Below, in pieces: positions 1 to 64,000 of a stretch of 64,000 nucleotides of DNA (position 1 is its first letter; the number at the start of each line of letters is the position of its first letter). Under the pieces are notes generated by a model that was given only the letters and a program-made list of their open reading frames with translations, ran no database searches and was not told the origin of the DNA. The stretch is from Mobula birostris (lineage: Eukaryota). The stretch is taken from positions 99,190,408 to 99,254,407 of the forward strand of contig NC_092379.1 in the NCBI RefSeq assembly GCF_030028105.1, read 5' to 3'. Both the position numbers and the translations under genes were made by a program.

Positions 1-215
1 GTGAGGATAGCCGACGGATCTTCGACCCTCGGTGAGGTAGGTGATCTGCCTGTCCCAGCGTGTGAAGTTTAGCGCTGGCAGATTGAGCAGAAGAGACCGA
101 TTAATGGTCCAACGGTCAAGAAGGCAGGCCAGCAGGCGTTGGTGGAGTGCTAAGAGCATGAGAAGGCACTCAGACATCCTGGTCATCCAGTGCAAGAGGT
201 GGTGATCTCTTTAAA
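1..215 (+). mobile_element. Fragment resembling an RTE 5'UTR (different subfamily)
   Basis: CCCAGCGTGTGAAG...GCAGAAGAG...CCAACGG...AAGGC...GTGGAGTGCTAAGAG...GTCATCCAGTGCA is colinear with the RTE 5'UTR at 18355-18205 on the minus strand. Confidence 0.65.
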
Positions 216-277
216 CTCACCCGGCAGTAGTCAAAGGCAAACCACTGCTATAACCTGCTGAGCACGATTTCCCAATA

Positions 278-1167
278 CAGTTGGCCCTCCTTATCCGCGA
301 GTTCCGCATGCGCAAATTCAACCAACCGCGAATTGAGAAAACCCGGAAGTGCTCCTCCAGCACTTGCTGTTCAAACATGTACAGACTTCTTTTTCTTGTC
401 ATTATTCCCTAAACAATGCAGTATTGGAACTATTTTACATGGTATTTATATTTTATTAGGTATTATAAGTAATCTAGAGATAATTTAAAATATACCGGAG
501 GATGTGCGTAGGTTATTGTGGATTGGGATAAAAAAAAAAACCGCAAGTTCTCTTACCAAGTCAGCCAGAACAGCTACATCCGGTATTATTTAGTGTCAGT
601 TAGTCAAACGTTGGCTTAGTATATAGTATATATTTCACCTTTCTATGCATATAAAACACTTAAGAAACACATGTTTCAGCACCGGGCTCAGGAACGGAAG
701 TTCCTGAGTTCGATCCAGTGACAGAGCGCTCCCAGGCGCGCTGTCCATCCCGGCCGGGTTGATGTGGAGATTCAAAAACCCAAAACCCAATAATTAAACC
801 ACTGCATTGCTGTGTAATAATTGTTGCTTTAATCAGGCAGGGCCTTTCTCATTTTATCCTTTAAAATTGTTCCAATTGTTGACCAACTGTAGCCTCACAC
901 TTTTCCAATGATCATGCCTCTTTCTGATCGCTTTATTATTTCCACTTCATTTTAAATCGTGATTGTGATTATTTACGTGAACAGAAACACTACAGATTCA
1001 GAGCTCCGCCGCCGGGTCCTAATGCCCACCACACTAAGACAGGTTAAATAAGATCCAGGGTTCCGCTGGGTCCTAAGGTCCACCGCATTGAGACAGGTTG
1101 AATAAGGAACTTGAGCATCCGCAAGGGGTCCTGGAACCAATCCTTCACGGATAAGGAGGGCCGACTG
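278..1167. mobile_element. Non-autonomous TcMar-Tigger (MER2-like) DNA transposon
   Basis: 23-bp TIRs CAGTTGGCCCTCCTTATCCGCGA / CAGTCGGCCCTCCTTATCCGTGA (2 mismatches); TA on both sides (276-277, 1168-1169). Confidence 0.9.
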
Positions 1168-1239
1168 TATATCAGAGCAGCGTGGAGGGAAATTGTCCGC
1201 CAACTGGCATTTCCAGATGCAACTTAATGCGAGCAAGAT

Positions 1240-1575
1240 ATGGCAGTTATTTCCCATGGTAGGGGATTTTAGGACAAGACGTCACGACTTCAGGATTGAA
1301 GGACGTCCATTTAGAACAGAGATGAGGAGAAATTACTTTAGTCAGAGAGTGGTGAATCTGTGGAATTTGTTGCCACGAGTGGCTGTGGAAGCCAAGTCAC
1401 TGGGTGTATTTAAGGCAGAGATAGATAGGTTCTTGATTAGCTAGGGCATCAAATGGTATGGGGTGAAGGCAGGGAGTGGGGATGACTGGAAGAATTGGAA
1501 CAGCTCATGATTGAATGGCGGAGCAGACCTGATGGGCCAAATGGCCTACTTCTGCTCCTATATCTTATGGTCTCA
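1240..1575 (+). mobile_element. CR1 LINE 3' fragment
   Basis: RTRRH...FRTEMRRNYFSQRVVNLWNLLP...FKAEIDRFL is a CR1 ORF2 C-terminus; 3'UTR ends ...CTCCTATATCTTATGGTCT. Confidence 0.9.
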
Positions 1576-1884
1576 ATTCTAATACCAATTTATCCACAGA
1601 AACCAACAAGTACTGTCTGCAGGTGTTAATGGATTAAACATGACAATTCTTCAGAATGAGCTACATTGTCAACCAAGTAATTTGCTTCCAAAATATTGTC
1701 TCTCCTTAAAGTGCCATGTATAACTCCATAACTACTACATGCCATCCTTTAGCTGCGAGCATCAACAAGAGCATAAATCATTATACAACTGCAAAGACTA
1801 GTTCAGCCAAATCATATCTGGACTTCTGGATGAACAGGAAACATGATTATTTTTCCTTGCTTGAGAGTGCGAAATTAGCTGTGA

Positions 1885-2100
1885 TAGTCTCATTCACTGA
1901 TCAACTTCCCAGCTCTTTACTTCACTCCTTCCCCCCCCCCTTCCAGTTTCACCTATCACCTTGTGGTTCTTCTTCCCCTCCCCCCCCCCACTTTCTTACT
2001 CCGACTCATCTCTTTTTTTTTTCAGTCCTGATGAAGGGTCTCAGCCCAAGACATCAACTGTACTCCTTCCCATTGATTCTGCCTGGCCTGCTGAGTTCCT
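1885..2100 (+). mobile_element. Penelope-like element terminal fragment with degenerate hammerhead motif
   Basis: Pyrimidine-rich tract, then AGTCCTGATGAAGGGTCTCAGCCC and GCCTGGCCTGCTGAGTTCC, shared with other copies in the window. Confidence 0.75.
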
Positions 2101-2668
2101 GTCTATGTGTGACGCCACTTTCAAGGAATTTGGATCTGTATTCCCACAGCCCTGTTCTACTGGACTATCACTCACCATGTAAGCCCTACCTTGGTTGATT
2201 CTCCCAAAGTGCAACACCTCATACTGTCTACATTAAATTCCATTTGCCATTTTTTCAGCCCATTTTTCCCAGCTAGTTCAGATCCTGCTGCAAGCTTTGA
2301 TAGCCTTCCTCATGGTCCAGTATGCCCCAAATTTGCCGATCCAGTTTACCACATTATCATCCAGATCACTGAATAGATGACAAACAACTATGCCCCAGCA
2401 CTGATCCCTGCAGCACTCCACTAGTCACAAGCCTCCAGTCAGAGAGGCAATCATCAATTACTCTCTGGCTTCTCCCACAATGTCTAATCCAAATTTACTA
2501 TCACATCCCGAATGCCAAGTGACTAAACCTTCTTGACCAACTTCCTATGGTGGATCTTGTCAGAGGCCTCGCTGAAGTCCATGCAGACAACATTCACTGC
2601 CTTACCTTCATCAACTTTCCTGGGAACATTCTCAAAAAAAAATGTATAACATTAGTTAGACACAACTT
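2101..2668 (-). mobile_element. CR1 LINE RT fragment
   Basis: Colinear with the CR1 RT at 52205-52810 (GTGACGCCACTTT..., CCAGCACTGATCCCTG, TTAGTTAGACAC). Confidence 0.85.
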
Positions 2669-2799
2669 AAGAAAACATTTTACAGGAAAATGTCAGGGTA
2701 GTTATCTGTCACTTGAAGCTAAATAGAAGTTGGAAGATGCAACAAGGCAGTGATCTGAAACACAAGGGTAAATCAACAACAGCATCGTTTAAAAAGAAT

Positions 2800-4960
2800 A
2801 AAATTTGTGTTTTGGAATGGCCAAGTCAGAGTTCAGAAGAGGCAGGCACTGGAGAAGCTGAGCAATGTAATCAGCAGGCTTGAAACAGGACGCCCTGATG
2901 CCTTGCCTATCACTGTGGGTGATTTCAAACAGGTCAGTTTGAAGTGTCTGAACAGCTACCACTAACATATCACCTGTGGAACCAGAGGAGCCAACACATC
3001 TGACCACTATTACACCACCATCAAGAATGCTTAGTGTGCCATCCCACACTCACACTTTGGCAAGTTTGTTCACCTGGCTATAGGTCTACTCTCAATATAT
3101 AGTCAGAGACTAAACGCTACAGCACCAGTAGCGAGGACCAAGATAGAGGAGCGCTTACAGGAACAGAGTCGGGAGGACTAGACAATATTCCCGGATTCTC
3201 TTCAAGTCTAAATGAATACACCACAGTAGTCACCAACTTTATCAAGACCTGTGTGGATGGGTGACTGCCAACGAGAAAATACTGGACATACCCAAACCAA
3301 AAGCTGTGGATGAACTAGGAGATTTGTAATCTGCTGAGGGTTAGATCTGCGGTACTCAAGACCGGTGATCCAAAACTATACAAGAAGTCCAGGTACGATC
3401 TACAGAAGGGTAACTTAAAGGAGAAAAAGCAATTCTGATTGAGGTTAGAGATGGAATCCAATGCATCTCAGCTCCTGCAGGGTATGCAAATCATTACTTG
3501 CTACAAAGGGAAACCTAACATCGTGAATGACCATGATGCTTCACTCCCAGATGAGCTCAATGCCTTTTATGCATGCTTTGAAAGGGAGAATAAAACTACA
3601 CTTTTGTGAATCCCTGCAGCATCTGGTGATCCTGCGACGTCTGTCATGGAGATCGATATCAGAACATCTTTCAAGAGGGCGAACCCTCACAAGGTGCCAG
3701 GCCTTGATGGTACTCCAGATGGGGCTGCGCCAGCCAACTGGCAGGAGTGTTCAAGGACATCTTCGATGCCTCACAGCTGCATTTGGATATTCCTACATGT
3801 CTCAAACGGACAACAATCATATCAGTGTCCAAGACCACGGTGAACTGCTTTAACAACTATTGTCCAGTACTATTCACATCTACTGTGATGAAGTGCTTTG
3901 AGAGGTTAGTTATAGCTAGAATTTACTCCTGTCTCAGCAAGGACCTGGACCCATGTAATTTATCTATCACCACAATAGTTTTATAGCTGATGCAATCTCA
4001 CTGGATTCCAGTCAGCCTCGGATCACCTGGACAATACAAATACCCACGTCAGGCTGCTGCTTGTTGACTGCAGCCCAACGTTCAACACAGTCATACCCTC
4101 GGTTCTAATCAATAAGTTCCAAAACCTGGGCCTCCATAACTCCCTCCTTCCATGCTGATGACAAAACTACTGTTGGCAGAGTTTCAGATGGTGACAAGGA
4201 AACAAACAGGAGTGAGAAAGATCAGCTGGTAAGTGATGTCACAGCAACAACCTTGCATTCAACATCAGTAAGACCAAGGAATTGATTGTGGACTTCAGAA
4301 AGGGGAAGATGAAGAAACACATGCAAGCCCTGATTGTGGAATCAGAAGTGGAAAGAGTGATCAATTTCATGTTCCTGGGTGTCAACATCTCTAAGGATCT
4401 ATCCTAGACTGAACATATTGATGCAATTACAAAGATGACACAAATAATGGCTATATTTCATTAGGAATTTGAGGAGACTTGGAATATCATCAAAGACTCT
4501 CACAAATTTCTACAGATGTACTGTGCAGAGCATTCTAACTGGCTGCATCACTGTCTGGTATGGAGGGGCCACTGCACAGGATCAGAAAATGCTGCAGAAA
4601 GCTGTAAACTCAGCCAGATTCATCACGGGCATAAGCTCCTCAGCATGCAGGACACTTTCAAAAAAACAACATCCATCATTAAGGATCCCTATCACCCAGG
4701 ACTAGCCCTTTTCTATTGCTACCCTCACGGTGGTGGTACAGGAGCTTAAAGAAACACACTCAATGCTTCAGGAACAGCTTCTCCTCCACTATCAGATATC
4801 TGAATGGACAGTCAACAGATGAACACTACCTCAGTATTTCTTTCTCTCTTTTTGCACTACCTTATGGTGATTTAGTTTTTTAAAATCATTTTGTTCAATA
4901 TACTGCTGCCGCAAAACAATAAATTTCACAACATATGCCGATAATATTAAACTCGATTCC
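2800..4960 (+). mobile_element. Rex1/Babar-type LINE (degenerate), nested in a CR1
   Basis: TSTVMKCFERLV and LRRLGISSKTLTNFYRCTVQSILTGCITVWYG remnants; typical 3'UTR ending ATAATATTAAACTCGATTC. Confidence 0.85.
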
Positions 4961-4964
4961 AACT

Positions 4965-7250
4965 TTGTCTTAGTTCTATAGACTCAATGGCCATTTCCTG
5001 AGTAAATACAGGTGCATAAAATCCATTTAAGATCTCCCTCATCTCTTTCTGGCTCCATCCATTGATGACCACACTGATCTTCCAGAGGACCAATTTTGTC
5101 CCTTTCTATCCTTTTTGCTCTAATATATCTGTAGAAGCCATTGGAATTCTCCTTCACCTAGTCTGCTAGAGAAATCTCACGTCTTCTTTTAGCTCTCCTG
5201 ATTTCTTTCTGAAGTGTCCTCTTGCATTTCTTATACTCAAGAGCCTCATTTTCTCCTTCCAGCTATGCACCTTCATCATCTTCTTAACCAGGGCCTCAAT
5301 ATCTCTGAAAAAATCATGACTCCCTATATCTGTTATCGTAGCCTTTTATTCTGACAGGAACATACAGACTCTGTGCTCTCAAAATTTCACTTTTAAAGAC
5401 CTCCCACTTACCAAGCACACCCTTGCCAGACAACAATGTCCCAATTCACGCTTGCCAAGTCCTTTCTGATGCCATCAAAATTGGCCACTCTCCACTTTAA
5501 AATCTTAACCCAAAGACCAGACCTATCCTTCTACGCAATCATCTTAAAACTGACGGCATTATGATCACTAGATGCAGTATGTTCCCCTACACAAACTTCT
5601 GTTACCTGTCCTGCTCATTCCTCAATAGGAGATCTAATATCACACTCTCTCCAGATGGGTCCTCTATGTATTGATTAAGGAAACTTCTCTGAAGAGATCT
5701 GATAAACTCTATCCAATCCAGCCCTCACTAGACGAGTTCTCTAGTCTGTCCCGTCTGAGCACTGCCATAACATTTTCACTGACTAGTAATGCCACCTCTT
5801 TTCCATTAATCCCTCCTGCTCAATCACATCTAAAACAACTGAACTATGAAACGAAAAGCTGCCAGTCCTGCCCCTCCTGCAACCAAGATTCACTAGTGGC
5901 TATAATGTCATACTTCCATGCCATATACTCGTCTGCTCAACAACTTCTTTATAATACTCCCTGCACTGAAATATACTTAACTCAGAAAATTAGTCCACCA
6001 TGATTCCTGACTTTGTACGTAAGCTTAACAACATCTTTCCCCACAACCACTCCACTATCTGCTCCATCACTCTGGCCCCCATCCTCCTGTAACTTTAGTT
6101 TAAACACCACCACCCCACCTCCTGTGCAGCATCAGAAAACTTTCCTACAAGGACATTAGTTCCCTTCTAGTTCAGGTTGCACGCTGTGCCGTCTGTTTAG
6201 ATCCCACCTTCCGTGGAAGAGAGTCACATGATCCAAAAATCTGAAGCCCTCCCTCCTGCACCACCTGCTTAGTCATGTGTTAAACTGTATGAACCTCCTA
6301 TTTCTGGCTTCATTAGCATGAGGCAGAGGCAATACTGAGATCAGAACCTGGGACATCCTGTCCTTTAACTTAGAACTCAACTCTCTGAAAACACTTTGTA
6401 AGACCTTGTCACCCTTCCTACCCATGCCATTGGTACTGACGTGGACTACAACATTTCAGAATGATCCAAGATGTTCCTGACCCTGGCTTCTGGGAGGCAA
6501 CACACCATCCTGGAATCTTGTTCTTATCCACATAATCTCCCGTCTATTCCCCTAACCAATGAATCCACTATTACTAAGGCTTGTCTCTTCTCCACCCTTC
6601 CATTCTGAGTCAAGGAGGCAGACTCAGTGCCAGAGACCTGACTGCTGTGGCTTTCTTCTGCTAGGTCATCCCCTTCCCAACAACACCCAATGTTTTTGAA
6701 GGGAACAGCCACAGGGATACTCTGCACTGGTTGTCTATCCCTTTTTCCCTCCTGATGACCTGTGTCCTGCACCTTTGGTGTAGCTAACTCTATGAATTTC
6801 TTTGTTGATCAACCCCTCAGCCTCCTGAATGATCCAGGGTTGATCCAGCTGCAGGTCCATTTCTTCAAAACGGTCTGAAAGAACCTGCAGCTGGATGCAC
6901 TTCTTAGAGGAGCAGTCATCAGAGACACTAGAGGTCTTCCAACCTTCTCATGTCCTGCAAGAGGAGCATTCCACTGTCCTGGCTGACATCCCCACTGTTC
7001 AAACTGTGCAAGAAAGAAGGAAAATTAAATGAAAAAAATTCTACCTACAGCTTCCAACACTCCTTGCCAAAGTCTCTATGAACCAAAGCCTCAACACCCT
7101 ACTCTAACACTGGTCGACTGGCACGATGGCTGCACTGCTTAAAGCTAACTAATTGGGAACTGTGGGGCAAAGATTGTCCCCACTGCCTCCACTCGCTTCT
7201 CTTGAAATGCCTCTCCTGCAATGCAAATCCAACACCTCCAAAAAACTGAC
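4965..7250 (-). mobile_element. CR1 LINE 5' part (ORF1 esterase and APE remnants)
   Basis: ORF 6524-6772 (PVAVPFKN...SQVSGTES...ALVIVDSLVRGIDGRLCG) is homologous to ORF1 at 54505-55467; colinear with 53200-55450. Confidence 0.85.
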
Positions 7251-7319
7251 CAAGTAATTATTAGCAGAAAGCTTTTAAAAGTAGAGTTGCAGAGCCGCTA
7301 GAGCACTAGGAAAACACCA

Positions 7320-7905
7320 ACAAACCTGACAGCAAACCAAGTGCTGGAGGAACTCAATGGATCTCGCAGCATCTATAGGAGGAAAGAAACTGTCACTGAC
7401 AGCTCCCACCAGAACCCTCTTCAACTACCTTTGTCTCCTTACCTCTCCTTACTCTGTCCTCCCACTTCACGCACGGGTTTCCACACCCACAAGCTGGTTC
7501 CATATGCCATTCTCTACCTATTTGCATTCAGTGCTTTATGAGCCTGCTTCTCTTCCACCAGCAGCTATCTTTTTACTCCCCTCCTCCAAGCTCGCACCGT
7601 GCTTTTTTGTTTTTCCTCCGTCTCCATCCATCCATCATTCAGCTGCCACTGTATTCCAACTCCACTCCTGTGCACCTCACTTACCTGTCATCTCACTGCC
7701 CTCCTCAGTCCACTAATTGTCTCAGAATAAATTCTTGCCATTCCCTTTCTCCTCTCCATTCAGGCCATCTCATCTCTCCCCTCTCAGTCCTGATGCAGGG
7801 TTTAACTTGCAATGTTGACAATTTCTTCCCTTCCACAAATTCTGCCTGATCGGCTGAATTCCTCCAGCACATTGTTAGTTGCTCCAAGTTCCAGCGTTTC
7901 TTGTG
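7320..7905. mobile_element. Penelope-derived element with inverted termini
   Basis: GTGCTGGAGGAACTCA (7341-7356) is the reverse complement of TGAATTCCTCCAGCAC (7855-7870), 15/16; degenerate CTGATG hammerhead-like core ~7790. Confidence 0.65.
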
Positions 7906-7974
7906 TGACCAACAAATTCAGAACTATAGCATCGTGGATGGGCCTAGAATAATATGGGTCTGCCACCACCCATT

Positions 7975-9315
7975 TTAAGTTGTGACAGGTGGCCCCCTAT
8001 TGAGCATTCTGCACCATTACCAGGACATCTCCTGCCTGATTTGGCAATTTGGATCTGCTCCAATTTACCTCCCATCACAAAAGGTCAGCAACAGATACCA
8101 TTTCATTGGCTCTTTACTCAACCCTCAACTCAAAATTAATCAAAAAGCTTCAGGACTTGGGCGTCAATACTTCCTTGTGCAACTTGATTCGTGATTTCTT
8201 CACTTGCAGATCCCAGTTACTTCGGATTGGCAACATCTCCTCTGCAATCTTCATCAGCACCAGTTCACCACAAAGCTGTGTGTGTAGACCGCTGCTTTAC
8301 AAGCACAGGCGTTATACTTAAAATATGACTGTGAGGCCAAGCACAGCTCTATTGCCATATTTAACTTGCTGATGACACCACTGTCATTGGCCGAATCAAA
8401 GGTGGTGACAAATCAGCATACAGGAGGGAGATTGAAAATCTCACTGAGTGGTGCCACAACAACCTCTTGATGTCAGCAAGACCACGAAGCTGATTATTGA
8501 CTTCAGGAGAATGAAACCAGAGGACCATACGCCAGTCCTCATTGAAGGACCAGAGGTGGAGACAGCAACTTTACATTCCTTGGTATTATCATATCAGAGG
8601 ATCATTTCTGACTCCAGCACGAAAATGCAATTACAAGGAAGGCATGGAAGCATCTGTACTTTCTTAGAAGTGTGTGAAGATTTGGCATGTCATCTAAAAC
8701 TTTGACAAACCTCGGTAGATGTCTAGTGGAGACTATATTGATTAATTGCATCATGGCCATGTATGGAAACACCAATGCCCTTGAACAGAAAAGCCTACAA
8801 AAAGTATTTGATACAGCCCAGTCTATCACGGTTAAAGCCTTTCTCACCATTGAGCACATCTGCACAGAGCACTGTCACAGGAGAACAGCATCTATCAAGG
8901 ACCCCCATCAACTAGGCCAAGCTCTCTTTTTGCAGCTGCCATCAGGAAGGTGGCACAGGAGTCTTAGGACCCATACTACCAGATTTAGGAACAGTTATCA
9001 TTCAACATTCAGGTTCTTGAACCAGAGGAGATAACTTCACTCATCCCATCAATGAAATATTCCCTCAACCTATGGACTTACTCTCCAGGTTTCATCTCAT
9101 GTACTTAGCACTTACTGCTTATTTATTTATTTATTTTTTCTTGCTGTGTTTGCAGTTTGTCTTTTGCACATTGATTGTTCATCTGTCCTGCTAGCTGCAG
9201 TGTTTCATTGATTCTATTACATTTCTTGTAGATACTGTGAATGCCCATAAGAAAATGAATCTCTGGGTTGTAAATGATTGACATTTCTGTACTTTGATAA
9301 TAAATTTACTTTGAA
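7975..9315 (+). mobile_element. Rex1/Babar-type LINE 3' half
   Basis: TTKLIIDFRR, SKTLTNLGRCLVETILINCIMAMYG, LPSGRWHRSLRTHTTRFRNSY; tail AATAAATTTACTTTGAA. Confidence 0.88.
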
Positions 9316-10539
9316 TATCTGGAGCATCCATTGGTACTTCCTGCAGTAGCCAGCTTGGCTTACGAACAAAACATCAGCTCTTGGGATGAGTTTGGTTTAC
9401 AAGCCAATTAAACTTTATGTTACTCATTGACAATTTACCAGCAAGAGACAGATTTACTAAATGTTTATACGAACAAAGCCAAAAATACAAAAAAAAATAA
9501 CTTGTCATAAAACAAATTCATTGCCGTAGCAACTTCAAGTTCATATAACTGCTTTCATTTTGTACAAAGCGTTAAGGGATGAAAGTATAAAGAATTCAAA
9601 GGGAAAAGGCAACAAACAAACAATATAATAAACCTGAAATCTCATGACGTGAATTCCAGTTGTACAGCAGATTTCCTATTTGGATGGGCAAGGAACTGGA
9701 ATGCAAGCCAGATTGAGAAGAACAGAGGCTGCAAACAGGGCTGCACAGCTGGAGAAAATTAAAGTAGAGTTGGGGGACGCCATGCTGGGAACTCATGTTC
9801 GCAATGAGTTAGTGCATTGTAAACAGTACTTATTGGCAAATTCATGTCACATTTCATCTGAGGGAGTGGATGTAGGACTTGCTTCCAAACCTCCAGTTTA
9901 CCACCTTCTCATTGCAAAGGGTGACAACATGCTGGGAAGGGAGAAAATTGGAGCAAATCATCATGTTGATAAAGTTATCTGCTGTATCATAGAATTTTTC
10001 CCTGTCCTGTGATAAATCAGTCTTTACCCTCATAAGACTTAGTTTAAATTATTAGAAAAAAACCACTGACCACTGAAGTTAGTCAATGGAAACTTTAGCA
10101 CGGAAGAGCAAAATCTTAATGGATTTTCTTAAATTATCAGCCCACTCATATGAGTTCATACTTCTTTTTCTAGCCAATTACTCCCCTCATTGTTCCAAAC
10201 AGATTAAGAACAACTATAATTGTACACATCACACTACAACGTTGTTGGTTTGTAGACAGGGATACTGACTAATTATTTCTCAAAACTGCCATTATTTCAC
10301 TGTGTACTCCCTGATGTACATTTCTCATTTACTCTTCAATATTTGATGCTCCATAATTTAATCTCCACGTATGTACTCCTGGAGACATTCTGCTCATGCA
10401 GCATCAGACCAGAGAACTCTACTCATAGCATGAACAGAGAAACGTCTAACCCTCATGTCATCTCCACAGTATTTAACAATCTATGCAATCTATTTCCACA
10501 CACAAAAAAAGTCAAAGCATCTCAAAACTCTCATTTTCA

Positions 10540-13500
10540 TTCATTCACTTTATCAGGATGTGGTTATCACTGGCCAACACTCATTACCCGTAACCACAGG
10601 CTTTGAGACGATATTGGCAAGTTTCTTTCTTGAGGCATTGCAATCATTCTGTTGAAGGCAAGGATTTTTGGGGTGTTGACCCTTCATTAAGTAGTAATGG
10701 GCAAGATACCAAGTCAAAGTGGTGCACGGCTTGCAGAGGAAACCACAAGCAATGGTGTTTTCACACACCTGGTGCTCTTGCCCATTTTGGGAAGTTACAG
10801 GGTCGACAGTGCTGTTAGAGTAGCCTACAAGAGAAACAACAGTGGAGCAGTGAATGATTGAATATTTAGGGTGGTAGGTGGGGTGACAATCAAGCAAAAG
10901 ATTTTGTCCTAGACACTGCTGAGTTTTTTTTTTGAGTGTTAATAGTGCTGCTCCCATCCGGGTGAGTGGAGAGCATTTCAGAATCAGAATGAGGTTTCAT
11001 ATCACTGGCATACGTCATGAAATTTGTTGTTTTGCAGCAGTAGTACATTGCAATATATGGTAATAAAACTAAACTATATATATATATAAAATAAATAAAT
11101 AAGCAGTGCAAGGTGAGAGGGAAGAAGATACCGAGGAAGTGCTCAAGGGTTCATTGCCCATTCAGAAATCCAATTTATCACATCTGTTGGTGGTGAGTTA
11201 TTCTCCACTGGATATCCAGTCTCTCATCCTTCTAGCAACAATGGTATTTGATTACGTGGTTAGGCTTAGCTGAGTCTCTGGTCAGTGATTAATAGCAGGT
11301 TATTGATGGCAGGAAACCTAATACTGGCAATGCCACCAAATATCGAGGATAGGCGTTAGACTCTTATTCATGAATGTTACTTGCTCGTTGTCAGCCCTTA
11401 CCTGAATATTAGTAAGGTCTTTCCTTATGCTGGCACTGTCTACTTTATTTACTCAGTCACTCTACTGTGTAATCAGTAGTACGTATGGCCTTGTAATGCA
11501 AAAATGAAGGAACTGGAGAAGAATGGGCCTGGGACACTGCCTTGTGGATAATCTGGAATGGTGTCCAAGGCTGGATTTATCCAACCAACAACTATCACCC
11601 TTTGTGCAAGATATAACTGCAACCATTAGAGTGTTTTCCTCATGATGCCTGGCAGCTCAAGTTTTACCACAGTTCCTTGAATTCACATTTGGTCAAATCC
11701 TTCCCTCTAACTTCACTTTTCAAAATCAGCTCTTTGGACTAAAGCAACAACAATGTATGGAGCTGGCAGTCTTAGTGAAAGTCAAACTGGCATCTGATAG
11801 TATCAATGACATCTTCCATCATTTCTGCAGACGGTTGAGTAGGTTAATTGGGGAGTAGGTAAGCAGATTTATTTTGCCCTTATTGGTTATGGCAAGCTAA
11901 TCGAGCAATTTTCCACAACGTCTGTAACCGCACTGGCACAGCATGGTAGTAGCACAATTTTGTTGCTCCTTTTCATGCCTTGTGGCCCATCAGGTGGCAT
12001 TTTTGCCACTTTTGTAGCGTTTGACTGTTTTTTTGTGGCCGAATTGCTCGCTCGACACTCAACCCAGCACAGATGAAAAGTGTGCAAGGAGCCGGGCGGA
12101 TTCGAACCTGGGGCCATTTGTCTTGATTTGTCATTTGGTGTTGATGCCACTACACCACCAGCTGGCAGGACGCACAATGTAGTTTTAGACTGATCATCTT
12201 CCGTACTACAGCGAGGATGATGTTGAGTATTCCATGGACTTTTGTTGCGGAGAGTGACCTTGGTTATTTACAATACATGGGTTGAACTAAGTTGGCTGAA
12301 CACCATCTTTCATAACTGTGGAGGTTATAGGAAGTTGAAGTGGACCACACAACAATTCTGGTTAAATATAGCTGTGAATGCTGCAGTCTTGTCTCTACCA
12401 TTCATTTGCTGGGCGTGTCAAAGTTGAGTAATGGGCAACTGAACAGCGAACGAAGTATCCTCCTCCCATTAGCTATTCAGTTGTCCACTATAATTCATTA
12501 TTAGATAGGTAATGCTATGGAGCTTTGATCTGATCACTCATTCCCAGGTCACACCTGCTATTTAGCACACAAATAGTCCTGAGCTGTAACTTCAGCAGCT
12601 TTGGTCATTCATAGACAGGCTTGGTGCCGCTTTTGGCATGAGACCCTGTGCTTCTCACTGAACCAGGGTTCAACCACGTTAAGCCATGTGGTCTCACATA
12701 TTTTAGTGATATTCATTTCTGCTGCTGCAAATGACCCACAGCACAATAAGGATTTCGAGAATTGTACCAAATTCATACTATTTAAAACGACTGCACAATA
12801 TGCTTGGAGAGTGCCCTCCGCAACGTAAGTGGGACTTATTCACCACAAGAATTATGAAGTGGTCATTTCGACCAAGGCTATTATGGACAATCGGATCTGC
12901 CACAGTTGGATTGGCAAAGATAAGTTCAGGTAGAGTTAATCCTCACGTTGATTCACTTACCATCTGTTGCAAATCCAGTCTGGTACCAGTGTCCTTCAAA
13001 AAGCAGCCACTTGGTCAACGGTATGGCTACTAAGCTACATTTGGCGATGGACACGGAAGACCGACCCAGAGTGCATTTTACCCTTTACTAATTTTAGTGC
13101 TTCTTCTAAATGTTGTTCAACATGGAGGGGCACTAGTTCAACACAAAGCAGGCTTGCCGTGACGCCACCTGATTTCTTGAGGTCTGAAATCATTGTTGAG
13201 GATTCCTGGAGCACCTTCCTCCAAAGCTCTATATTCGTGAAACATACAGTGGGACTCTGACATGGAAAATGTGTCCCAGTTTAAACATCAGACCCTAGAT
13301 GTTTGTTAACAGGGCTTTGCAGAATAAACCTGGCTGCGAACAAATTTGCTGTGGTTGAATTTGGTGTCTGGACAGACGCCAAATGGTCTGGTAGCATCTA
13401 TGGAAAGGAATAAAGAGTTGATGATTCAGGCAGACTTCTTTCATCTGGACCCTTCCTCCAGGTTTCTGTGTGTGTGTGTTACTCTGGATTTCTAGTACCT

Positions 13501-13650
13501 GCACAGCCTCTTGTGTTTATGCCAAATGGTCCATCCATTTTTTTTGGTTCTGTTTTAAAGTAGTAGTTATTGCATAACTAAGTGGCTTCCTCCACCATTT
13601 CAGAGGTTATTTAGTAATTAACCACACTGCTGCCTTTCTCATGTCATGTG
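10540..13650 (-). mobile_element. Old, heavily decayed LINE remnants (CR1/L2 group) with nested younger fragments
   Basis: Antisense RT/APE-like nucleotide remnants similar to the 40800-41450 remnants in the opposite orientation; no intact ORF. Contains a Rex1 3' end at ~10975-11170. Confidence 0.45.
11960..12165 (-). mobile_element. tRNA-derived SINE
   Basis: Minus strand has A-box-like TGGTGGTGTAGTGG and B-box GGTTCGAATCC; related copy at 51690-51845. Confidence 0.7.
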
Positions 13651-14132
13651 CAAGACAGATTAGGTCAAGTTTTTTTCTCTTGTAGGTCATGGAGAAACCA
13701 AGTGGATTTTTTTTTTTAAACAATTTTGTATTTTCTTAGTCGCTAAGACAAGTTGGTTCTCGTCTTCATCTAATGTACTAATCAGGTTCCTACTGTTCAG
13801 TACAGGCATCATAGAAAAGAGAAAAATAGAACACAGCGCCTCACTAACTGATACTAAACACACATACAATGGTAATTTTACACAACAGAACAATGGACAA
13901 GTACAGCTGGATAAAAACTAGACATGCAAAGTTATAAGTCACAGAAGAAATAGACTTCATAAAGGAGACAAAATTATAGCCTTTAAAACATATTTAGCCC
14001 AATAACAGCATATATATCTCTTTCTTTTTAAGTTTTGTAATTCAGACAAGTAGATTTCCACATTAATTTCATATTTCACATGTTCAGTCAAAACAAATAC
14101 CAGTTCCAGTTGAATGCAGGAGTAATTCCTAC

Positions 14133-14284
14133 CTTTTCACCACCATCTTCAGTGCCCTGAACGATCCTTTAATAAGGATGAGTGCCTCCTGTCTTGAGCC
14201 ATATAGTGGTGAGCCACTGATGTTTATAATTTCATCACCGACCTGTAGTTTCTTCGACAAAGCAGCCTTCCCTCCATCTTCAAT
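14133..14284 (-). CDS. SHROOM4: SHROOM4 coding exon 2 (rest of PDZ domain)
   Basis: Not in the ORF track; read manually. Acceptor TTTTAG|, then IEDGGKAALSKKLQVGDEIINISGSPLYGSRQEALILIKGSFRALKMVVK(R), then donor AG|GTAGG. 152 nt, phase 0 start compatible with exon 1. Closely matches human IEDGGKAALSQKMRTGDELVNINGTPLYGSRQEALILIKGSFRILKLIVRR. Confidence 0.95.
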
Positions 14285-14495
14285 CTAAAATTAGATAATA
14301 AAAATCCAATAAATGCAGCAAATAACAAAGATAAAAAAATGTACATAAGTGCAGTAGTTCTAAACAGAGCAAATAGTCTACAAAATACTTAACTGTTCAT
14401 CAACATGACAATAGTTGATAAAGTGAACAAAACAACTTCAGAGAGTTTAACTATGGTCCCACCCCATTTTATTATATAGAAATTAGATTTAATTA

Positions 14496-14507
14496 TTGAA
14501 TATATGC
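14496..14507 (+). repeat. Left target-site duplication TTGAATATATGC of the RTE-MCEE insertion
   Basis: Identical 12-mer at 14496-14507 (abutting the CAA tail) and 18896-18907 (abutting the MCEE fragment). Confidence 0.93.
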
Positions 14508-17500
14508 TGTTGTTGTTGTTCGTCCTTCATAGTCGAAGATGGCCATGGCTTCAAAGTCAAATGGGAGATTGGTGGCTGTGGGTCCGGAGGTGACTGATGG
14601 GGACAATCCGGGCCCTGAAGGCTCGCCCACATGTGGGACACAAGTGGGTGGGTGCTGTCGTGGCACTGGATGCTGCTCGGGACTTGCGCACAGCACGCTT
14701 TCGTTGCGCCTCGATGATGCGCCTGACTTCAGCTGCACGGGCTCCTGTGGTGATCTTGCTGCGCCAAGCTGGACGGTCAAGGGCAAGCGTCTCCCACGTG
14801 TCGACACCCAGGCCTTTGAGGGACGCTTTGAGGCAGTCTTTATAAACTTTCTTCTGCCCCCCGACTGAGCGCTTGCCCTGACACAGTTCTCCGTACAGCA
14901 GCTGCTTAGGCATTCGGCTGTCTGGCATTCTGACCACATGTCCAGCCCACCTGGCTTGGGCTTTCAGCAGGAGGGTGTAGACGCTGCAGAGCCCAGCTCG
15001 TTCCAGGATTTCCGTGTCGAGGACTTTGTCCTGCCACCTGATGTGGAGGAGTCTGCGGAGACAGCTCAGGTGAAAATGGTTCAGCTGTTTGGCGTGTCTG
15101 CTGTAGACAGTCCAGGTCTCGCTGGCGTAAAGGAGGGTGGTAAGGACCACTGCACAGTAGACCTTCAGCTTGGTGGTAAGGCTGACTCCTCTCCGCTCCC
15201 AGACGTTCTCACGGAGTCTCCCAAAGGCGGTGCTGGCTTTCGCAATCCTGTTGTTGACCTAGCGTCTATATTCACTGTGCGAGAGTGTATGCTGCCCAGG
15301 TAGGTGAAGTTGTCGACTGCCTGGAGGTTCTGGCCATTCACCGTGATGCGCGGCTCCTGGTATGGCTTTCCTGGGGCAGGCTGGTACATAGCTTCGGTCT
15401 TTTTGGTGCTGATAGTGAGACCGAAGTTGTCGCAGGCTTGTGAGAAGCAGTCCATTTCACGCTGCATCTCCTGCTCTGTGCTGGCATTGAGTGCGCAGTC
15501 ATCAGCAAACAACAAGTCTCTGATGACAGTCTCTTGCACCTTTGTAACTGCCTGCAGGCGCCTAAGGTTGAACAACCTGCCGTCAGTCCTGTACCTGACG
15601 TGGATTCCTTCTTCGTAGTTACGGAAGGCATCTGTCAGCATGGCAGAGAATACCATACTGAACAGAGTCGGGGCAAGAACGCAGCCTTGTTTGATGCCAT
15701 TTGTCCCTGGGAAGGCCTCCGACTCGTCGCCGTCATCCAGAACTTTCACCATCATAACGTCATGGAACTGCCGGACGATTGTGATGAACTTGCTGGGGCA
15801 GCCAAACTTCTCCATGATTTTCCACAAGCCTTCTCTGCTGACCGTATCGAAAGCCTAGGTTAGATCGACAAAGGTCACGAAGAGGTCGCTGTGTTGCTCC
15901 TGGCATTTTTCCTGGAGTTGGCGCGCAGCAAAAATCATGTCTGCAGTCCCACGTTCAGCACGGAAGCCGCACTTGCTTTCTGGGAGCAGACCTTGCTCAA
16001 GATGTTGGAGAAGGCGGTTGAGCAGGACGCGGGCCAGAATCTTTCCCGCAATGGACAAGAGGGAGATGCCGCGGTGGTTGTCGCAAGACTGGCGGTTGCC
16101 TTTCCTCTTGTAGATATCAACTACGCTGGCATCTTTCAGCTGTTGCGGGACCTGTCCCTTTTTCCACATGGACTGGAAGAGTACAGTCAGCTGTTGCATC
16201 ATGACAGGGCCTCCTGCTTTGTATACCTCAGCAGGGATTGCATCGGGTCCTGGCGCTTTGCCACAGGAGAGTTGCTTCACTGCCTTCCTGACGTCATCTA
16301 CTATGGGGAGGGTGTCGAGGTTCTTGTTGATCTCTACCTGGGGCAGGCGGGCAATGGCCTCGTCATTGATGTCGGCAGGGCGGTTAAGGACGTTGTTAAA
16401 GTGCTCAGCCCACCGATCCAGAATCTGCTTCTTCTCTGTCAGCAGCTGCGTCTCATCTGCGTTGAGGAGGGGTGAGGAGCCGGAGGACTGGGGTCCATAT
16501 ACAGCCTTAAGCGCATTGTAGAAGCACTTTATGTCGTGGCTGTCTGCATAGCCCTGGATTTCATCGGCCTTCTTGCTGAACCAGCTATCCTGCATTTCAC
16601 CAAGTTTTTTCTGCACCTTTCTTCTTGCGTTGGTAAAGGCATCTTTCTTGGCTAGCGACGTGGGTTCGTCCTGATGCGCTTTGTAATGTTGATGTTTCTC
16701 CGTTAGTAGTGCCTGTATTTCTTCATCATTCTCATCGAACCAGTCTTGGTTTCTTCGGGTTGCTGGTCTGAGATGTTTGAGGGCGGTAGTGTAGACAGCA
16801 TCTCCGAAGGCCGTCCACTGTTCCTCAACGCTGGTCCCGTCATCCTGTGGTGTATCTGGCAGTCTGCCTTTAAGGTCATCGACGAGTTCTTCTGCAACCC
16901 TGCTGCTTTTCAGCTTGGAGACATTCAGCCTCTTTGCAGTCTTCTGCCCTTGGGGTCTTCTCATGGGCAGAATGCGAAGCCTGAACTTGGACACAATGAG
17001 GCGGTGATCGGTCCAGCAGTCGGCACCACACATGGCTCTCGTCCATCCTGTCCCTCTTCCTGGTGATGATGTAGTCAATCAGATGCCAGTGCTTCGAGCG
17101 TGGGTGCATCCATGATGTCTTCTTACGGGTGGGTAAGCGGAACAGGGTGTTGGTGATGACAAGGTCGTGTGTGGCACATGTCTTGAGGAGCAGAAGGCCA
17201 TTGTTGTTACACTTGCCAGTGCCGTGTCTTCCAATGATCCCTTCCCAGGTTTGGTAGTCTGTCCCTACTCTGGCATTGAAGTCCCCGAGAACGATGAGCT
17301 TCTCTGACTGCAGGATTGCTGAGATGAGGGTGTCGAGTTCTTCATAGAACTTGTCCTTAATGTCATCTGGGTTGGTCATGGTGGGAGCGTAGGCACTAAT
17401 CAGCGTAGCACTCCTCTTGTTTGCAAGTGGGAGCTGAAGTGTCATCAGGCGGTCGTTGATGCTGTCTGGGTGCTTGGTGAGTTTACGGGCGAGGTTAGAA

Positions 17501-18510
17501 TTGATGACAAATCCCACGCCTGCTTCTCGTCGTTCAGCGCTGCTGTGACCGCTCCAGAAGAACGTGTATCCACCACTACGCTCTGTCAGCTGGCCCTTGT
17601 CTGCTAGGCGCGTTTCGCTGAGAGCTGCCATGTCCACGTTGTAGCGAGCTAGCTCTTTTGCAACCAGTGCAGTTCTTCTCTCTGGTCTGTCTGCCTTGAT
17701 GTTATCTCGCAGAGTTCTCACGTTCCATGTGCCAAGGTTGAGCACCATCACTTTCTTCTTCACTGTTGTAGGTCGACCGCTATGAGGGATCCCCACCAGC
17801 CGCGGTAAGCTGGTCAGGGTGAGGTGAAGCAGACGATGTTTGAGGCACCTTTTCCAGTCCCTTCCTCCATGGAGGTGAGCAGAGCGATCCTAAAGAGGGC
17901 TGCTCAGACACCCAGGGGGCTGCCGAACTCAACTGCTGCTTCGGTCCAGTAGAGAGCGACCCTATGCCCTGGGCCGCCTGTGTGCAGGTTTGTGACTGCA
18001 GCTTCCAGTGTATCCGTACCTGCTGCTTCGCCGCTCCCCCATCGCCCCAGGACTTCAGGTTGCGCGTTGGGTTTGAAGTCATGACTTGTGCTTGACTTGG
18101 ATTAAAGTGAGGGAGAGCTGCGCAGGTCGTCAGCCTCACTCTCTCGTCCCGGCCTATCTGGACCCAGTGGCAAGACATAGTCGAGACGGCTGGAGATAGG
18201 TCAGGATGCAGTGGATGGCCGGCAGTGTTCTGTGTGTCTCACTGTGCCCTCTTAGCGCTCCACGATGCATTGCTGAGAATCACCTTTCTGCCCATTGAAC
18301 CAGTGATGGTTTCTTCCGCATAGTCCGCTGAATCCAGGTTTCACACGCTAGGTAGACAAGCTCTGAGTGTTGTGGGTCTACGGCAGTTCTTGCGGCATGC
18401 TCGCAAGCCTCCCTACGCATTGTTGGGCATCCTCATCCGCCTTTGTAGCCATTGGGAGATGTCTCCTCTTCCGCCTGCTCCACCATTGGGATGATCACCT
18501 TGGTTACTGG
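14508..18510 (-). mobile_element. Full-length RTE-clade LINE (APE + RT + C-terminal C2H2), recently inactivated
   Basis: APE motifs GTWNVRTL, SETR, SAYAPT, LGDFNARVG, HLIDY. RT motifs GIKQGCVLAPTLF and LFADD. CPTC..HLRTH zinc finger. (CAA)n tail at 14508-14520. The single ORF is broken by about three lesions (frameshift ~17045, TAG at 15855-15857, frameshift ~15265). ~750-nt 5'UTR. Confidence 0.95.
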
Positions 18511-18691
18511 CCTATGGAAGTGGGCTCGCAGCAGGCGGCCGGGGTGGGCGGTGGCGGTCACGACAAGCGGCAGGCCAGCTCCAGGCCTCGGGCCTCGCCC
18601 CCTCCGCCGCCTCGCACTGGCTGCAGGCCGCCGACGGTGCGGTGGCGGCGGGCTGCCCGGGGCCGGGCCCGGCCTCACCAAGAGGCAGCAT

Positions 18692-18895
18692 CAGGGTACG
18701 CACCTGCTGGGCCCGCAGCTGCTGAAGGACGGTGGCCATGTGGTCCACCTCCAGGCAAATGTGGTGGATGCCGCCGCCAGGGCTCTTGCGGAGGAAGCCG
18801 AGGATCGGGCTGCGCTCACCCAGCGGCTCCAGCAGTTCCAACTTGGTGTTGCCCAGCTCCACGAAGGCCGCGCTGACGCCGTGCTCGGGCGTCAG
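18692..18895 (-). pseudogene. MCEE: Processed MCEE (methylmalonyl-CoA epimerase) fragment at the 5' end of the RTE insertion
   Basis: 68 open codons LTPEHGVSAAFVELGNTKLELLEPLGERSPILGFLRKSPGGGIHHICLEVDHMATVLQQLRAQQVRTL align to human MCEE ~P80-L145 (PEHGVSVVFVNLGNTKMELLHPLGRDSPIAGFLQKNKAGGMHHICIEVD). N- and C-termini are absent. Starts exactly at the TSD. Confidence 0.92.
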
Positions 18896-18907
18896 TTGAA
18901 TATATGC
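18896..18907 (+). repeat. Right target-site duplication TTGAATATATGC
   Basis: See the left copy; base composition drops abruptly from GC-rich to AT-rich at this point. Confidence 0.93.
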
Positions 18908-19804
18908 AACTTTCAGCTGACTACACCATCCACTAATAAAGTCCAACTGAGAATATACTGTCTGTTCCTCCTCTTCTCACATCAGCCAGCTTTATAACGT
19001 GAAAGATATTTCTTCTTTGAGATTCCTTTTTGTCTCTTTCTGATCGGGCAGTCTTCATTATTGCTGTTCTCTTCTAGGTGGTGACTGCACATCCACATCC
19101 ATTCTCAATAGTTTTCTTTCTATGAAATGACATTGCAATTGGCAATTACGTTAACTGCTGTGGACAGTAAACTTGCTTCTCCAACATTATAGATCAAAAG
19201 GGTCTTGGTATTTACATTAATAATCACATTCATTTCCAAATGTTAATGTACTGCACTTTCAGTCACTCCATCTGAATGTTTTCCTAAGCTCAAACGAGAT
19301 GTTTTCATACCTACCCCCATAGTTCAACAATCCAATTCATTCCCAAACTCAGCTGGGGTTTTAGCCCTTTATCTGCCATCCTTGCCTCTGTGATTTCGTG
19401 TTAGTTACGTAAATCACTGCATATTTTTCCCCAGTCCTCCAGGATTCCTTCCATTGGCCTATTTCTCAAAACAGTTCATCTAAGTTACTTCAAATAGCTT
19501 TCTTTTACTGATGTAGTGCAATCTGAATCTGATAATTTCTATTTTTAATTCCAACCCTGATATTGTCATCAATTCCTGTTGATAATAGTGGGTCTATTAT
19601 TTACCTGAACAACTCAGCTGACTGGAAATCACCTTTCCTCTTTCTCCGGACTGTGACCCTGCAACTAAACATCCTTTCACAGATCATCACCCACCAGAAA
19701 CCTCTGCTCCCTCACCTTCTCTTGACATAGAATTATATGTTTTTATACATTATGTGACAGAATTTTATTAGAAACTCAATCATAGTGTCTAGATGCAAAG
19801 AAAT

Positions 19805-21050
19805 GATCAGAATCAGATTTATTATCACTGCCTTATAGGATGTGAATGTTATTGTTTTGCGACAGTACAGTCCAAAGATATACAACTACAAATTACAAAA
19901 TAAAAAAATAGTTCAACACGGAAAAATGAGGTGGTGTTCATGACCATTCAGTAATCTGATGGTGGAAGGGAAGAATCAATTCCCGTGGACTTTCGGCTCC
20001 TGTACCTCCATCCTGAAGGTGGTAAGGAGAAGAGGGCATGTCCCAGATGGTGAGGTACTGCTTCTTGAAGAAGCCCTTATGGTAGAGGGGCTTCTGTCCA
20101 TGATGGAGCTGGCCGAGTCAACAACATTCTGTGGCTACTTGTGATCCTGCGCACTGGATCTCCACAGCAGATCTACAGATATTTACAGGAGTCTTTGGTG
20201 ACATACCAACTCTCCTCAAACTCCTAGCAAAGTGGAGCCGCTGATGTGCGTTCCTGATGATTGATTTTAAATGTTGGGCCCAGGACACATTCTCGGAGAT
20301 GTTTACACCTGGGAACACAAACCTACCCACCCTTTTCTCCAATGACCCCTCAATGAGGACCATTGTGGATTTGCACAACTTCCCCTTCCTGAAGTCCTCA
20401 ATCAATTCCTTGGTTTTGCTGACATTGAGTGCAATGTTGTTGCTGTGACATCACTCAACCAGATGACCTGTCTCACTCCATCATGCCTCCTTGTTGCTAT
20501 CTGAGATTATACCCACAACAGTGGTGTCATCCACAAATTTAAGCTGTGCCTAGGCAAAGAGTGATGAAAGTAAACAGAGTAGAGCAGTAGGCCTGTTTTT
20601 GAAGTGCACCTGTTTTGACTGCCAGCAAGGAGATATTATCACTAACCCATACTGAATATGGTCTTTCCGATGAAGTTAAAGATCCAGTTGCAGGAAGAGG
20701 TACAGAGGTCTGCATTTAGAAGCTTGGTGATTAATACTGAGGGAATGATGGTATTGAATGACAAGATGATAAACAGCCTGACCCATGTTTTGTTGTTGTC
20801 CACATGCTCCACAGCAGACTGGAGTGCCAGAGAGATTGTGTCTGCTGGCCACTTGTTGTGGTGGTGGGCAAATTGCTTCAGGTCCAGGTCCTTGCTTAGA
20901 CAGGAGTTAATCTTTGCCATAACCAACCTCCTGAAGCACTTCATTACAGTAGATGTGAATGCTACTGACTGATAGCCACTGAGTATGTCACCCTGCTCTT
21001 CTTGGGCACCAATATGATTGCTGCCCTTTTGAAACAGATGAAAAGCTCAG
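19805..21050 (-). mobile_element. Rex1/Babar-type LINE fragment
   Basis: MKCFRRLVMAKINSCLSKDLD, GVNISENVSWAQH...AHQRLHFARSLRRVG; (TCTGAT)n-like tail at ~19806. Confidence 0.88.
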
Positions 21051-22331
21051 GAGTCCAAGATCTGGTTAAGCTGACCTACCCGTTCCCATCATCCTCATCT
21101 CTACTGGATCTATGTTGAGCTTAGTTGAATTAATAAGCCCCGTTTCCATATACATAATTAAAAAGCAGTAACACCTTACTGAATGATAGAGGGTGTGAAC
21201 TATATCTTCTGCATTTTATTTAAACCCAAACATTCATTTGATAGGCTATCCAAAATAAATCTACTGCACTGTATAATCCCATCCTAATCATTAATGTCTT
21301 GATAGGTGAGACACAAATATTCATCAAAACAGAAATTAATAAATATAGGAAAAGAACGGAGAAATAGAGAAAGTCTGATCTTGTGTAAAAATACGTTGGT
21401 AAAGAGTGATATATCTGAAAACTGCAATTTGTAATACCACACTGGAATCAGAGCTATGGAAATTGGAAAAGGACATGGAATCAAAACCAAAGATACTGAT
21501 GGAATGGTGCAGCAGCCTTGATAAGCTGTATGACATGTGTCTGCTTCTGATACTCAGGGTCTTGATTATCTAGTGATATTAGTGATCAAATCAGTGATTA
21601 AAACTTGACAATATAAAAATTTCATTTACTAAATGAAGACAGGCAGAAGAAATGCGTCTTTCAACTGAATTATTAGAGGATGGCATACTTTGAAGTAAGA
21701 AGTTTTAACACAGAGACTTCTAAGAAAAATCTGGATAACCATTTGAAGTAGGGATGGATGAAGAGTTATGGCAGTTTTTGATTGTTCTCCCACAACATCT
21801 GATGCCCCTTTTTTGTAAAGTATATGCTAATTGTTCCTTGTTTATAGAGTCAACCTCCTACAAAAATGGGAGGAAGGCCAAGTACAGTCACTATTCTAAA
21901 GAGGTGTGCATTCAAGAGAAGGATATCATTCACTAAGGCATTATAACATAATATAATCCAAATTTAAAATCACATTTTTTTGCACTTTTTTGGTATATGA
22001 TACTTGAATCATCTATTACTCAGAGATAATGGCAATATATACACAATCGAAAAGAAAAGGAATAAGCAGGTGTTTCACCAGTTTGAGATCATTAACTGGG
22101 GAATATCTAATTATTCAAGCATGTTAGCATCCAGGGTCTGGACTACCGATCCAAAGAAGTCAGCTTAAATCCCAAATGGGAATAATTAAATGAATGAAGA
22201 ATTGCAAAGTTGATATCAGAAAAGCAACATGAAGCTACCAGGCTATTGTAAGAAGGCATCTATCAGGGAAAGAAATCTGCTATCCTTACCTGGTCTCAAA
22301 GTTCAACACAATCTATTATCGAAGTATACAC

Positions 22332-22632
22332 TACACTCACTGGCCACTTTATTAGGTACACTTACTTTTTATACAAGTATCAGCCAATCATGTGGCAGCA
22401 ATGCAATGCATAAAAACATGCAGACATAGCCAAGAGGTTCAGTGTTATTCAGACCAATTATCAGATTGGGGAAGAAATGTGATCGAAGTGACTTTGACTG
22501 TTAAATGATTGTTGGTGCCAGAAGGGTGTTTTGAGTATCTCGGAAACTGCTGATCTCCTGGGATTTTCATGCACACCAGTCTCTAGAGTTTACAGAGAAT
22601 ACGTACACTCAGTAGCCACTTTGTTAGGTACA
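22332..22632 (+). mobile_element. Tc1-like non-autonomous DNA transposon fragment
   Basis: TA-CACTCACTGGCCACTTTATTAGGTACAC terminus and decayed transposase N-terminus (SISETADLLGFSCTPVSRVYRE). Related copies at 34272-34773 and 63770-64000. Confidence 0.8.
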
Positions 22633-22779
22633 GAAGGAAAATGGAAAAATTTAGATAATGTTGCACAAAAATCCAGACAGATTAAGAGGCCGGAGGGAGG
22701 GCCGCACGTGGATCAGCAATTTAGAAGACAGAGGAAAATGTGCAGAGTTTAGGGTGAAGATTCATAAGGACAAAGGAAC

Positions 22780-24090
22780 ACAAGAAATTCAGTGGGTGCA
22801 AGAGTAAGCTATCTTGATCAGGGCAAATCTGGCTGTGGACTCAGCTCCTCCTACTTGCCTTTTCCCCTTAATTCCTTTGCTATGCAAAATCTATCTAACC
22901 GTGGCTTTAAGTACTGTGGATTCTGGTTAATTGGGACATATTGGTACCAGTACATTTTGGCTTGATTATGTGGCTGCCCCAATTGAAATGGAAATAGTTA
23001 AAAAGAAATAAAAATCATGTAATTAAATGAAATACAGAACTAATTCGACCACTACCAATACTACTACAGCACTGGAAGTGTTCTAATTTGTTCCGTACTA
23101 CATTATGATAAAACTATATGTTAGTTCCTAATAGTTATTGACAAAGGAATTCAGAGTACACTGCTCTGTTTTGATTGACTGTAAATGAACAAAATCAATG
23201 CAGATATCTAGTGCAGATAATGGACTGCCATCATACAATGCTTTGAACAATGGTATTTTTGAAATCTTCATTTTTCCTGTAACATTTGAGATGATTACCT
23301 TCAAATTCATCATAGTTCCTAACTTGTTGAAGTAATGAAATAATTTGATTTTCACTCCCAGCCACTTCTGGCACCTCCAAGTTTCAATGCTTGAAACCAT
23401 AGTGAGCAAAACAGTTCTGAATATATTTAATGCTTATTTCTTGCCAAAAATCATTGCTGCTTCTTTTTTAAAAAAAACAAACACAGGTAACTAACACTAT
23501 TTTAAAAGTTGTTCACTTGAAGCCTTGTGTCGTGTCTAAGAGCTACACAAGTGCAAACAACTAATGTTAGTTGGAAGCAACACACAATACTTGGATTTCC
23601 ACCACTTGCACACTTGCTCATGTTAACGCTAGTCAGAAACTGTTTGGCAACAATCTGTCCCGATTATGTAGCATAGTGTCCCAAATAAATGAAGGGAATT
23701 CTGGCACTTTCTCGATTAGTTTTTATCCTTTAAGTGTTGTACCAAGTCAGCAGCTGCTTAGATTAATTGATGGTCTAATTAACCAGAATGCACTGTATAT
23801 TTAATGAGGTAGCTGCTACTGCTTTCCCAGGCAGAGAATTTCTCTGATTCACTACTGAGAAAAGCACTTTCTTCTCATCTCCATCCTAAATCTACTCCCT
23901 CAAATCCTGAGGCTATGTCCCCTAGTTTTGGGCCCCCTTACCAGTGGAAACAGCTATTCTGCCTCTATCTTAACGATCACTTTTCACAATTTTATATATT
24001 TCTTATAAGATTCCCACTCATTCTGCTGAATTCCAGCTTGTCCCTGGTGACTCACTATCTCCTCATGGGCTAACACTCTCATCTCCAGCA
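22780..24090 (-). mobile_element. CR1 3' fragment interrupted by a Tigger-like MITE
   Basis: CR1 3' antisense signature (CTATCTAACCGTGGCTTTAAG|TATTTAATGAGGTAG...GGCAGAGAATT) rejoins across the MITE. Confidence 0.7.
22914..23795. mobile_element. Tigger/pogo-like MITE
   Basis: TIRs CTGTGGATTCTGGTTAATTGG / CAGTGCATTCTGGTTAATTAG; TA duplications at 22912-22913 and 23796-23797. Confidence 0.88.
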
Positions 24091-24384
24091 CAGCTCCTGT
24101 GTTTGCCAGAGAAAAGTCAGCCTCTTTTCAATCACCTTTTTATAAGGGGATAAAACTTAACCAGCCCCACCTCAAAAAAAAAGAGGGGAAAACATCATGG
24201 AATGGAAGTAAAATTGCACAGATATAGAGCAAATACTTATAACATTCGTAGTAAGTTATGGTTATATCAATGACTGAGGAATTGTGTAAATGCTTGCATT
24301 TATTTTAATGGGAACTATGGAACCTTGAAAGGCACTGCTATTTTTCAGTGCACATCACTGTCTCTAATGACGCAAACAGAGAAA

Positions 24385-24800
24385 ATTAACTTCCGTTAAT
24401 GCCCCTTCTCCCCTTCTTACCCCATCCCCAATTTATTATTTATTTATTTTTCTCTCTTTCCCTCTCACAATAACTCCTTGCCTGTTCTCCATCTTCCTCT
24501 GGTGCTCCCCTCCCCCTTTCTTTCTTCCAAGGCCTTCCGTCCCATGATACTCTCCCTTCTCCAGCCTTGTATCCCTTTTGCCAATCAACTTCCCAGCTCT
24601 TGGCTCCATCCCTCCCCACCTCCCTCCGCCCCCCCCGTCTTCTCCTATCATTTTGGGTCTCCCCATCCCCCTTTCAAATCTCTTACTATCTCTTTTTTCC
24701 GTTAGTCCTGACGAAGGGTCTCAAACTGAAACGTCGACTGTACTTCTTCCTATAGATGCTGCCTGGTCTGCTGCGTTCCACCTGCATTTTGTGTGTGTTA
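24385..24800 (+). mobile_element. Penelope-like element 3' end (pLTR)
   Basis: AACTTCCGTTAA (end of ORF), pyrimidine-rich tract, hammerhead motif, GATGCTGCCTGGTCTGCTGCGTTCCACC...TTTTGTGTGTGT. Confidence 0.85.
24704..24739 (+). ncRNA. Minimal type I hammerhead ribozyme motif
   Basis: Stem I AGTC/GACT, core CTGACGA, GAAA, palindromic ACGT stem III, GTC cleavage triplet (C24735). Stem II is weakened (AG...CT). Confidence 0.7.
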
Positions 24801-24899
24801 CCGTCTCTAATGATCCTGAATTGAGTTGTTTATTACATTATTTGAGAGGGCAACTAGGCATCAGTGGAGCTAGGACTAGAAACAGACAAGGCCACAGGG

Positions 24900-26100
24900 G
24901 CCTGTGCTCCTAGACCCCTGCCATACTCACTTCACACCCAAGTACAGCTCCACTGCCATATTTAAGAACGCTGCTGACACAACTGTTGGTTGAAACAAAG
25001 GTGGTGATGAATTGCCATCTAGGAGGGAGATTGAAAATCTGGCTTAGTGGTGCCACAACAGCCTGTCACACAACGTCAGCTAAATCAAGGAGCTGATCAT
25101 CGATTACAGGAGGAAGAAGTCAGTCCTCATTAGAGAAGATGCCATGGACAGGGTCAGTAACTTCAAATTCCTTGGCATTAACATATCAAGGATCTGTCTT
25201 GGGACCAGCACACAAGTGTTATGATTAAGAAAGCACGACAGCGCCTCTACTTTATTAGAAGTTTGTTTAGATTCCGTCCGCAACCAAAAATTTTGCCAAA
25301 CCGCCTTAGGTACGTAGTGGACACAATTTTAATTTAATTTTCACACCAATGCCTGAGAAAGGAAAAGGCTACAGAAAGTGGTGGATACAACCCAGCTCAA
25401 AGGCAAAGCCTTCCCCATCACTGAGTACATTTGTATGGAGGGCAGTCACAATAAAGCAGCATCCCTCATCAAGGACCCCCGCCACCCAGGCTATGCCCTC
25501 TTCCCAATACGTTCTACCAACAGGGAAGAAGTACAAAAGCCTTGGGTTGCACACTACCAGGTTCAGTAACCACCATGAGGCTCCTGAAATGACGTGAAGA
25601 AATTTCACTCACTGCTACTCTGAACAACCTATAGACTCACATTCGAGGGCTCTTTACAACTCATGTTCTCAGTATTATTTTTTGTTTGTAGTTTGTCTTC
25701 TTTTGCACATTGATTATTTGTCAATTTTTGTATGTTTACTTACAGTTGCTTGTAAAGTTGCATTTTATTGTGTTTGGAGATACAATGCAGAATTGTTCCT
25801 TCCAGCCCTTCGAGCTGCACCGCCCAGCAACTCTGATTTAACCCTAATCACGGAACAATTTACAATGTCCAATTAACCTACCTGGTATATCTTTGGACAG
25901 TGGGTGGAAACCAGAGGACCAAGAGAAAGTCCATGCATTCCACAGGGAGAACGTAGAGACTCCTTACAGAGAAGACCGGGATGAACTTCAACACCCTGAG
26001 CTGTAATAGCATCACACTAACCACTATGCTACTGTGGCACCTAATTAATTCTATTGTATTTCCTTTATTATCCTGCAAATCCCTGAAGACTGACCTGTAC
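24900..26100 (+). mobile_element. Rex1/Babar-type LINE 3' part (V-SINE inserted in its 3'UTR)
   Basis: KAASLIKDPRHPGYALF, LPTGKKYKSLGLHTTRFSN. Confidence 0.82.
25778..26040 (-). mobile_element. V-SINE (HE1-like)
   Basis: Minus strand GTGCCACAGTAGCATAGTGGTTAGTG head, then V-domain GTTCTCCCTGTG...TGGTTTCCACCCACTGTCCAAAGA. Confidence 0.85.
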
Positions 26101-26171
26101 CTCTCAAAGACTGAATGCCAGCTCATAGCTCCCTCTAGACCATGACGTCACTGTTAAACATTAGGCCAATT

Positions 26172-26930
26172 CAGTGGATTCCGGTTAATTGGGCCATCAG
26201 TTAATTGGGACAGCCACTTATTTGGGACAACACTTAAAGAACAAAAACAAATTGAGAAAATAGCCACTTTATTTGGAACTCTATGCTGCTTAATTGGGAC
26301 AGGAGACTGTTGCTGAAGTTTCTATCAAGCTTCAGTCGCGTGCACTTGAGCAGTCGTTGAACACTACAAGGTGTTTTGAGCAAACAGTTTTTAAAGAGCG
26401 CCAGTTGTATGTGTTCGTGTTCAAAAAGCAGTGACTTTAGTCACTGATAGCAAGAAATAAGCAACAAGACAATTCGGAACTATTTTGCTCACTGCTGTTT
26501 CAAGCATTCAGGATTGGAGATGGCAGCTGTAAAAATGAAATGATTTTACTACTTCAACAAGTTAGGCACGACAAAGAATTTCAAGGTATTGACAATCATC
26601 TTGAATGTTACAAAGAAAATGAAGATTCAGAGGATGCGACCGCCAAAAACATTTTATGAAGGCAATCCATCATCTGCAAAGTTCAAATGTTTAAATTTAT
26701 TTTCCAATATGTCACCATATACAACCCTGAGATTCATTTCTTCCAGGCATACTGAAAAAGATCCAAAAACTGAAATAGAATCAATGAAATGAACTTGGTC
26801 AATTAAAAAAATATGGCAACATACACTGAATTCCTCTGTCGATAACTATTAGGAATTAGTTTTATAGTACTGTAGTAGTATTGTTAGTATCCTAATTTGT
26901 TCTGTATTTCATTTTCTATCTTTATAATTC
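26172..26930. mobile_element. Second, truncated copy of the Tigger-like MITE in the opposite orientation
   Basis: Begins CAGTGGATTCCGGTTAATTGG; internal sequence is the reverse complement of 23030-23795. Confidence 0.8.
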
Positions 26931-27244
26931 GACTTGGATAAAAAAAGAATTTTGACAGTAAATATTGTTTTGCTAACAGAAGCAAACAAAGAGGTGTACA
27001 GGTAGGAAACAAAGGAGCAGAGAATGATTCTGATCCCAGTCACATTCCTTTGTGGGTAAATAAGGCACATCGGAAGTCCTGAATATATTTTAGGAGGTTG
27101 ACAGATTTCTAGGCACAAAAGGGTCAATTAAAGTGGTTTGGAGAAGGTGGGAATGTGGTACTGAGAGAGAAAAACCAGCCACGATCATACAGAATGGTGC
27201 TGATGGTCTCCTCTGCTCCTGTTTTCTAGGTTTCTATAAGAAGA

Positions 27245-27510
27245 GTACCTCAGCAGCTAGCGTGATGCTGTTACAGCTCAAGGTGGCAGATCCTGGCACC
27301 CTCTGTAGTTCTCCCCGTGGAACCCGTGTATTTTCTCCAAGTACTCTGGTTTCCTCTCACGGTCCAAAGACGCACCAGATAGGTTAATTAGTCATTGTAA
27401 ACCGTCCCTGATTAGGTTAGGGTTAAATGGCTGTCTTCAGGGCTGGCTGAGGTGGTGCGATTCAAAGGGCTACAAGGGCCTATTCTGCACCGTATCTCTA
27501 AATTAATTAA
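27245..27510 (+). mobile_element. V-SINE
   Basis: GTTCTCCCCGTGG...CTCTGGTTTCCTCTCACGGTCCAAAGACG...GGTTAATT. Confidence 0.8.
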
Positions 27511-28935
27511 TAGTTTAAAGCAGGATGAATTGCAGAGACAATAGCTCAAATGTACTCGTGTCACAAATTTGTCTACAATGGAACTGCTGGAAATGTTTCT
27601 CATTATGCAGATACAGTACATAATCTGAAAACGCCATGCACACTATGAAATATTGGTAATAACACTGGCTACATGTTTTGATTACTTAAAAGTATATGAG
27701 CAATCACACATTCTGTGAATTTATCTGTCACTATTAGGATAAGGCAAGAACCATAGATTAACCACTTAAAAAGGCATTTGCAATTTGAGTAGCAAAGCTG
27801 GTCCTGGACTTATTTCCTGGCATAATTTACATATTAGTATTTATGGTTTTATTACTATTTAATTATTTATGGTGCAACTGTAATGAAAACCCCTGGGATC
27901 AATAAAGTATGACTATGACTATTAGCTATTTCACAAATCCTGACCATTAGCAATCCAAATGGTTGATAACACAGTGAAAATGTAAGGATTAAGATGTATG
28001 GAACATTAATCACATGCTTTCCACAAAAAGGCATTGTTGGCCTGAAATTACATTATTTCACCTCAGCCAGGAAGTTTGCACTGTCCTATTTCACAGCTTT
28101 CATCAAAATGCCTGCCTTTAAAAGATTTTGCTGAATAACTAACCTTCTTCCAAACTGGTTTCTAGAATTTTAATAATTGTTCAGTCACTAAGGAAATTGA
28201 AAGTTCTCCAGCAGAATAGCGTGACTTATAGTACCGATTCACATCAATTCATCAAATCTCTTCTATTGAATTCAGATAATTCAGCATCAGAAGCCAAGGA
28301 TATAACTTGACAGGAATGCAAGTATTTCAATAAACTCTCACTTTGAAATAATAAACTTTATACAATGTTGCACCAAAACAAACACAATTGTGTTAATTTA
28401 TAATACAAAGATTTAATTCAAAATTAGTAACCACTATAGCAATGGGAGAATCCAGTTATGCAAGTAGCACTAAAGTTCTGAAATAATGTCTCCTTTGTCC
28501 CATCATCTCAAATCTCTACAAACATCTTTGCTATTTATCATAGTTCCTGAAAATTCTTTGCTTCTATCACCAGAACGTTTCCCTAACTCTATCTTTAAAT
28601 TATATCCATTTCCATCGCAGCTCTCAATTTTCTAAGCTTTATCAGTATATAGTTTACAAACGATGTCCCATAAATTGGACGCGATGACTTGAAATTTTGT
28701 TTTCTTTAGTAAGAATAATCTAAACAAAGACAATATGGAGTGAAGATATACAAACAAAAAAAAAAGTCCTTGGCCTGAATTGAGTTGGGTGATCTTGGGA
28801 ATGAATGGGTCTCCTATAATTGTTTTCAATACCCACACAAGTAAGAAAAAAATGGTAGAATTCCCACTCTTGCCATCTATAAAATCCACATGCATAGACA
28901 TAGATGTGATTATCCCCAACTACTTAACAGACTTG

Positions 28936-30031
28936 TGTTACGTGCCCACAGTTTCGTTTTCCCTGGGAGTCCATAGTTTCATTTACTGTGGGTGTCACGT
29001 GTCCCCAGTTTCGTTTCTGTGAGCGTTACCTTATGACGTCTGCCAACGGTATAAAAGACATGTGGTCATAGTGTTGAGGACTCCAAAGGGGAAAACAAAA
29101 AGAGAAAGGGAGGGGGGGGAGAGGGGGGGGGAGGAGGGGGGGGAGAGGGGGGGGGAGAGGGGGGGGGGAGGGGGGGGGGGGGGAGAGGGGGGGGGGAGAG
29201 GGGGGGGGGGAGGGGGGGGAGGGGGGGGGGGAGAGGGGGGGGGAGGGGGGGGAGGGGGGGGGGGGGGGGGGGGGGGAGGGGGGGGGGGGTGGGAGGGGGG
29301 GGGGGGGAGGGGGGGGGGTGGGGGGGGGGGGGGGGGGGAGGGAGGGGGAGGGGGGGGGGGGAGGGGGGAGGGGAGAGGGGGGGGGTCGGGGGGGGGGGTC
29401 GGGGGGGGGGGGGGGGTGGGGGAGGGGGGGGAAAGGGGAGGTGGGGGGGGGAGGGGGGGAACAACTGCACTTCAAGCTATCTGGGAACAGCTCACGATCG
29501 AGAAGGGTAAAGTCTAATGCCTACCCATACCAAAGGATTGGATTAATCAGCGGCACACTGTGCATTGTGGAGACGTGTCTGTCCTTCGTATGATCCATGG
29601 GTGTGGATTTTGTGACATTCACTTTGTGAAATCGCTCTTCGTGGGCTTCGGAACAGTATTCCTCGGGCTGGCATCTTCCGGTAGCCATTTTCTTCGTTCG
29701 CTAGCCATGGAATCTTTGGAATTCGTCGTGATCGCCTCGTCACTGCAAACTGTGAATCCACACGTCTCTCCTCTCACATATTTTTGTGAATTACTGGGAC
29801 TCTCTGAACTGCCACTTTCAGGACTGTGCTTGAGTAAGATTTGTTAAGAACGGTTTTCTAAGTTTGACTGTAATGGAGCAATAGATGCATAACACTTATA
29901 TTCTGTTTAGGAAAGTAGTTTGTTTGATTTTCTATATTTTTGAGTAGATGTAAGTTAATATAGTGGTTTTAATATTAAAACCCAACTCAATTTGTCATCT
30001 CTTGGCTGCTGTGCGTTACAAAATCATAACA
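28936..30031 (+). mobile_element. Gypsy-type solo LTR
   Basis: TGTTA...TAACA termini with 4-bp TSD CTTG (28932-28935 and 30032-30035); TGACGT and TATAAAA at ~29034-29056; ATTAAA at ~29974. Confidence 0.8.
29100..29460 (+). repeat. Poly-G/purine low-complexity tract
   Basis: ~350 bp of G runs punctuated by A, directly visible. Confidence 0.95.
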
Positions 30032-30249
30032 CTTGCGATCCAAATCAACTTTGAAGCAAAGTAAATGAAAATTTCTGATATGCAAACATGAGTCACTGTC
30101 TTGTTTGAGTAAAAGTTCATTCACCTCAGAATCAAACCTTTCTCCAAAGTTTTCATGATAATGACACAGAGGGAAGGTATTTAGTTTTGTTCTTCTATCG
30201 CCACCAAATTGTCCCTTCATAGGACAACTTCCCATGCAACCACAGAAGT

Positions 30250-30900
30250 AGTTATGGTTGTCCTTCTACATCTTTCCATTCACCAACAGGACCCAAACAA
30301 CCTTCCAAATGAGTCAGTGAATAGGTGACTATTTTGCCACAACACCTGCATTCAGTCCAGTGAGCTTTGCACTGTCTTCCACTTCAGTGCCCAGTCCGCA
30401 CTCCATTTTTATACATACACTGTTATAATGAAACCTAATACATAATCCCATCTTCATTTAAGGCATGTTGCAGCCTCCTGGATTTGGTACTGAATTCCAT
30501 AAACTTTACATTGCTTGCTTTCTTTCTTTTATCAGAACTGGCCTGTTCTGCTGTAGGCTAGCCATGTGCAATTTTAGTTCAGATTTCCTCCATTAGCATG
30601 ATGTGACCTGCAGGACATTTTGTACACCCCTGAATTTCATCCTCATGTTCCTTTGCTTGTGTTATTTATCCAGCAGCCCTCATAAGCCTATAAACTAGGT
30701 GACATCATCTGCAGCTTACCCCAACAGCAACCCCATGATCAGATGTAGTCTCTTTGCTCTATGCAGCCCTTCTCCAACCCTCGGTTTCTGAAAACAAACT
30801 TGCTTTCTCCCTTTTGTAGTTCTGTTAAAGATTTTTCTAGCCTGAAGCATTAACTCTATTTCTCTTTTCGCACAACCGAGTGTTTTCTGCATTTTTCAAA
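30250..30900 (+). mobile_element. Old Penelope-like fragment
   Basis: GGACCCAAACAACCTTCC and CATCTTCATTTAAGGCATGTTGCAGCCT resemble the GIY-YIG C-terminal region seen at 32700-32795; decayed terminal motif. Confidence 0.5.
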
Positions 30901-31324
30901 TTTAATTCTTCCCACTATACCTGATTTGTCTCTTCCAAAGGGAAATCCAGTTAAAGACTCTTTCTGTAGAACACCGGTTTTTTCATTCTTCAAGATTTTA
31001 TATTATTCTCATTGAGTTTCTCCATCCTATCAGATTGTTGTCATTCTGAATTGTTTATTCCACAACAACAGCTCCCATCACCTCAGGATTTATTTGCCAC
31101 TTTTACACTAGTGCCTTTGGTTATCCACCCTTCAGTCATTGGAAACAGAATGTGCTGATCTTTATTTAATTCATCTAAATCTTTGGGGCTTCCAACAACA
31201 ACAGCTGAGATGTTACCACGCAAATGGTGAACATGAAGTATCACAGGCTTCATCCACCACCCAGCCCATGTTTCACTGCAGCTACTAGTATATGTATTGC
31301 TATGGTTGATGATACAATGCATAT

Positions 31325-32020
31325 TAAGACCACAAGACATAGGAGGAGAATGTGGCCATCGCGTCTGCTCTGCCATTCCATCACAGCCGACTCCTGAACC
31401 CTCTCAATCCCGTTTTCCACCCTGCTCCCCATAACCTTGGACATCCTTAATAATCAAGAACCTTTCAACCTCTGCTTTAAATATACCCAAAGACTTGGCT
31501 TCCACAGCCGTTTGTGGCAATGATTCACCACCCTCTAGCTAAAGAATTTCCTCTTCATCTCTGTTCTACAGGGAGGTCCTTCTATTCTGAGGCTGTACCT
31601 TCTGGTCCAAGACTCCCACACTACAAGAATAATCCTCTCCACATCCACTCTATCTATGCTTTTCAATATTCAAAAGATTTCAGTGAGATTCTGCACCCCC
31701 CACATATTCTTCTGAACTCCAGCAAAAACAAACCCAGAGTAATCAAACACTCCTCATATTTTTATTAATTTATTCAGCAGAGTAGAGCCTTTTGGCCCAT
31801 CCAGCCATGCAGCCCAGAGATCACCCAGTTTAATCTTAGCCTAATCACGGGACAATTTTACAAAGTGTCTTTGGACAGTGGGAGAAAACCTACGCAGTCA
31901 CGGGTAGAAAGTACAAACTCCTTACAGGCAGTAATGGGAATTGAACCCAGGTCGCCGGTACTGTAAAGCACTGTGCTAACCACTAAGCCACTGTGCCGCC
32001 CCTTAACCCTCTCATCCCCA
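31325..32020 (-). mobile_element. CR1 3' fragment with nested V-SINE (31775-32002)
   Basis: AAGACCACAAGACATAGGAG tail and CR1 3'UTR antisense; SINE head GGGCGGCACAGTGGCTTAGTGGTTAGCAC and B-box GGTTCAATTCC. Confidence 0.8.
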
Positions 32021-32049
32021 GGATCATTCTATTAAGGGACTGTAGCACA

Positions 32050-32250
32050 ACCAGAAGTGTGTCTACAGGCTGAGTCCACTCTGGCCTCTCAGGTGGATGC
32101 AGAGGATCTTATGAGACTCTTTCAAAAAGCAACACACGAATAACTCCCGATCCTTAATTTACAATTATCAACACCATGGCAGATTATCATCATGGTGCTC
32201 TTCAGGTTGGCTTACTGACTTCATTTGGAGCTGTATTTCCTACGCTACAA
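32050..32250 (+). mobile_element. Decayed DeuSINE-like element
   Basis: CCTCTCAGGTGGATG...GATC...CAGATTATC...TTTCCTACGCTACA resemble Deu-domain motifs. Confidence 0.5.
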
Positions 32251-32689
32251 GGTACGGATCCTCCCCACTTTATAACAGGGTTCTCTTCCTGTCCACTGCT
32301 TGATACACAAGTTCCCACCAAGCAGCAGATGCCTGCAATCCAGAACAGTTGGCAAATCAATCCATCTGGTGTCCCAAACACATTTGTATTTACAGACTGT
32401 ACATACATCAGCTGTTCCTATGCTCCATACTTTGAAAATGCAAAGTTTGTGAAATATGCACATTTCTTCCTTTTTCCCCTCTCTCCTTTTCCTTCTCATC
32501 CTCCTTTGCATTCAGGAATGTCAACTCTGGTTTATCAAAACGAAGCTATTATCTTCAGCACAATTTCATAGCCATGTCTGAATCGGGTTTTATATCACTG
32601 GCATATGTCGTGAAATATGTTGCAAATATTTGCATCAACAGATTATTAAACTCATTCATAATACTGTGTGTGTTTCACAAACAAGAGAA

Positions 32690-33200
32690 AATCCACTGCG
32701 AAGAGGCCACAGTCAGATTGGAGGAGCAACACCTTGTATTCCATCTGGGTAGCCTCCAAACTGACGGCATGAACATCAATTTCTCAAACTTCTGGTGACT
32801 GCACCCCACCTCCTCCTCCTTCACCATCCCCATTTCCCATCTCTCACCTGATCTGCTTACCTGCCCATCATCTTCCTCTGCTGCTCCTTCACCTTCCCTT
32901 TCTTCCATGGCCTTCCGTCCTCTCCTATCAGACACCCCCTTCTTCAGCCCTGTAGCTCTTTCACCAATCGACTTCCCAGCTCTTTACCTCAGCCCTCCCC
33001 CTCCCCTGGTTTCACCTATCACCTACTACCTTGTACTACTTCCTCTCCTTCTCTGCCCCCCCCCCCACCTTCTTAATCTAACTTCATCTCTCTTCTCTTT
33101 TCTAGTCCTGATGAAGGGTTTCAGCCTGAAATGCCAACTGCTTACCCTTTTCCATAAATGCTGCCTGGCCTGCTGAGTTCGTTCAGCATTTTGTGTGTAC
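32690..33200 (+). mobile_element. Penelope-like element 3' end with hammerhead motif (33104-33139)
   Basis: EATVRLEEQHLVFHLGSLQTDGMNINFSNF is a PLE ORF C-terminus; AGTC-CTGATGA-AGG...CCT-GAAA. Confidence 0.88.
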
Positions 33201-33475
33201 TACAGATCTGAAGGTTGCTAGTTCAAGCCTCAGCCGAGGCAGCATGTTGTGTCCTTGAGCAACGCATTTAAACACATACTGCTCTGTGACGACACTGGTG
33301 CCAAGCTGTATCGGCCCTAGTGCCCTTCCCTTGGACAACATCGGTGGCATGGAGAGGGGAGACTTGCAGCATGGGCAACTGCCGGTCTTCCATACAACCT
33401 CGCCCAGGCCTGCGCCCTAGAAACCTTCCAAGGCGCAAATCCATGGTCTCATGAGACCAATGGATGCCTATATAT
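33200..33475 (+). mobile_element. tRNA-derived SINE
   Basis: AGGTTGCTAGTTCAAGCC B-box-like, followed by GTGTCCTTGAGCAA; ends in a short (TA)n. Confidence 0.55.
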
Positions 33476-34271
33476 AACATGCGTTTGCACAATTGCTTCA
33501 AACCTGTCTGAGTTATTACATAGAGCACATTACAGTACATTATTCTGGTATCTGGATGTAGTTGTTACTTCACCATCCTTGAGGTTGGTTCCACAGGGAA
33601 CTGACAGGAAAACATAGGCTTTCTCTTCATTCGTTTATCTTTCCCTTAACATATTAAGAGGGAAACTACCATATTAAAGTAAATGTGATGGGCTCATTGT
33701 TCACAGTAAATCACATTGCGCCAAGCTGAGAGAGGAAGAAAAGGGGGAGACATCTATACTGAATGAATTTCCTTTTGGCAATGTGAAGTTTTATGGGTTT
33801 CTGTAATTATACAGCATTTTCTTTTCCCACAATCAGTGTGTTGTGCTCAAGTCTCTGGAGTTAGTCTTGAACTTCGAACCAAGAGTTGAAAGTGCAATTG
33901 GCTGAACCAGGACTTGCAGTGAGGAGTATTATTGATCAAAGGAACTATTATGGTACTGAAGGGAATGCTGTTATTCAGTGGTTAAAAATAAGAAAGAAAA
34001 ACAGTGCATTTCCTGGATAAACAGAATACTGAAAATAGTCAGCAGATCAAGCAGTGATTGCAGAGAGAGCAACAGAACTGATTCAGATTCAGAAGATTAA
34101 AGATTCAGAATAGTCCAAATAAAAGATCACGGACCCGAAACAGCCACTGTTTTGCCACAGATGCTGCCTGACATGGCATGCAGCTTAATTATTGAAGAGC
34201 AAACTAGAACACAACAGAACAATGTACCACCAGTAAAACGTTTGCTCCATTCTAAAGTGGTACAGTTAATT

Positions 34272-34773
34272 TACACTCAGCGGCCACTTTATTAAGTACA
34301 TTTGTAGACCTGCTTGTTGGTGCAAATATCTAATTAGCCGATTATGTAGCAGCAACTCAATGCATAAAAGCATGCAGGCATGGTCAAGAGGTTCAGAATG
34401 GTCAACATCAGAATGGGGAAGAAATGTGAACTTTGACCGTGCAATGACTGGTGGCGCCCGATGGAGTGGTTTGAGTATTGCAGAAAGTGATCTCCTGAGA
34501 CTTCATGCTTTATAGCCTCCAGAATTTTCAGAGAATGGTGCAGAAAACAAAGCATCCAGTGACTGGCAGCTCTGTGGGTGAAAACACCTTGTTAATGAGA
34601 AAGGTCAGAGGAGTACAGCCAGATTGGTCTGAGCTGACAGTAACTCAAGTAACCATGCATTACAACAGGGATGTGCAGAAGATCACCCCTCAACGCATGT
34701 CATGTTGAAACCTGGTGAATGGGCTGCAGGAGAAGACCACAAACATATTCTCAGTGGCCAATTATTAAATACA
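34272..34773 (+). mobile_element. Tc1-like non-autonomous element
   Basis: Same terminus and internal sequence as 22332-22632. Confidence 0.78.
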
Positions 34774-35344
34774 GCAGCCATCAAGTGTACATTAACAAAG
34801 CAGCAAATATTTGTCTATGGAGGTAGATTGTCCATGAGAAAAACAATTGGGAGAACTGGTCAGTTATTTGAAGGAGCAGGTATCTGAGCTGTAAATAACT
34901 TTAGGATCAGCCAGTTAAAAACTGCCCAAAATATTTTGGTCCATTAATTTGTCGTGTACAAAAAACTGACACTTTTTAAATCAACTTCTAAAGTTGAATA
35001 TATCGATCTTACGCAAACTTATTACCTGCTTCCAGTTTCACTATGGTGGTTTGATCTACAAGTACAGTTTGTCTCCAAGCATAGTTAATCTAACAGGATA
35101 TTCAAAACTATGTGACTTTCCATACTTTATCTGCAAAACTAAATATATCTTTGGAAAGAGCAACAAAATGGAAATTGGCAAGGGGTCAGTTGATAACAGC
35201 GACGCAGACCTGAAAGATCAACAATTATTAAGCTGATAGTGTCACTGCTCCAGTATCAGCTGCAAAAACACGAAATGTATGATATCTGATCATGGGAGCA
35301 TGACATCATTTAAATAGGCTTTGTCATTACAAACAGTATTGTGT

Positions 35345-36405
35345 TTTAGAAACAGAAATCTACAGCACATTACAGGCCCTTTGGCCCACAATGTTGTGCC
35401 GACCATGTGACCTACTGAAGAAACTGCCTAGAATTTCCCTATCGCATAGCCCTCTATTTTTCTAAGCTCCACGTACCTATCTAAGAGTCTCTTAAAAGAC
35501 CCTGTTGTATCTGCCTCTACCACCTTCACTGGCAGTGCATTCCACACACCCACCACTCTCTGGGATGAAAAACTTACCTCTGACATTCCCCTTGTACCTA
35601 CTTCCAAGCACCCTAAAACTGTGCCCCCTCGTGTTAGCCATGTCATCCCCGGGAAAAAGCCTCTGGCTATCCACACAATCATTGCCTCTCATCATTTTGT
35701 ACACCTCTGTCAGGTCACCTTTCAACCTCCGTCACTCCAAGGAGAAAAGGCAATGTTCACTCAACCTATTCTCATAAGACATGCTCTCCAATCCAGGCAA
35801 CATCCTTGTAAATCTCCTCTGCACTCTCTTTATAGTATCCACATACTTCCCGTAATGAGGTGACCAGAACTGAACACAGTGCTCTAGTACAATCTAACTA
35901 AGGTCTTATATAGCTGTAACATTACCTCACAGCTCTTGAAAATCCCACAGTTGGTGAACACACCATACACCTTCTTAACAACACCCCAAGATCTCGCTGA
36001 TCCTCCACACTGCCAAGTCTTACCATTAATATTATATTCTGTCTTCAAATTTGACCTTCCGAAATGAACCACTTCACACTTAACTGGGTTGAACTCCATC
36101 TGCCACTTCTCAGCCCAGTTCTGCATCCTATTGAAGTCTTGCTGTAACCCCTGACAACCTTCCAGACTATCCACAGCACCCCCAACTTTTGTGTCATCAG
36201 CAAACTTACTAAGCCACCCTTCTACTTCCTCATCCAGGTCTTTTATAATAATCACAAAGAGGTTGTGTACCAGTGCAGGTCCCTGCAGAACACCACTGTT
36301 CACTGTCTTCCATGCAAAATACAAACCATCTACAACCATCCTTTGCCTTCTGTGGGCAAGCCAATTCTGGATCCACAAAGCAAGGTCTCCTTGGATCCCA
36401 TGCCT
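35345..36405 (-). mobile_element. CR1 LINE 3' part
   Basis: WIQNWLAHRRQR...SKFADDTK...WQMEFN and SQRVVGVWNALP; tail at ~35350. Confidence 0.92.
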
Positions 36406-36904
36406 TGTTTTGTAGTTTTAGCCTTGCTTATCAAAACTTACCATAATCATTGGTTAAAGTTATCATCTATCATTGATTTTTAGTGAATAATTCAGCACTA
36501 ACCCCTAAAATATAAGACACTAATTTCCTGACTTGTACTTTTTACACTGTACGAATTATTTTTCTTTTTGAAAAATTCTGTTTTTTAAAAAAAGTTCATT
36601 CTCTGCTTTGTTGTGTTAATCAGAGAGAATTCTGAACTTTCACGTATCTCACAATACAAGTGGCTAAGTGCATCTGCCAGTTCTCAGAGCAAACCCATCA
36701 ATTCTCTCCCACATTTATTCCCTACAACCTATTCCCTTCCTCATACCCTTCAATTCCACACTGTATCTCCATCAACAATTGACTCCAGGAATGATTTACA
36801 GCAATCAATTAATGTAATGAGCAGTAAATCTCTGGGATATTTGATAAAACTTGAGTAACAAATGGAACTCATGAAGATGCATTCAAACTCCACACAAATA
36901 CCGT

Positions 36905-37205
36905 GGGGTGTCACGGTAGCATAGCAGCTAGCCTGACTCTACTACGACTCTGGCTATCAGAGTTTGGAGTTCAATCCTGGTGCTGTCTGCAAGGAGTTTG
37001 CACTTTCTCCCTGTGATTGTGCTGGCTTCCTCCGGGCGCCCTGGTTTACTCTCACAGACCAAAGACCTCCTGGTTAGTAGGCTCATTGGTCATTGTGAAT
37101 TGCCCTGAGATTAAGCTAGTGTTAAGTAGGTGGGCTGCAGAGTGGCATAACTCGTTACGCCAGAAAGGCCTTTGTTCTGCACACATCTCTGAATAAATAA
37201 AAATA
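36905..37205 (+). mobile_element. V-SINE
   Basis: GGGGTGTCACGGTAGCATAG head, GAGTTCAATCC B-box, GGAGTTTGCACTTTCTCCCTGTG V-domain, A-rich tail. Confidence 0.85.
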
Positions 37206-37449
37206 ATAATGAAGAACTGAACCTGGGTCATCAGAGCTACATGCTACACGACTGTGCTGCCTTACTTGATAAAGAGTTTATTTTCTAACCTGATCCTTAA
37301 GTATCTTTATCGTAACCTTGGACTCATCCATTTTAATAATATACTAGTCTATCACACTTACTTTCCCAAACCTTTAATAATCATGAAGAATTTCATCTTT
37401 ACTCTTCTCAGCACGAACTTCTTATTTCTTTTAAATGTACTGACCCTGA

Positions 37450-38870
37450 TTCAGTGAGCACCACTCTTACCAGAGTGGGAAGTTATGGATTCATGTTCCA
37501 CTCCATATACTTCTGTGCTGCCATTCCACTGCTGGATGGAAGGAGTAATGTGTGATGTTTTAAGTCCAGCTTTTAGGGGAGGCATGCAACTGTGGCCTAC
37601 CTAGCTGTACGAGGGCAATAGTGGATGTTCAACCAACATCTATATAATACTAAAACTCTCATGCTCTGTCCGTCTGTTTGTTACCTCTAATTAGCACAAA
37701 CAGTGCATTACAGCTGCACTTTTTTTGCCTAAATCGAATTAAAATGCGCTAACTTACAGAATGCAGGCAAAGTTCAGGGTTATATATTCGTATAAAATTG
37801 CTCACTTCCCAAAAATCAACAGGCTGGCTTTCACCCGAGACCCGATTGGCCATCATGGAAATTGGGACGTGACAGCCCAACGCATGCACACGACCAGCCT
37901 CAGCAGCGACACCTACTGGAACAAAAGGGCAGGACAGCTGTATTTCGAGGGGTCCACATTCTGCTAATCACCATCAACATGTGCAGGATTGGGACAGATC
38001 TAACTGCCACCCATCAATGAGATAATTAAATCTTATTGTAATGACGTACTTTGAGACACCATTAAAACCCTTTGCTGCAGTCAAAAGACAGCGGTGACTA
38101 TATTACGTCCATTTAGGAGAGCGCCAACCACATCATCAAGAATAATCAGCATCCTTTGGTGATACTGCTTCGTATCTTCTATCCAGTATTAAGGTAAAAA
38201 AAATGGTCACCCTAATTATGCCACATGGAAAGGGAAGGGTGACATTATGGTCAAGAGATGACACCAAACATCACCGGGAAGTGGCAAGGAGAGGGAGAGA
38301 ACAAGAATCGGATGAAGCCAGGGCCAGGATCAAAGAGTCAGGACAAAAAAAGATGAGAGAAGAAGAGGCAGAGGAGGAGAGGCATGCATGTCTCCAGGAT
38401 TGGAGAGAAAGAATAAACAGCAGAAGAGATAAAGAGATGGGGAATGAAAGGGCTGCACGTCTCCAGGATGACAACAAGAGGCACAAGGGTGGCAGATAAA
38501 CCAGAAGTGTCCTTCGTTAAACAAGGAGCAGCTATACTTGCTTTGCTACGCGTCATTCTTCTTTAATAAACTGAGGTTTTCTACCTCAGTTTCCAAAGCA
38601 AAGTGATACCAATAGCATTCAGGAAAACTTAATGTTCATTCTGGTCACATCAGACTGCACCACCCTTCTCTCAAAGGGTGCCCCAACAGGTCACCCCGTC
38701 GTCTAGTCTCTACTAAAAATGATCTGCTCCTCTTCACATAGATACCTATGGGAGCTTATTGTGCACAAAATATCTGTCATTTCCTAAATTTTAACTATGA
38801 ATACTCCTGAAAGGATTTCATTTCCTGCAAAATGCTTCGTGGCATCCTGATGTTTGAAAAGACATAAGTA
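37450..38870 (+). mobile_element. DeuSINE-like element split by a Helitron
   Basis: TCAACCAACA|TCTCTACTAAAAATGATCTG...TGGGAGCTTATTGTGCACAAA rejoins across 37639-38706 and resembles the Deu domain. Confidence 0.6.
37639..38706 (+). mobile_element. Non-autonomous Helitron
   Basis: 5' TC (TCTATATAATACTAAAA), 3' CTAG preceded by an imperfect hairpin (CAACAGG-TCAC-CCCGTCG), inserted between A and T with no TSD. Internal ORF 38203-38499 has E..E.R.ARL repeats like RepHel N-termini. Confidence 0.85.
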
Positions 38871-38944
38871 AGGTTCCTACTCCTAATCCATGCTGCAATC
38901 AGATGGATCTAAGCTCTATCTCAAAATTCAATGCCAAAAGCAAA

Positions 38945-39910
38945 TTTCAAAGTTCAAAGTAAATCTATTATCAAAGTACGTATATATATGTTACCAGATC
39001 CCACCCTGAAATTCATTTTCTTGCAGAAATTTACAGGAAAAAATACAACAGAATTTTACAGAACACTACATAAACAGACATACTGACAATCATTGAGCAA
39101 AAGACGACAAACAGGGCAAATAAAAATAACGCTGAGGACATCAGTTGTTAAAGAGTCTTTGGAAGTGAGTCTGCAGATCATAGAATTAGTCCAGATCAGT
39201 CCATAGTGGTCAGGGAGGCTGGTGGTTGTCCCTGAAACTGATGGGGTGGGACATGAGGCTTCTGTACATCCTGCCATATTGTAGTAGCAAGGAGGGGCAC
39301 ATCCTCTATTGCAGGAGTCTTTAACGATGGATGTTGCCTTCTTGTGGCAGTGCTCCATGTAAATGTACTCAATGATAGGGAGGGTTCTGCCCGTGATGGA
39401 CTAGGCTGCTTCCACCACTTTCTGTAGCCTTTTCCATTCCTGGGCATATTTCCCTTCCAGACCAGGACGTACCCAGTTAGGATACTCTTCATTGTGCATC
39501 TATATACATTTGTCCAAATTTTTGGTGATGTGTCGAATCTACGCAAACTTCTAAAGGAGCAGAGGTGTTGTATCTTCATTGTGATGACATTTATGTACTG
39601 GTCCCAGAAAAGACCCTCTGATATATTAACTCATCCTATCATCTTCTGTTCTCCTTCCTCCTGCAGTCAATAATCAGCTCTTTGGTTTTGCTGACGCTGA
39701 GTGAGAGGTTGTTGATGTGGCATCACTCAACCAGATTTTCAATCTCCTTCATGTCTGCTGACACGACTCCACCTTTGATTTGGCCGACAACAGCGGTGCC
39801 GTCACCAAACAAACAGAGCATTGGAGCTGTACTTAGCCACAAAGTCATAAGTATAAAGTGAGTCGAACAAGGTACTAACCATATAGCCATATGGTGCACC
39901 TGTGCTGATG
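38945..39910 (-). mobile_element. Rex1/Babar-type LINE 3' part
   Basis: SLRRFDTSPKIWTNVYRCTMKSILTG; tail AAAGTTCAAAGTAAATCTATT. Confidence 0.85.
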
Positions 39911-40799
39911 TTTTGTTTGCCATATTTTAAATCATTCTTATGGTACAGTGACTAAAACTGTAAACAAAGCTTCAACTGCGCTTGGCTATTTGTCTCCCAA
40001 TATATTCTGTGCAACTTCAGGAATTCCACATGTATTTTATGACAAGCTTGTTCTGCTCTCCCACTTTGTTTTCTCCCCAACTCCATCTACCGTGTTACAG
40101 TTCAGGATGTTGTTTCCTTTGCCACCCTTGACCAGAGAATTCATACTTTCATGTACAGTCCTTCAATGTTCTCTTTAAGTACTGCTCACAGCCTTAAAGC
40201 TAATGGATCTCCAAACCAATATATGGTTTGTAGAACTAAAACGGTCAGGTTGATGTTGGGAAGAGTCAATATCCTTAATTTAGTAACACTTTAGTTGTAA
40301 AATATTTCACAAAATCTTCAACAGAGCACCTTGCAGCTGGATTGCAAGTTTGCTTGCCTGTACTATTGGAAATAGCTGCATTAATTTCACATAATTTACA
40401 CAGAGAAAACAACCTTATGTCTCTGAAACCAACTTGCCATTGTACTTTACTGTCAAAGTTTGAAGTGTTTTAAGGAACTGTGTTGATTGACAACACATGA
40501 TAATTTAGGAGTTTGACCATAAATAAATACATTTTAAGGAGCATCTTAAAAAGAGGAAAATCCAAAGACAGGGAGTTAGGTAGGGAATTGCTGAGACTTG
40601 GACTGAGGCAACCAAAGACATGGCTTCTAAACAGTCAAAAGCCATAATCTCAAATGTCTCAAGCAGCATGAAGCAAATTAGTTACAGGGAATTGTGTTCA
40701 ATGTAGAATGATGCTATTCTCATCAACATCATTTTCTTGTTGGCTTTTGCTCCAACAAGTTTTGATTTCAAATTTTTCATCTGGTTTCAGTATTGATAT

Positions 40800-41450
40800 A
40801 TGTTGGTGGGAAGGGGCCTCAATGGTTGGCATTGTACAGGGAGATGAATAGCTTGTTTCTATACTGTCTGTCTGTTGAAATTATATCGTTCCAATAACCT
40901 GGAAAGTATTTGCTCATATGCTAGGTCTTCATTGCAGCCATTAATATGAACATGTGCTGAAGGGTTGATTCCCAGTAATGGAGAGTGACAACCCTTGAAA
41001 CTGTGGCAGTATCTGATCAATTGTAGCATCACTGAGCCAATGAGAATCAAGGGGGAAACTCTACAGTGTTGGAGTGATACACAGCACAAAGGGAAATGGG
41101 TTGTGGCTGTTAGAAGTCAGCTCCAGGACATTTGTGAGGGACTTCTTCAAGACCTTAGTCATCTTCAGCTGTTCAATCTGAAGTCAGAATGTTTGTTGGC
41201 GAGTTCAGTTCCATTCGCAATATAGCAGATAAGAAATTTTCAATAACTCCATACAGTGAGACATGGTCAATATTCTGACATGGTCTGATAAATGGTCAAG
41301 TGTCAGTTTATGACTGCTTTATCGCTTTATACATTTTTGGATCTGGGCACTGGTGATCAGGCCAGCAATTGTAGCTCATTCCCAACTGCTCTAGAGATGG
41401 TGATGAACCTGTTACCCTTCCACTGAAGTTTGTCCCACAGAGCAGTCTCT
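40800..41450. mobile_element. Old decayed LINE remnants (CR1/L2 group)
   Basis: Similar to the 10540-11700 remnants; no ORF. Confidence 0.4.
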
Positions 41451-41499
41451 AGCATGCACATGCGGGGTCCCACCATCATAGAGGACAGATTTGTTCTTA

Positions 41500-41770
41500 T
41501 TTATTTAGAGATAAAGTGCAGGATAGGCTCTTCCAGCCGCACCATCTCATAACCCCCAATTTAACCCTAACCTAATCCCGGGACAATTTACAATGATTAC
41601 TCAACCCATCTGTTATGTGTTTGGACTGTTGGAGGAAACCAGAGGACCCAGAGAAGATGCACGCATTGCACAGGGAGGACGTACAGAGCCTCCTTGCAGA
41701 GGACGCTGAGACTGAACTCTAAACTTGGATGCCCCGAGCTGTAATAGCATCGTGCTAACTGCTCTGCAAC
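41500..41770 (-). mobile_element. V-SINE
   Basis: Same family as 25778-26040. Confidence 0.82.
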
Positions 41771-41984
41771 TTTGAAGTTTCCTTACCCCTTAACCTGTTT
41801 AATTGTCCCTCAGCATCCACAGATTGATGTGGTAGGATTGCAGAGCTTTGATCTGATCCACTGGTAACGAAATCGCCATAACTACTACATGTCCTTGTTA
41901 TTGTTGTGCACCACGTCAGCACCACACCTTTAATTAAGCCTGCGGCTATCCTCTGAATTCATTGATTCTAGGTTGATCCCTGGG

Positions 41985-42420
41985 TAACACAGATCTTTCC
42001 TGGAATGGAGGAAACCAGAACTGCACACAATCCTTTACGTGCAATCTAACTGAAGTTTTAAATGGCTGCAACATAACTTCATAACTCTTATACTCAATGC
42101 CAGGGCTGATTAAGGCAAGCATACTATACACCTCCTTTACCTGTCAGTCCAGTTGAGTCACTACTTTCAAGGAGCTATGGACCTGAACCACAAGATATCG
42201 CTCTACATCAGTGCTTTTAACTGTATACTTTTCCACTAGACACAGTGATTCCAGCACTGATCCCCATGGATCACCACTGGTCACAGAACTCCAGTCAGAA
42301 TAACATACCTCCACCACTGTCCTCATCTTTTATGACCAAGCCTATGTTGAATCCAATCTGCCAGTTACTCCAAGTCCTACATGCTTCAATCTTTTGGATT
42401 AACCTACTACGAGGGACCTT
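41985..42420 (-). mobile_element. CR1 LINE fragment
   Basis: IEYKSYEVMLQPFKTSVRLHVKDCVQFW; SDWSSVTSGDPWGSVL. Confidence 0.85.
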
Positions 42421-42854
42421 GTTAAATTCTTGAGATTAGTAGAGAATCTCACCAATACAAATGCATCTCCAAGATTCATTTTATTTTGTACATAGAATAC
42501 AACTCTGAGATTTATCTTCTCCAGATACACAGAAAATACAGAAAAACCATGGAAGACCTTGAAAGACATCAACCCCCCCCCAATGCATGATAAGGAAAAA
42601 GAAACAAACCCCCAACCCCACCCCCCCACCCTCTCCCTCACATAAAAAGTAACAAATCACCCACCCAGAAAATGAGAACGAGAACATCAATCCCCAAATG
42701 CAAAACCACTCCCACCGGGCATTAACATCAAACCCCCAACCCCCTCTCTCGCACATAAAAAAAGATCACCCACACGGCATTACATTTTGGTGTAACTCCA
42801 TTACATTTGTCTTGCCTACTGTTCATACCAATCAAATCATTACATAATGCATTG

Positions 42855-42985
42855 ACAAACACGAGAAATCTGCAGATGCTGGAAATCCGAGCAAAACACA
42901 CAAAATGCTGGAGGAACTCAGCAGGCCAGGCAACATCATTTGGAAAAAGCACAGTTGACGTTGTGGGCTGAAACCCTTTGGCAGG
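42855..42985 (-). mobile_element. Penelope terminal fragment nested in a Rex1-like 3'UTR
   Basis: CTGCAGATGCTGGAAATCC...AAAATGCTGGAGGAACTCAGCAGGCCAGG...GTTGACGTT. Confidence 0.75.
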
Positions 42986-43274
42986 TGTGCATAGTGCACG
43001 GAAGTAGTACAAACAATAACAGAATACAGAATAAAGTGTAACAGCTACAGGAAATGTACAGTGCAGGTAAACGGCAAGGTGAAAGATCAAAAAAGGTAGA
43101 TAGTAAAGTCAAGAGTCCACTTATTGTATTGGGGAACCACTGAATAGGCTTGTACCAGCAGGGTAGCTGTCCTTGCGTGTGGTGGTAAATGTTTTCAGGT
43201 TTTTTTTAACTATGATGGAAGAGGTGAGAAGGGAGATTGTCTGGGATGGGTGGGGCCTTTGGTTGCCCTGGTTA

Positions 43275-44425
43275 ACCATATAACAATTACAGCATGGAAA
43301 CAGGCCATGTCGGCCCTTCTAGTCCATGCCGAACTCTTACTCTCGCCTAGTCCCACTGACCTGCACTCAGCCCATAACCCTCCATTCCTTTCCTGTCCAT
43401 ATATCTATCCAATTTAACTTTAAATGACAACATCGAACCGACCTGAACCACTTCTGCTGGAAGCTCGTTCCACACAGCTACCACTCTCTGAGTAAAGAAG
43501 TCCCTCATGTTACCCCTAAACTTTCGCCCTTTAACTCTCAACTCATGTCCTCTTGTTTGAACCTCCCCCACTCTCAATGGAAAAAGCCTATCCACGTCAA
43601 CTCTATCTATCCCCCTCATAATTTTAAATACCTCTATCAAGTCCCTCCTCAACCTTCTAGGCTCCAAAGAATAAAGACCTAATTTGTTCAACCTTTCTCT
43701 GTAACTTAGGAGATGAAACCCAGGCAACATTTTAGTAAATCTCCTCTGTACTCTCTCAATTTTATTGACATCTTTCCTATAATTTGGTAACCAGAACTGT
43801 ACACAATACTTCAGATTTGGCCTCACCAGTGCCTTATATAATTTCAACATTACATCCCAACTCCTATACTCAATGCTCTGATTTATAAAGGCCAGCATAC
43901 CAAAAGCTTTCTTCACCACCCTATCCACATGAGATTCCACCTTCAAGGAACTATGCACCATTATTCCTAGATCCCTCTGTTCTTCAATGCCCTACCATTT
44001 ACCATGTATGTCCTATTTTCATTAGTCCTACCAAAATGTAGCACCTCACATTTATCAGCATTAAACTCCATCTGCCATCTTTCAGCCCACTCTTCTAAGT
44101 GGTCTAAATCTCTCTGCAAGCTTTGAAAACCTACTTTGTTATCCACAACTCCACCTATCTTAGTATCATCTGCATACTTACTCATCCAATTTACCACTCC
44201 ATCATCCAGACCATGAATATATATTACAAACAACATTGGACCCAGTACAGATCCCTGAGGCACACCACTAGACACCATCCTCCAATCTGACACACAGTTA
44301 TCCATCACTACTCTCCAGCGTCTCCCATCCAGCCACTGCTGAATCCATTTTACTACTTCGATATTAATACCTAACAATTGAACCTTCCTAACTAACCTTC
44401 CATGTGGAACCTTGTCACAGGCCTT
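43275..44425 (-). mobile_element. CR1 LINE 3' 1.1 kb
   Basis: DKVPH...GVPQGSVLGP...YADDTK and YCVQFW...QRVVAVWNELP. Confidence 0.95.
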
Positions 44426-45863
44426 ATTGGTTGCTTTGTACTTTCCAAGCATAAAATTCTTACTATCTAGGCGCTGGAGAATGGCATCTGTCTGCATTCA
44501 CCACCATGTGCAGGTTCTTTTACAATTCATAGACAAGCTTGATTTGGGAACATAATTACCATTCTCTCACCATCACTGGACCAAAATCTTGGAACTCCCT
44601 GCGCCACGGGGATCCATTCACCACATGGTCTTCAGCCCATCCAGACCTGGCTTTCCATCAACTAACTTTTCAAGAGCTTCTAGGGATGACCATTAAATGC
44701 AGGTGTGACTAGGAACACCCATATCCCATGAACAAACTTTAAAGAAAAGCTCTTGGCGAGCAGGAACGTCCGGCAAAAGCTTAAGAAATTTGGCAGGGGA
44801 AGTAGCAGAAAGAGAGAGAAAATTTCAAGTTTCAATGAAATCCTCTTTGACTCATCCTGATAACTAGCGGTTGTGAAGTGTTCTTTCTCTCCCAAGTAGA
44901 CTTTATTTAATTAAAGACTTAACGATGGAGTACCGCTACCCCCCACTTTACAAAACACTTGCGTTTGTCTTTTGGGGATATTAACTCAAACAGCTGTAAA
45001 GGGCTGTCCAGGCGAAATCGCCGCACAGGGACTGAACTTCAGCTCTAACTGCTTGGCGGTCGGTGGGTGGGGGGGGGGGGGAGAGGGGCGGGGGGCGTTA
45101 ATCAGTAACAATACGGTATAATATGTAACTAAAGAAGGGAATTAACATATCCCCTATGAGTTAAGTTAAATGCTGTTCTGTGAACCGGTCGGTTACTTAC
45201 TGCCCGTTTTACTTGTGAAGGAGTTGCGAAGGTGCTTCAGCAGTGAAAGATCGTTAATCATTTACACAAATAAAACATTAGCTGCTCCCCCCCCCAACCA
45301 CACACATACACCTCCTGCCCATGCCCCTCTGCCACCGGGTTCAGAAATAAACCTTTCCCTCGCCTACAGAGGGGAAGTAACAACCCAATATACTAAACAG
45401 CCCTACTGCAATACCACTGCAAAATGTGCACACATTTAGAATGCAGAAAACCTGCAATTTTTAAATTGGAACCATGTCCTTCAGCACCTCCCGAAATACA
45501 TCTCAATGAAGGCAGTTATGCAGCCTGTCGGTATTTTTAAACATATATTTTCCTGCCTCTCCTTTCAAACAGACTTTCTACTTTTTTCCCCCCAATGCAA
45601 TTTAAAGTGCATTCTCCAAATTCCCTTCCAGCAGCAGGCTGTTGCAGATTGCCATGCACGCCGATCACTTGAGACCCCTTTTATGCAGAGTTTGCGCTTC
45701 GTTGTGAACTATTTCTCCACACCACCCCCCATCCAGAACTTCGTTTTTCCTTCTCTGCGTTCCAAGACGGATTACTGTTACGCGAAAGTCCTTCCATACT
45801 TTTTGCACGAGCTATATCATGGACACTTTCTAGCGGGAGAGCAAAGTCTCGATTTTTTTTTAC

Positions 45864-45989
45864 CTTTGAGATGGTGAGGGGCTCTCCGTGTTCCAGCCCC
45901 CCCTTTAGGGTAAAGCCCCACGGAGCTCCACCTTGCAAATGAACATGAATATGTTGGTAGATGCTGGCTGCTTCTCTGTTGCGCTCCAT
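45864..45989 (-). CDS. SHROOM4: SHROOM4 coding exon 1 (N-terminal part of PDZ domain)
   Basis: Translates [42 protein letters not shown], matching the SHROOM4 N-terminus as I recall it (human [27 protein letters not shown]). ATG in strong context (AGTATGG) with an in-frame TAG 6 nt upstream. Ends at donor AAG|GTAAAA, phase 0, 126 nt. Confidence 0.95.
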
Positions 45990-46260
45990 ACTCTATGATT
46001 TCTCGGAGTTCCATCACATTCCCATTGATTTTTTTCTTCCCCCCCCCCCCCCGACTAACTGCTACTTTGCATCCATTACGGAAATGACATTGAGACATAA
46101 CTCGCCCGCTCCTCAATCTGCCTTTTCCAGGATTGACAACCAGTCCAGCCAATCATCTCCTCCGTCAGACTGTGAGCGGCGAACCAATGCGGCGAAAGGG
46201 AAAGGTTCGGGACTTCGGTGCAAGTTCTGCTCGAGTTCATCTTTTTAACTCGTTTCGAAG
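45990..46260 (-). promoter_or_regulatory. Probable SHROOM4 5'UTR/proximal promoter
   Basis: Non-repetitive, locally CpG-retaining sequence immediately upstream of the start codon, with two CCAAT boxes (AGCCAATC ~46147, AACCAATG ~46182). TSS cannot be determined. Confidence 0.5.
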
Positions 46261-46524
46261 AAGTATGGAAATAATCGCATTCAAAAGTTGCTCAGTCTTT
46301 CAACCTAAAGACTTGTACCTTGAACCTCATTGAAAATGTGTGAAAGAAAACTTGTTGTCCTCTCATTGAATGCACAGCGTTGGTCTCATACTTAGAATTT
46401 TCCTTTGTTCCAGTTTTATCTTTGCTTTATTTTCATTAAGCCATACACTACATACGGAGATATTTGGCCTGTCACGCCTGTTCTGTTCCTTGAAAGAGCA
46501 ATCCATCAGTTTCGCTGCCTAGTG

Positions 46525-47265
46525 GAGGTGGCACAACAGCATAGCAGTTTAGTGTAATGCTTTACAGCGCCAGAGATCCAGATTCAATTTCCGCCACTGC
46601 CTGTGAACAGTTCATACATTCTCTTTTGACCATGTGGGTTTCCTTCCGTTGTTCCAGTTTTCTCCCATTTTCCAAAGTCATAGGGGTTGAGGTTAGTAAG
46701 TTGTCTACATGCTATGTTGGTGCCAGAAGCATGGAGTCACTTCAAAGGTTCAAAGATACAAAGTTTCATTTTAATGTCAAAGTATGTATGTACAATACAA
46801 CTCTGATATTCCTCTTCTTCAGATAGCCAAGAAACACAGAAAAACCATGGGAGTTGTTGAAAAGAAACAACATCACTCCCTCACCCCGACACAAAAAAGA
46901 AACAAAACATGCAAAATCTAAAACCCCCACCCCCTCCAGCACAAAAACCAGCAACAATAACAAATCCCTAGCCCTTTCCTCACAGAAAGAAACAGCGACG
47001 GAATATCAGATTCCCAGCCCCCTCAACGCAGAAAAGAACAGTTGCAATAACATTAAAACCTCCAACCATCTGTCAAACACAAAGACTAACAGATTCACCC
47101 ACACAGAAAAACACCAATATCAAACGTCAGAGCCCAAACCCTCAACTTCTTTTGTGGGCTATCCCTAGCCCATCCATGGGCTGTGTTGGTCACGGGTGCA
47201 AACGATGCATTTCACCATATGTTTCAATATCTTGATATATATGTGACCAATAAAGCTGATCTTTC
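46525..47265 (+). mobile_element. V-SINE with a nested LINE 3'UTR fragment (46745-47150, minus)
   Basis: GGTGGCACAACAGCATAGCAG head and TGGGTTTCCTTCCG V-domain; the nested piece resembles 42470-42780. Confidence 0.65.
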
Positions 47266-48034
47266 ATCTTTAGTATTTCTAATTTTAATTCCTATTCTGA
47301 AATTGAGCTTTTATCCTGAATGGATACAGTGCTTCACCTCTGTTTTGTTATACTGCTCATATTTCAAGAGCCCGGATGAAGACAAAGGAACCTCTCAGTT
47401 AATATTAGTTCATTTTTCATTCCCAGCAAAAATCACTGAAAGCTGTCAGATTTTTCACTCCTTCATGATTTGTGAACCCTCTGTGGTAACGGGGTGACAT
47501 GTTCATTAGCTGGGCATTTACAGAGAACAAAATGTAAAGTGCCCAGCATAACCATTCTCTAACACAAGGACTATGAGATTAGTGAGGGTAGTTACCATCC
47601 AAATGCAGTTCCAAAGAAAGGTGCTCTTACTTTTAAGTGCTTTGCATTATGATAAAGTATATGAAATACATATATATTCATTCCTTTCCATAGATGCTTT
47701 CTGATCTGCTGAACTCCTCCAGTACTTTATGTGTTTAACTATGAAAATACACATTTTTCTTCTCTACTAGACAATGTTCATCTTTTACTTTAAAAACAGA
47801 TTTACAAATTAAGCTCTGTGCTATTGATTATCTGCTAATCTGGTGTTCATTCGTTAATAACTCTGGGCATTCTATTTTAGACAGAATAATGTGATAATTT
47901 CCGTGTTTTCCATGAAGATGAAGATCCTTCCTTAGAAAGCCCACTGCCCTGAAATATTAACACACTTTCTCTTTCCACAGATGCTTCTGGCTTAAGGAGT
48001 ATTTCCGGCATTTTCTAATTCTATTTGCATTCAA

Positions 48035-48540
48035 TTCAGGTTGCTGCTTTGCAGGAAGGATGTGGAGATTTTGGAGAGGGTGCAGAAGAGGTTTACTTTG
48101 ATGCTCTCTATATTAGAAGGCATATGCTGTAAGGAAAGCTTGGACAAACTTGTTTTCTCTATAGTTCAGAGACTGGAGAAAAATCAGATAGAGGCTTATC
48201 ACTAGAGAGGAGGCAGCCAAAATCTTTTTCTCCTCAGCATTGAAATTACCCATACCAGAGGAAATGCATTTAAGGCTAGAGGGGTTAAATTCAAATGGGA
48301 CGTGCAAGGCAATTCTTTTACACAGCATGGTGGATGTCTGGAATGAATTGTTGGGGTAGTGGTGGAGCAAATGTGCCAGAGGAATTTAAGAGGCTCTTAG
48401 ATGGGCACAGGAAAAGGAGGATATGATCACTGTGTAGGCAGATGGGATTCATTTAGCTGGGAATTTTACTACTAGTGCAATTAGTTTGGAACAACATTAT
48501 GGACTGAAGTTCCTGTTCTATGCTATACTGTTCTATGTTT
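48035..48540 (+). mobile_element. Old CR1 3' fragment
   Basis: AGGAAGGATGTGGAG...GGAGAGGGTGCAGAAGAGGTTTAC; TGTTCTATG tail. Confidence 0.8.
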
Positions 48541-48614
48541 TATTTCAGGTTTCCAGTATCTGCACATTTTTGCTTTCGCATGTCGGGTACTGAGCTAAGA
48601 TTCTTCTGCTATGT

Positions 48615-49699
48615 AACATAGAAACATAGAAAATAGGTGCAGGAGTAGGCCATTTGGCCCTTCGAGCCTGCACCACCATTCAGTATGATCATGGCTGATC
48701 ATCCAACTCAGAACCCTGTACCTGCCTTCTCTCCATACCCGCTTTAGCCACAAGGGCCATATCTAACTCCCTCTTAAATATAGCCAATGAACTGGCCTCA
48801 ACTGTTTCCTGTGGCAGAGAATTCCACAGATTCACCACTCTCTGTGTGAAGAAGTTTTTCCTCATCTCGGTCCTAAAAGGCTTCCCCTTTATCCTTAAAC
48901 TGTGACCCCTTGTTCTGGACTTCCCCAACATCGGGAACAATCTTCCTGCATCTAGCCTGTCCAATCCCTTTAGAATTTTATACGTTTCAATAAGATACCC
49001 CCTCAATCTTCTAAATTCCAGCGAGTATAAGCCTAGTTGATCTTGTCTTTCATCATATGAAAGTCCTGCCATCCCAGGAATCAATCTGGTGAACCTTCTT
49101 TGTATTCCCTCTATGGCAAGAATGTCTTTCCTCAGATTAGGGGACCAAAACTGCACACGATACTCCAGGTGTGGTCTCACCACGGCCTTGTACAACTGCA
49201 GTAGAACCTCCCTGCTCCTGTACTCGAATCCTCTTGCTATGAATGCCAGCATACCATTCATCTTTTTCATCGCCTGCTGTACCTGTATGCCCACTTTCAA
49301 TGACTGGTGTACAATGACACCCAGGTCTCGTTGCACCTCCCCTTTTCCTAATCGGCCACCATTCAGATAATAATCTATTTTCCTGTTTTTGCCACCAAAG
49401 TGGGTAACCTCACATTTATCCACATTAAATTGTATCTGCCATGAATTTGCCCACTCACCTAATCTATCCAAGTCACACGGCATCCTCTTAGCATCCTCCT
49501 CACAGCTAACACTGCCGCCCAGCTTCGTGTCATCCGCAAACTTGGAGATGCTGCATTTAATTCCCTCGTCTAAGTCATTAATATATATTGTAAACAACTG
49601 GGGTCCCAGCACTGAGCCTTGAGGTACCCCACTGGTCACTGCCTGCCATTCTGAAAAGGTCCCGTTTATTCCCACTCTTTGCTTCCTGTCTGCAAACAA
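48615..49699 (-). mobile_element. Young CR1 LINE 3' part (336-codon open frame)
   Basis: GVPQGSVLGP, KFADDTK, RPHLEY.VQFWSP, QRVVNLWNSLP; (TTTCTATG)n tail. Confidence 0.96.
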
Positions 49700-50500
49700 A
49701 AGTGATGAGGAAACGTACAGGAGTAAGATAGATTGGCTGGTTGAATCATGTCATAACAACAACCTTCCACTCAACTTCAGTCCAAGGAATTGATTGTGAA
49801 CTTCAGGAAGAGGAAGCAGGGTGAATGCACACTTGTCCTTATTGAGGGGTTAGAGGAGAAAAGGGTAAACAGCTTCAAGTTCCTGGGCATCAATATCTAA
49901 AGGGACCATTCCTGGGCCCAACACATTGTTGCAATCATGAAGAAGGCAGACCAGCAGCTCTATTTCATTATTAATTAAAAGAGATTTGGCATGTCACTGA
50001 AAATTCTTGTAGATTTCTGCAGGTGTACAATGGAGAGCACTCTGACCAGTTGCATCACAGCCTGGTATGGGGGCTCCAATGCACAGGGTCACAAAAATCT
50101 GCAGAGGGTTGTAAACTCACCCAGTTCTTTCATAGGCACAACTCTCCCCAGCGTCAAGGATAACTTCAAGAAGCAATGCCTTAAGAAGGCAGCATTACTC
50201 ATTTAAGACCCTCACCATCCAGGACATGCCCTCTTTGTGCCGGTAGCGTTGCGATCATTGGGGGAAGGTACAGGAGCCTAAAGACCCACACTCAATTTCT
50301 TAAGAACAGCATCCTCCCCTCCGCCATCATATTTCTGAATGGTCCATGAACCCATGAACACTGCCTCATTATTTGTCTTTTGCACTATTTGTTCATTTTT
50401 GTAATTTATAGTAATTTCTTAATGTCTTGCATTGTAGTGCAGCTAAACAGCAAATTTCATGACATATGTAAGTGATATTAAACCTGATTCTGACTCTGAA
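49700..50500 (+). mobile_element. Rex1/Babar-type LINE 3' part
   Basis: FCRCTMESTLTSCITAWYG; ATTAAACCTGATTCTGACTCTGA tail. Confidence 0.87.
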
Positions 50501-52197
50501 ACTGAAAAATACCCAGCAGTCAGGCAGCACTGGTGAAGCAAAGTGGTCAGTCAATGTTTCAGTTCACCTATAGGCTGTTTTCCCTCTGACAAAACAAATA
50601 AAGGTTGCGATTTCAGCCCACTTTTGGAAATTATTTTATTGTGAATCTGTTAAGTTATTGAGAAAAAAGTACAAACCATTACAATTACGCCCACTTTGGT
50701 TTTAGTCTCAACCTATTTGTGACCAATGGGGATTTACACACATACCAAAGATTGCATTAGAATGACTCTTTCATCATCTCGGCATTTTGTTCAGTAGATC
50801 CAATTATGAACTCACTTGTTGATAATCATAGAGAACTTTCCTATACATGGTCAATCAGAGTTCCACATTAACATACCATTCAGTATTATCTCATTACTTG
50901 AGAACAAACTTGCATTATGTAAATTTGGTAAAGACTAAGAAGGTTTATAAACTCAAAATGTCAATTACATTGTCTAATAGTGTTCAGATAAGTTGTGTAA
51001 GTCATATAACATGTTACTAAACTTTCAATGTCAGATTTTGAAATTGGCACTGAATCAATTTCTCTCAGCTTGCGGAGCCACTACCATGATCTGCTTAACC
51101 CTGGCACACGTAAAAAGGAATGGAAAAAATCAGCCAGATTCTTGCTCCTGGATAATATTTAGTATTCATACTTGGAAAATCTGCTTGTATTATATCAGGT
51201 GGATGGGATTGATTTCAGCAATGTAATTCTGTATAGTCGCATTGCCAGTCCATGCTCATTATATACATCTGCAGATACTGGAAATTTGAAATAAAAACAG
51301 AGAACACTGGAAACACTCAGCTGATAAAGTAGCATCTGAGGAAAGAGAAACGCTGTGGATGCTGTTGAAGTGTCCCAGACTGGAAAAAACTCTTTCTCTT
51401 TCAACTGATACTGCCTGACCTGATGAGTGGTTCCAGTATTTGCTACTCTTACTTTAGTCTACATGGACATATGAAACTTAGCCACTGGGAAACTTAAACA
51501 AATTAGCATATCCTATCAAGAGTTAGCACCTTTAGGAAAGGAGAGAAAAATGTATGAAAATTGAAAAAAACATCAAATAGAACTATCTGATTTCCATTCT
51601 GTATTGTGAAGAGATGTCTTTATGTGATTCTCTGTTATATTTTAAGAATTCTAAGCCAATCTATTGATGACTCATTTTCTGTTGTTTTGTTGTTCCTTAC
51701 CGCGCCTTGTGGTGCATCAGGCGCAACCTTGCTGTTTCTTCAGCATTTTTGACTGTTTTACGAACCCAGCATGGATAGAAAGCATGCAAGGGTCCTGCTG
51801 GGTTCGAATCTGGGTCTGGTGCAGACACTACTGCACAACCAGCGAGTGAGCAACCTAACTGCCAGCGCCTCAGTGGAATCTACATTATATTAAGTGTTAA
51901 TTTATTCTGGAAAATGGAAAAAAGCCCACAATGAATCCACCATGTATTTTCTACATCTTACAATATATTTATAAATATGCAGCACATAAAATTTTACAAG
52001 TACCTTTGACTGCTATGTTATCTTATCAACCATCATTTCCTGATGGTACTCACTCATCTGAATGCAGTGGCTCACGAGAAAAACACTCCAGCACTTCACT
52101 AAAACTAGAGTTTTCCATGTGCTAGCCAAGGCAATGAATGTCAGTAAATGTCAACAGCATGGTGTGGCATAGCTGTCCGTGTTCTGTTCAAACCTTC

Positions 52198-55100
52198 ACC
52201 TACCTGTGACGCCACTTTTAGGGAATTTTGTATCTGTATTCCCAGATCCCTCTATTCTACTGCACTCCTCAGTGCCTTACCATTAACCCTGTATGTTCTA
52301 CCTTGGTTTGTCTTTCCAACGTGCAATACCTCACACTTGTCTGTATTAAACTCCATCTGCCATTTTTCAGCCCATTTTTCCAGCTGGTCCAAGTCCCTCT
52401 GCAGGCTTTGAAAACCTTCCTCACTGTCTACTACACCTCCAATCTTTGTATCACCAGCAAATTTGCTGATCCAATTTACCACATTATCATCCAGATCATT
52501 GATATAGATGACAAATAACAATGGACCCAGCACTGATCCCTGTGGCACACCACTAGTCACAGGCCTCCACTCGGAGAAGCAATTCTCTACTACCACTCTT
52601 TGGCTTCTTCCATTGAGCCAATGTCTAATCCAATTTACCACCTCTCCATGTATACCTAGCGACTGAATTTTCCTAACTAACCTCCCATGTGGGACCTTGT
52701 CAAAGGCCTTACTGAAGTCCATGTAGACAATATCCACTGCCTTCCCTTCATCCACTTTCCTGGTAACCTCCTCAAAAAATTCCAACAGATTGGTCAAACA
52801 TGACCTACCATGCACAAAGCCATGTTGACTCTCCCTAAGAAGGTCCCTGTCTATTCAAATGCTTGTAGATTCTGTCTCTTAGTACTCCCTCTAATAACTT
52901 GCCTACTACCGACGTTAAACTTACTGGCCTATAATTTCCCGGATTGCTTTTCGATCCTTTTTTAAACAACGGAACAACATGAGCCACTCTTCAATCCTCC
53001 GGCACCTCACCTGTCGACAGCGATATTTTAAATATTTCTGCCAGGGCCCCTGCAATTTCAACACTAGTCTCCTTCAAGGTCCGAGGGAACACCCTGTCAG
53101 GTCCCAAGGATTTATCCACTTTAATTTTCCTCAAGACAGCAAGGACCTCTTCCTTTTCGATCTGTACAGTTTCCATGATCTCACTACTTGTTTCCCTTAA
53201 TTCCATAGACTTCATGCCAGTTTCCTTAGTAAATACAGACGCAAAAAAACTATTTAAGATCTCCCCCATTTCCTTCGGTTCCGCACATAGCTGACCACTC
53301 TGATCTTCAAGAGGGCCAATTTTATCCCTTACAATCCTTTTGCTCTTAATATACCTGTAAAAGCTCTTTGGATTATCCTTCACTTTGACTGCCAAGGCAA
53401 CCTCATGTCCTTTTTTAGCCCTCCTGATTTCTTTCTTAAGTATTTTCTTGCACTTCTTATACTCCTCAAGCACCTTATTTACTCCCTGCTTCCTATACAT
53501 GTCATACAACCTCCTCTTCTTCTTTATCAGAGTTGCAATATCCCTTGAGAACCAAGGTTCCTTATTTCTATTCACTTTGCCTTTAATCCTGACAGGAACA
53601 TACAAATTCTGCACTCTCAAAATTTCTCCTTTGAAGGCTTGCCACCTACTGATCACGTCCTTGCCAGAGAACAACCTGTCCCAATCCACTGTTTTTAGAT
53701 CCTTTCTCATTTCTTCAAATTTGGCCTTCTTCCAGTTCAGAACCTCAACCCTAGGACCAGATCTATTCTTGTCCATGATCAAGTTGAAACTAATGGTGTT
53801 ATGATCACTGGAACCAAAGTGCTCCCCTACACAGACTTCCGTCACTTGTCCTAACTCGTTTCCTAACGGGAGATCCAATATTGCATCCCCTCTAGTTGGT
53901 CCCTCTATATATTGATTTAGAAGACATTCCTGAACACATTTTACAAACTCTAAACCATCTAGACCCCTAACAGTATGGGAGTCCCAATCAATATATGGAA
54001 AATTAGAATCCCCTACCACCACAACTTCCAATTCTTGTTGGCTATTGGGTGGTCTGTAATACAATCCCACTAATGTGGCCATACCTTTCCTGTTTCTCAG
54101 CTCCACCCATAAGGACTCAGTAGACAAGCCCTCTAATCTGTCCTGCCTGAGCACTGCTGTAATATTTTCCCTAACAAGCACTGCTGCTCCCCCACCTTTC
54201 ATTCCTCTGCCTCGATCACATCTGAAACATCGGAACCCTGGAATATTAAGCTGCCAGTCCTGCCCCTCCTGTAGCCAAGTTTCACTAGTTGCTATAATAT
54301 CCTAATTCCACGTGTCAATCCACGCCCTCAACTCATCCGCCTTCCCTGCAATACTCCTAGCATTGAAATATATACACCTCAGAAGATTTTTACCACCACT
54401 CACAACCTTTCTATTAGCGGATTTGCTTGAACTTTTAACATCATTTATTTTCACCCCAGCCACACTGTCAGCTCTGGCACTCTGGTTCCCATCCCCCTGC
54501 AAATCTAGTTTAAAGCCTCCCCAATAGCACTAACAAACCTCCCTGAAAGAATATTGGTCCCCTTGTAGTTCAAGTGTGACCTGTCTCTCTTGTACAGGTC
54601 CCACCTGCCCCAGAAGAGGTCCCAATTATCCTGAAATCTGAAACCCTGCCCCCTACGCCAGTACCTCAGCCACTTGTTCATCCTCCAGAGCATCCTATTC
54701 TTACCCTCATTGGCACGTAGCACAGGTAGCAATCCTGAGATTACCACCCTCGAGGTCCTGCTTTTCAACTTCCTACCAAGCTCTCTATACTCACTGTCCA
54801 GGACCTCCTCACTCTTTCTTGCTATGTCATTGGTACCGATGTGCACCACGACATCTGGCTGATCACCCTCCCACTTCAGAATGTCATGCAATCGATCAGA
54901 GACATCCTTGACCCTGGCACCCGGGAGGCAACAAACCATCCTGTATTCTCTGTCACGACCACAGAACCTCCTATCTGTACCTCTAACTATCGAGTCCCCT
55001 ATCACTACCGCTCTCCTCTTTTTCCACCCTCCCTTCTGCACTGCAGAGCCAGACTCAGTGCCAGAGATCCGGCTACTGCAGCTTGTCCCAGGTAAGTCAT

Positions 55101-55650
55101 TCCCCCCAACAGTATCCAATGCGGTATACTTGTTGTTGAGGGGAATAGCCACAGGGGAACCCTGCTCTGCCTGCCCTTTCCTCTTCCCTCGCCTGACAGT
55201 GACCCAATTTCCTGTCCTCTGCTCCTTTGGCGTAACTACCTCCCTGTAGCTACTATCTATAATCTCCTCATTCTCCCGAATGATCCCAAGGTCATCCAGC
55301 TCCTGCTCCAGTTCCCTAACGCGGTTTTTTAGGAGCTGCAGCTGGATGCACTTCTTGCAGGTGTCGTTGTCAGGGACACCGGAGGGCTCCCTAACTTCCC
55401 ACATCCTGCAAGAGGAGCATTCCAACATCCTGCCTGGCATTCTCTCTACGCTAGACAATCTGAACAAAAAACTTACCAGAACCTACCCTGGCCTCTGCCT
55501 GTTCTCGCCGAAGCCTGTTTAGCCAAAGCCGTCCCACTCTGACTCAGTCCACTCCGATGATGGCCGCTGTATATGATGGTCTGTTTTTAAACCTTGGTGC
55601 GCTACGTTACGCGCCTGCGCAGTGCAGACCCTTCTCCCCGAGCAGTGTTT
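52198..55650 (-). mobile_element. CR1 LINE: 5'UTR + ORF1 + ORF2 (APE, RT), lacking its 3' end in this orientation
   Basis: ORF1 54505-55467, APE (YFNARSI, YYRPP, GD.N, SDH), RT (DFSKAFDKVPH, GVPQGSVLGP, KFAGDTK). Confidence 0.96.
54505..55467 (-). CDS. CR1 ORF1 protein (zinc finger, coiled coil, SGNH esterase)
   Basis: CSSC...CKKC, LKNRVRELEQELDDL, VIGDSIVR, VHIGTND, D..HLN..G; open 320 codons. Confidence 0.88.
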   Translation of the reverse strand: MFRLSSVERMPGRMLECSSCRMWEVREPSGVPDNDTCKKCIQLQLLKNRVRELEQELDDLGIIRENEEIIDSSYREVVTPKEQRTGNWVTVRRGKRKGQAEQGSPVAIPLNNKYTALDTVGGNDLPGTSCSSRISGTESGSAVQKGGWKKRRAVVIGDSIVRGTDRRFCGRDREYRMVCCLPGARVKDVSDRLHDILKWEGDQPDVVVHIGTNDIARKSEEVLDSEYRELGRKLKSRTSRVVISGLLPVLRANEGKNRMLWRMNKWLRYWRRGQGFRFQDNWDLFWGRWDLYKRDRSHLNYKGTNILSGRFVSAIGEALN

Positions 55651-55658
55651 AAAAACAA

Positions 55659-56207
55659 AATCTGGATTATTGTGTTCAGTTTTGGTCACCAAATTACAGG
55701 AAGGATATAAATAAGGTTGAAAGAGCGCAGAGAAGGTTTACAAGGATGTTGCCAGGACTTGAGAAACTCAGTTACAGAGAAGGGTTGAACAGGTTAGGAC
55801 TTTATTCCCTGGAGCGTAGAAGAATGCGGGGAGATTTGATAGAGGTATATAAAATTATGATGGGTATAGATAGAGTGAATGCAAGCAGACTTTTTCCACT
55901 GAGGCAAGGGGAGAAAAAAAACAGAGGATATGGGTTAAGGGTGAAGGGGGAAAAGTTTAAAGGGAACATTGGGGGGGGCTTCTTCACACAGAGAGTGGTG
56001 GGAGTATGGAATGAGCTGCCAGACGAGGTGGTAAATGCAGGTTCTTTTTTAACATTTAAGAATAAATTGGACAGATACATGGATGGGAGGTGTATGGAGG
56101 GATATGGTCCGTGTGCAGGTCAGTGGGACTAGGCAGAAAATGGTTCGGCACAGCCAAGAAGGGCCAAAAGGCCTGTTTCTGTGCTGTAGTTTCTATGGTT
56201 TCTATGG
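55659..56207 (+). mobile_element. CR1 3' terminus in the opposite orientation, abutting the 5' end of the previous element
   Basis: LDYCVQFWSPNYRKD...QRVVGVWNELP...GQWD*, then GTTTCTATG tail repeats. Confidence 0.93.
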
Positions 56208-56434
56208 AAAGCTTTAAAGCTGAAATATAAATTATGACTCAATTTTCCTTTCCTGAAGTTATGGGATTTAAGAAGTCGAATGATCTCCTAACAGATAGAA
56301 GCAGGGCATATCCTTCACCGTATCTGTATACTGTATACCTTCAACAATTTAGACCATAATAACAGGTAGTATTTGTCTGACTCTCAATTTCTACATTCAG
56401 AGAATAGGCTGATGGAAGTAAGATAATGAACTAG

Positions 56435-56780
56435 ATTCTAAGTTCAAAGTAAATGTTATTATAAAAATACATATATGCCATCATTTACAGGACAAGCCTG
56501 AGATTCATTTTCTTGTGGGCATCCTCAGCAAATCTATAGAATAGTAACTATAACAGAATCAATAAAAGATCAACCAGTGTGCAGAAGACTGCAAATGCAA
56601 ACTTTTTAGTGGTTATAGGAATATTTCAGTGATGGGGCAAGTGAGTCTAGGTATCCCCTTTTATTCAAGGCCCTTTTAGTTGTGAGGTAGAAATTGTTCT
56701 TGAACCTGGTGGTGTGAGTCCTGAGGCCCTTGACCCTTCTACCTGATGGCAGCAGCGAAAAGAGACCGTAACAGAGATTT
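56435..56780 (-). mobile_element. Rex1/Babar 3' end
   Basis: FSLLPSGRRVKGLRTHTTRFKNNFY. Confidence 0.85.
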
Positions 56781-57139
56781 GGATGCATTACCACAATGAT
56801 ACACAGAATACTCAATTAGGGAGTCTTCTGGAGGACATTTTCCTGTACTAACAGCTGAACTGACAAAAAGGCTGTAATCGTCCTCGGAAGGGTGCTGAAC
56901 AAACAAAGCGTGTTGTATTTTAATTTAAGAAAAGCTGACCCTCTTTGTTCCTGGAGGTTTTTGCTTCTTTAATTCATTCATGGGATGCGTTGGATGTGAT
57001 ACTGCTGGCATTTATTTTCAATCATTTGAGTGGATCAGGAGTCAGACTGGGTAAAGATGGCATATTTCCTTTCCAGATGCACAATGGAGAGTACCCTGGT
57101 GTGGAAGCATCAATATCCAAGAATGAAAAAACCTACAGT

Positions 57140-57932
57140 CTATCACAGGAAAAGCCATCTACATGGAGCACTGGAACAAAAAAGCAGCATTTATCATCAA
57201 GGAACTCAATAATCAAGGTTATGCTCTCTTCTCGCTGTCGTATTGGGCAGGAGATGCAGGAGCCTTAAGTCCCATACCAGCAGGTTCATGAACAGTTACT
57301 CTACTTCAACCATCAGGCTCCTGAACCAGTGTGGATAATTTCACTCAACTCAGCACTGAACTGATTTAATAGCCTATGGGTTCACTTTCAAGGATTCTAG
57401 AACTCATCTTCTCAGTATTATTTATTTACTTCTTTAGTAATTATTATTGTTTTCTTTTTGTATTTGGACAGTTTGTCTTCATCTGCACCTTGACTGTCAG
57501 TTTCTAGTTTTAATTGATTCTATCTTATTTCTTTGTTCTACTGTGAATGCCTGCAAGTAATGAATCTCAGGATAGTACATGGTGACAGATATGAACTTGG
57601 ATAATACATTTACTTTGAACGTTGAACAGATGGAGAGTGGACTGTAATAGGAAAAAATTGGGATGTTCCAGCTGCTACCATCCAGGAAACAGTGACGCAT
57701 CATAAAAGCCAGGACCAACAGGCTCCGGGCAGCTTCTTCCATCAGGCCAACAGACTGATTAAGTCATGCTGATACAACTGTATTTCTATGTTACATTGGC
57801 TGTCCTGTTGTACATACTACTTATTATAAATTACTATAAATTGCACATTGCACATTTAGACGGAGACGTAACATAAAGATTTCTACTCCTCGTATATGAA
57901 GGATGTAAGTAATAAAATCAATTCAATTCAAT
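57140..57932 (+). mobile_element. Two adjacent Rex1/Babar-type 3' ends
   Basis: AGGAGCCTTAAGTCCCATACCAGCAGGTTC...AATACATTTACTTTGAAC, and a second piece ending AATAAAATCAATTCAATTCAAT. Confidence 0.75.
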
Positions 57933-59155
57933 ATTAAGCTGATTCCTTTGGAGCACTTACCCCACCCCCAATCATTCATTCATCCAGTAGCTGGAAGTGC
58001 ATTTGTACAGTGAAGACTTTAGAGAGATGACACAAAGTTCATACCTGCTGAGCTGGCATCAGCTGCAGGAATGTAGAATGCATCAACAGAGAATGCTGTG
58101 CTGAAACCAGTGTCAGTGCGTGGTTACATAAGGAAACCCCACAACATTATTTCGTAAGCTAGGTAGTTCAAGTTGTTGATCTCTTTGCAACTTCACAAAT
58201 AGCATCTGAATGAGCTGCAACTGCACTTCATTGCCAACGTTAAGGAAAATACCACAAAGCAATTCGCAGGCCCAGAGGTGTTATAGAATCTCTCTGGCAC
58301 AGGATATTTAAAATATGCAATTGAATTCCTTTAGGTTTTAGTTATTGTTGAAAATATTTTAAATGACGTTTTTGTTACTTTTCTTAAAAAGTTTCTGTTC
58401 CAGCTCTTTTCCTCAATCTTCTGTAATTTGTTTTTTTTCTCTAATAATCTTCCCAAATCTACTTGGCCTTGAATTAACACATTTGAACTTACATTTACTC
58501 CCACTATTGTTAATTCATAATTATTCAGCTTGATTGACATACCTTTATTCCAGCTCAAGCTGCCTTCCTCACCCACCGTAATCACCTTATTAACCTATAA
58601 AAATGGTTATTGATGAGAAATATTAACAAGGGCTTCTCTCTCTGCTTCCATTTTCCAGCACTTTTATTTCAGTTGTTTCAGGAAAATAAAAATTCCAGAT
58701 CCTTGTTGTAAGGGTCATGGCAAGATCATCCTCACAAATCTGCTTTAAACCAGCAAAGCAAACTATTGCAGGAGCTGGAGATCTGAAATAAAAATGGAGG
58801 ATGCTGGAAATACTCAGGAGATCAGGTGATATCTGTAGACAGGGAAATATCTTTTTTTTAGTTCTGAATGAAAGTTATTAATCTAAAACACTGTGTCTTT
58901 TTCTCTCTCTCTGCAGGTGCTTCCTTTTCGTACCCTGTTTGACCTAGCACAAAACTCATGGCCTAGCAGGCAACGGGGATCTCTGTCCTTCTATATGCTT
59001 CTGCAACTTTTCTTTAGCATCTTTACTGTCTCAGGAGATTAAAGAGGTTCAGCTTGTCATCAAACACTCTAATGAACTTCTACAGATGTGCTGTTGATAG
59101 TATCCTGTTTGCATCAAGGTCTGGTAGAGTAATTTGAATAAGAAGGAATGTAAGA

Positions 59156-61047
59156 AACCAACATACCGTTTACCTAAATTGATGCAATCCTTTCAACAAT
59201 ACGACCAATTATCAGGATACAAGATCAACATAGATAAACCCCACTACTTTCATATAACTATAGCACACCAAGAGAAATTGAAAGTAGATATCCTTGGGCA
59301 TGGCAAACAGAGTCCATCAAGTATTTGGGCATCATTATGCCAAAAGGTTTGGCAAAATTATCAGAATGCAATTATCAGCCTATATATAAAAAATTAAGAA
59401 GATATAACAAGATAGAACCCAATTCCTTTTCTTGGTCTCAGTTCAAGGATTGAATCTATTAAAATGAATATACTGCCCAGACTACTATATCTCTTTCAGA
59501 CCCTACCAATAGAGATGAACCAAAATCAATTCAATGAATGGAACAAGATGCTATCAAGATATATATGGCAAGGTAAAAGGCCTAGGGTTTGTCTCAAAAC
59601 TTCGCAATTAGCCAAGGAAAAGTGGGCGGGGGGGGGCTACCTTCTCTCAGAGATTATTATTTTGCAGCACAGTTCAGAGCTGTGATAGGCTGGTGCAACC
59701 CATCATATGATGCTCAATGGAAAAACATTGAGGAGAGGATACTTTCCATCCCCATACAGACAATTTTGGCCGATAACAAACTACAAAGTTACTTAAATAA
59801 TATTGACAACCCGTGGGTGAAATGGACTCTTAAAATATGGAAAACTATTATAAAGGAATATAAACTAGAGAGAAACATTGCAATTCTTAAATGGTGTACA
59901 TATGACTTGGATTCTACGCCGAATAAATTGGATGCTAGATTTAAGGACTGGACAGCTAAAGGAATAACAGCCAATTGCAATATAATGAAAGAAGGAACAC
60001 TGTTCAGTTTTGAAATGTTCAAAGAGAAACACTTATTAGAAAAACAAGACTTTTACCAGTATTTACAGATGCGACAGTGTGTTAATAGGATGGTTAAAAA
60101 TGTAACCAAGGCAAGTACATGTCTGATAGAGCTATTTAGAAAAGCATGTAATTCAGACAACGGTAGTAGAATAATTTCAAGGGTGTATAAGGGTTTGTCA
60201 AATCTTAAAACACATTCGACTTCATACATTAAAACAAATTGGGAGAAGGAAGGAGGGATAATCATATCTGAGGAAGACAGGACAATAATATGGAGGTATC
60301 AATGAAAGTGTACCAGTTCACAGAAATGGAGGGAGTTCGGGTGGAAAAACTTGATAAGATATTTTATTATACCCTCTCAGAAATCCCATTATGATAGTAA
60401 CCCCCTGTTTGCTGGAGAAATTGTGGAAATCAGAATGCAAACCATTATCATATTTTCTGGGAATGCCCCATTATCAAAGACTATTGGAGTGGGATACATA
60501 ATGCCCTACAAGACATCTTTAAATGTGAAATACTCTTAGAGAGTAAGACGATATATTTTGGGTATATACCTCAAGAATGGTTGAAAAGAGATAAATATTT
60601 AATGAATGTACTGCCAGTGACTGGTAAAAAGACCCTTACCAGGAAATGGTTATCACAGGAGAGCCTGTGATATAAATGTATGGATGGAAATTACAATGGA
60701 CATTTACAAATTGGAGAAGATAACAGCATCTGTTAATCATAAGTTGGAACAATTTTATTCATACTGGAAAAAATGGTTTAACTACATAACACCTCATAGG
60801 CCTGATTTTATTCTCACAAGTCAATGAGTATGTTGCTAAAAAAAGATCACTCCCTACTCTGTACATAGTTTTCCTCTGGATTGTTCTTTCCTTCCTCTCC
60901 TTTCGATAAGTGTATACCTCAGATGAGTATTATGTGGAGATTTGTGACAAATATGATTACATGATATATATGTACAGTATCTGAAATACATCTTGTGGAA
61001 ACGTTTGTCTGATGATGAAGTTCAATAAAAAATAAATTACGAAAAAA
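59156..61047 (+). mobile_element. 5'-truncated L1/Tx1-clade LINE inserted in a Rex1 copy
   Basis: SGYKIN, MNILPRLLYLFQTLP, GGGLPSLRDYYFAA, C-terminal CWRNCG...HIFWECP knuckle, AATAAA plus A-rich tail, 16-bp TSD AAGAAGGAATGTAAGA (59140-59155, 61048-61063). Confidence 0.93.
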
Positions 61048-61419
61048 AAGAAGGAATGTAAGAGGCAACAGAGAGCAGCAGTCTCTGCCCAATACATCAT
61101 GAGCACATACCTGCCTACCATCAGTTGTACCTAGAGGAGATGCTGCCTTAAAAAGACAACATTCATCTCCCAAGGGCCCACCATCGATGGTGGGGTCTTC
61201 TTGTAGCTATCATCAGACAGGAGTTACAGAAGCCCAAAATCCTCGACTAGGTTCAATAACAGTCCCTTCAAACATTTGCTTCTTGAACCAACCGGCAAAA
61301 CCTTAATCACCATCTCAGTATAGCAACACTATAACCACTTTGATCAGTTTGCAATAAAATGCACCATTTTGTTCTTGTTGTGTTGTTTCCTGTAAAAAAA
61401 AGTGTAAAATTTATACATA

Positions 61420-63580
61420 AACCCAACAGATTCTGCAGGTGCTGGAAATCCAGAGCAACACACCCACACACAATGCTGAAGGAACTCAGCATTGGGAATA
61501 ACTAAGCAGTTGACATTTTAGGTAGGCATTCTTCTTCAGGACTGGGAAGGAAGGGAGAAGAACCCACAATGAGAAGGTGGGGTAATGGGAAAGAGTATAA
61601 GCCAGAAGGTGGCAGGTGGTTGGGTGGGGGAGGGATGAAGTAGGAAGCTGGGAGATGATAGGTGGAAAAGTTAAAGGGCTGGAGAAGAAGAAATTAGATA
61701 AGAGAGGAGAGTAGATCACGGGAGAAAGAGAAGGAGGAGGGACACCAGGGGGAGGTAATAGGCAGGCAAGGAGAAGAGAGGAAGAAAGAGGGAAGCCAGA
61801 ATGAAAGTGAAAGAAGAGGGAAGAGGGAAGGGGAAAATTAACGGAAATTAGAGAAATTCATGTTAAAAGTATGAGATGTTGCTCCTCCAGCCTGACAGTG
61901 GCTTCATTGTGGCAGCAGAGGAAGCCATGGACCAACATGTTGGAACAGGAATGGGGATTGGAATTAAAATGGTTGGCCTCCAGGAATTCTCTGCTCTTTG
62001 TGGATAGAGCAAAGGTGACAAAACGGTTCCCTAATCAAGATTGGATCTCACCATTGTACCTTGTGCTCCCAATATGGATCTCACATTGGGAGCATAAGGT
62101 ACAGCAGATGACTCCAACAGTTTTGTAGGTGAAGTGTTGCCTCACATAGCAGGACGCAGGACTGCTTGGGGTGGATTCTGAATGGAGGTGACGGAGGAGG
62201 TAAATGGGTAGGTGCAGCACATCTTCCAATTGTAGGGATAAGTGCCAGGAGGGAGGGAGAGAGATTGATGGGGAGGAACAAATGGTGGGAAGGTAAAGAT
62301 GTCTTTGTGATGGGATCCCATTGAAGATGGCAGAAGTTGCAGAGAATGATATGCTGGATTTGGAAGTTCATTGGGGTGGTAGGTAAGGACAAGAGGAAAG
62401 TGAGAAGGTGGGGGTGAGAGCTAATGTCTGGAAAATTGGGGAAATTCAGGTGAGGGCAGCACCGATATTGGAGGAAGGCAAACCATGTTCTTTGAAGAAG
62501 AAAGACAACTCTGATGTTCTGGAAAGGAAAGCCTCATCTTGGAAACAGATGTGGTGGAGATAAAGGAACTGAGAAAAAGCAATGGCATTTTTACAGGAGA
62601 CAGGGTGGGAACAGGTATAGTCAAGATAGCTGTGGGTGTTGATAGGTTTGTAAATTATATCAGCAGACAGTTTGCCTCCAGAGATGGAGATAGTAAAATT
62701 GAGAAATGGGAGACAGATGTCAGAAATGGACTAAGTGAATTTAAAGGTAAAGTGGAAGTTGGAGACAAAGTTGATAAAATTGATGAGCTCAGCGAGGGTG
62801 CATGAAGCAGCACCAATGCAGTCATCACTGTAGCACAGAAGGAGTTGGGGAGCATTACCAGGCAAGGCTTGGAACATGACTTTCCACATAGTCAATGGAA
62901 AGGCAGGCATAGCTAGGGCCTATGTATATGCCCTTGACTACACCTTAATTTTGGAGAAAGTGGGAGGAGCCAAAAGAGAAATTGTTTACTGTGGAGTCCA
63001 GTTCAGCCAGACGGAGGAGGGCGGTAATGGAGGGGAACTGTGTGGGTCTGCTGTCGAGAAAGAAGTGGAAGGCTTTTAGGGAGATAACAATATATAGGGA
63101 CTGGACATCCATGGTGAGAATGAAGGTGATCAGGGACAGGGAATTGAAAGTTGCTGAGGAACATGTGAAATGTCATGGATGTAGATGGGAAAGGACTGAA
63201 TCAAGGGGGATAAAAGGAGTTGGTGTAAGTACCCAGACTGCCAGGATTGTGGATCTTGGGTAGGAGGTAGAAATGAGCAGTGTGGGGTAGGGGAACTATG
63301 AGGTTGGTGGCAGTGGATGGGAGATCTCCAAAGTTGATGGGGTTGGTGATGGAGACAATGTCTTGATGGTCCAGAGTGGGGTCCTGATCAAGAGGTAAGT
63401 AAGAGGAGGTGTCTTAGAGTTGCCACCTGGCCTCAAGAATGTAGAGATCAGTCTGCCGGACTACAACAGTACCCACTTTGTCTGCAGGTTTCATGGTGAG
63501 GTTGGGATTGGTGTGGAGAGAGTCGGGGGTAGTGCATTCAGAGGTAGTAAGGCTCAAGGAGAGAGAAGTGCTGAATAGTT
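61420..63580 (-). mobile_element. Penelope-like element (decayed RT + GIY-YIG) with terminal repeat
   Basis: Minus-strand remnants GPSYACL, YSDDCIG, HSYLDY..SHP..CKNAIAFSQFL, and VGVICCTLCSQCEIHIGST (GIY-YIG); degenerate hammerhead at ~61508-61544. Confidence 0.85.
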
Positions 63581-63769
63581 TCTACTAAGTTTGTTTTTCT
63601 TGTGAACGTTGCTTATATGATGTTATGTGACTGTGATGCTGCTGAAAGTAAGTTTTCCACTGTACCTGTGCTCACATTTATTTGGGCATAGCTCAAGGAA
63701 TTCAAATGTGACAATCAAACTATGAACTCAGCCAACCTTCAGCTGGAATCTGAAGGCAATGAAAAAATA

Positions 63770-64000
63770 CCACCAACATATTCTATGTTTATTACACCAG
63801 TCTCTGAAAACTCTAGAGACTATTGTACATGAAAATCCCAGGAGATGAGCAGTTTCTGAGATACTCAATCCACCTGACTGGCACCAACAGCATTCCAAGG
63901 TCAGTCACATAGATCACATTTCTTCCCCATTCTGATGTTTCGTCTAAACAACAACTGAATCTCCTGACCATGTCTGCATGATTTTATGCATTGAGTTGCT
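63770..64000 (-). mobile_element. Tc1-like element fragment
   Basis: Reverse complement of 22395-22600. Confidence 0.8.

What the first reader, a model, noticed from the sequence alone, without database searches (positions are those of the whole stretch)
14496..18907. Single retro-insertion fusing an intron-less MCEE fragment to a full-length RTE LINE
Seen: one perfect 12-bp TSD (TTGAATATATGC) encloses, 5' to 3' on the minus strand, 204 nt of MCEE coding sequence, ~180 nt of unrelated GC-rich DNA, the RTE 5'UTR, the APE-RT ORF and a (CAA)n tail. Established: human MCEE has an intron between ICIE and VDN (c.378/379, from memory). The fragment reads ICLE-VDH without a break, so if that intron is conserved in the source gene the fragment came from spliced mRNA. 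Inference: either RTE reverse transcriptase jumped templates from its own RNA onto cellular RNAs during this insertion, or an RTE subfamily has captured gene sequence as a GC-rich 5' head and spreads it. mRNA-LINE chimeras are documented mainly for mammalian L1, and I know of no MCEE-carrying RTE.
Basis: partly seen in the sequence, partly recalled or inferred. Interest (0 to 1): 0.88.

Follow-up and report, generated by a model that had tools for sequence, protein, structure and literature searches.

The report
Host MCEE mRNA piece heading a LINE
A dead jumping gene (an RTE-type LINE) in a manta ray genome landed in one event carrying 200 bases of the host's MCEE messenger RNA on its front end, and that front piece was already made before this landing, which shows how such elements can pick up new front ends from host genes.

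Summary
A perfect 12-bp target-site duplication occurs only at 14496-14507 and 18896-18907. On the minus strand it encloses 5 filler bases, 200 nt of MCEE coding sequence, a GC-rich piece, an RTE-type APE-RT LINE (now broken in three or more places) and an (AAC)n tail.

Public contigs show both outer junctions in two species. A third species has a precise empty site with one copy of the 12-mer, so all parts arrived together.

The MCEE piece differs at 5 of 200 bases from a 1385-nt, high-depth RNA-type contig of the same animal. That contig continues as MCEE on both sides and is unbroken at the position of human intron 2.

The MCEE|GC-rich junction was not made here. A Mobula hypostoma protein model (XP_062915877.1) carries the same junction and the same derived Ala-to-Thr, but more MCEE upstream. 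Contig depth suggests several head copies in two species.

I favour a pre-formed head carried by a small RTE lineage (0.5). The main rival is a one-off join to a transcript of an MCEE-like pseudogene (0.3).

An HDV-like ribozyme reading of the GC-rich piece is weak.

This scan earlier noted a similar host-exon/RTE fusion (FAM102A) elsewhere in this genome.

The parts
18896..18907 (.). Target-site duplication, 5' side of the minus-strand element
   Evidence: Exact 12-mer, one of only 2 in the window. It is the single copy kept in the empty-site contig of organism D (record 9).
18891..18895 (-). 5 filler bases between the TSD and the MCEE piece
   Evidence: The RNA-type MCEE contig stops matching at 18890 and runs on unlike the window (tables 7 and 8). 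These bases are not part of the 12-mer.
18691..18890 (-). Fragment of spliced MCEE mRNA (ray codons 59-124 plus 2 bases), in sense with the LINE
   Evidence: Pfam Glyoxalase_4, 1e-9. 64 of 66 residues identical to both Mobula MCEE proteins. 5 other letters in 200 against a 1385-nt contig of depth 400 in run X14.
18512..18690 (-). GC-rich piece of unknown origin (78% GC). Its upstream ~115-150 nt are low-copy and travel with the MCEE piece. Its downstream end merges into the abundant LINE 5' region.
   Evidence: GC content. The same MCEE|GC-rich junction and 78 nt of this piece are readable in P0002. Depth at 18667: 200 in X2, 200 in X5, 0 in X15 (table 4). No Rfam match.
18072..18511 (-). LINE 5' region (5' UTR and probable start of coding). 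It contains a 42-nt core, 18156-18197, shared with a far more abundant repeat.
   Evidence: Depth bins and loose ends at 18156 and 18197 (tables 2 and 7). Relatives' proteins align from 18071 down.
14560..18071 (-). APE-RT coding region of an RTE-type LINE, broken. There is a gap versus other copies near 17041, a TAG at 15857-15855 and a 1-base gap near 15260. There is at least one further break upstream of 17796.
   Evidence: ORF pieces. Pfam Exo_endo_phos and RVT_1. Other copies differ at those places: tables 3-4. Of the 120 listed homologues, 10 are named craniofacial development protein 2(-like).
14508..14520 (-). (AAC)4A tail
   Evidence: Read directly. Contigs of organism B diverge into unlike flanks at 14508 (table 7).
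14496..14507 (.). Target-site duplication, 3' side
   Evidence: This copy is absent from the empty-site contig, which joins 14495 to 18896 (record 9).

Best explanation
One target-primed reverse transcription event inserted a single RNA. That RNA already consisted of a head (spliced MCEE mRNA up to coding base 373, joined to a GC-rich piece) followed by a complete RTE-type LINE.

Reverse transcription started at the (AAC)n tail, ran through the LINE and the GC-rich piece, and stopped inside the MCEE part. That gives the 200-nt stump, 5 filler bases and a 12-bp duplication.

The head was made earlier, once. A host mRNA piece was joined to other RNA or DNA in front of an RTE by a template jump, RNA ligation or a rearranged retrocopy; which of these is not resolved. 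A small RTE lineage then carried the head through further rounds.

This is plausible because RTEs lack a promoter of their own and are copied from long co-transcripts that include whatever lies upstream.

Shown: single insertion, host origin of the piece, and a junction older than this insertion. Inferred: that the other head copies are also attached to RTEs, and how the head was first made.
For: - TSD only at the two ends.
- Empty site in organism D: record 9 joins 14495|18896 with no extra letters. Filled junctions in organisms A (record 23) and B (records 24 and 31).
- The MCEE piece differs at 5 of 200 bases from a depth-400 contig in X14. That contig's loose ends read on as MCEE on both sides (tables 7-8).
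- X14 is not proportional to genomic DNA. The ratio of MCEE depth to RTE 3'-end depth is 400:100 there, against 630:122,881 in the DNA run X2 of the same sample (table 2). I therefore take X14 as RNA.
- P0002 (XP_062915877.1, M. hypostoma) aligns to 18889-18644 (67 of 82) and, in another frame, to 18665-18615 (16 of 17).
- P0002 starts 22 residues further upstream in MCEE than the window's piece, so it is a different, longer copy.
- P0002 and the window piece share Thr where both native Mobula proteins have Ala (HMATV against HMAAV).
- Depth of the MCEE bin 18706-18886 against the flanks is 630 vs 44 (A), 74 vs 9 (B) and 7.3 vs 6.9 (D). At 18667 it is 200, 200 and 0.
- RTEs are described as promoter-less and co-transcribed (PMC6765202, passages).
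- A host-exon/RTE fusion was noted elsewhere in this genome (s1-145256, unchecked note).
Against: - I never saw a second copy in which head and RTE are contiguous.
- Contig depths are sums of per-contig means, which the tool itself says are not copy numbers. They are also inconsistent between the two parts: MCEE 14x against GC-rich 4.5x in A, and 8x against 22x in B.
- Only one head-like protein model turned up among the 120 best of 1213 hits. A search with the antisense ORF across the junctions found nothing (766 candidates, none scored).
- The shared Ala-to-Thr is a single residue.
- No chimeric RNA contig was seen in X14. The GC-rich piece has depth 0 there.
Confidence: 0.5

Rival explanations
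1. One-off join at this insertion. An MCEE-like pseudogene locus (the XP_062915877.1 type, i.e. MCEE retro-fragment plus adjacent GC-rich DNA) is transcribed. During this one insertion the RTE reverse transcriptase, on reaching the 5' end of its own RNA, jumped onto that transcript, or the two RNAs were ligated beforehand. The head copies elsewhere are then pseudogene duplicates, not RTE heads.
For: The MCEE|GC-rich junction exists independently of this locus. The abundant RTE-family homology appears to end around 18540-18575, so an RTE 5' end there is possible (my arithmetic, tables 2 and 4). Organism D has RTE copies but depth 0 at 18667. Template jumps and RNA ligation are documented for L1 chimeras (PMC6789731 and bioRxiv 10.1101/2025.02.02.635956, passages).
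Against: Depth of both head parts is well above the 2-3 copies this model needs, with the caveats given for the best explanation. No RNA contig of X14 covers the GC-rich piece, so an expressed donor transcript was not seen.
Confidence: 0.3
2. All junctions were made in this one event. The RT jumped twice, from RTE RNA to a GC-rich cellular RNA and then to MCEE mRNA. This is the reader's first option, a tripartite chimera as described in Magnaporthe.
For: The architecture fits tripartite chimeras (PMC2104539; I saw only the search listing and the start of the abstract). One TSD and an empty site.
Against: The same MCEE|GC-rich junction, to the base (codons ..VRTL-M-L-P..), and the same derived Thr occur in a second copy. 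That copy has more MCEE upstream and more changes. Two independent jumps at the same base are very unlikely.
Confidence: 0.05
3. Independent nested insertions or an assembly artefact. The MCEE piece and the RTE arrived separately, or were joined by mis-assembly.
For: No single listed contig or long read spans the whole element. All four runs laid were short contigs.
Against: The empty site in D lacks everything between the two 12-mers, and no intermediate state was seen. Both outer junctions are reproduced in contigs of two species. The inner MCEE|GC-rich junction is reproduced in another species' assembly. No internal TSDs were noticed when reading the junctions.
Confidence: 0.03

Closest known systems
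L1 5' chimeras with mRNAs and small RNAs in mammals (U6/L1; 17 mRNA/L1 chimeras in hg38; bioRxiv 10.1101/2025.02.02.635956 and PMC6789731, passages read)
   Same: One TSD around a composite. The host RNA part lies 5' of the LINE and in the same sense, and is spliced. Candidate mechanisms are a template jump, RNA ligation, or splicing into the LINE.
   Different: The LINE here is RTE-type (single APE-RT ORF, (AAC)n tail), not L1. The host part is an internal stretch ending inside the last coding exon, not first exons ending at a splice donor. A further GC-rich piece lies between the host part and the LINE. The head seems to recur in more than one copy.
Tripartite chimeric pseudogenes of Magnaporthe grisea (MGL LINE, double template jumps; PMC2104539, listing and start of abstract only)
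   Same: Three parts fused head to tail within one insertion, ending in a LINE.
   Different: Here one of the two junctions demonstrably predates the insertion, so a double jump at this site is not needed.
5' UTR switching of RTE LINEs in Nicotiana (bioRxiv 10.1101/2022.11.04.512097; abstract and section 12 read)
   Same: RTE lineages that exchange non-homologous 5' ends. The authors name fusion of a host mRNA to the LINE body as one possible source.
   Different: In tobacco the donors are unknown. Here the donor of one part is identified (MCEE mRNA), and an insertion with TSD and empty site is documented.
FAM102A/EEIG1 exons 1-2 fused to an RTE-like LINE in the same genome (scan note s1-145256, unchecked)
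   Same: Same genome and same LINE type. Spliced host exons lie on the 5' side, within a single insertion.
   Different: That join is reported at a splice donor. The MCEE join (after coding base 373, native ..CTGA|GC..) is not at a GT donor, nor at the conserved exon boundary.
HDV-like ribozyme heads of RTE and R2 elements (PMC6765202, passages; scan notes s1-145255 and s1-145293)
   Same: A strict descriptor of the HDV-like core fits with its first base at 18689, 2 bases from the MCEE junction.
   Different: No Rfam HDV family matches at E<=10. Folding energy is no better than shuffles (z 1.18 and -0.21). The piece is far rarer than full-length RTE copies.

Membership tests
LINE-mediated 5' chimeric retro-insertion (host RNA + LINE in one TPRT event) | One target-site duplication flanks the whole composite | tested here: met
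   The 12-mer occurs only at 14496 and 18896.
LINE-mediated 5' chimeric retro-insertion (host RNA + LINE in one TPRT event) | An empty site lacking all parts exists in a relative | tested here: met
   X15 record 9 joins 14495|18896 with one 12-mer.
LINE-mediated 5' chimeric retro-insertion (host RNA + LINE in one TPRT event) | The host part is colinear with processed mRNA and in sense with the LINE | tested here: met
   Colinear over 200 nt with the X14 contig, record 8. Gapless ray-human alignment and human intron 2 at c.378/379 (PMC5037260, passages). The intron of the ray gene itself was not seen.
RTE clade of non-LTR retrotransposons | Single ORF with N-terminal APE endonuclease and RT | tested here: met
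   Pfam Exo_endo_phos 8e-14 and RVT_1 2.3e-15, in order on one strand. No separate ORF1 with a Pfam match was found (protein 6).
RTE clade of non-LTR retrotransposons | Short 3' UTR ending in a short tandem repeat rather than poly(A) | tested here: met
   36-nt UTR and an (AAC)4A tail.
RTE clade of non-LTR retrotransposons | Phylogenetic placement of the RT/APE within the RTE clade | tested here: inconclusive
   No tree was built. Ten of the 120 listed APE homologues are named craniofacial development protein 2(-like). That this name marks RTE/BovB-derived endonucleases is recalled, not tested.
HDV-like self-cleaving ribozyme | Nested double pseudoknot P1/P1.1/P2/P3/P4 with a C in J4/2 | tested here: inconclusive
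   The strict descriptor hits once in 18900-17700, at 18689. 123 of 3000 shuffles give any hit, and 7 of 3000 give one in the first 4 bases. P4 and J4/2 are not canonical, and the relaxed descriptor gives 20 unspecific hits.
HDV-like self-cleaving ribozyme | Match to a curated covariance model | tested here: not met
   0 matches at E<=1 on 17700-19000. There is no HDV-type match at E<=10 on 18480-18700.
HDV-like self-cleaving ribozyme | Self-cleavage | not testable with these tools
   Needs in vitro transcription.
Ordinary processed pseudogene of MCEE | mRNA 3' end with poly(A) directly followed by the TSD | tested here: not met
   The piece stops at coding base 373 and is followed by non-MCEE sequence. 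The native contig runs on as ..SPEPRLGAHG.. (table 7).

The most novel reading that the evidence does not exclude
The GC-rich piece is a subfamily-specific HDV-like ribozyme head. Its predicted first base (18689) lies one base from the end of the MCEE sequence. If so, the host mRNA fragment was joined to the 5'-hydroxyl end left by self-cleavage. The join could be an RtcB-type ligation to a cleaved mRNA, or an end-to-end template jump. That would link ribozyme processing directly to how promoter-less LINEs acquire new 5' heads. The head would persist because the upstream MCEE sequence lets some transcripts escape cleavage.
Probability: 0.1. Interest if true: 0.8.

Novelty: new variant of a known kind. 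Interest (0 to 1): 0.5.

Why it matters
How LINE lineages replace their 5' ends is an old open question. It has been inferred for L1 and for plant RTEs from non-homologous 5' UTRs whose donors are unknown.

Here one donor is identified (MCEE mRNA). One insertion is dated between two species splits, with a preserved empty site. At least one older, longer copy shares the junction. A simple genome-wide search in two available Mobula assemblies could therefore reconstruct a full series from capture to spread.

Together with the FAM102A-RTE note in the same genome, it suggests that promoter-less, co-transcribed RTEs carry host transcript pieces more often than L1 does.

It also flags an annotated 'MCEE-like' gene model as a probable repeat-derived pseudogene fragment.

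Tried and rejected
Foreign or bacterial origin of the GC-rich MCEE piece (raised by the scan note s1-894998 on this window): rejected. The best matches are ray MCEE proteins, 64 of 66 identical to both Mobula proteins. A contig from the same animal differs at 5 of 200 bases.

Retained intron or use of a splice site at the MCEE|GC-rich junction: rejected. The native sequence reads ..CTGA|GC.. at the break, with no GT. The strong donor-like CAG|GTGCGT lies 13 bases upstream and is retained in the chimera (table 7).

rRNA, snRNA or another known structured RNA as source of the GC-rich piece: no Rfam match. Depth 0 at 18667 in organism D and in the RNA run argues against rDNA.

GC-rich piece as the canonical RTE 5' head: I first inferred this from similar bin depths (2284 against 2463 in X2). 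I withdrew it when table 4 showed a depth of only 200 at 18667, which means the bin mean is mostly spill-over from the abundant 5' region.

HDV-like ribozyme: pursued, and left as a weak hypothesis. A second candidate helix pair at 18200-18194/18159-18153 did not fit the descriptor.

Finding more head copies:
- The antisense ORF search found nothing.
- The scan's notes by sequence gave nothing.
- Searching the notes for MCEE gave nothing relevant.

A quick survey of the rest of the window found only other LINE RT/APE fragments and no host exon.

Literature: I found no report of an RTE-mRNA chimera. In one search I saw 12 of 73 listed papers, 12 of 86, and all 4.
Full report
WHAT IS THERE

The 12-mer TTGAATATATGC occurs at 14496 and 18896 and nowhere else in the window on either strand. 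The 4.4-kb element between the two copies has no other copy in the window.

Read on the minus strand, the order is:
- TSD
- 5 bases that belong to nothing recognisable (18895-18891)
- 200 nt of MCEE coding sequence (18890-18691)
- a GC-rich stretch (18690 to about 18512; 78% GC against 43% for the window)
- the LINE 5' region
- endonuclease and reverse-transcriptase pieces (Pfam Exo_endo_phos 8e-14; RVT_1 1e-6 and 2.3e-15)
- a 36-nt 3' UTR
- an (AAC)4A tail
- TSD

The ORF is in four pieces. The breaks coincide with places where contigs of other copies differ:
- extra letters in other copies near 17041
- another letter at 15857 in every contig that covers it, where this copy has TAG
- one extra letter in other copies near 15260 (tables 3-4)

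Proteins of related elements also align in the APE frame up to 18071, upstream of the first start codon. This holds for P0142 and P0162, which are among the 16 of 120 proteins flagged. The copy is therefore full-length in extent, but dead.

ONE INSERTION

I laid four public runs on 14000-19400 (runs chosen; all are kept as contigs).
- Organism A (X2) matches the flanks without a difference and crosses the 5' junction (record 23, 18857-19400). It is probably the source species.
- Organism B (X5) crosses both outer junctions (record 24, 14000-14537; record 31, 18850-19400), with 10 and 9 differences.
- Organism D (X15) has one contig, record 9, whose letters 791-1292 lie on 19397-18896 and whose letters 1293-1789 lie on 14495-14003. 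This is a precise empty site with a single 12-mer.

Flank differences are about 1.7% for B and 5.3% for D. The insertion therefore falls between those two splits. Nothing suggests an intermediate state (MCEE piece without RTE, or the reverse).

THE MCEE PIECE IS HOST mRNA

The best protein matches are ray MCEE proteins (1213 hits among 1432 candidates, 120 listed).
- Both Mobula proteins (P0122, P0123) match 64 of 66 residues.
- Hemitrygon matches 62 of 66.

Earlier notes of this scan call the genome manta ray.

In run X14, from the same sample as X2, a 1385-nt contig of depth 400 matches exactly 18691-18890 with 5 other letters. It runs on unlike the window on both sides (records and loose ends). 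Translated, its loose ends continue as MCEE..VGEPVAL before, and SPEPRLGAHG.. after, as.

The tool guesses that X14 may be DNA, but its depths are not genomic. MCEE is four times deeper than the RTE 3' end there, whereas in X2 it is about 200 times shallower. I therefore read this contig as the MCEE mRNA.

The contig and the window piece are both unbroken at ICLE|VDH (18749|18748). Human MCEE has three coding exons, with intron 2 at c.378/c.379 (PMC5037260, passages). Ray and human MCEE align without a gap over the last 132 residues. That places the boundary after the E of ICLE if the human protein has 176 residues, a length I recall rather than checked. The ray gene's own intron was not seen.

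THE HEAD IS OLDER THAN THIS INSERTION

P0002 (XP_062915877.1, 'MCEE-like', Mobula hypostoma, 111 aa) aligns to 18889-18644. It runs straight through the MCEE|GC-rich junction (..QQVRTLMLP..; 67 of 82 identical, with a 5-residue gap). After a frame shift it aligns to 18665-18615 (16 of 17).

It begins 22 residues further upstream in MCEE than the window's piece. The window's own flank does not encode those residues, and organism B's orthologous junction has the window's flank (record 31). P0002 therefore comes from another, longer copy.

P0002 carries several private changes. It also shares with the window's piece a Thr where both native Mobula proteins have Ala. The junction, and at least one substitution, therefore arose before both copies.

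HOW MANY COPIES

Only contig depths are available, and the tool warns that they are not copy numbers.

The bin 18706-18886 lies wholly inside the MCEE piece. Its depth against the flanks is:
- A: 630 against 44
- B: 74 against 9
- D: 7.3 against 6.9

At 18667, in the GC-rich piece, depth is 200 (A), 200 (B), 0 (D) and 0 (X14). One variant contig in A carries an extra letter there (table 4).

The two head parts are thus more than single-copy in A and B, and not detectably extra in D. The figures do not agree well with each other.

The LINE 5' region at 18344-18524 is far deeper (10,446 in A). Simple arithmetic on the bin means puts the end of that abundant homology near 18540-18575. The low-copy GC-rich piece is then about 115-150 nt long and is present in far fewer copies than the RTE ORF 5' region (2463 in A).

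MECHANISM

Two steps are shown:
- The composite moved as one RNA.
- The MCEE|GC-rich junction pre-existed.

My preferred reading (0.5) is a small RTE lineage whose long transcripts include the head, with this copy truncated inside it. RTEs are described as lacking promoters and being co-transcribed with upstream sequence (PMC6765202, passages), which makes carry-over of upstream sequence natural.

The main rival (0.3) is that the head belongs to a transcribed MCEE-like pseudogene and was joined to RTE RNA only in this event.

How MCEE base 373 was first joined to the GC-rich piece is open.
- The junction is not a splice site.
- One base (18690) matches neither the native MCEE continuation nor the start of the ribozyme P1 that I tried (18689).
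- A template jump with one added base, ligation (PMC6789731, passages) or a DNA rearrangement all fit.

RIBOZYME IDEA

Earlier notes report HDV-like ribozyme heads on RTEs in this genome.

In favour:
- A strict descriptor finds one core in 18900-17700, starting at 18689.
- All proposed helices pair.
- Only 7 of 3000 shuffles place a hit in the first four bases, and 123 of 3000 give any hit.

Against:
- The same descriptor hits 29 starts in the whole window.
- A relaxed version is unspecific, with 20 hits.
- P4 and J4/2 are not canonical.
- Rfam finds no HDV family.
- Folding energies equal those of shuffles.
- The piece is much rarer than full-length copies.

I keep this idea only as the boldest reading not excluded.

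KNOWN OR NEW

mRNA-LINE chimeras are documented for L1 and a fungal LINE. Plant RTEs switch 5' ends from unknown donors. I found no RTE-mRNA chimera in print, though supplements were closed. The scan itself has a similar unchecked case, s1-145256.

I rate this a new variant of a known kind, of moderate interest.

Noticed in passing
window 18156-18197 (minus strand; overlaps the ATG at 18178): This 42-nt core has contig depth far above the rest of the element in all three species. The bin holding it reads 102,845 in X2 and 22,672 in X15, against about 2,500 and 100 for the next ORF bin. Many contigs stop matching at 18197 and run on with a related but diverged sequence. It is probably shared with a very abundant non-autonomous relative.
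   Followed up: partly
window 16879-17796 (APE piece): The endonuclease is 79% identical to a shrimp protein (Penaeus chinensis 'craniofacial development protein 2-like') and 81% identical to a stingray one. It is 68-75% identical to coral, starfish and lancelet proteins. This is unusually high identity across phyla, as expected if this LINE type moves horizontally.
   Followed up: no
window 17797-18071: Proteins of related elements (coral P0142, Logan P0162) align in the APE frame upstream of the first start codon. The family's ORF therefore starts further 5' than the ORF list suggests, and this copy has at least one more break there.
   Followed up: partly
P0002 = XP_062915877.1 (Mobula hypostoma): The annotated 'methylmalonyl-CoA epimerase, mitochondrial-like' model reads from MCEE straight into the non-coding GC-rich piece. 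It ends where the window has CGA. It is probably a repeat-derived pseudogene fragment, not a paralogue.
   Followed up: partly
window 14739-18384: Run X14, which I take for RNA of the source animal, has contigs over much of the RTE body (depth 4-71). None lies over 18385-18690. The family appears to be transcribed, and the expressed copies lack this head or differ from it.
   Followed up: no
window 35884-36378, 43347-44497, 48689-49699, 52252-55467: These are other LINE reverse-transcriptase or endonuclease fragments (Pfam RVT_1 and Exo_endo_phos_2). No host exon turned up among the 10 longest ORFs tested outside the element, so the window is repeat-rich intronic or intergenic DNA.
   Followed up: no
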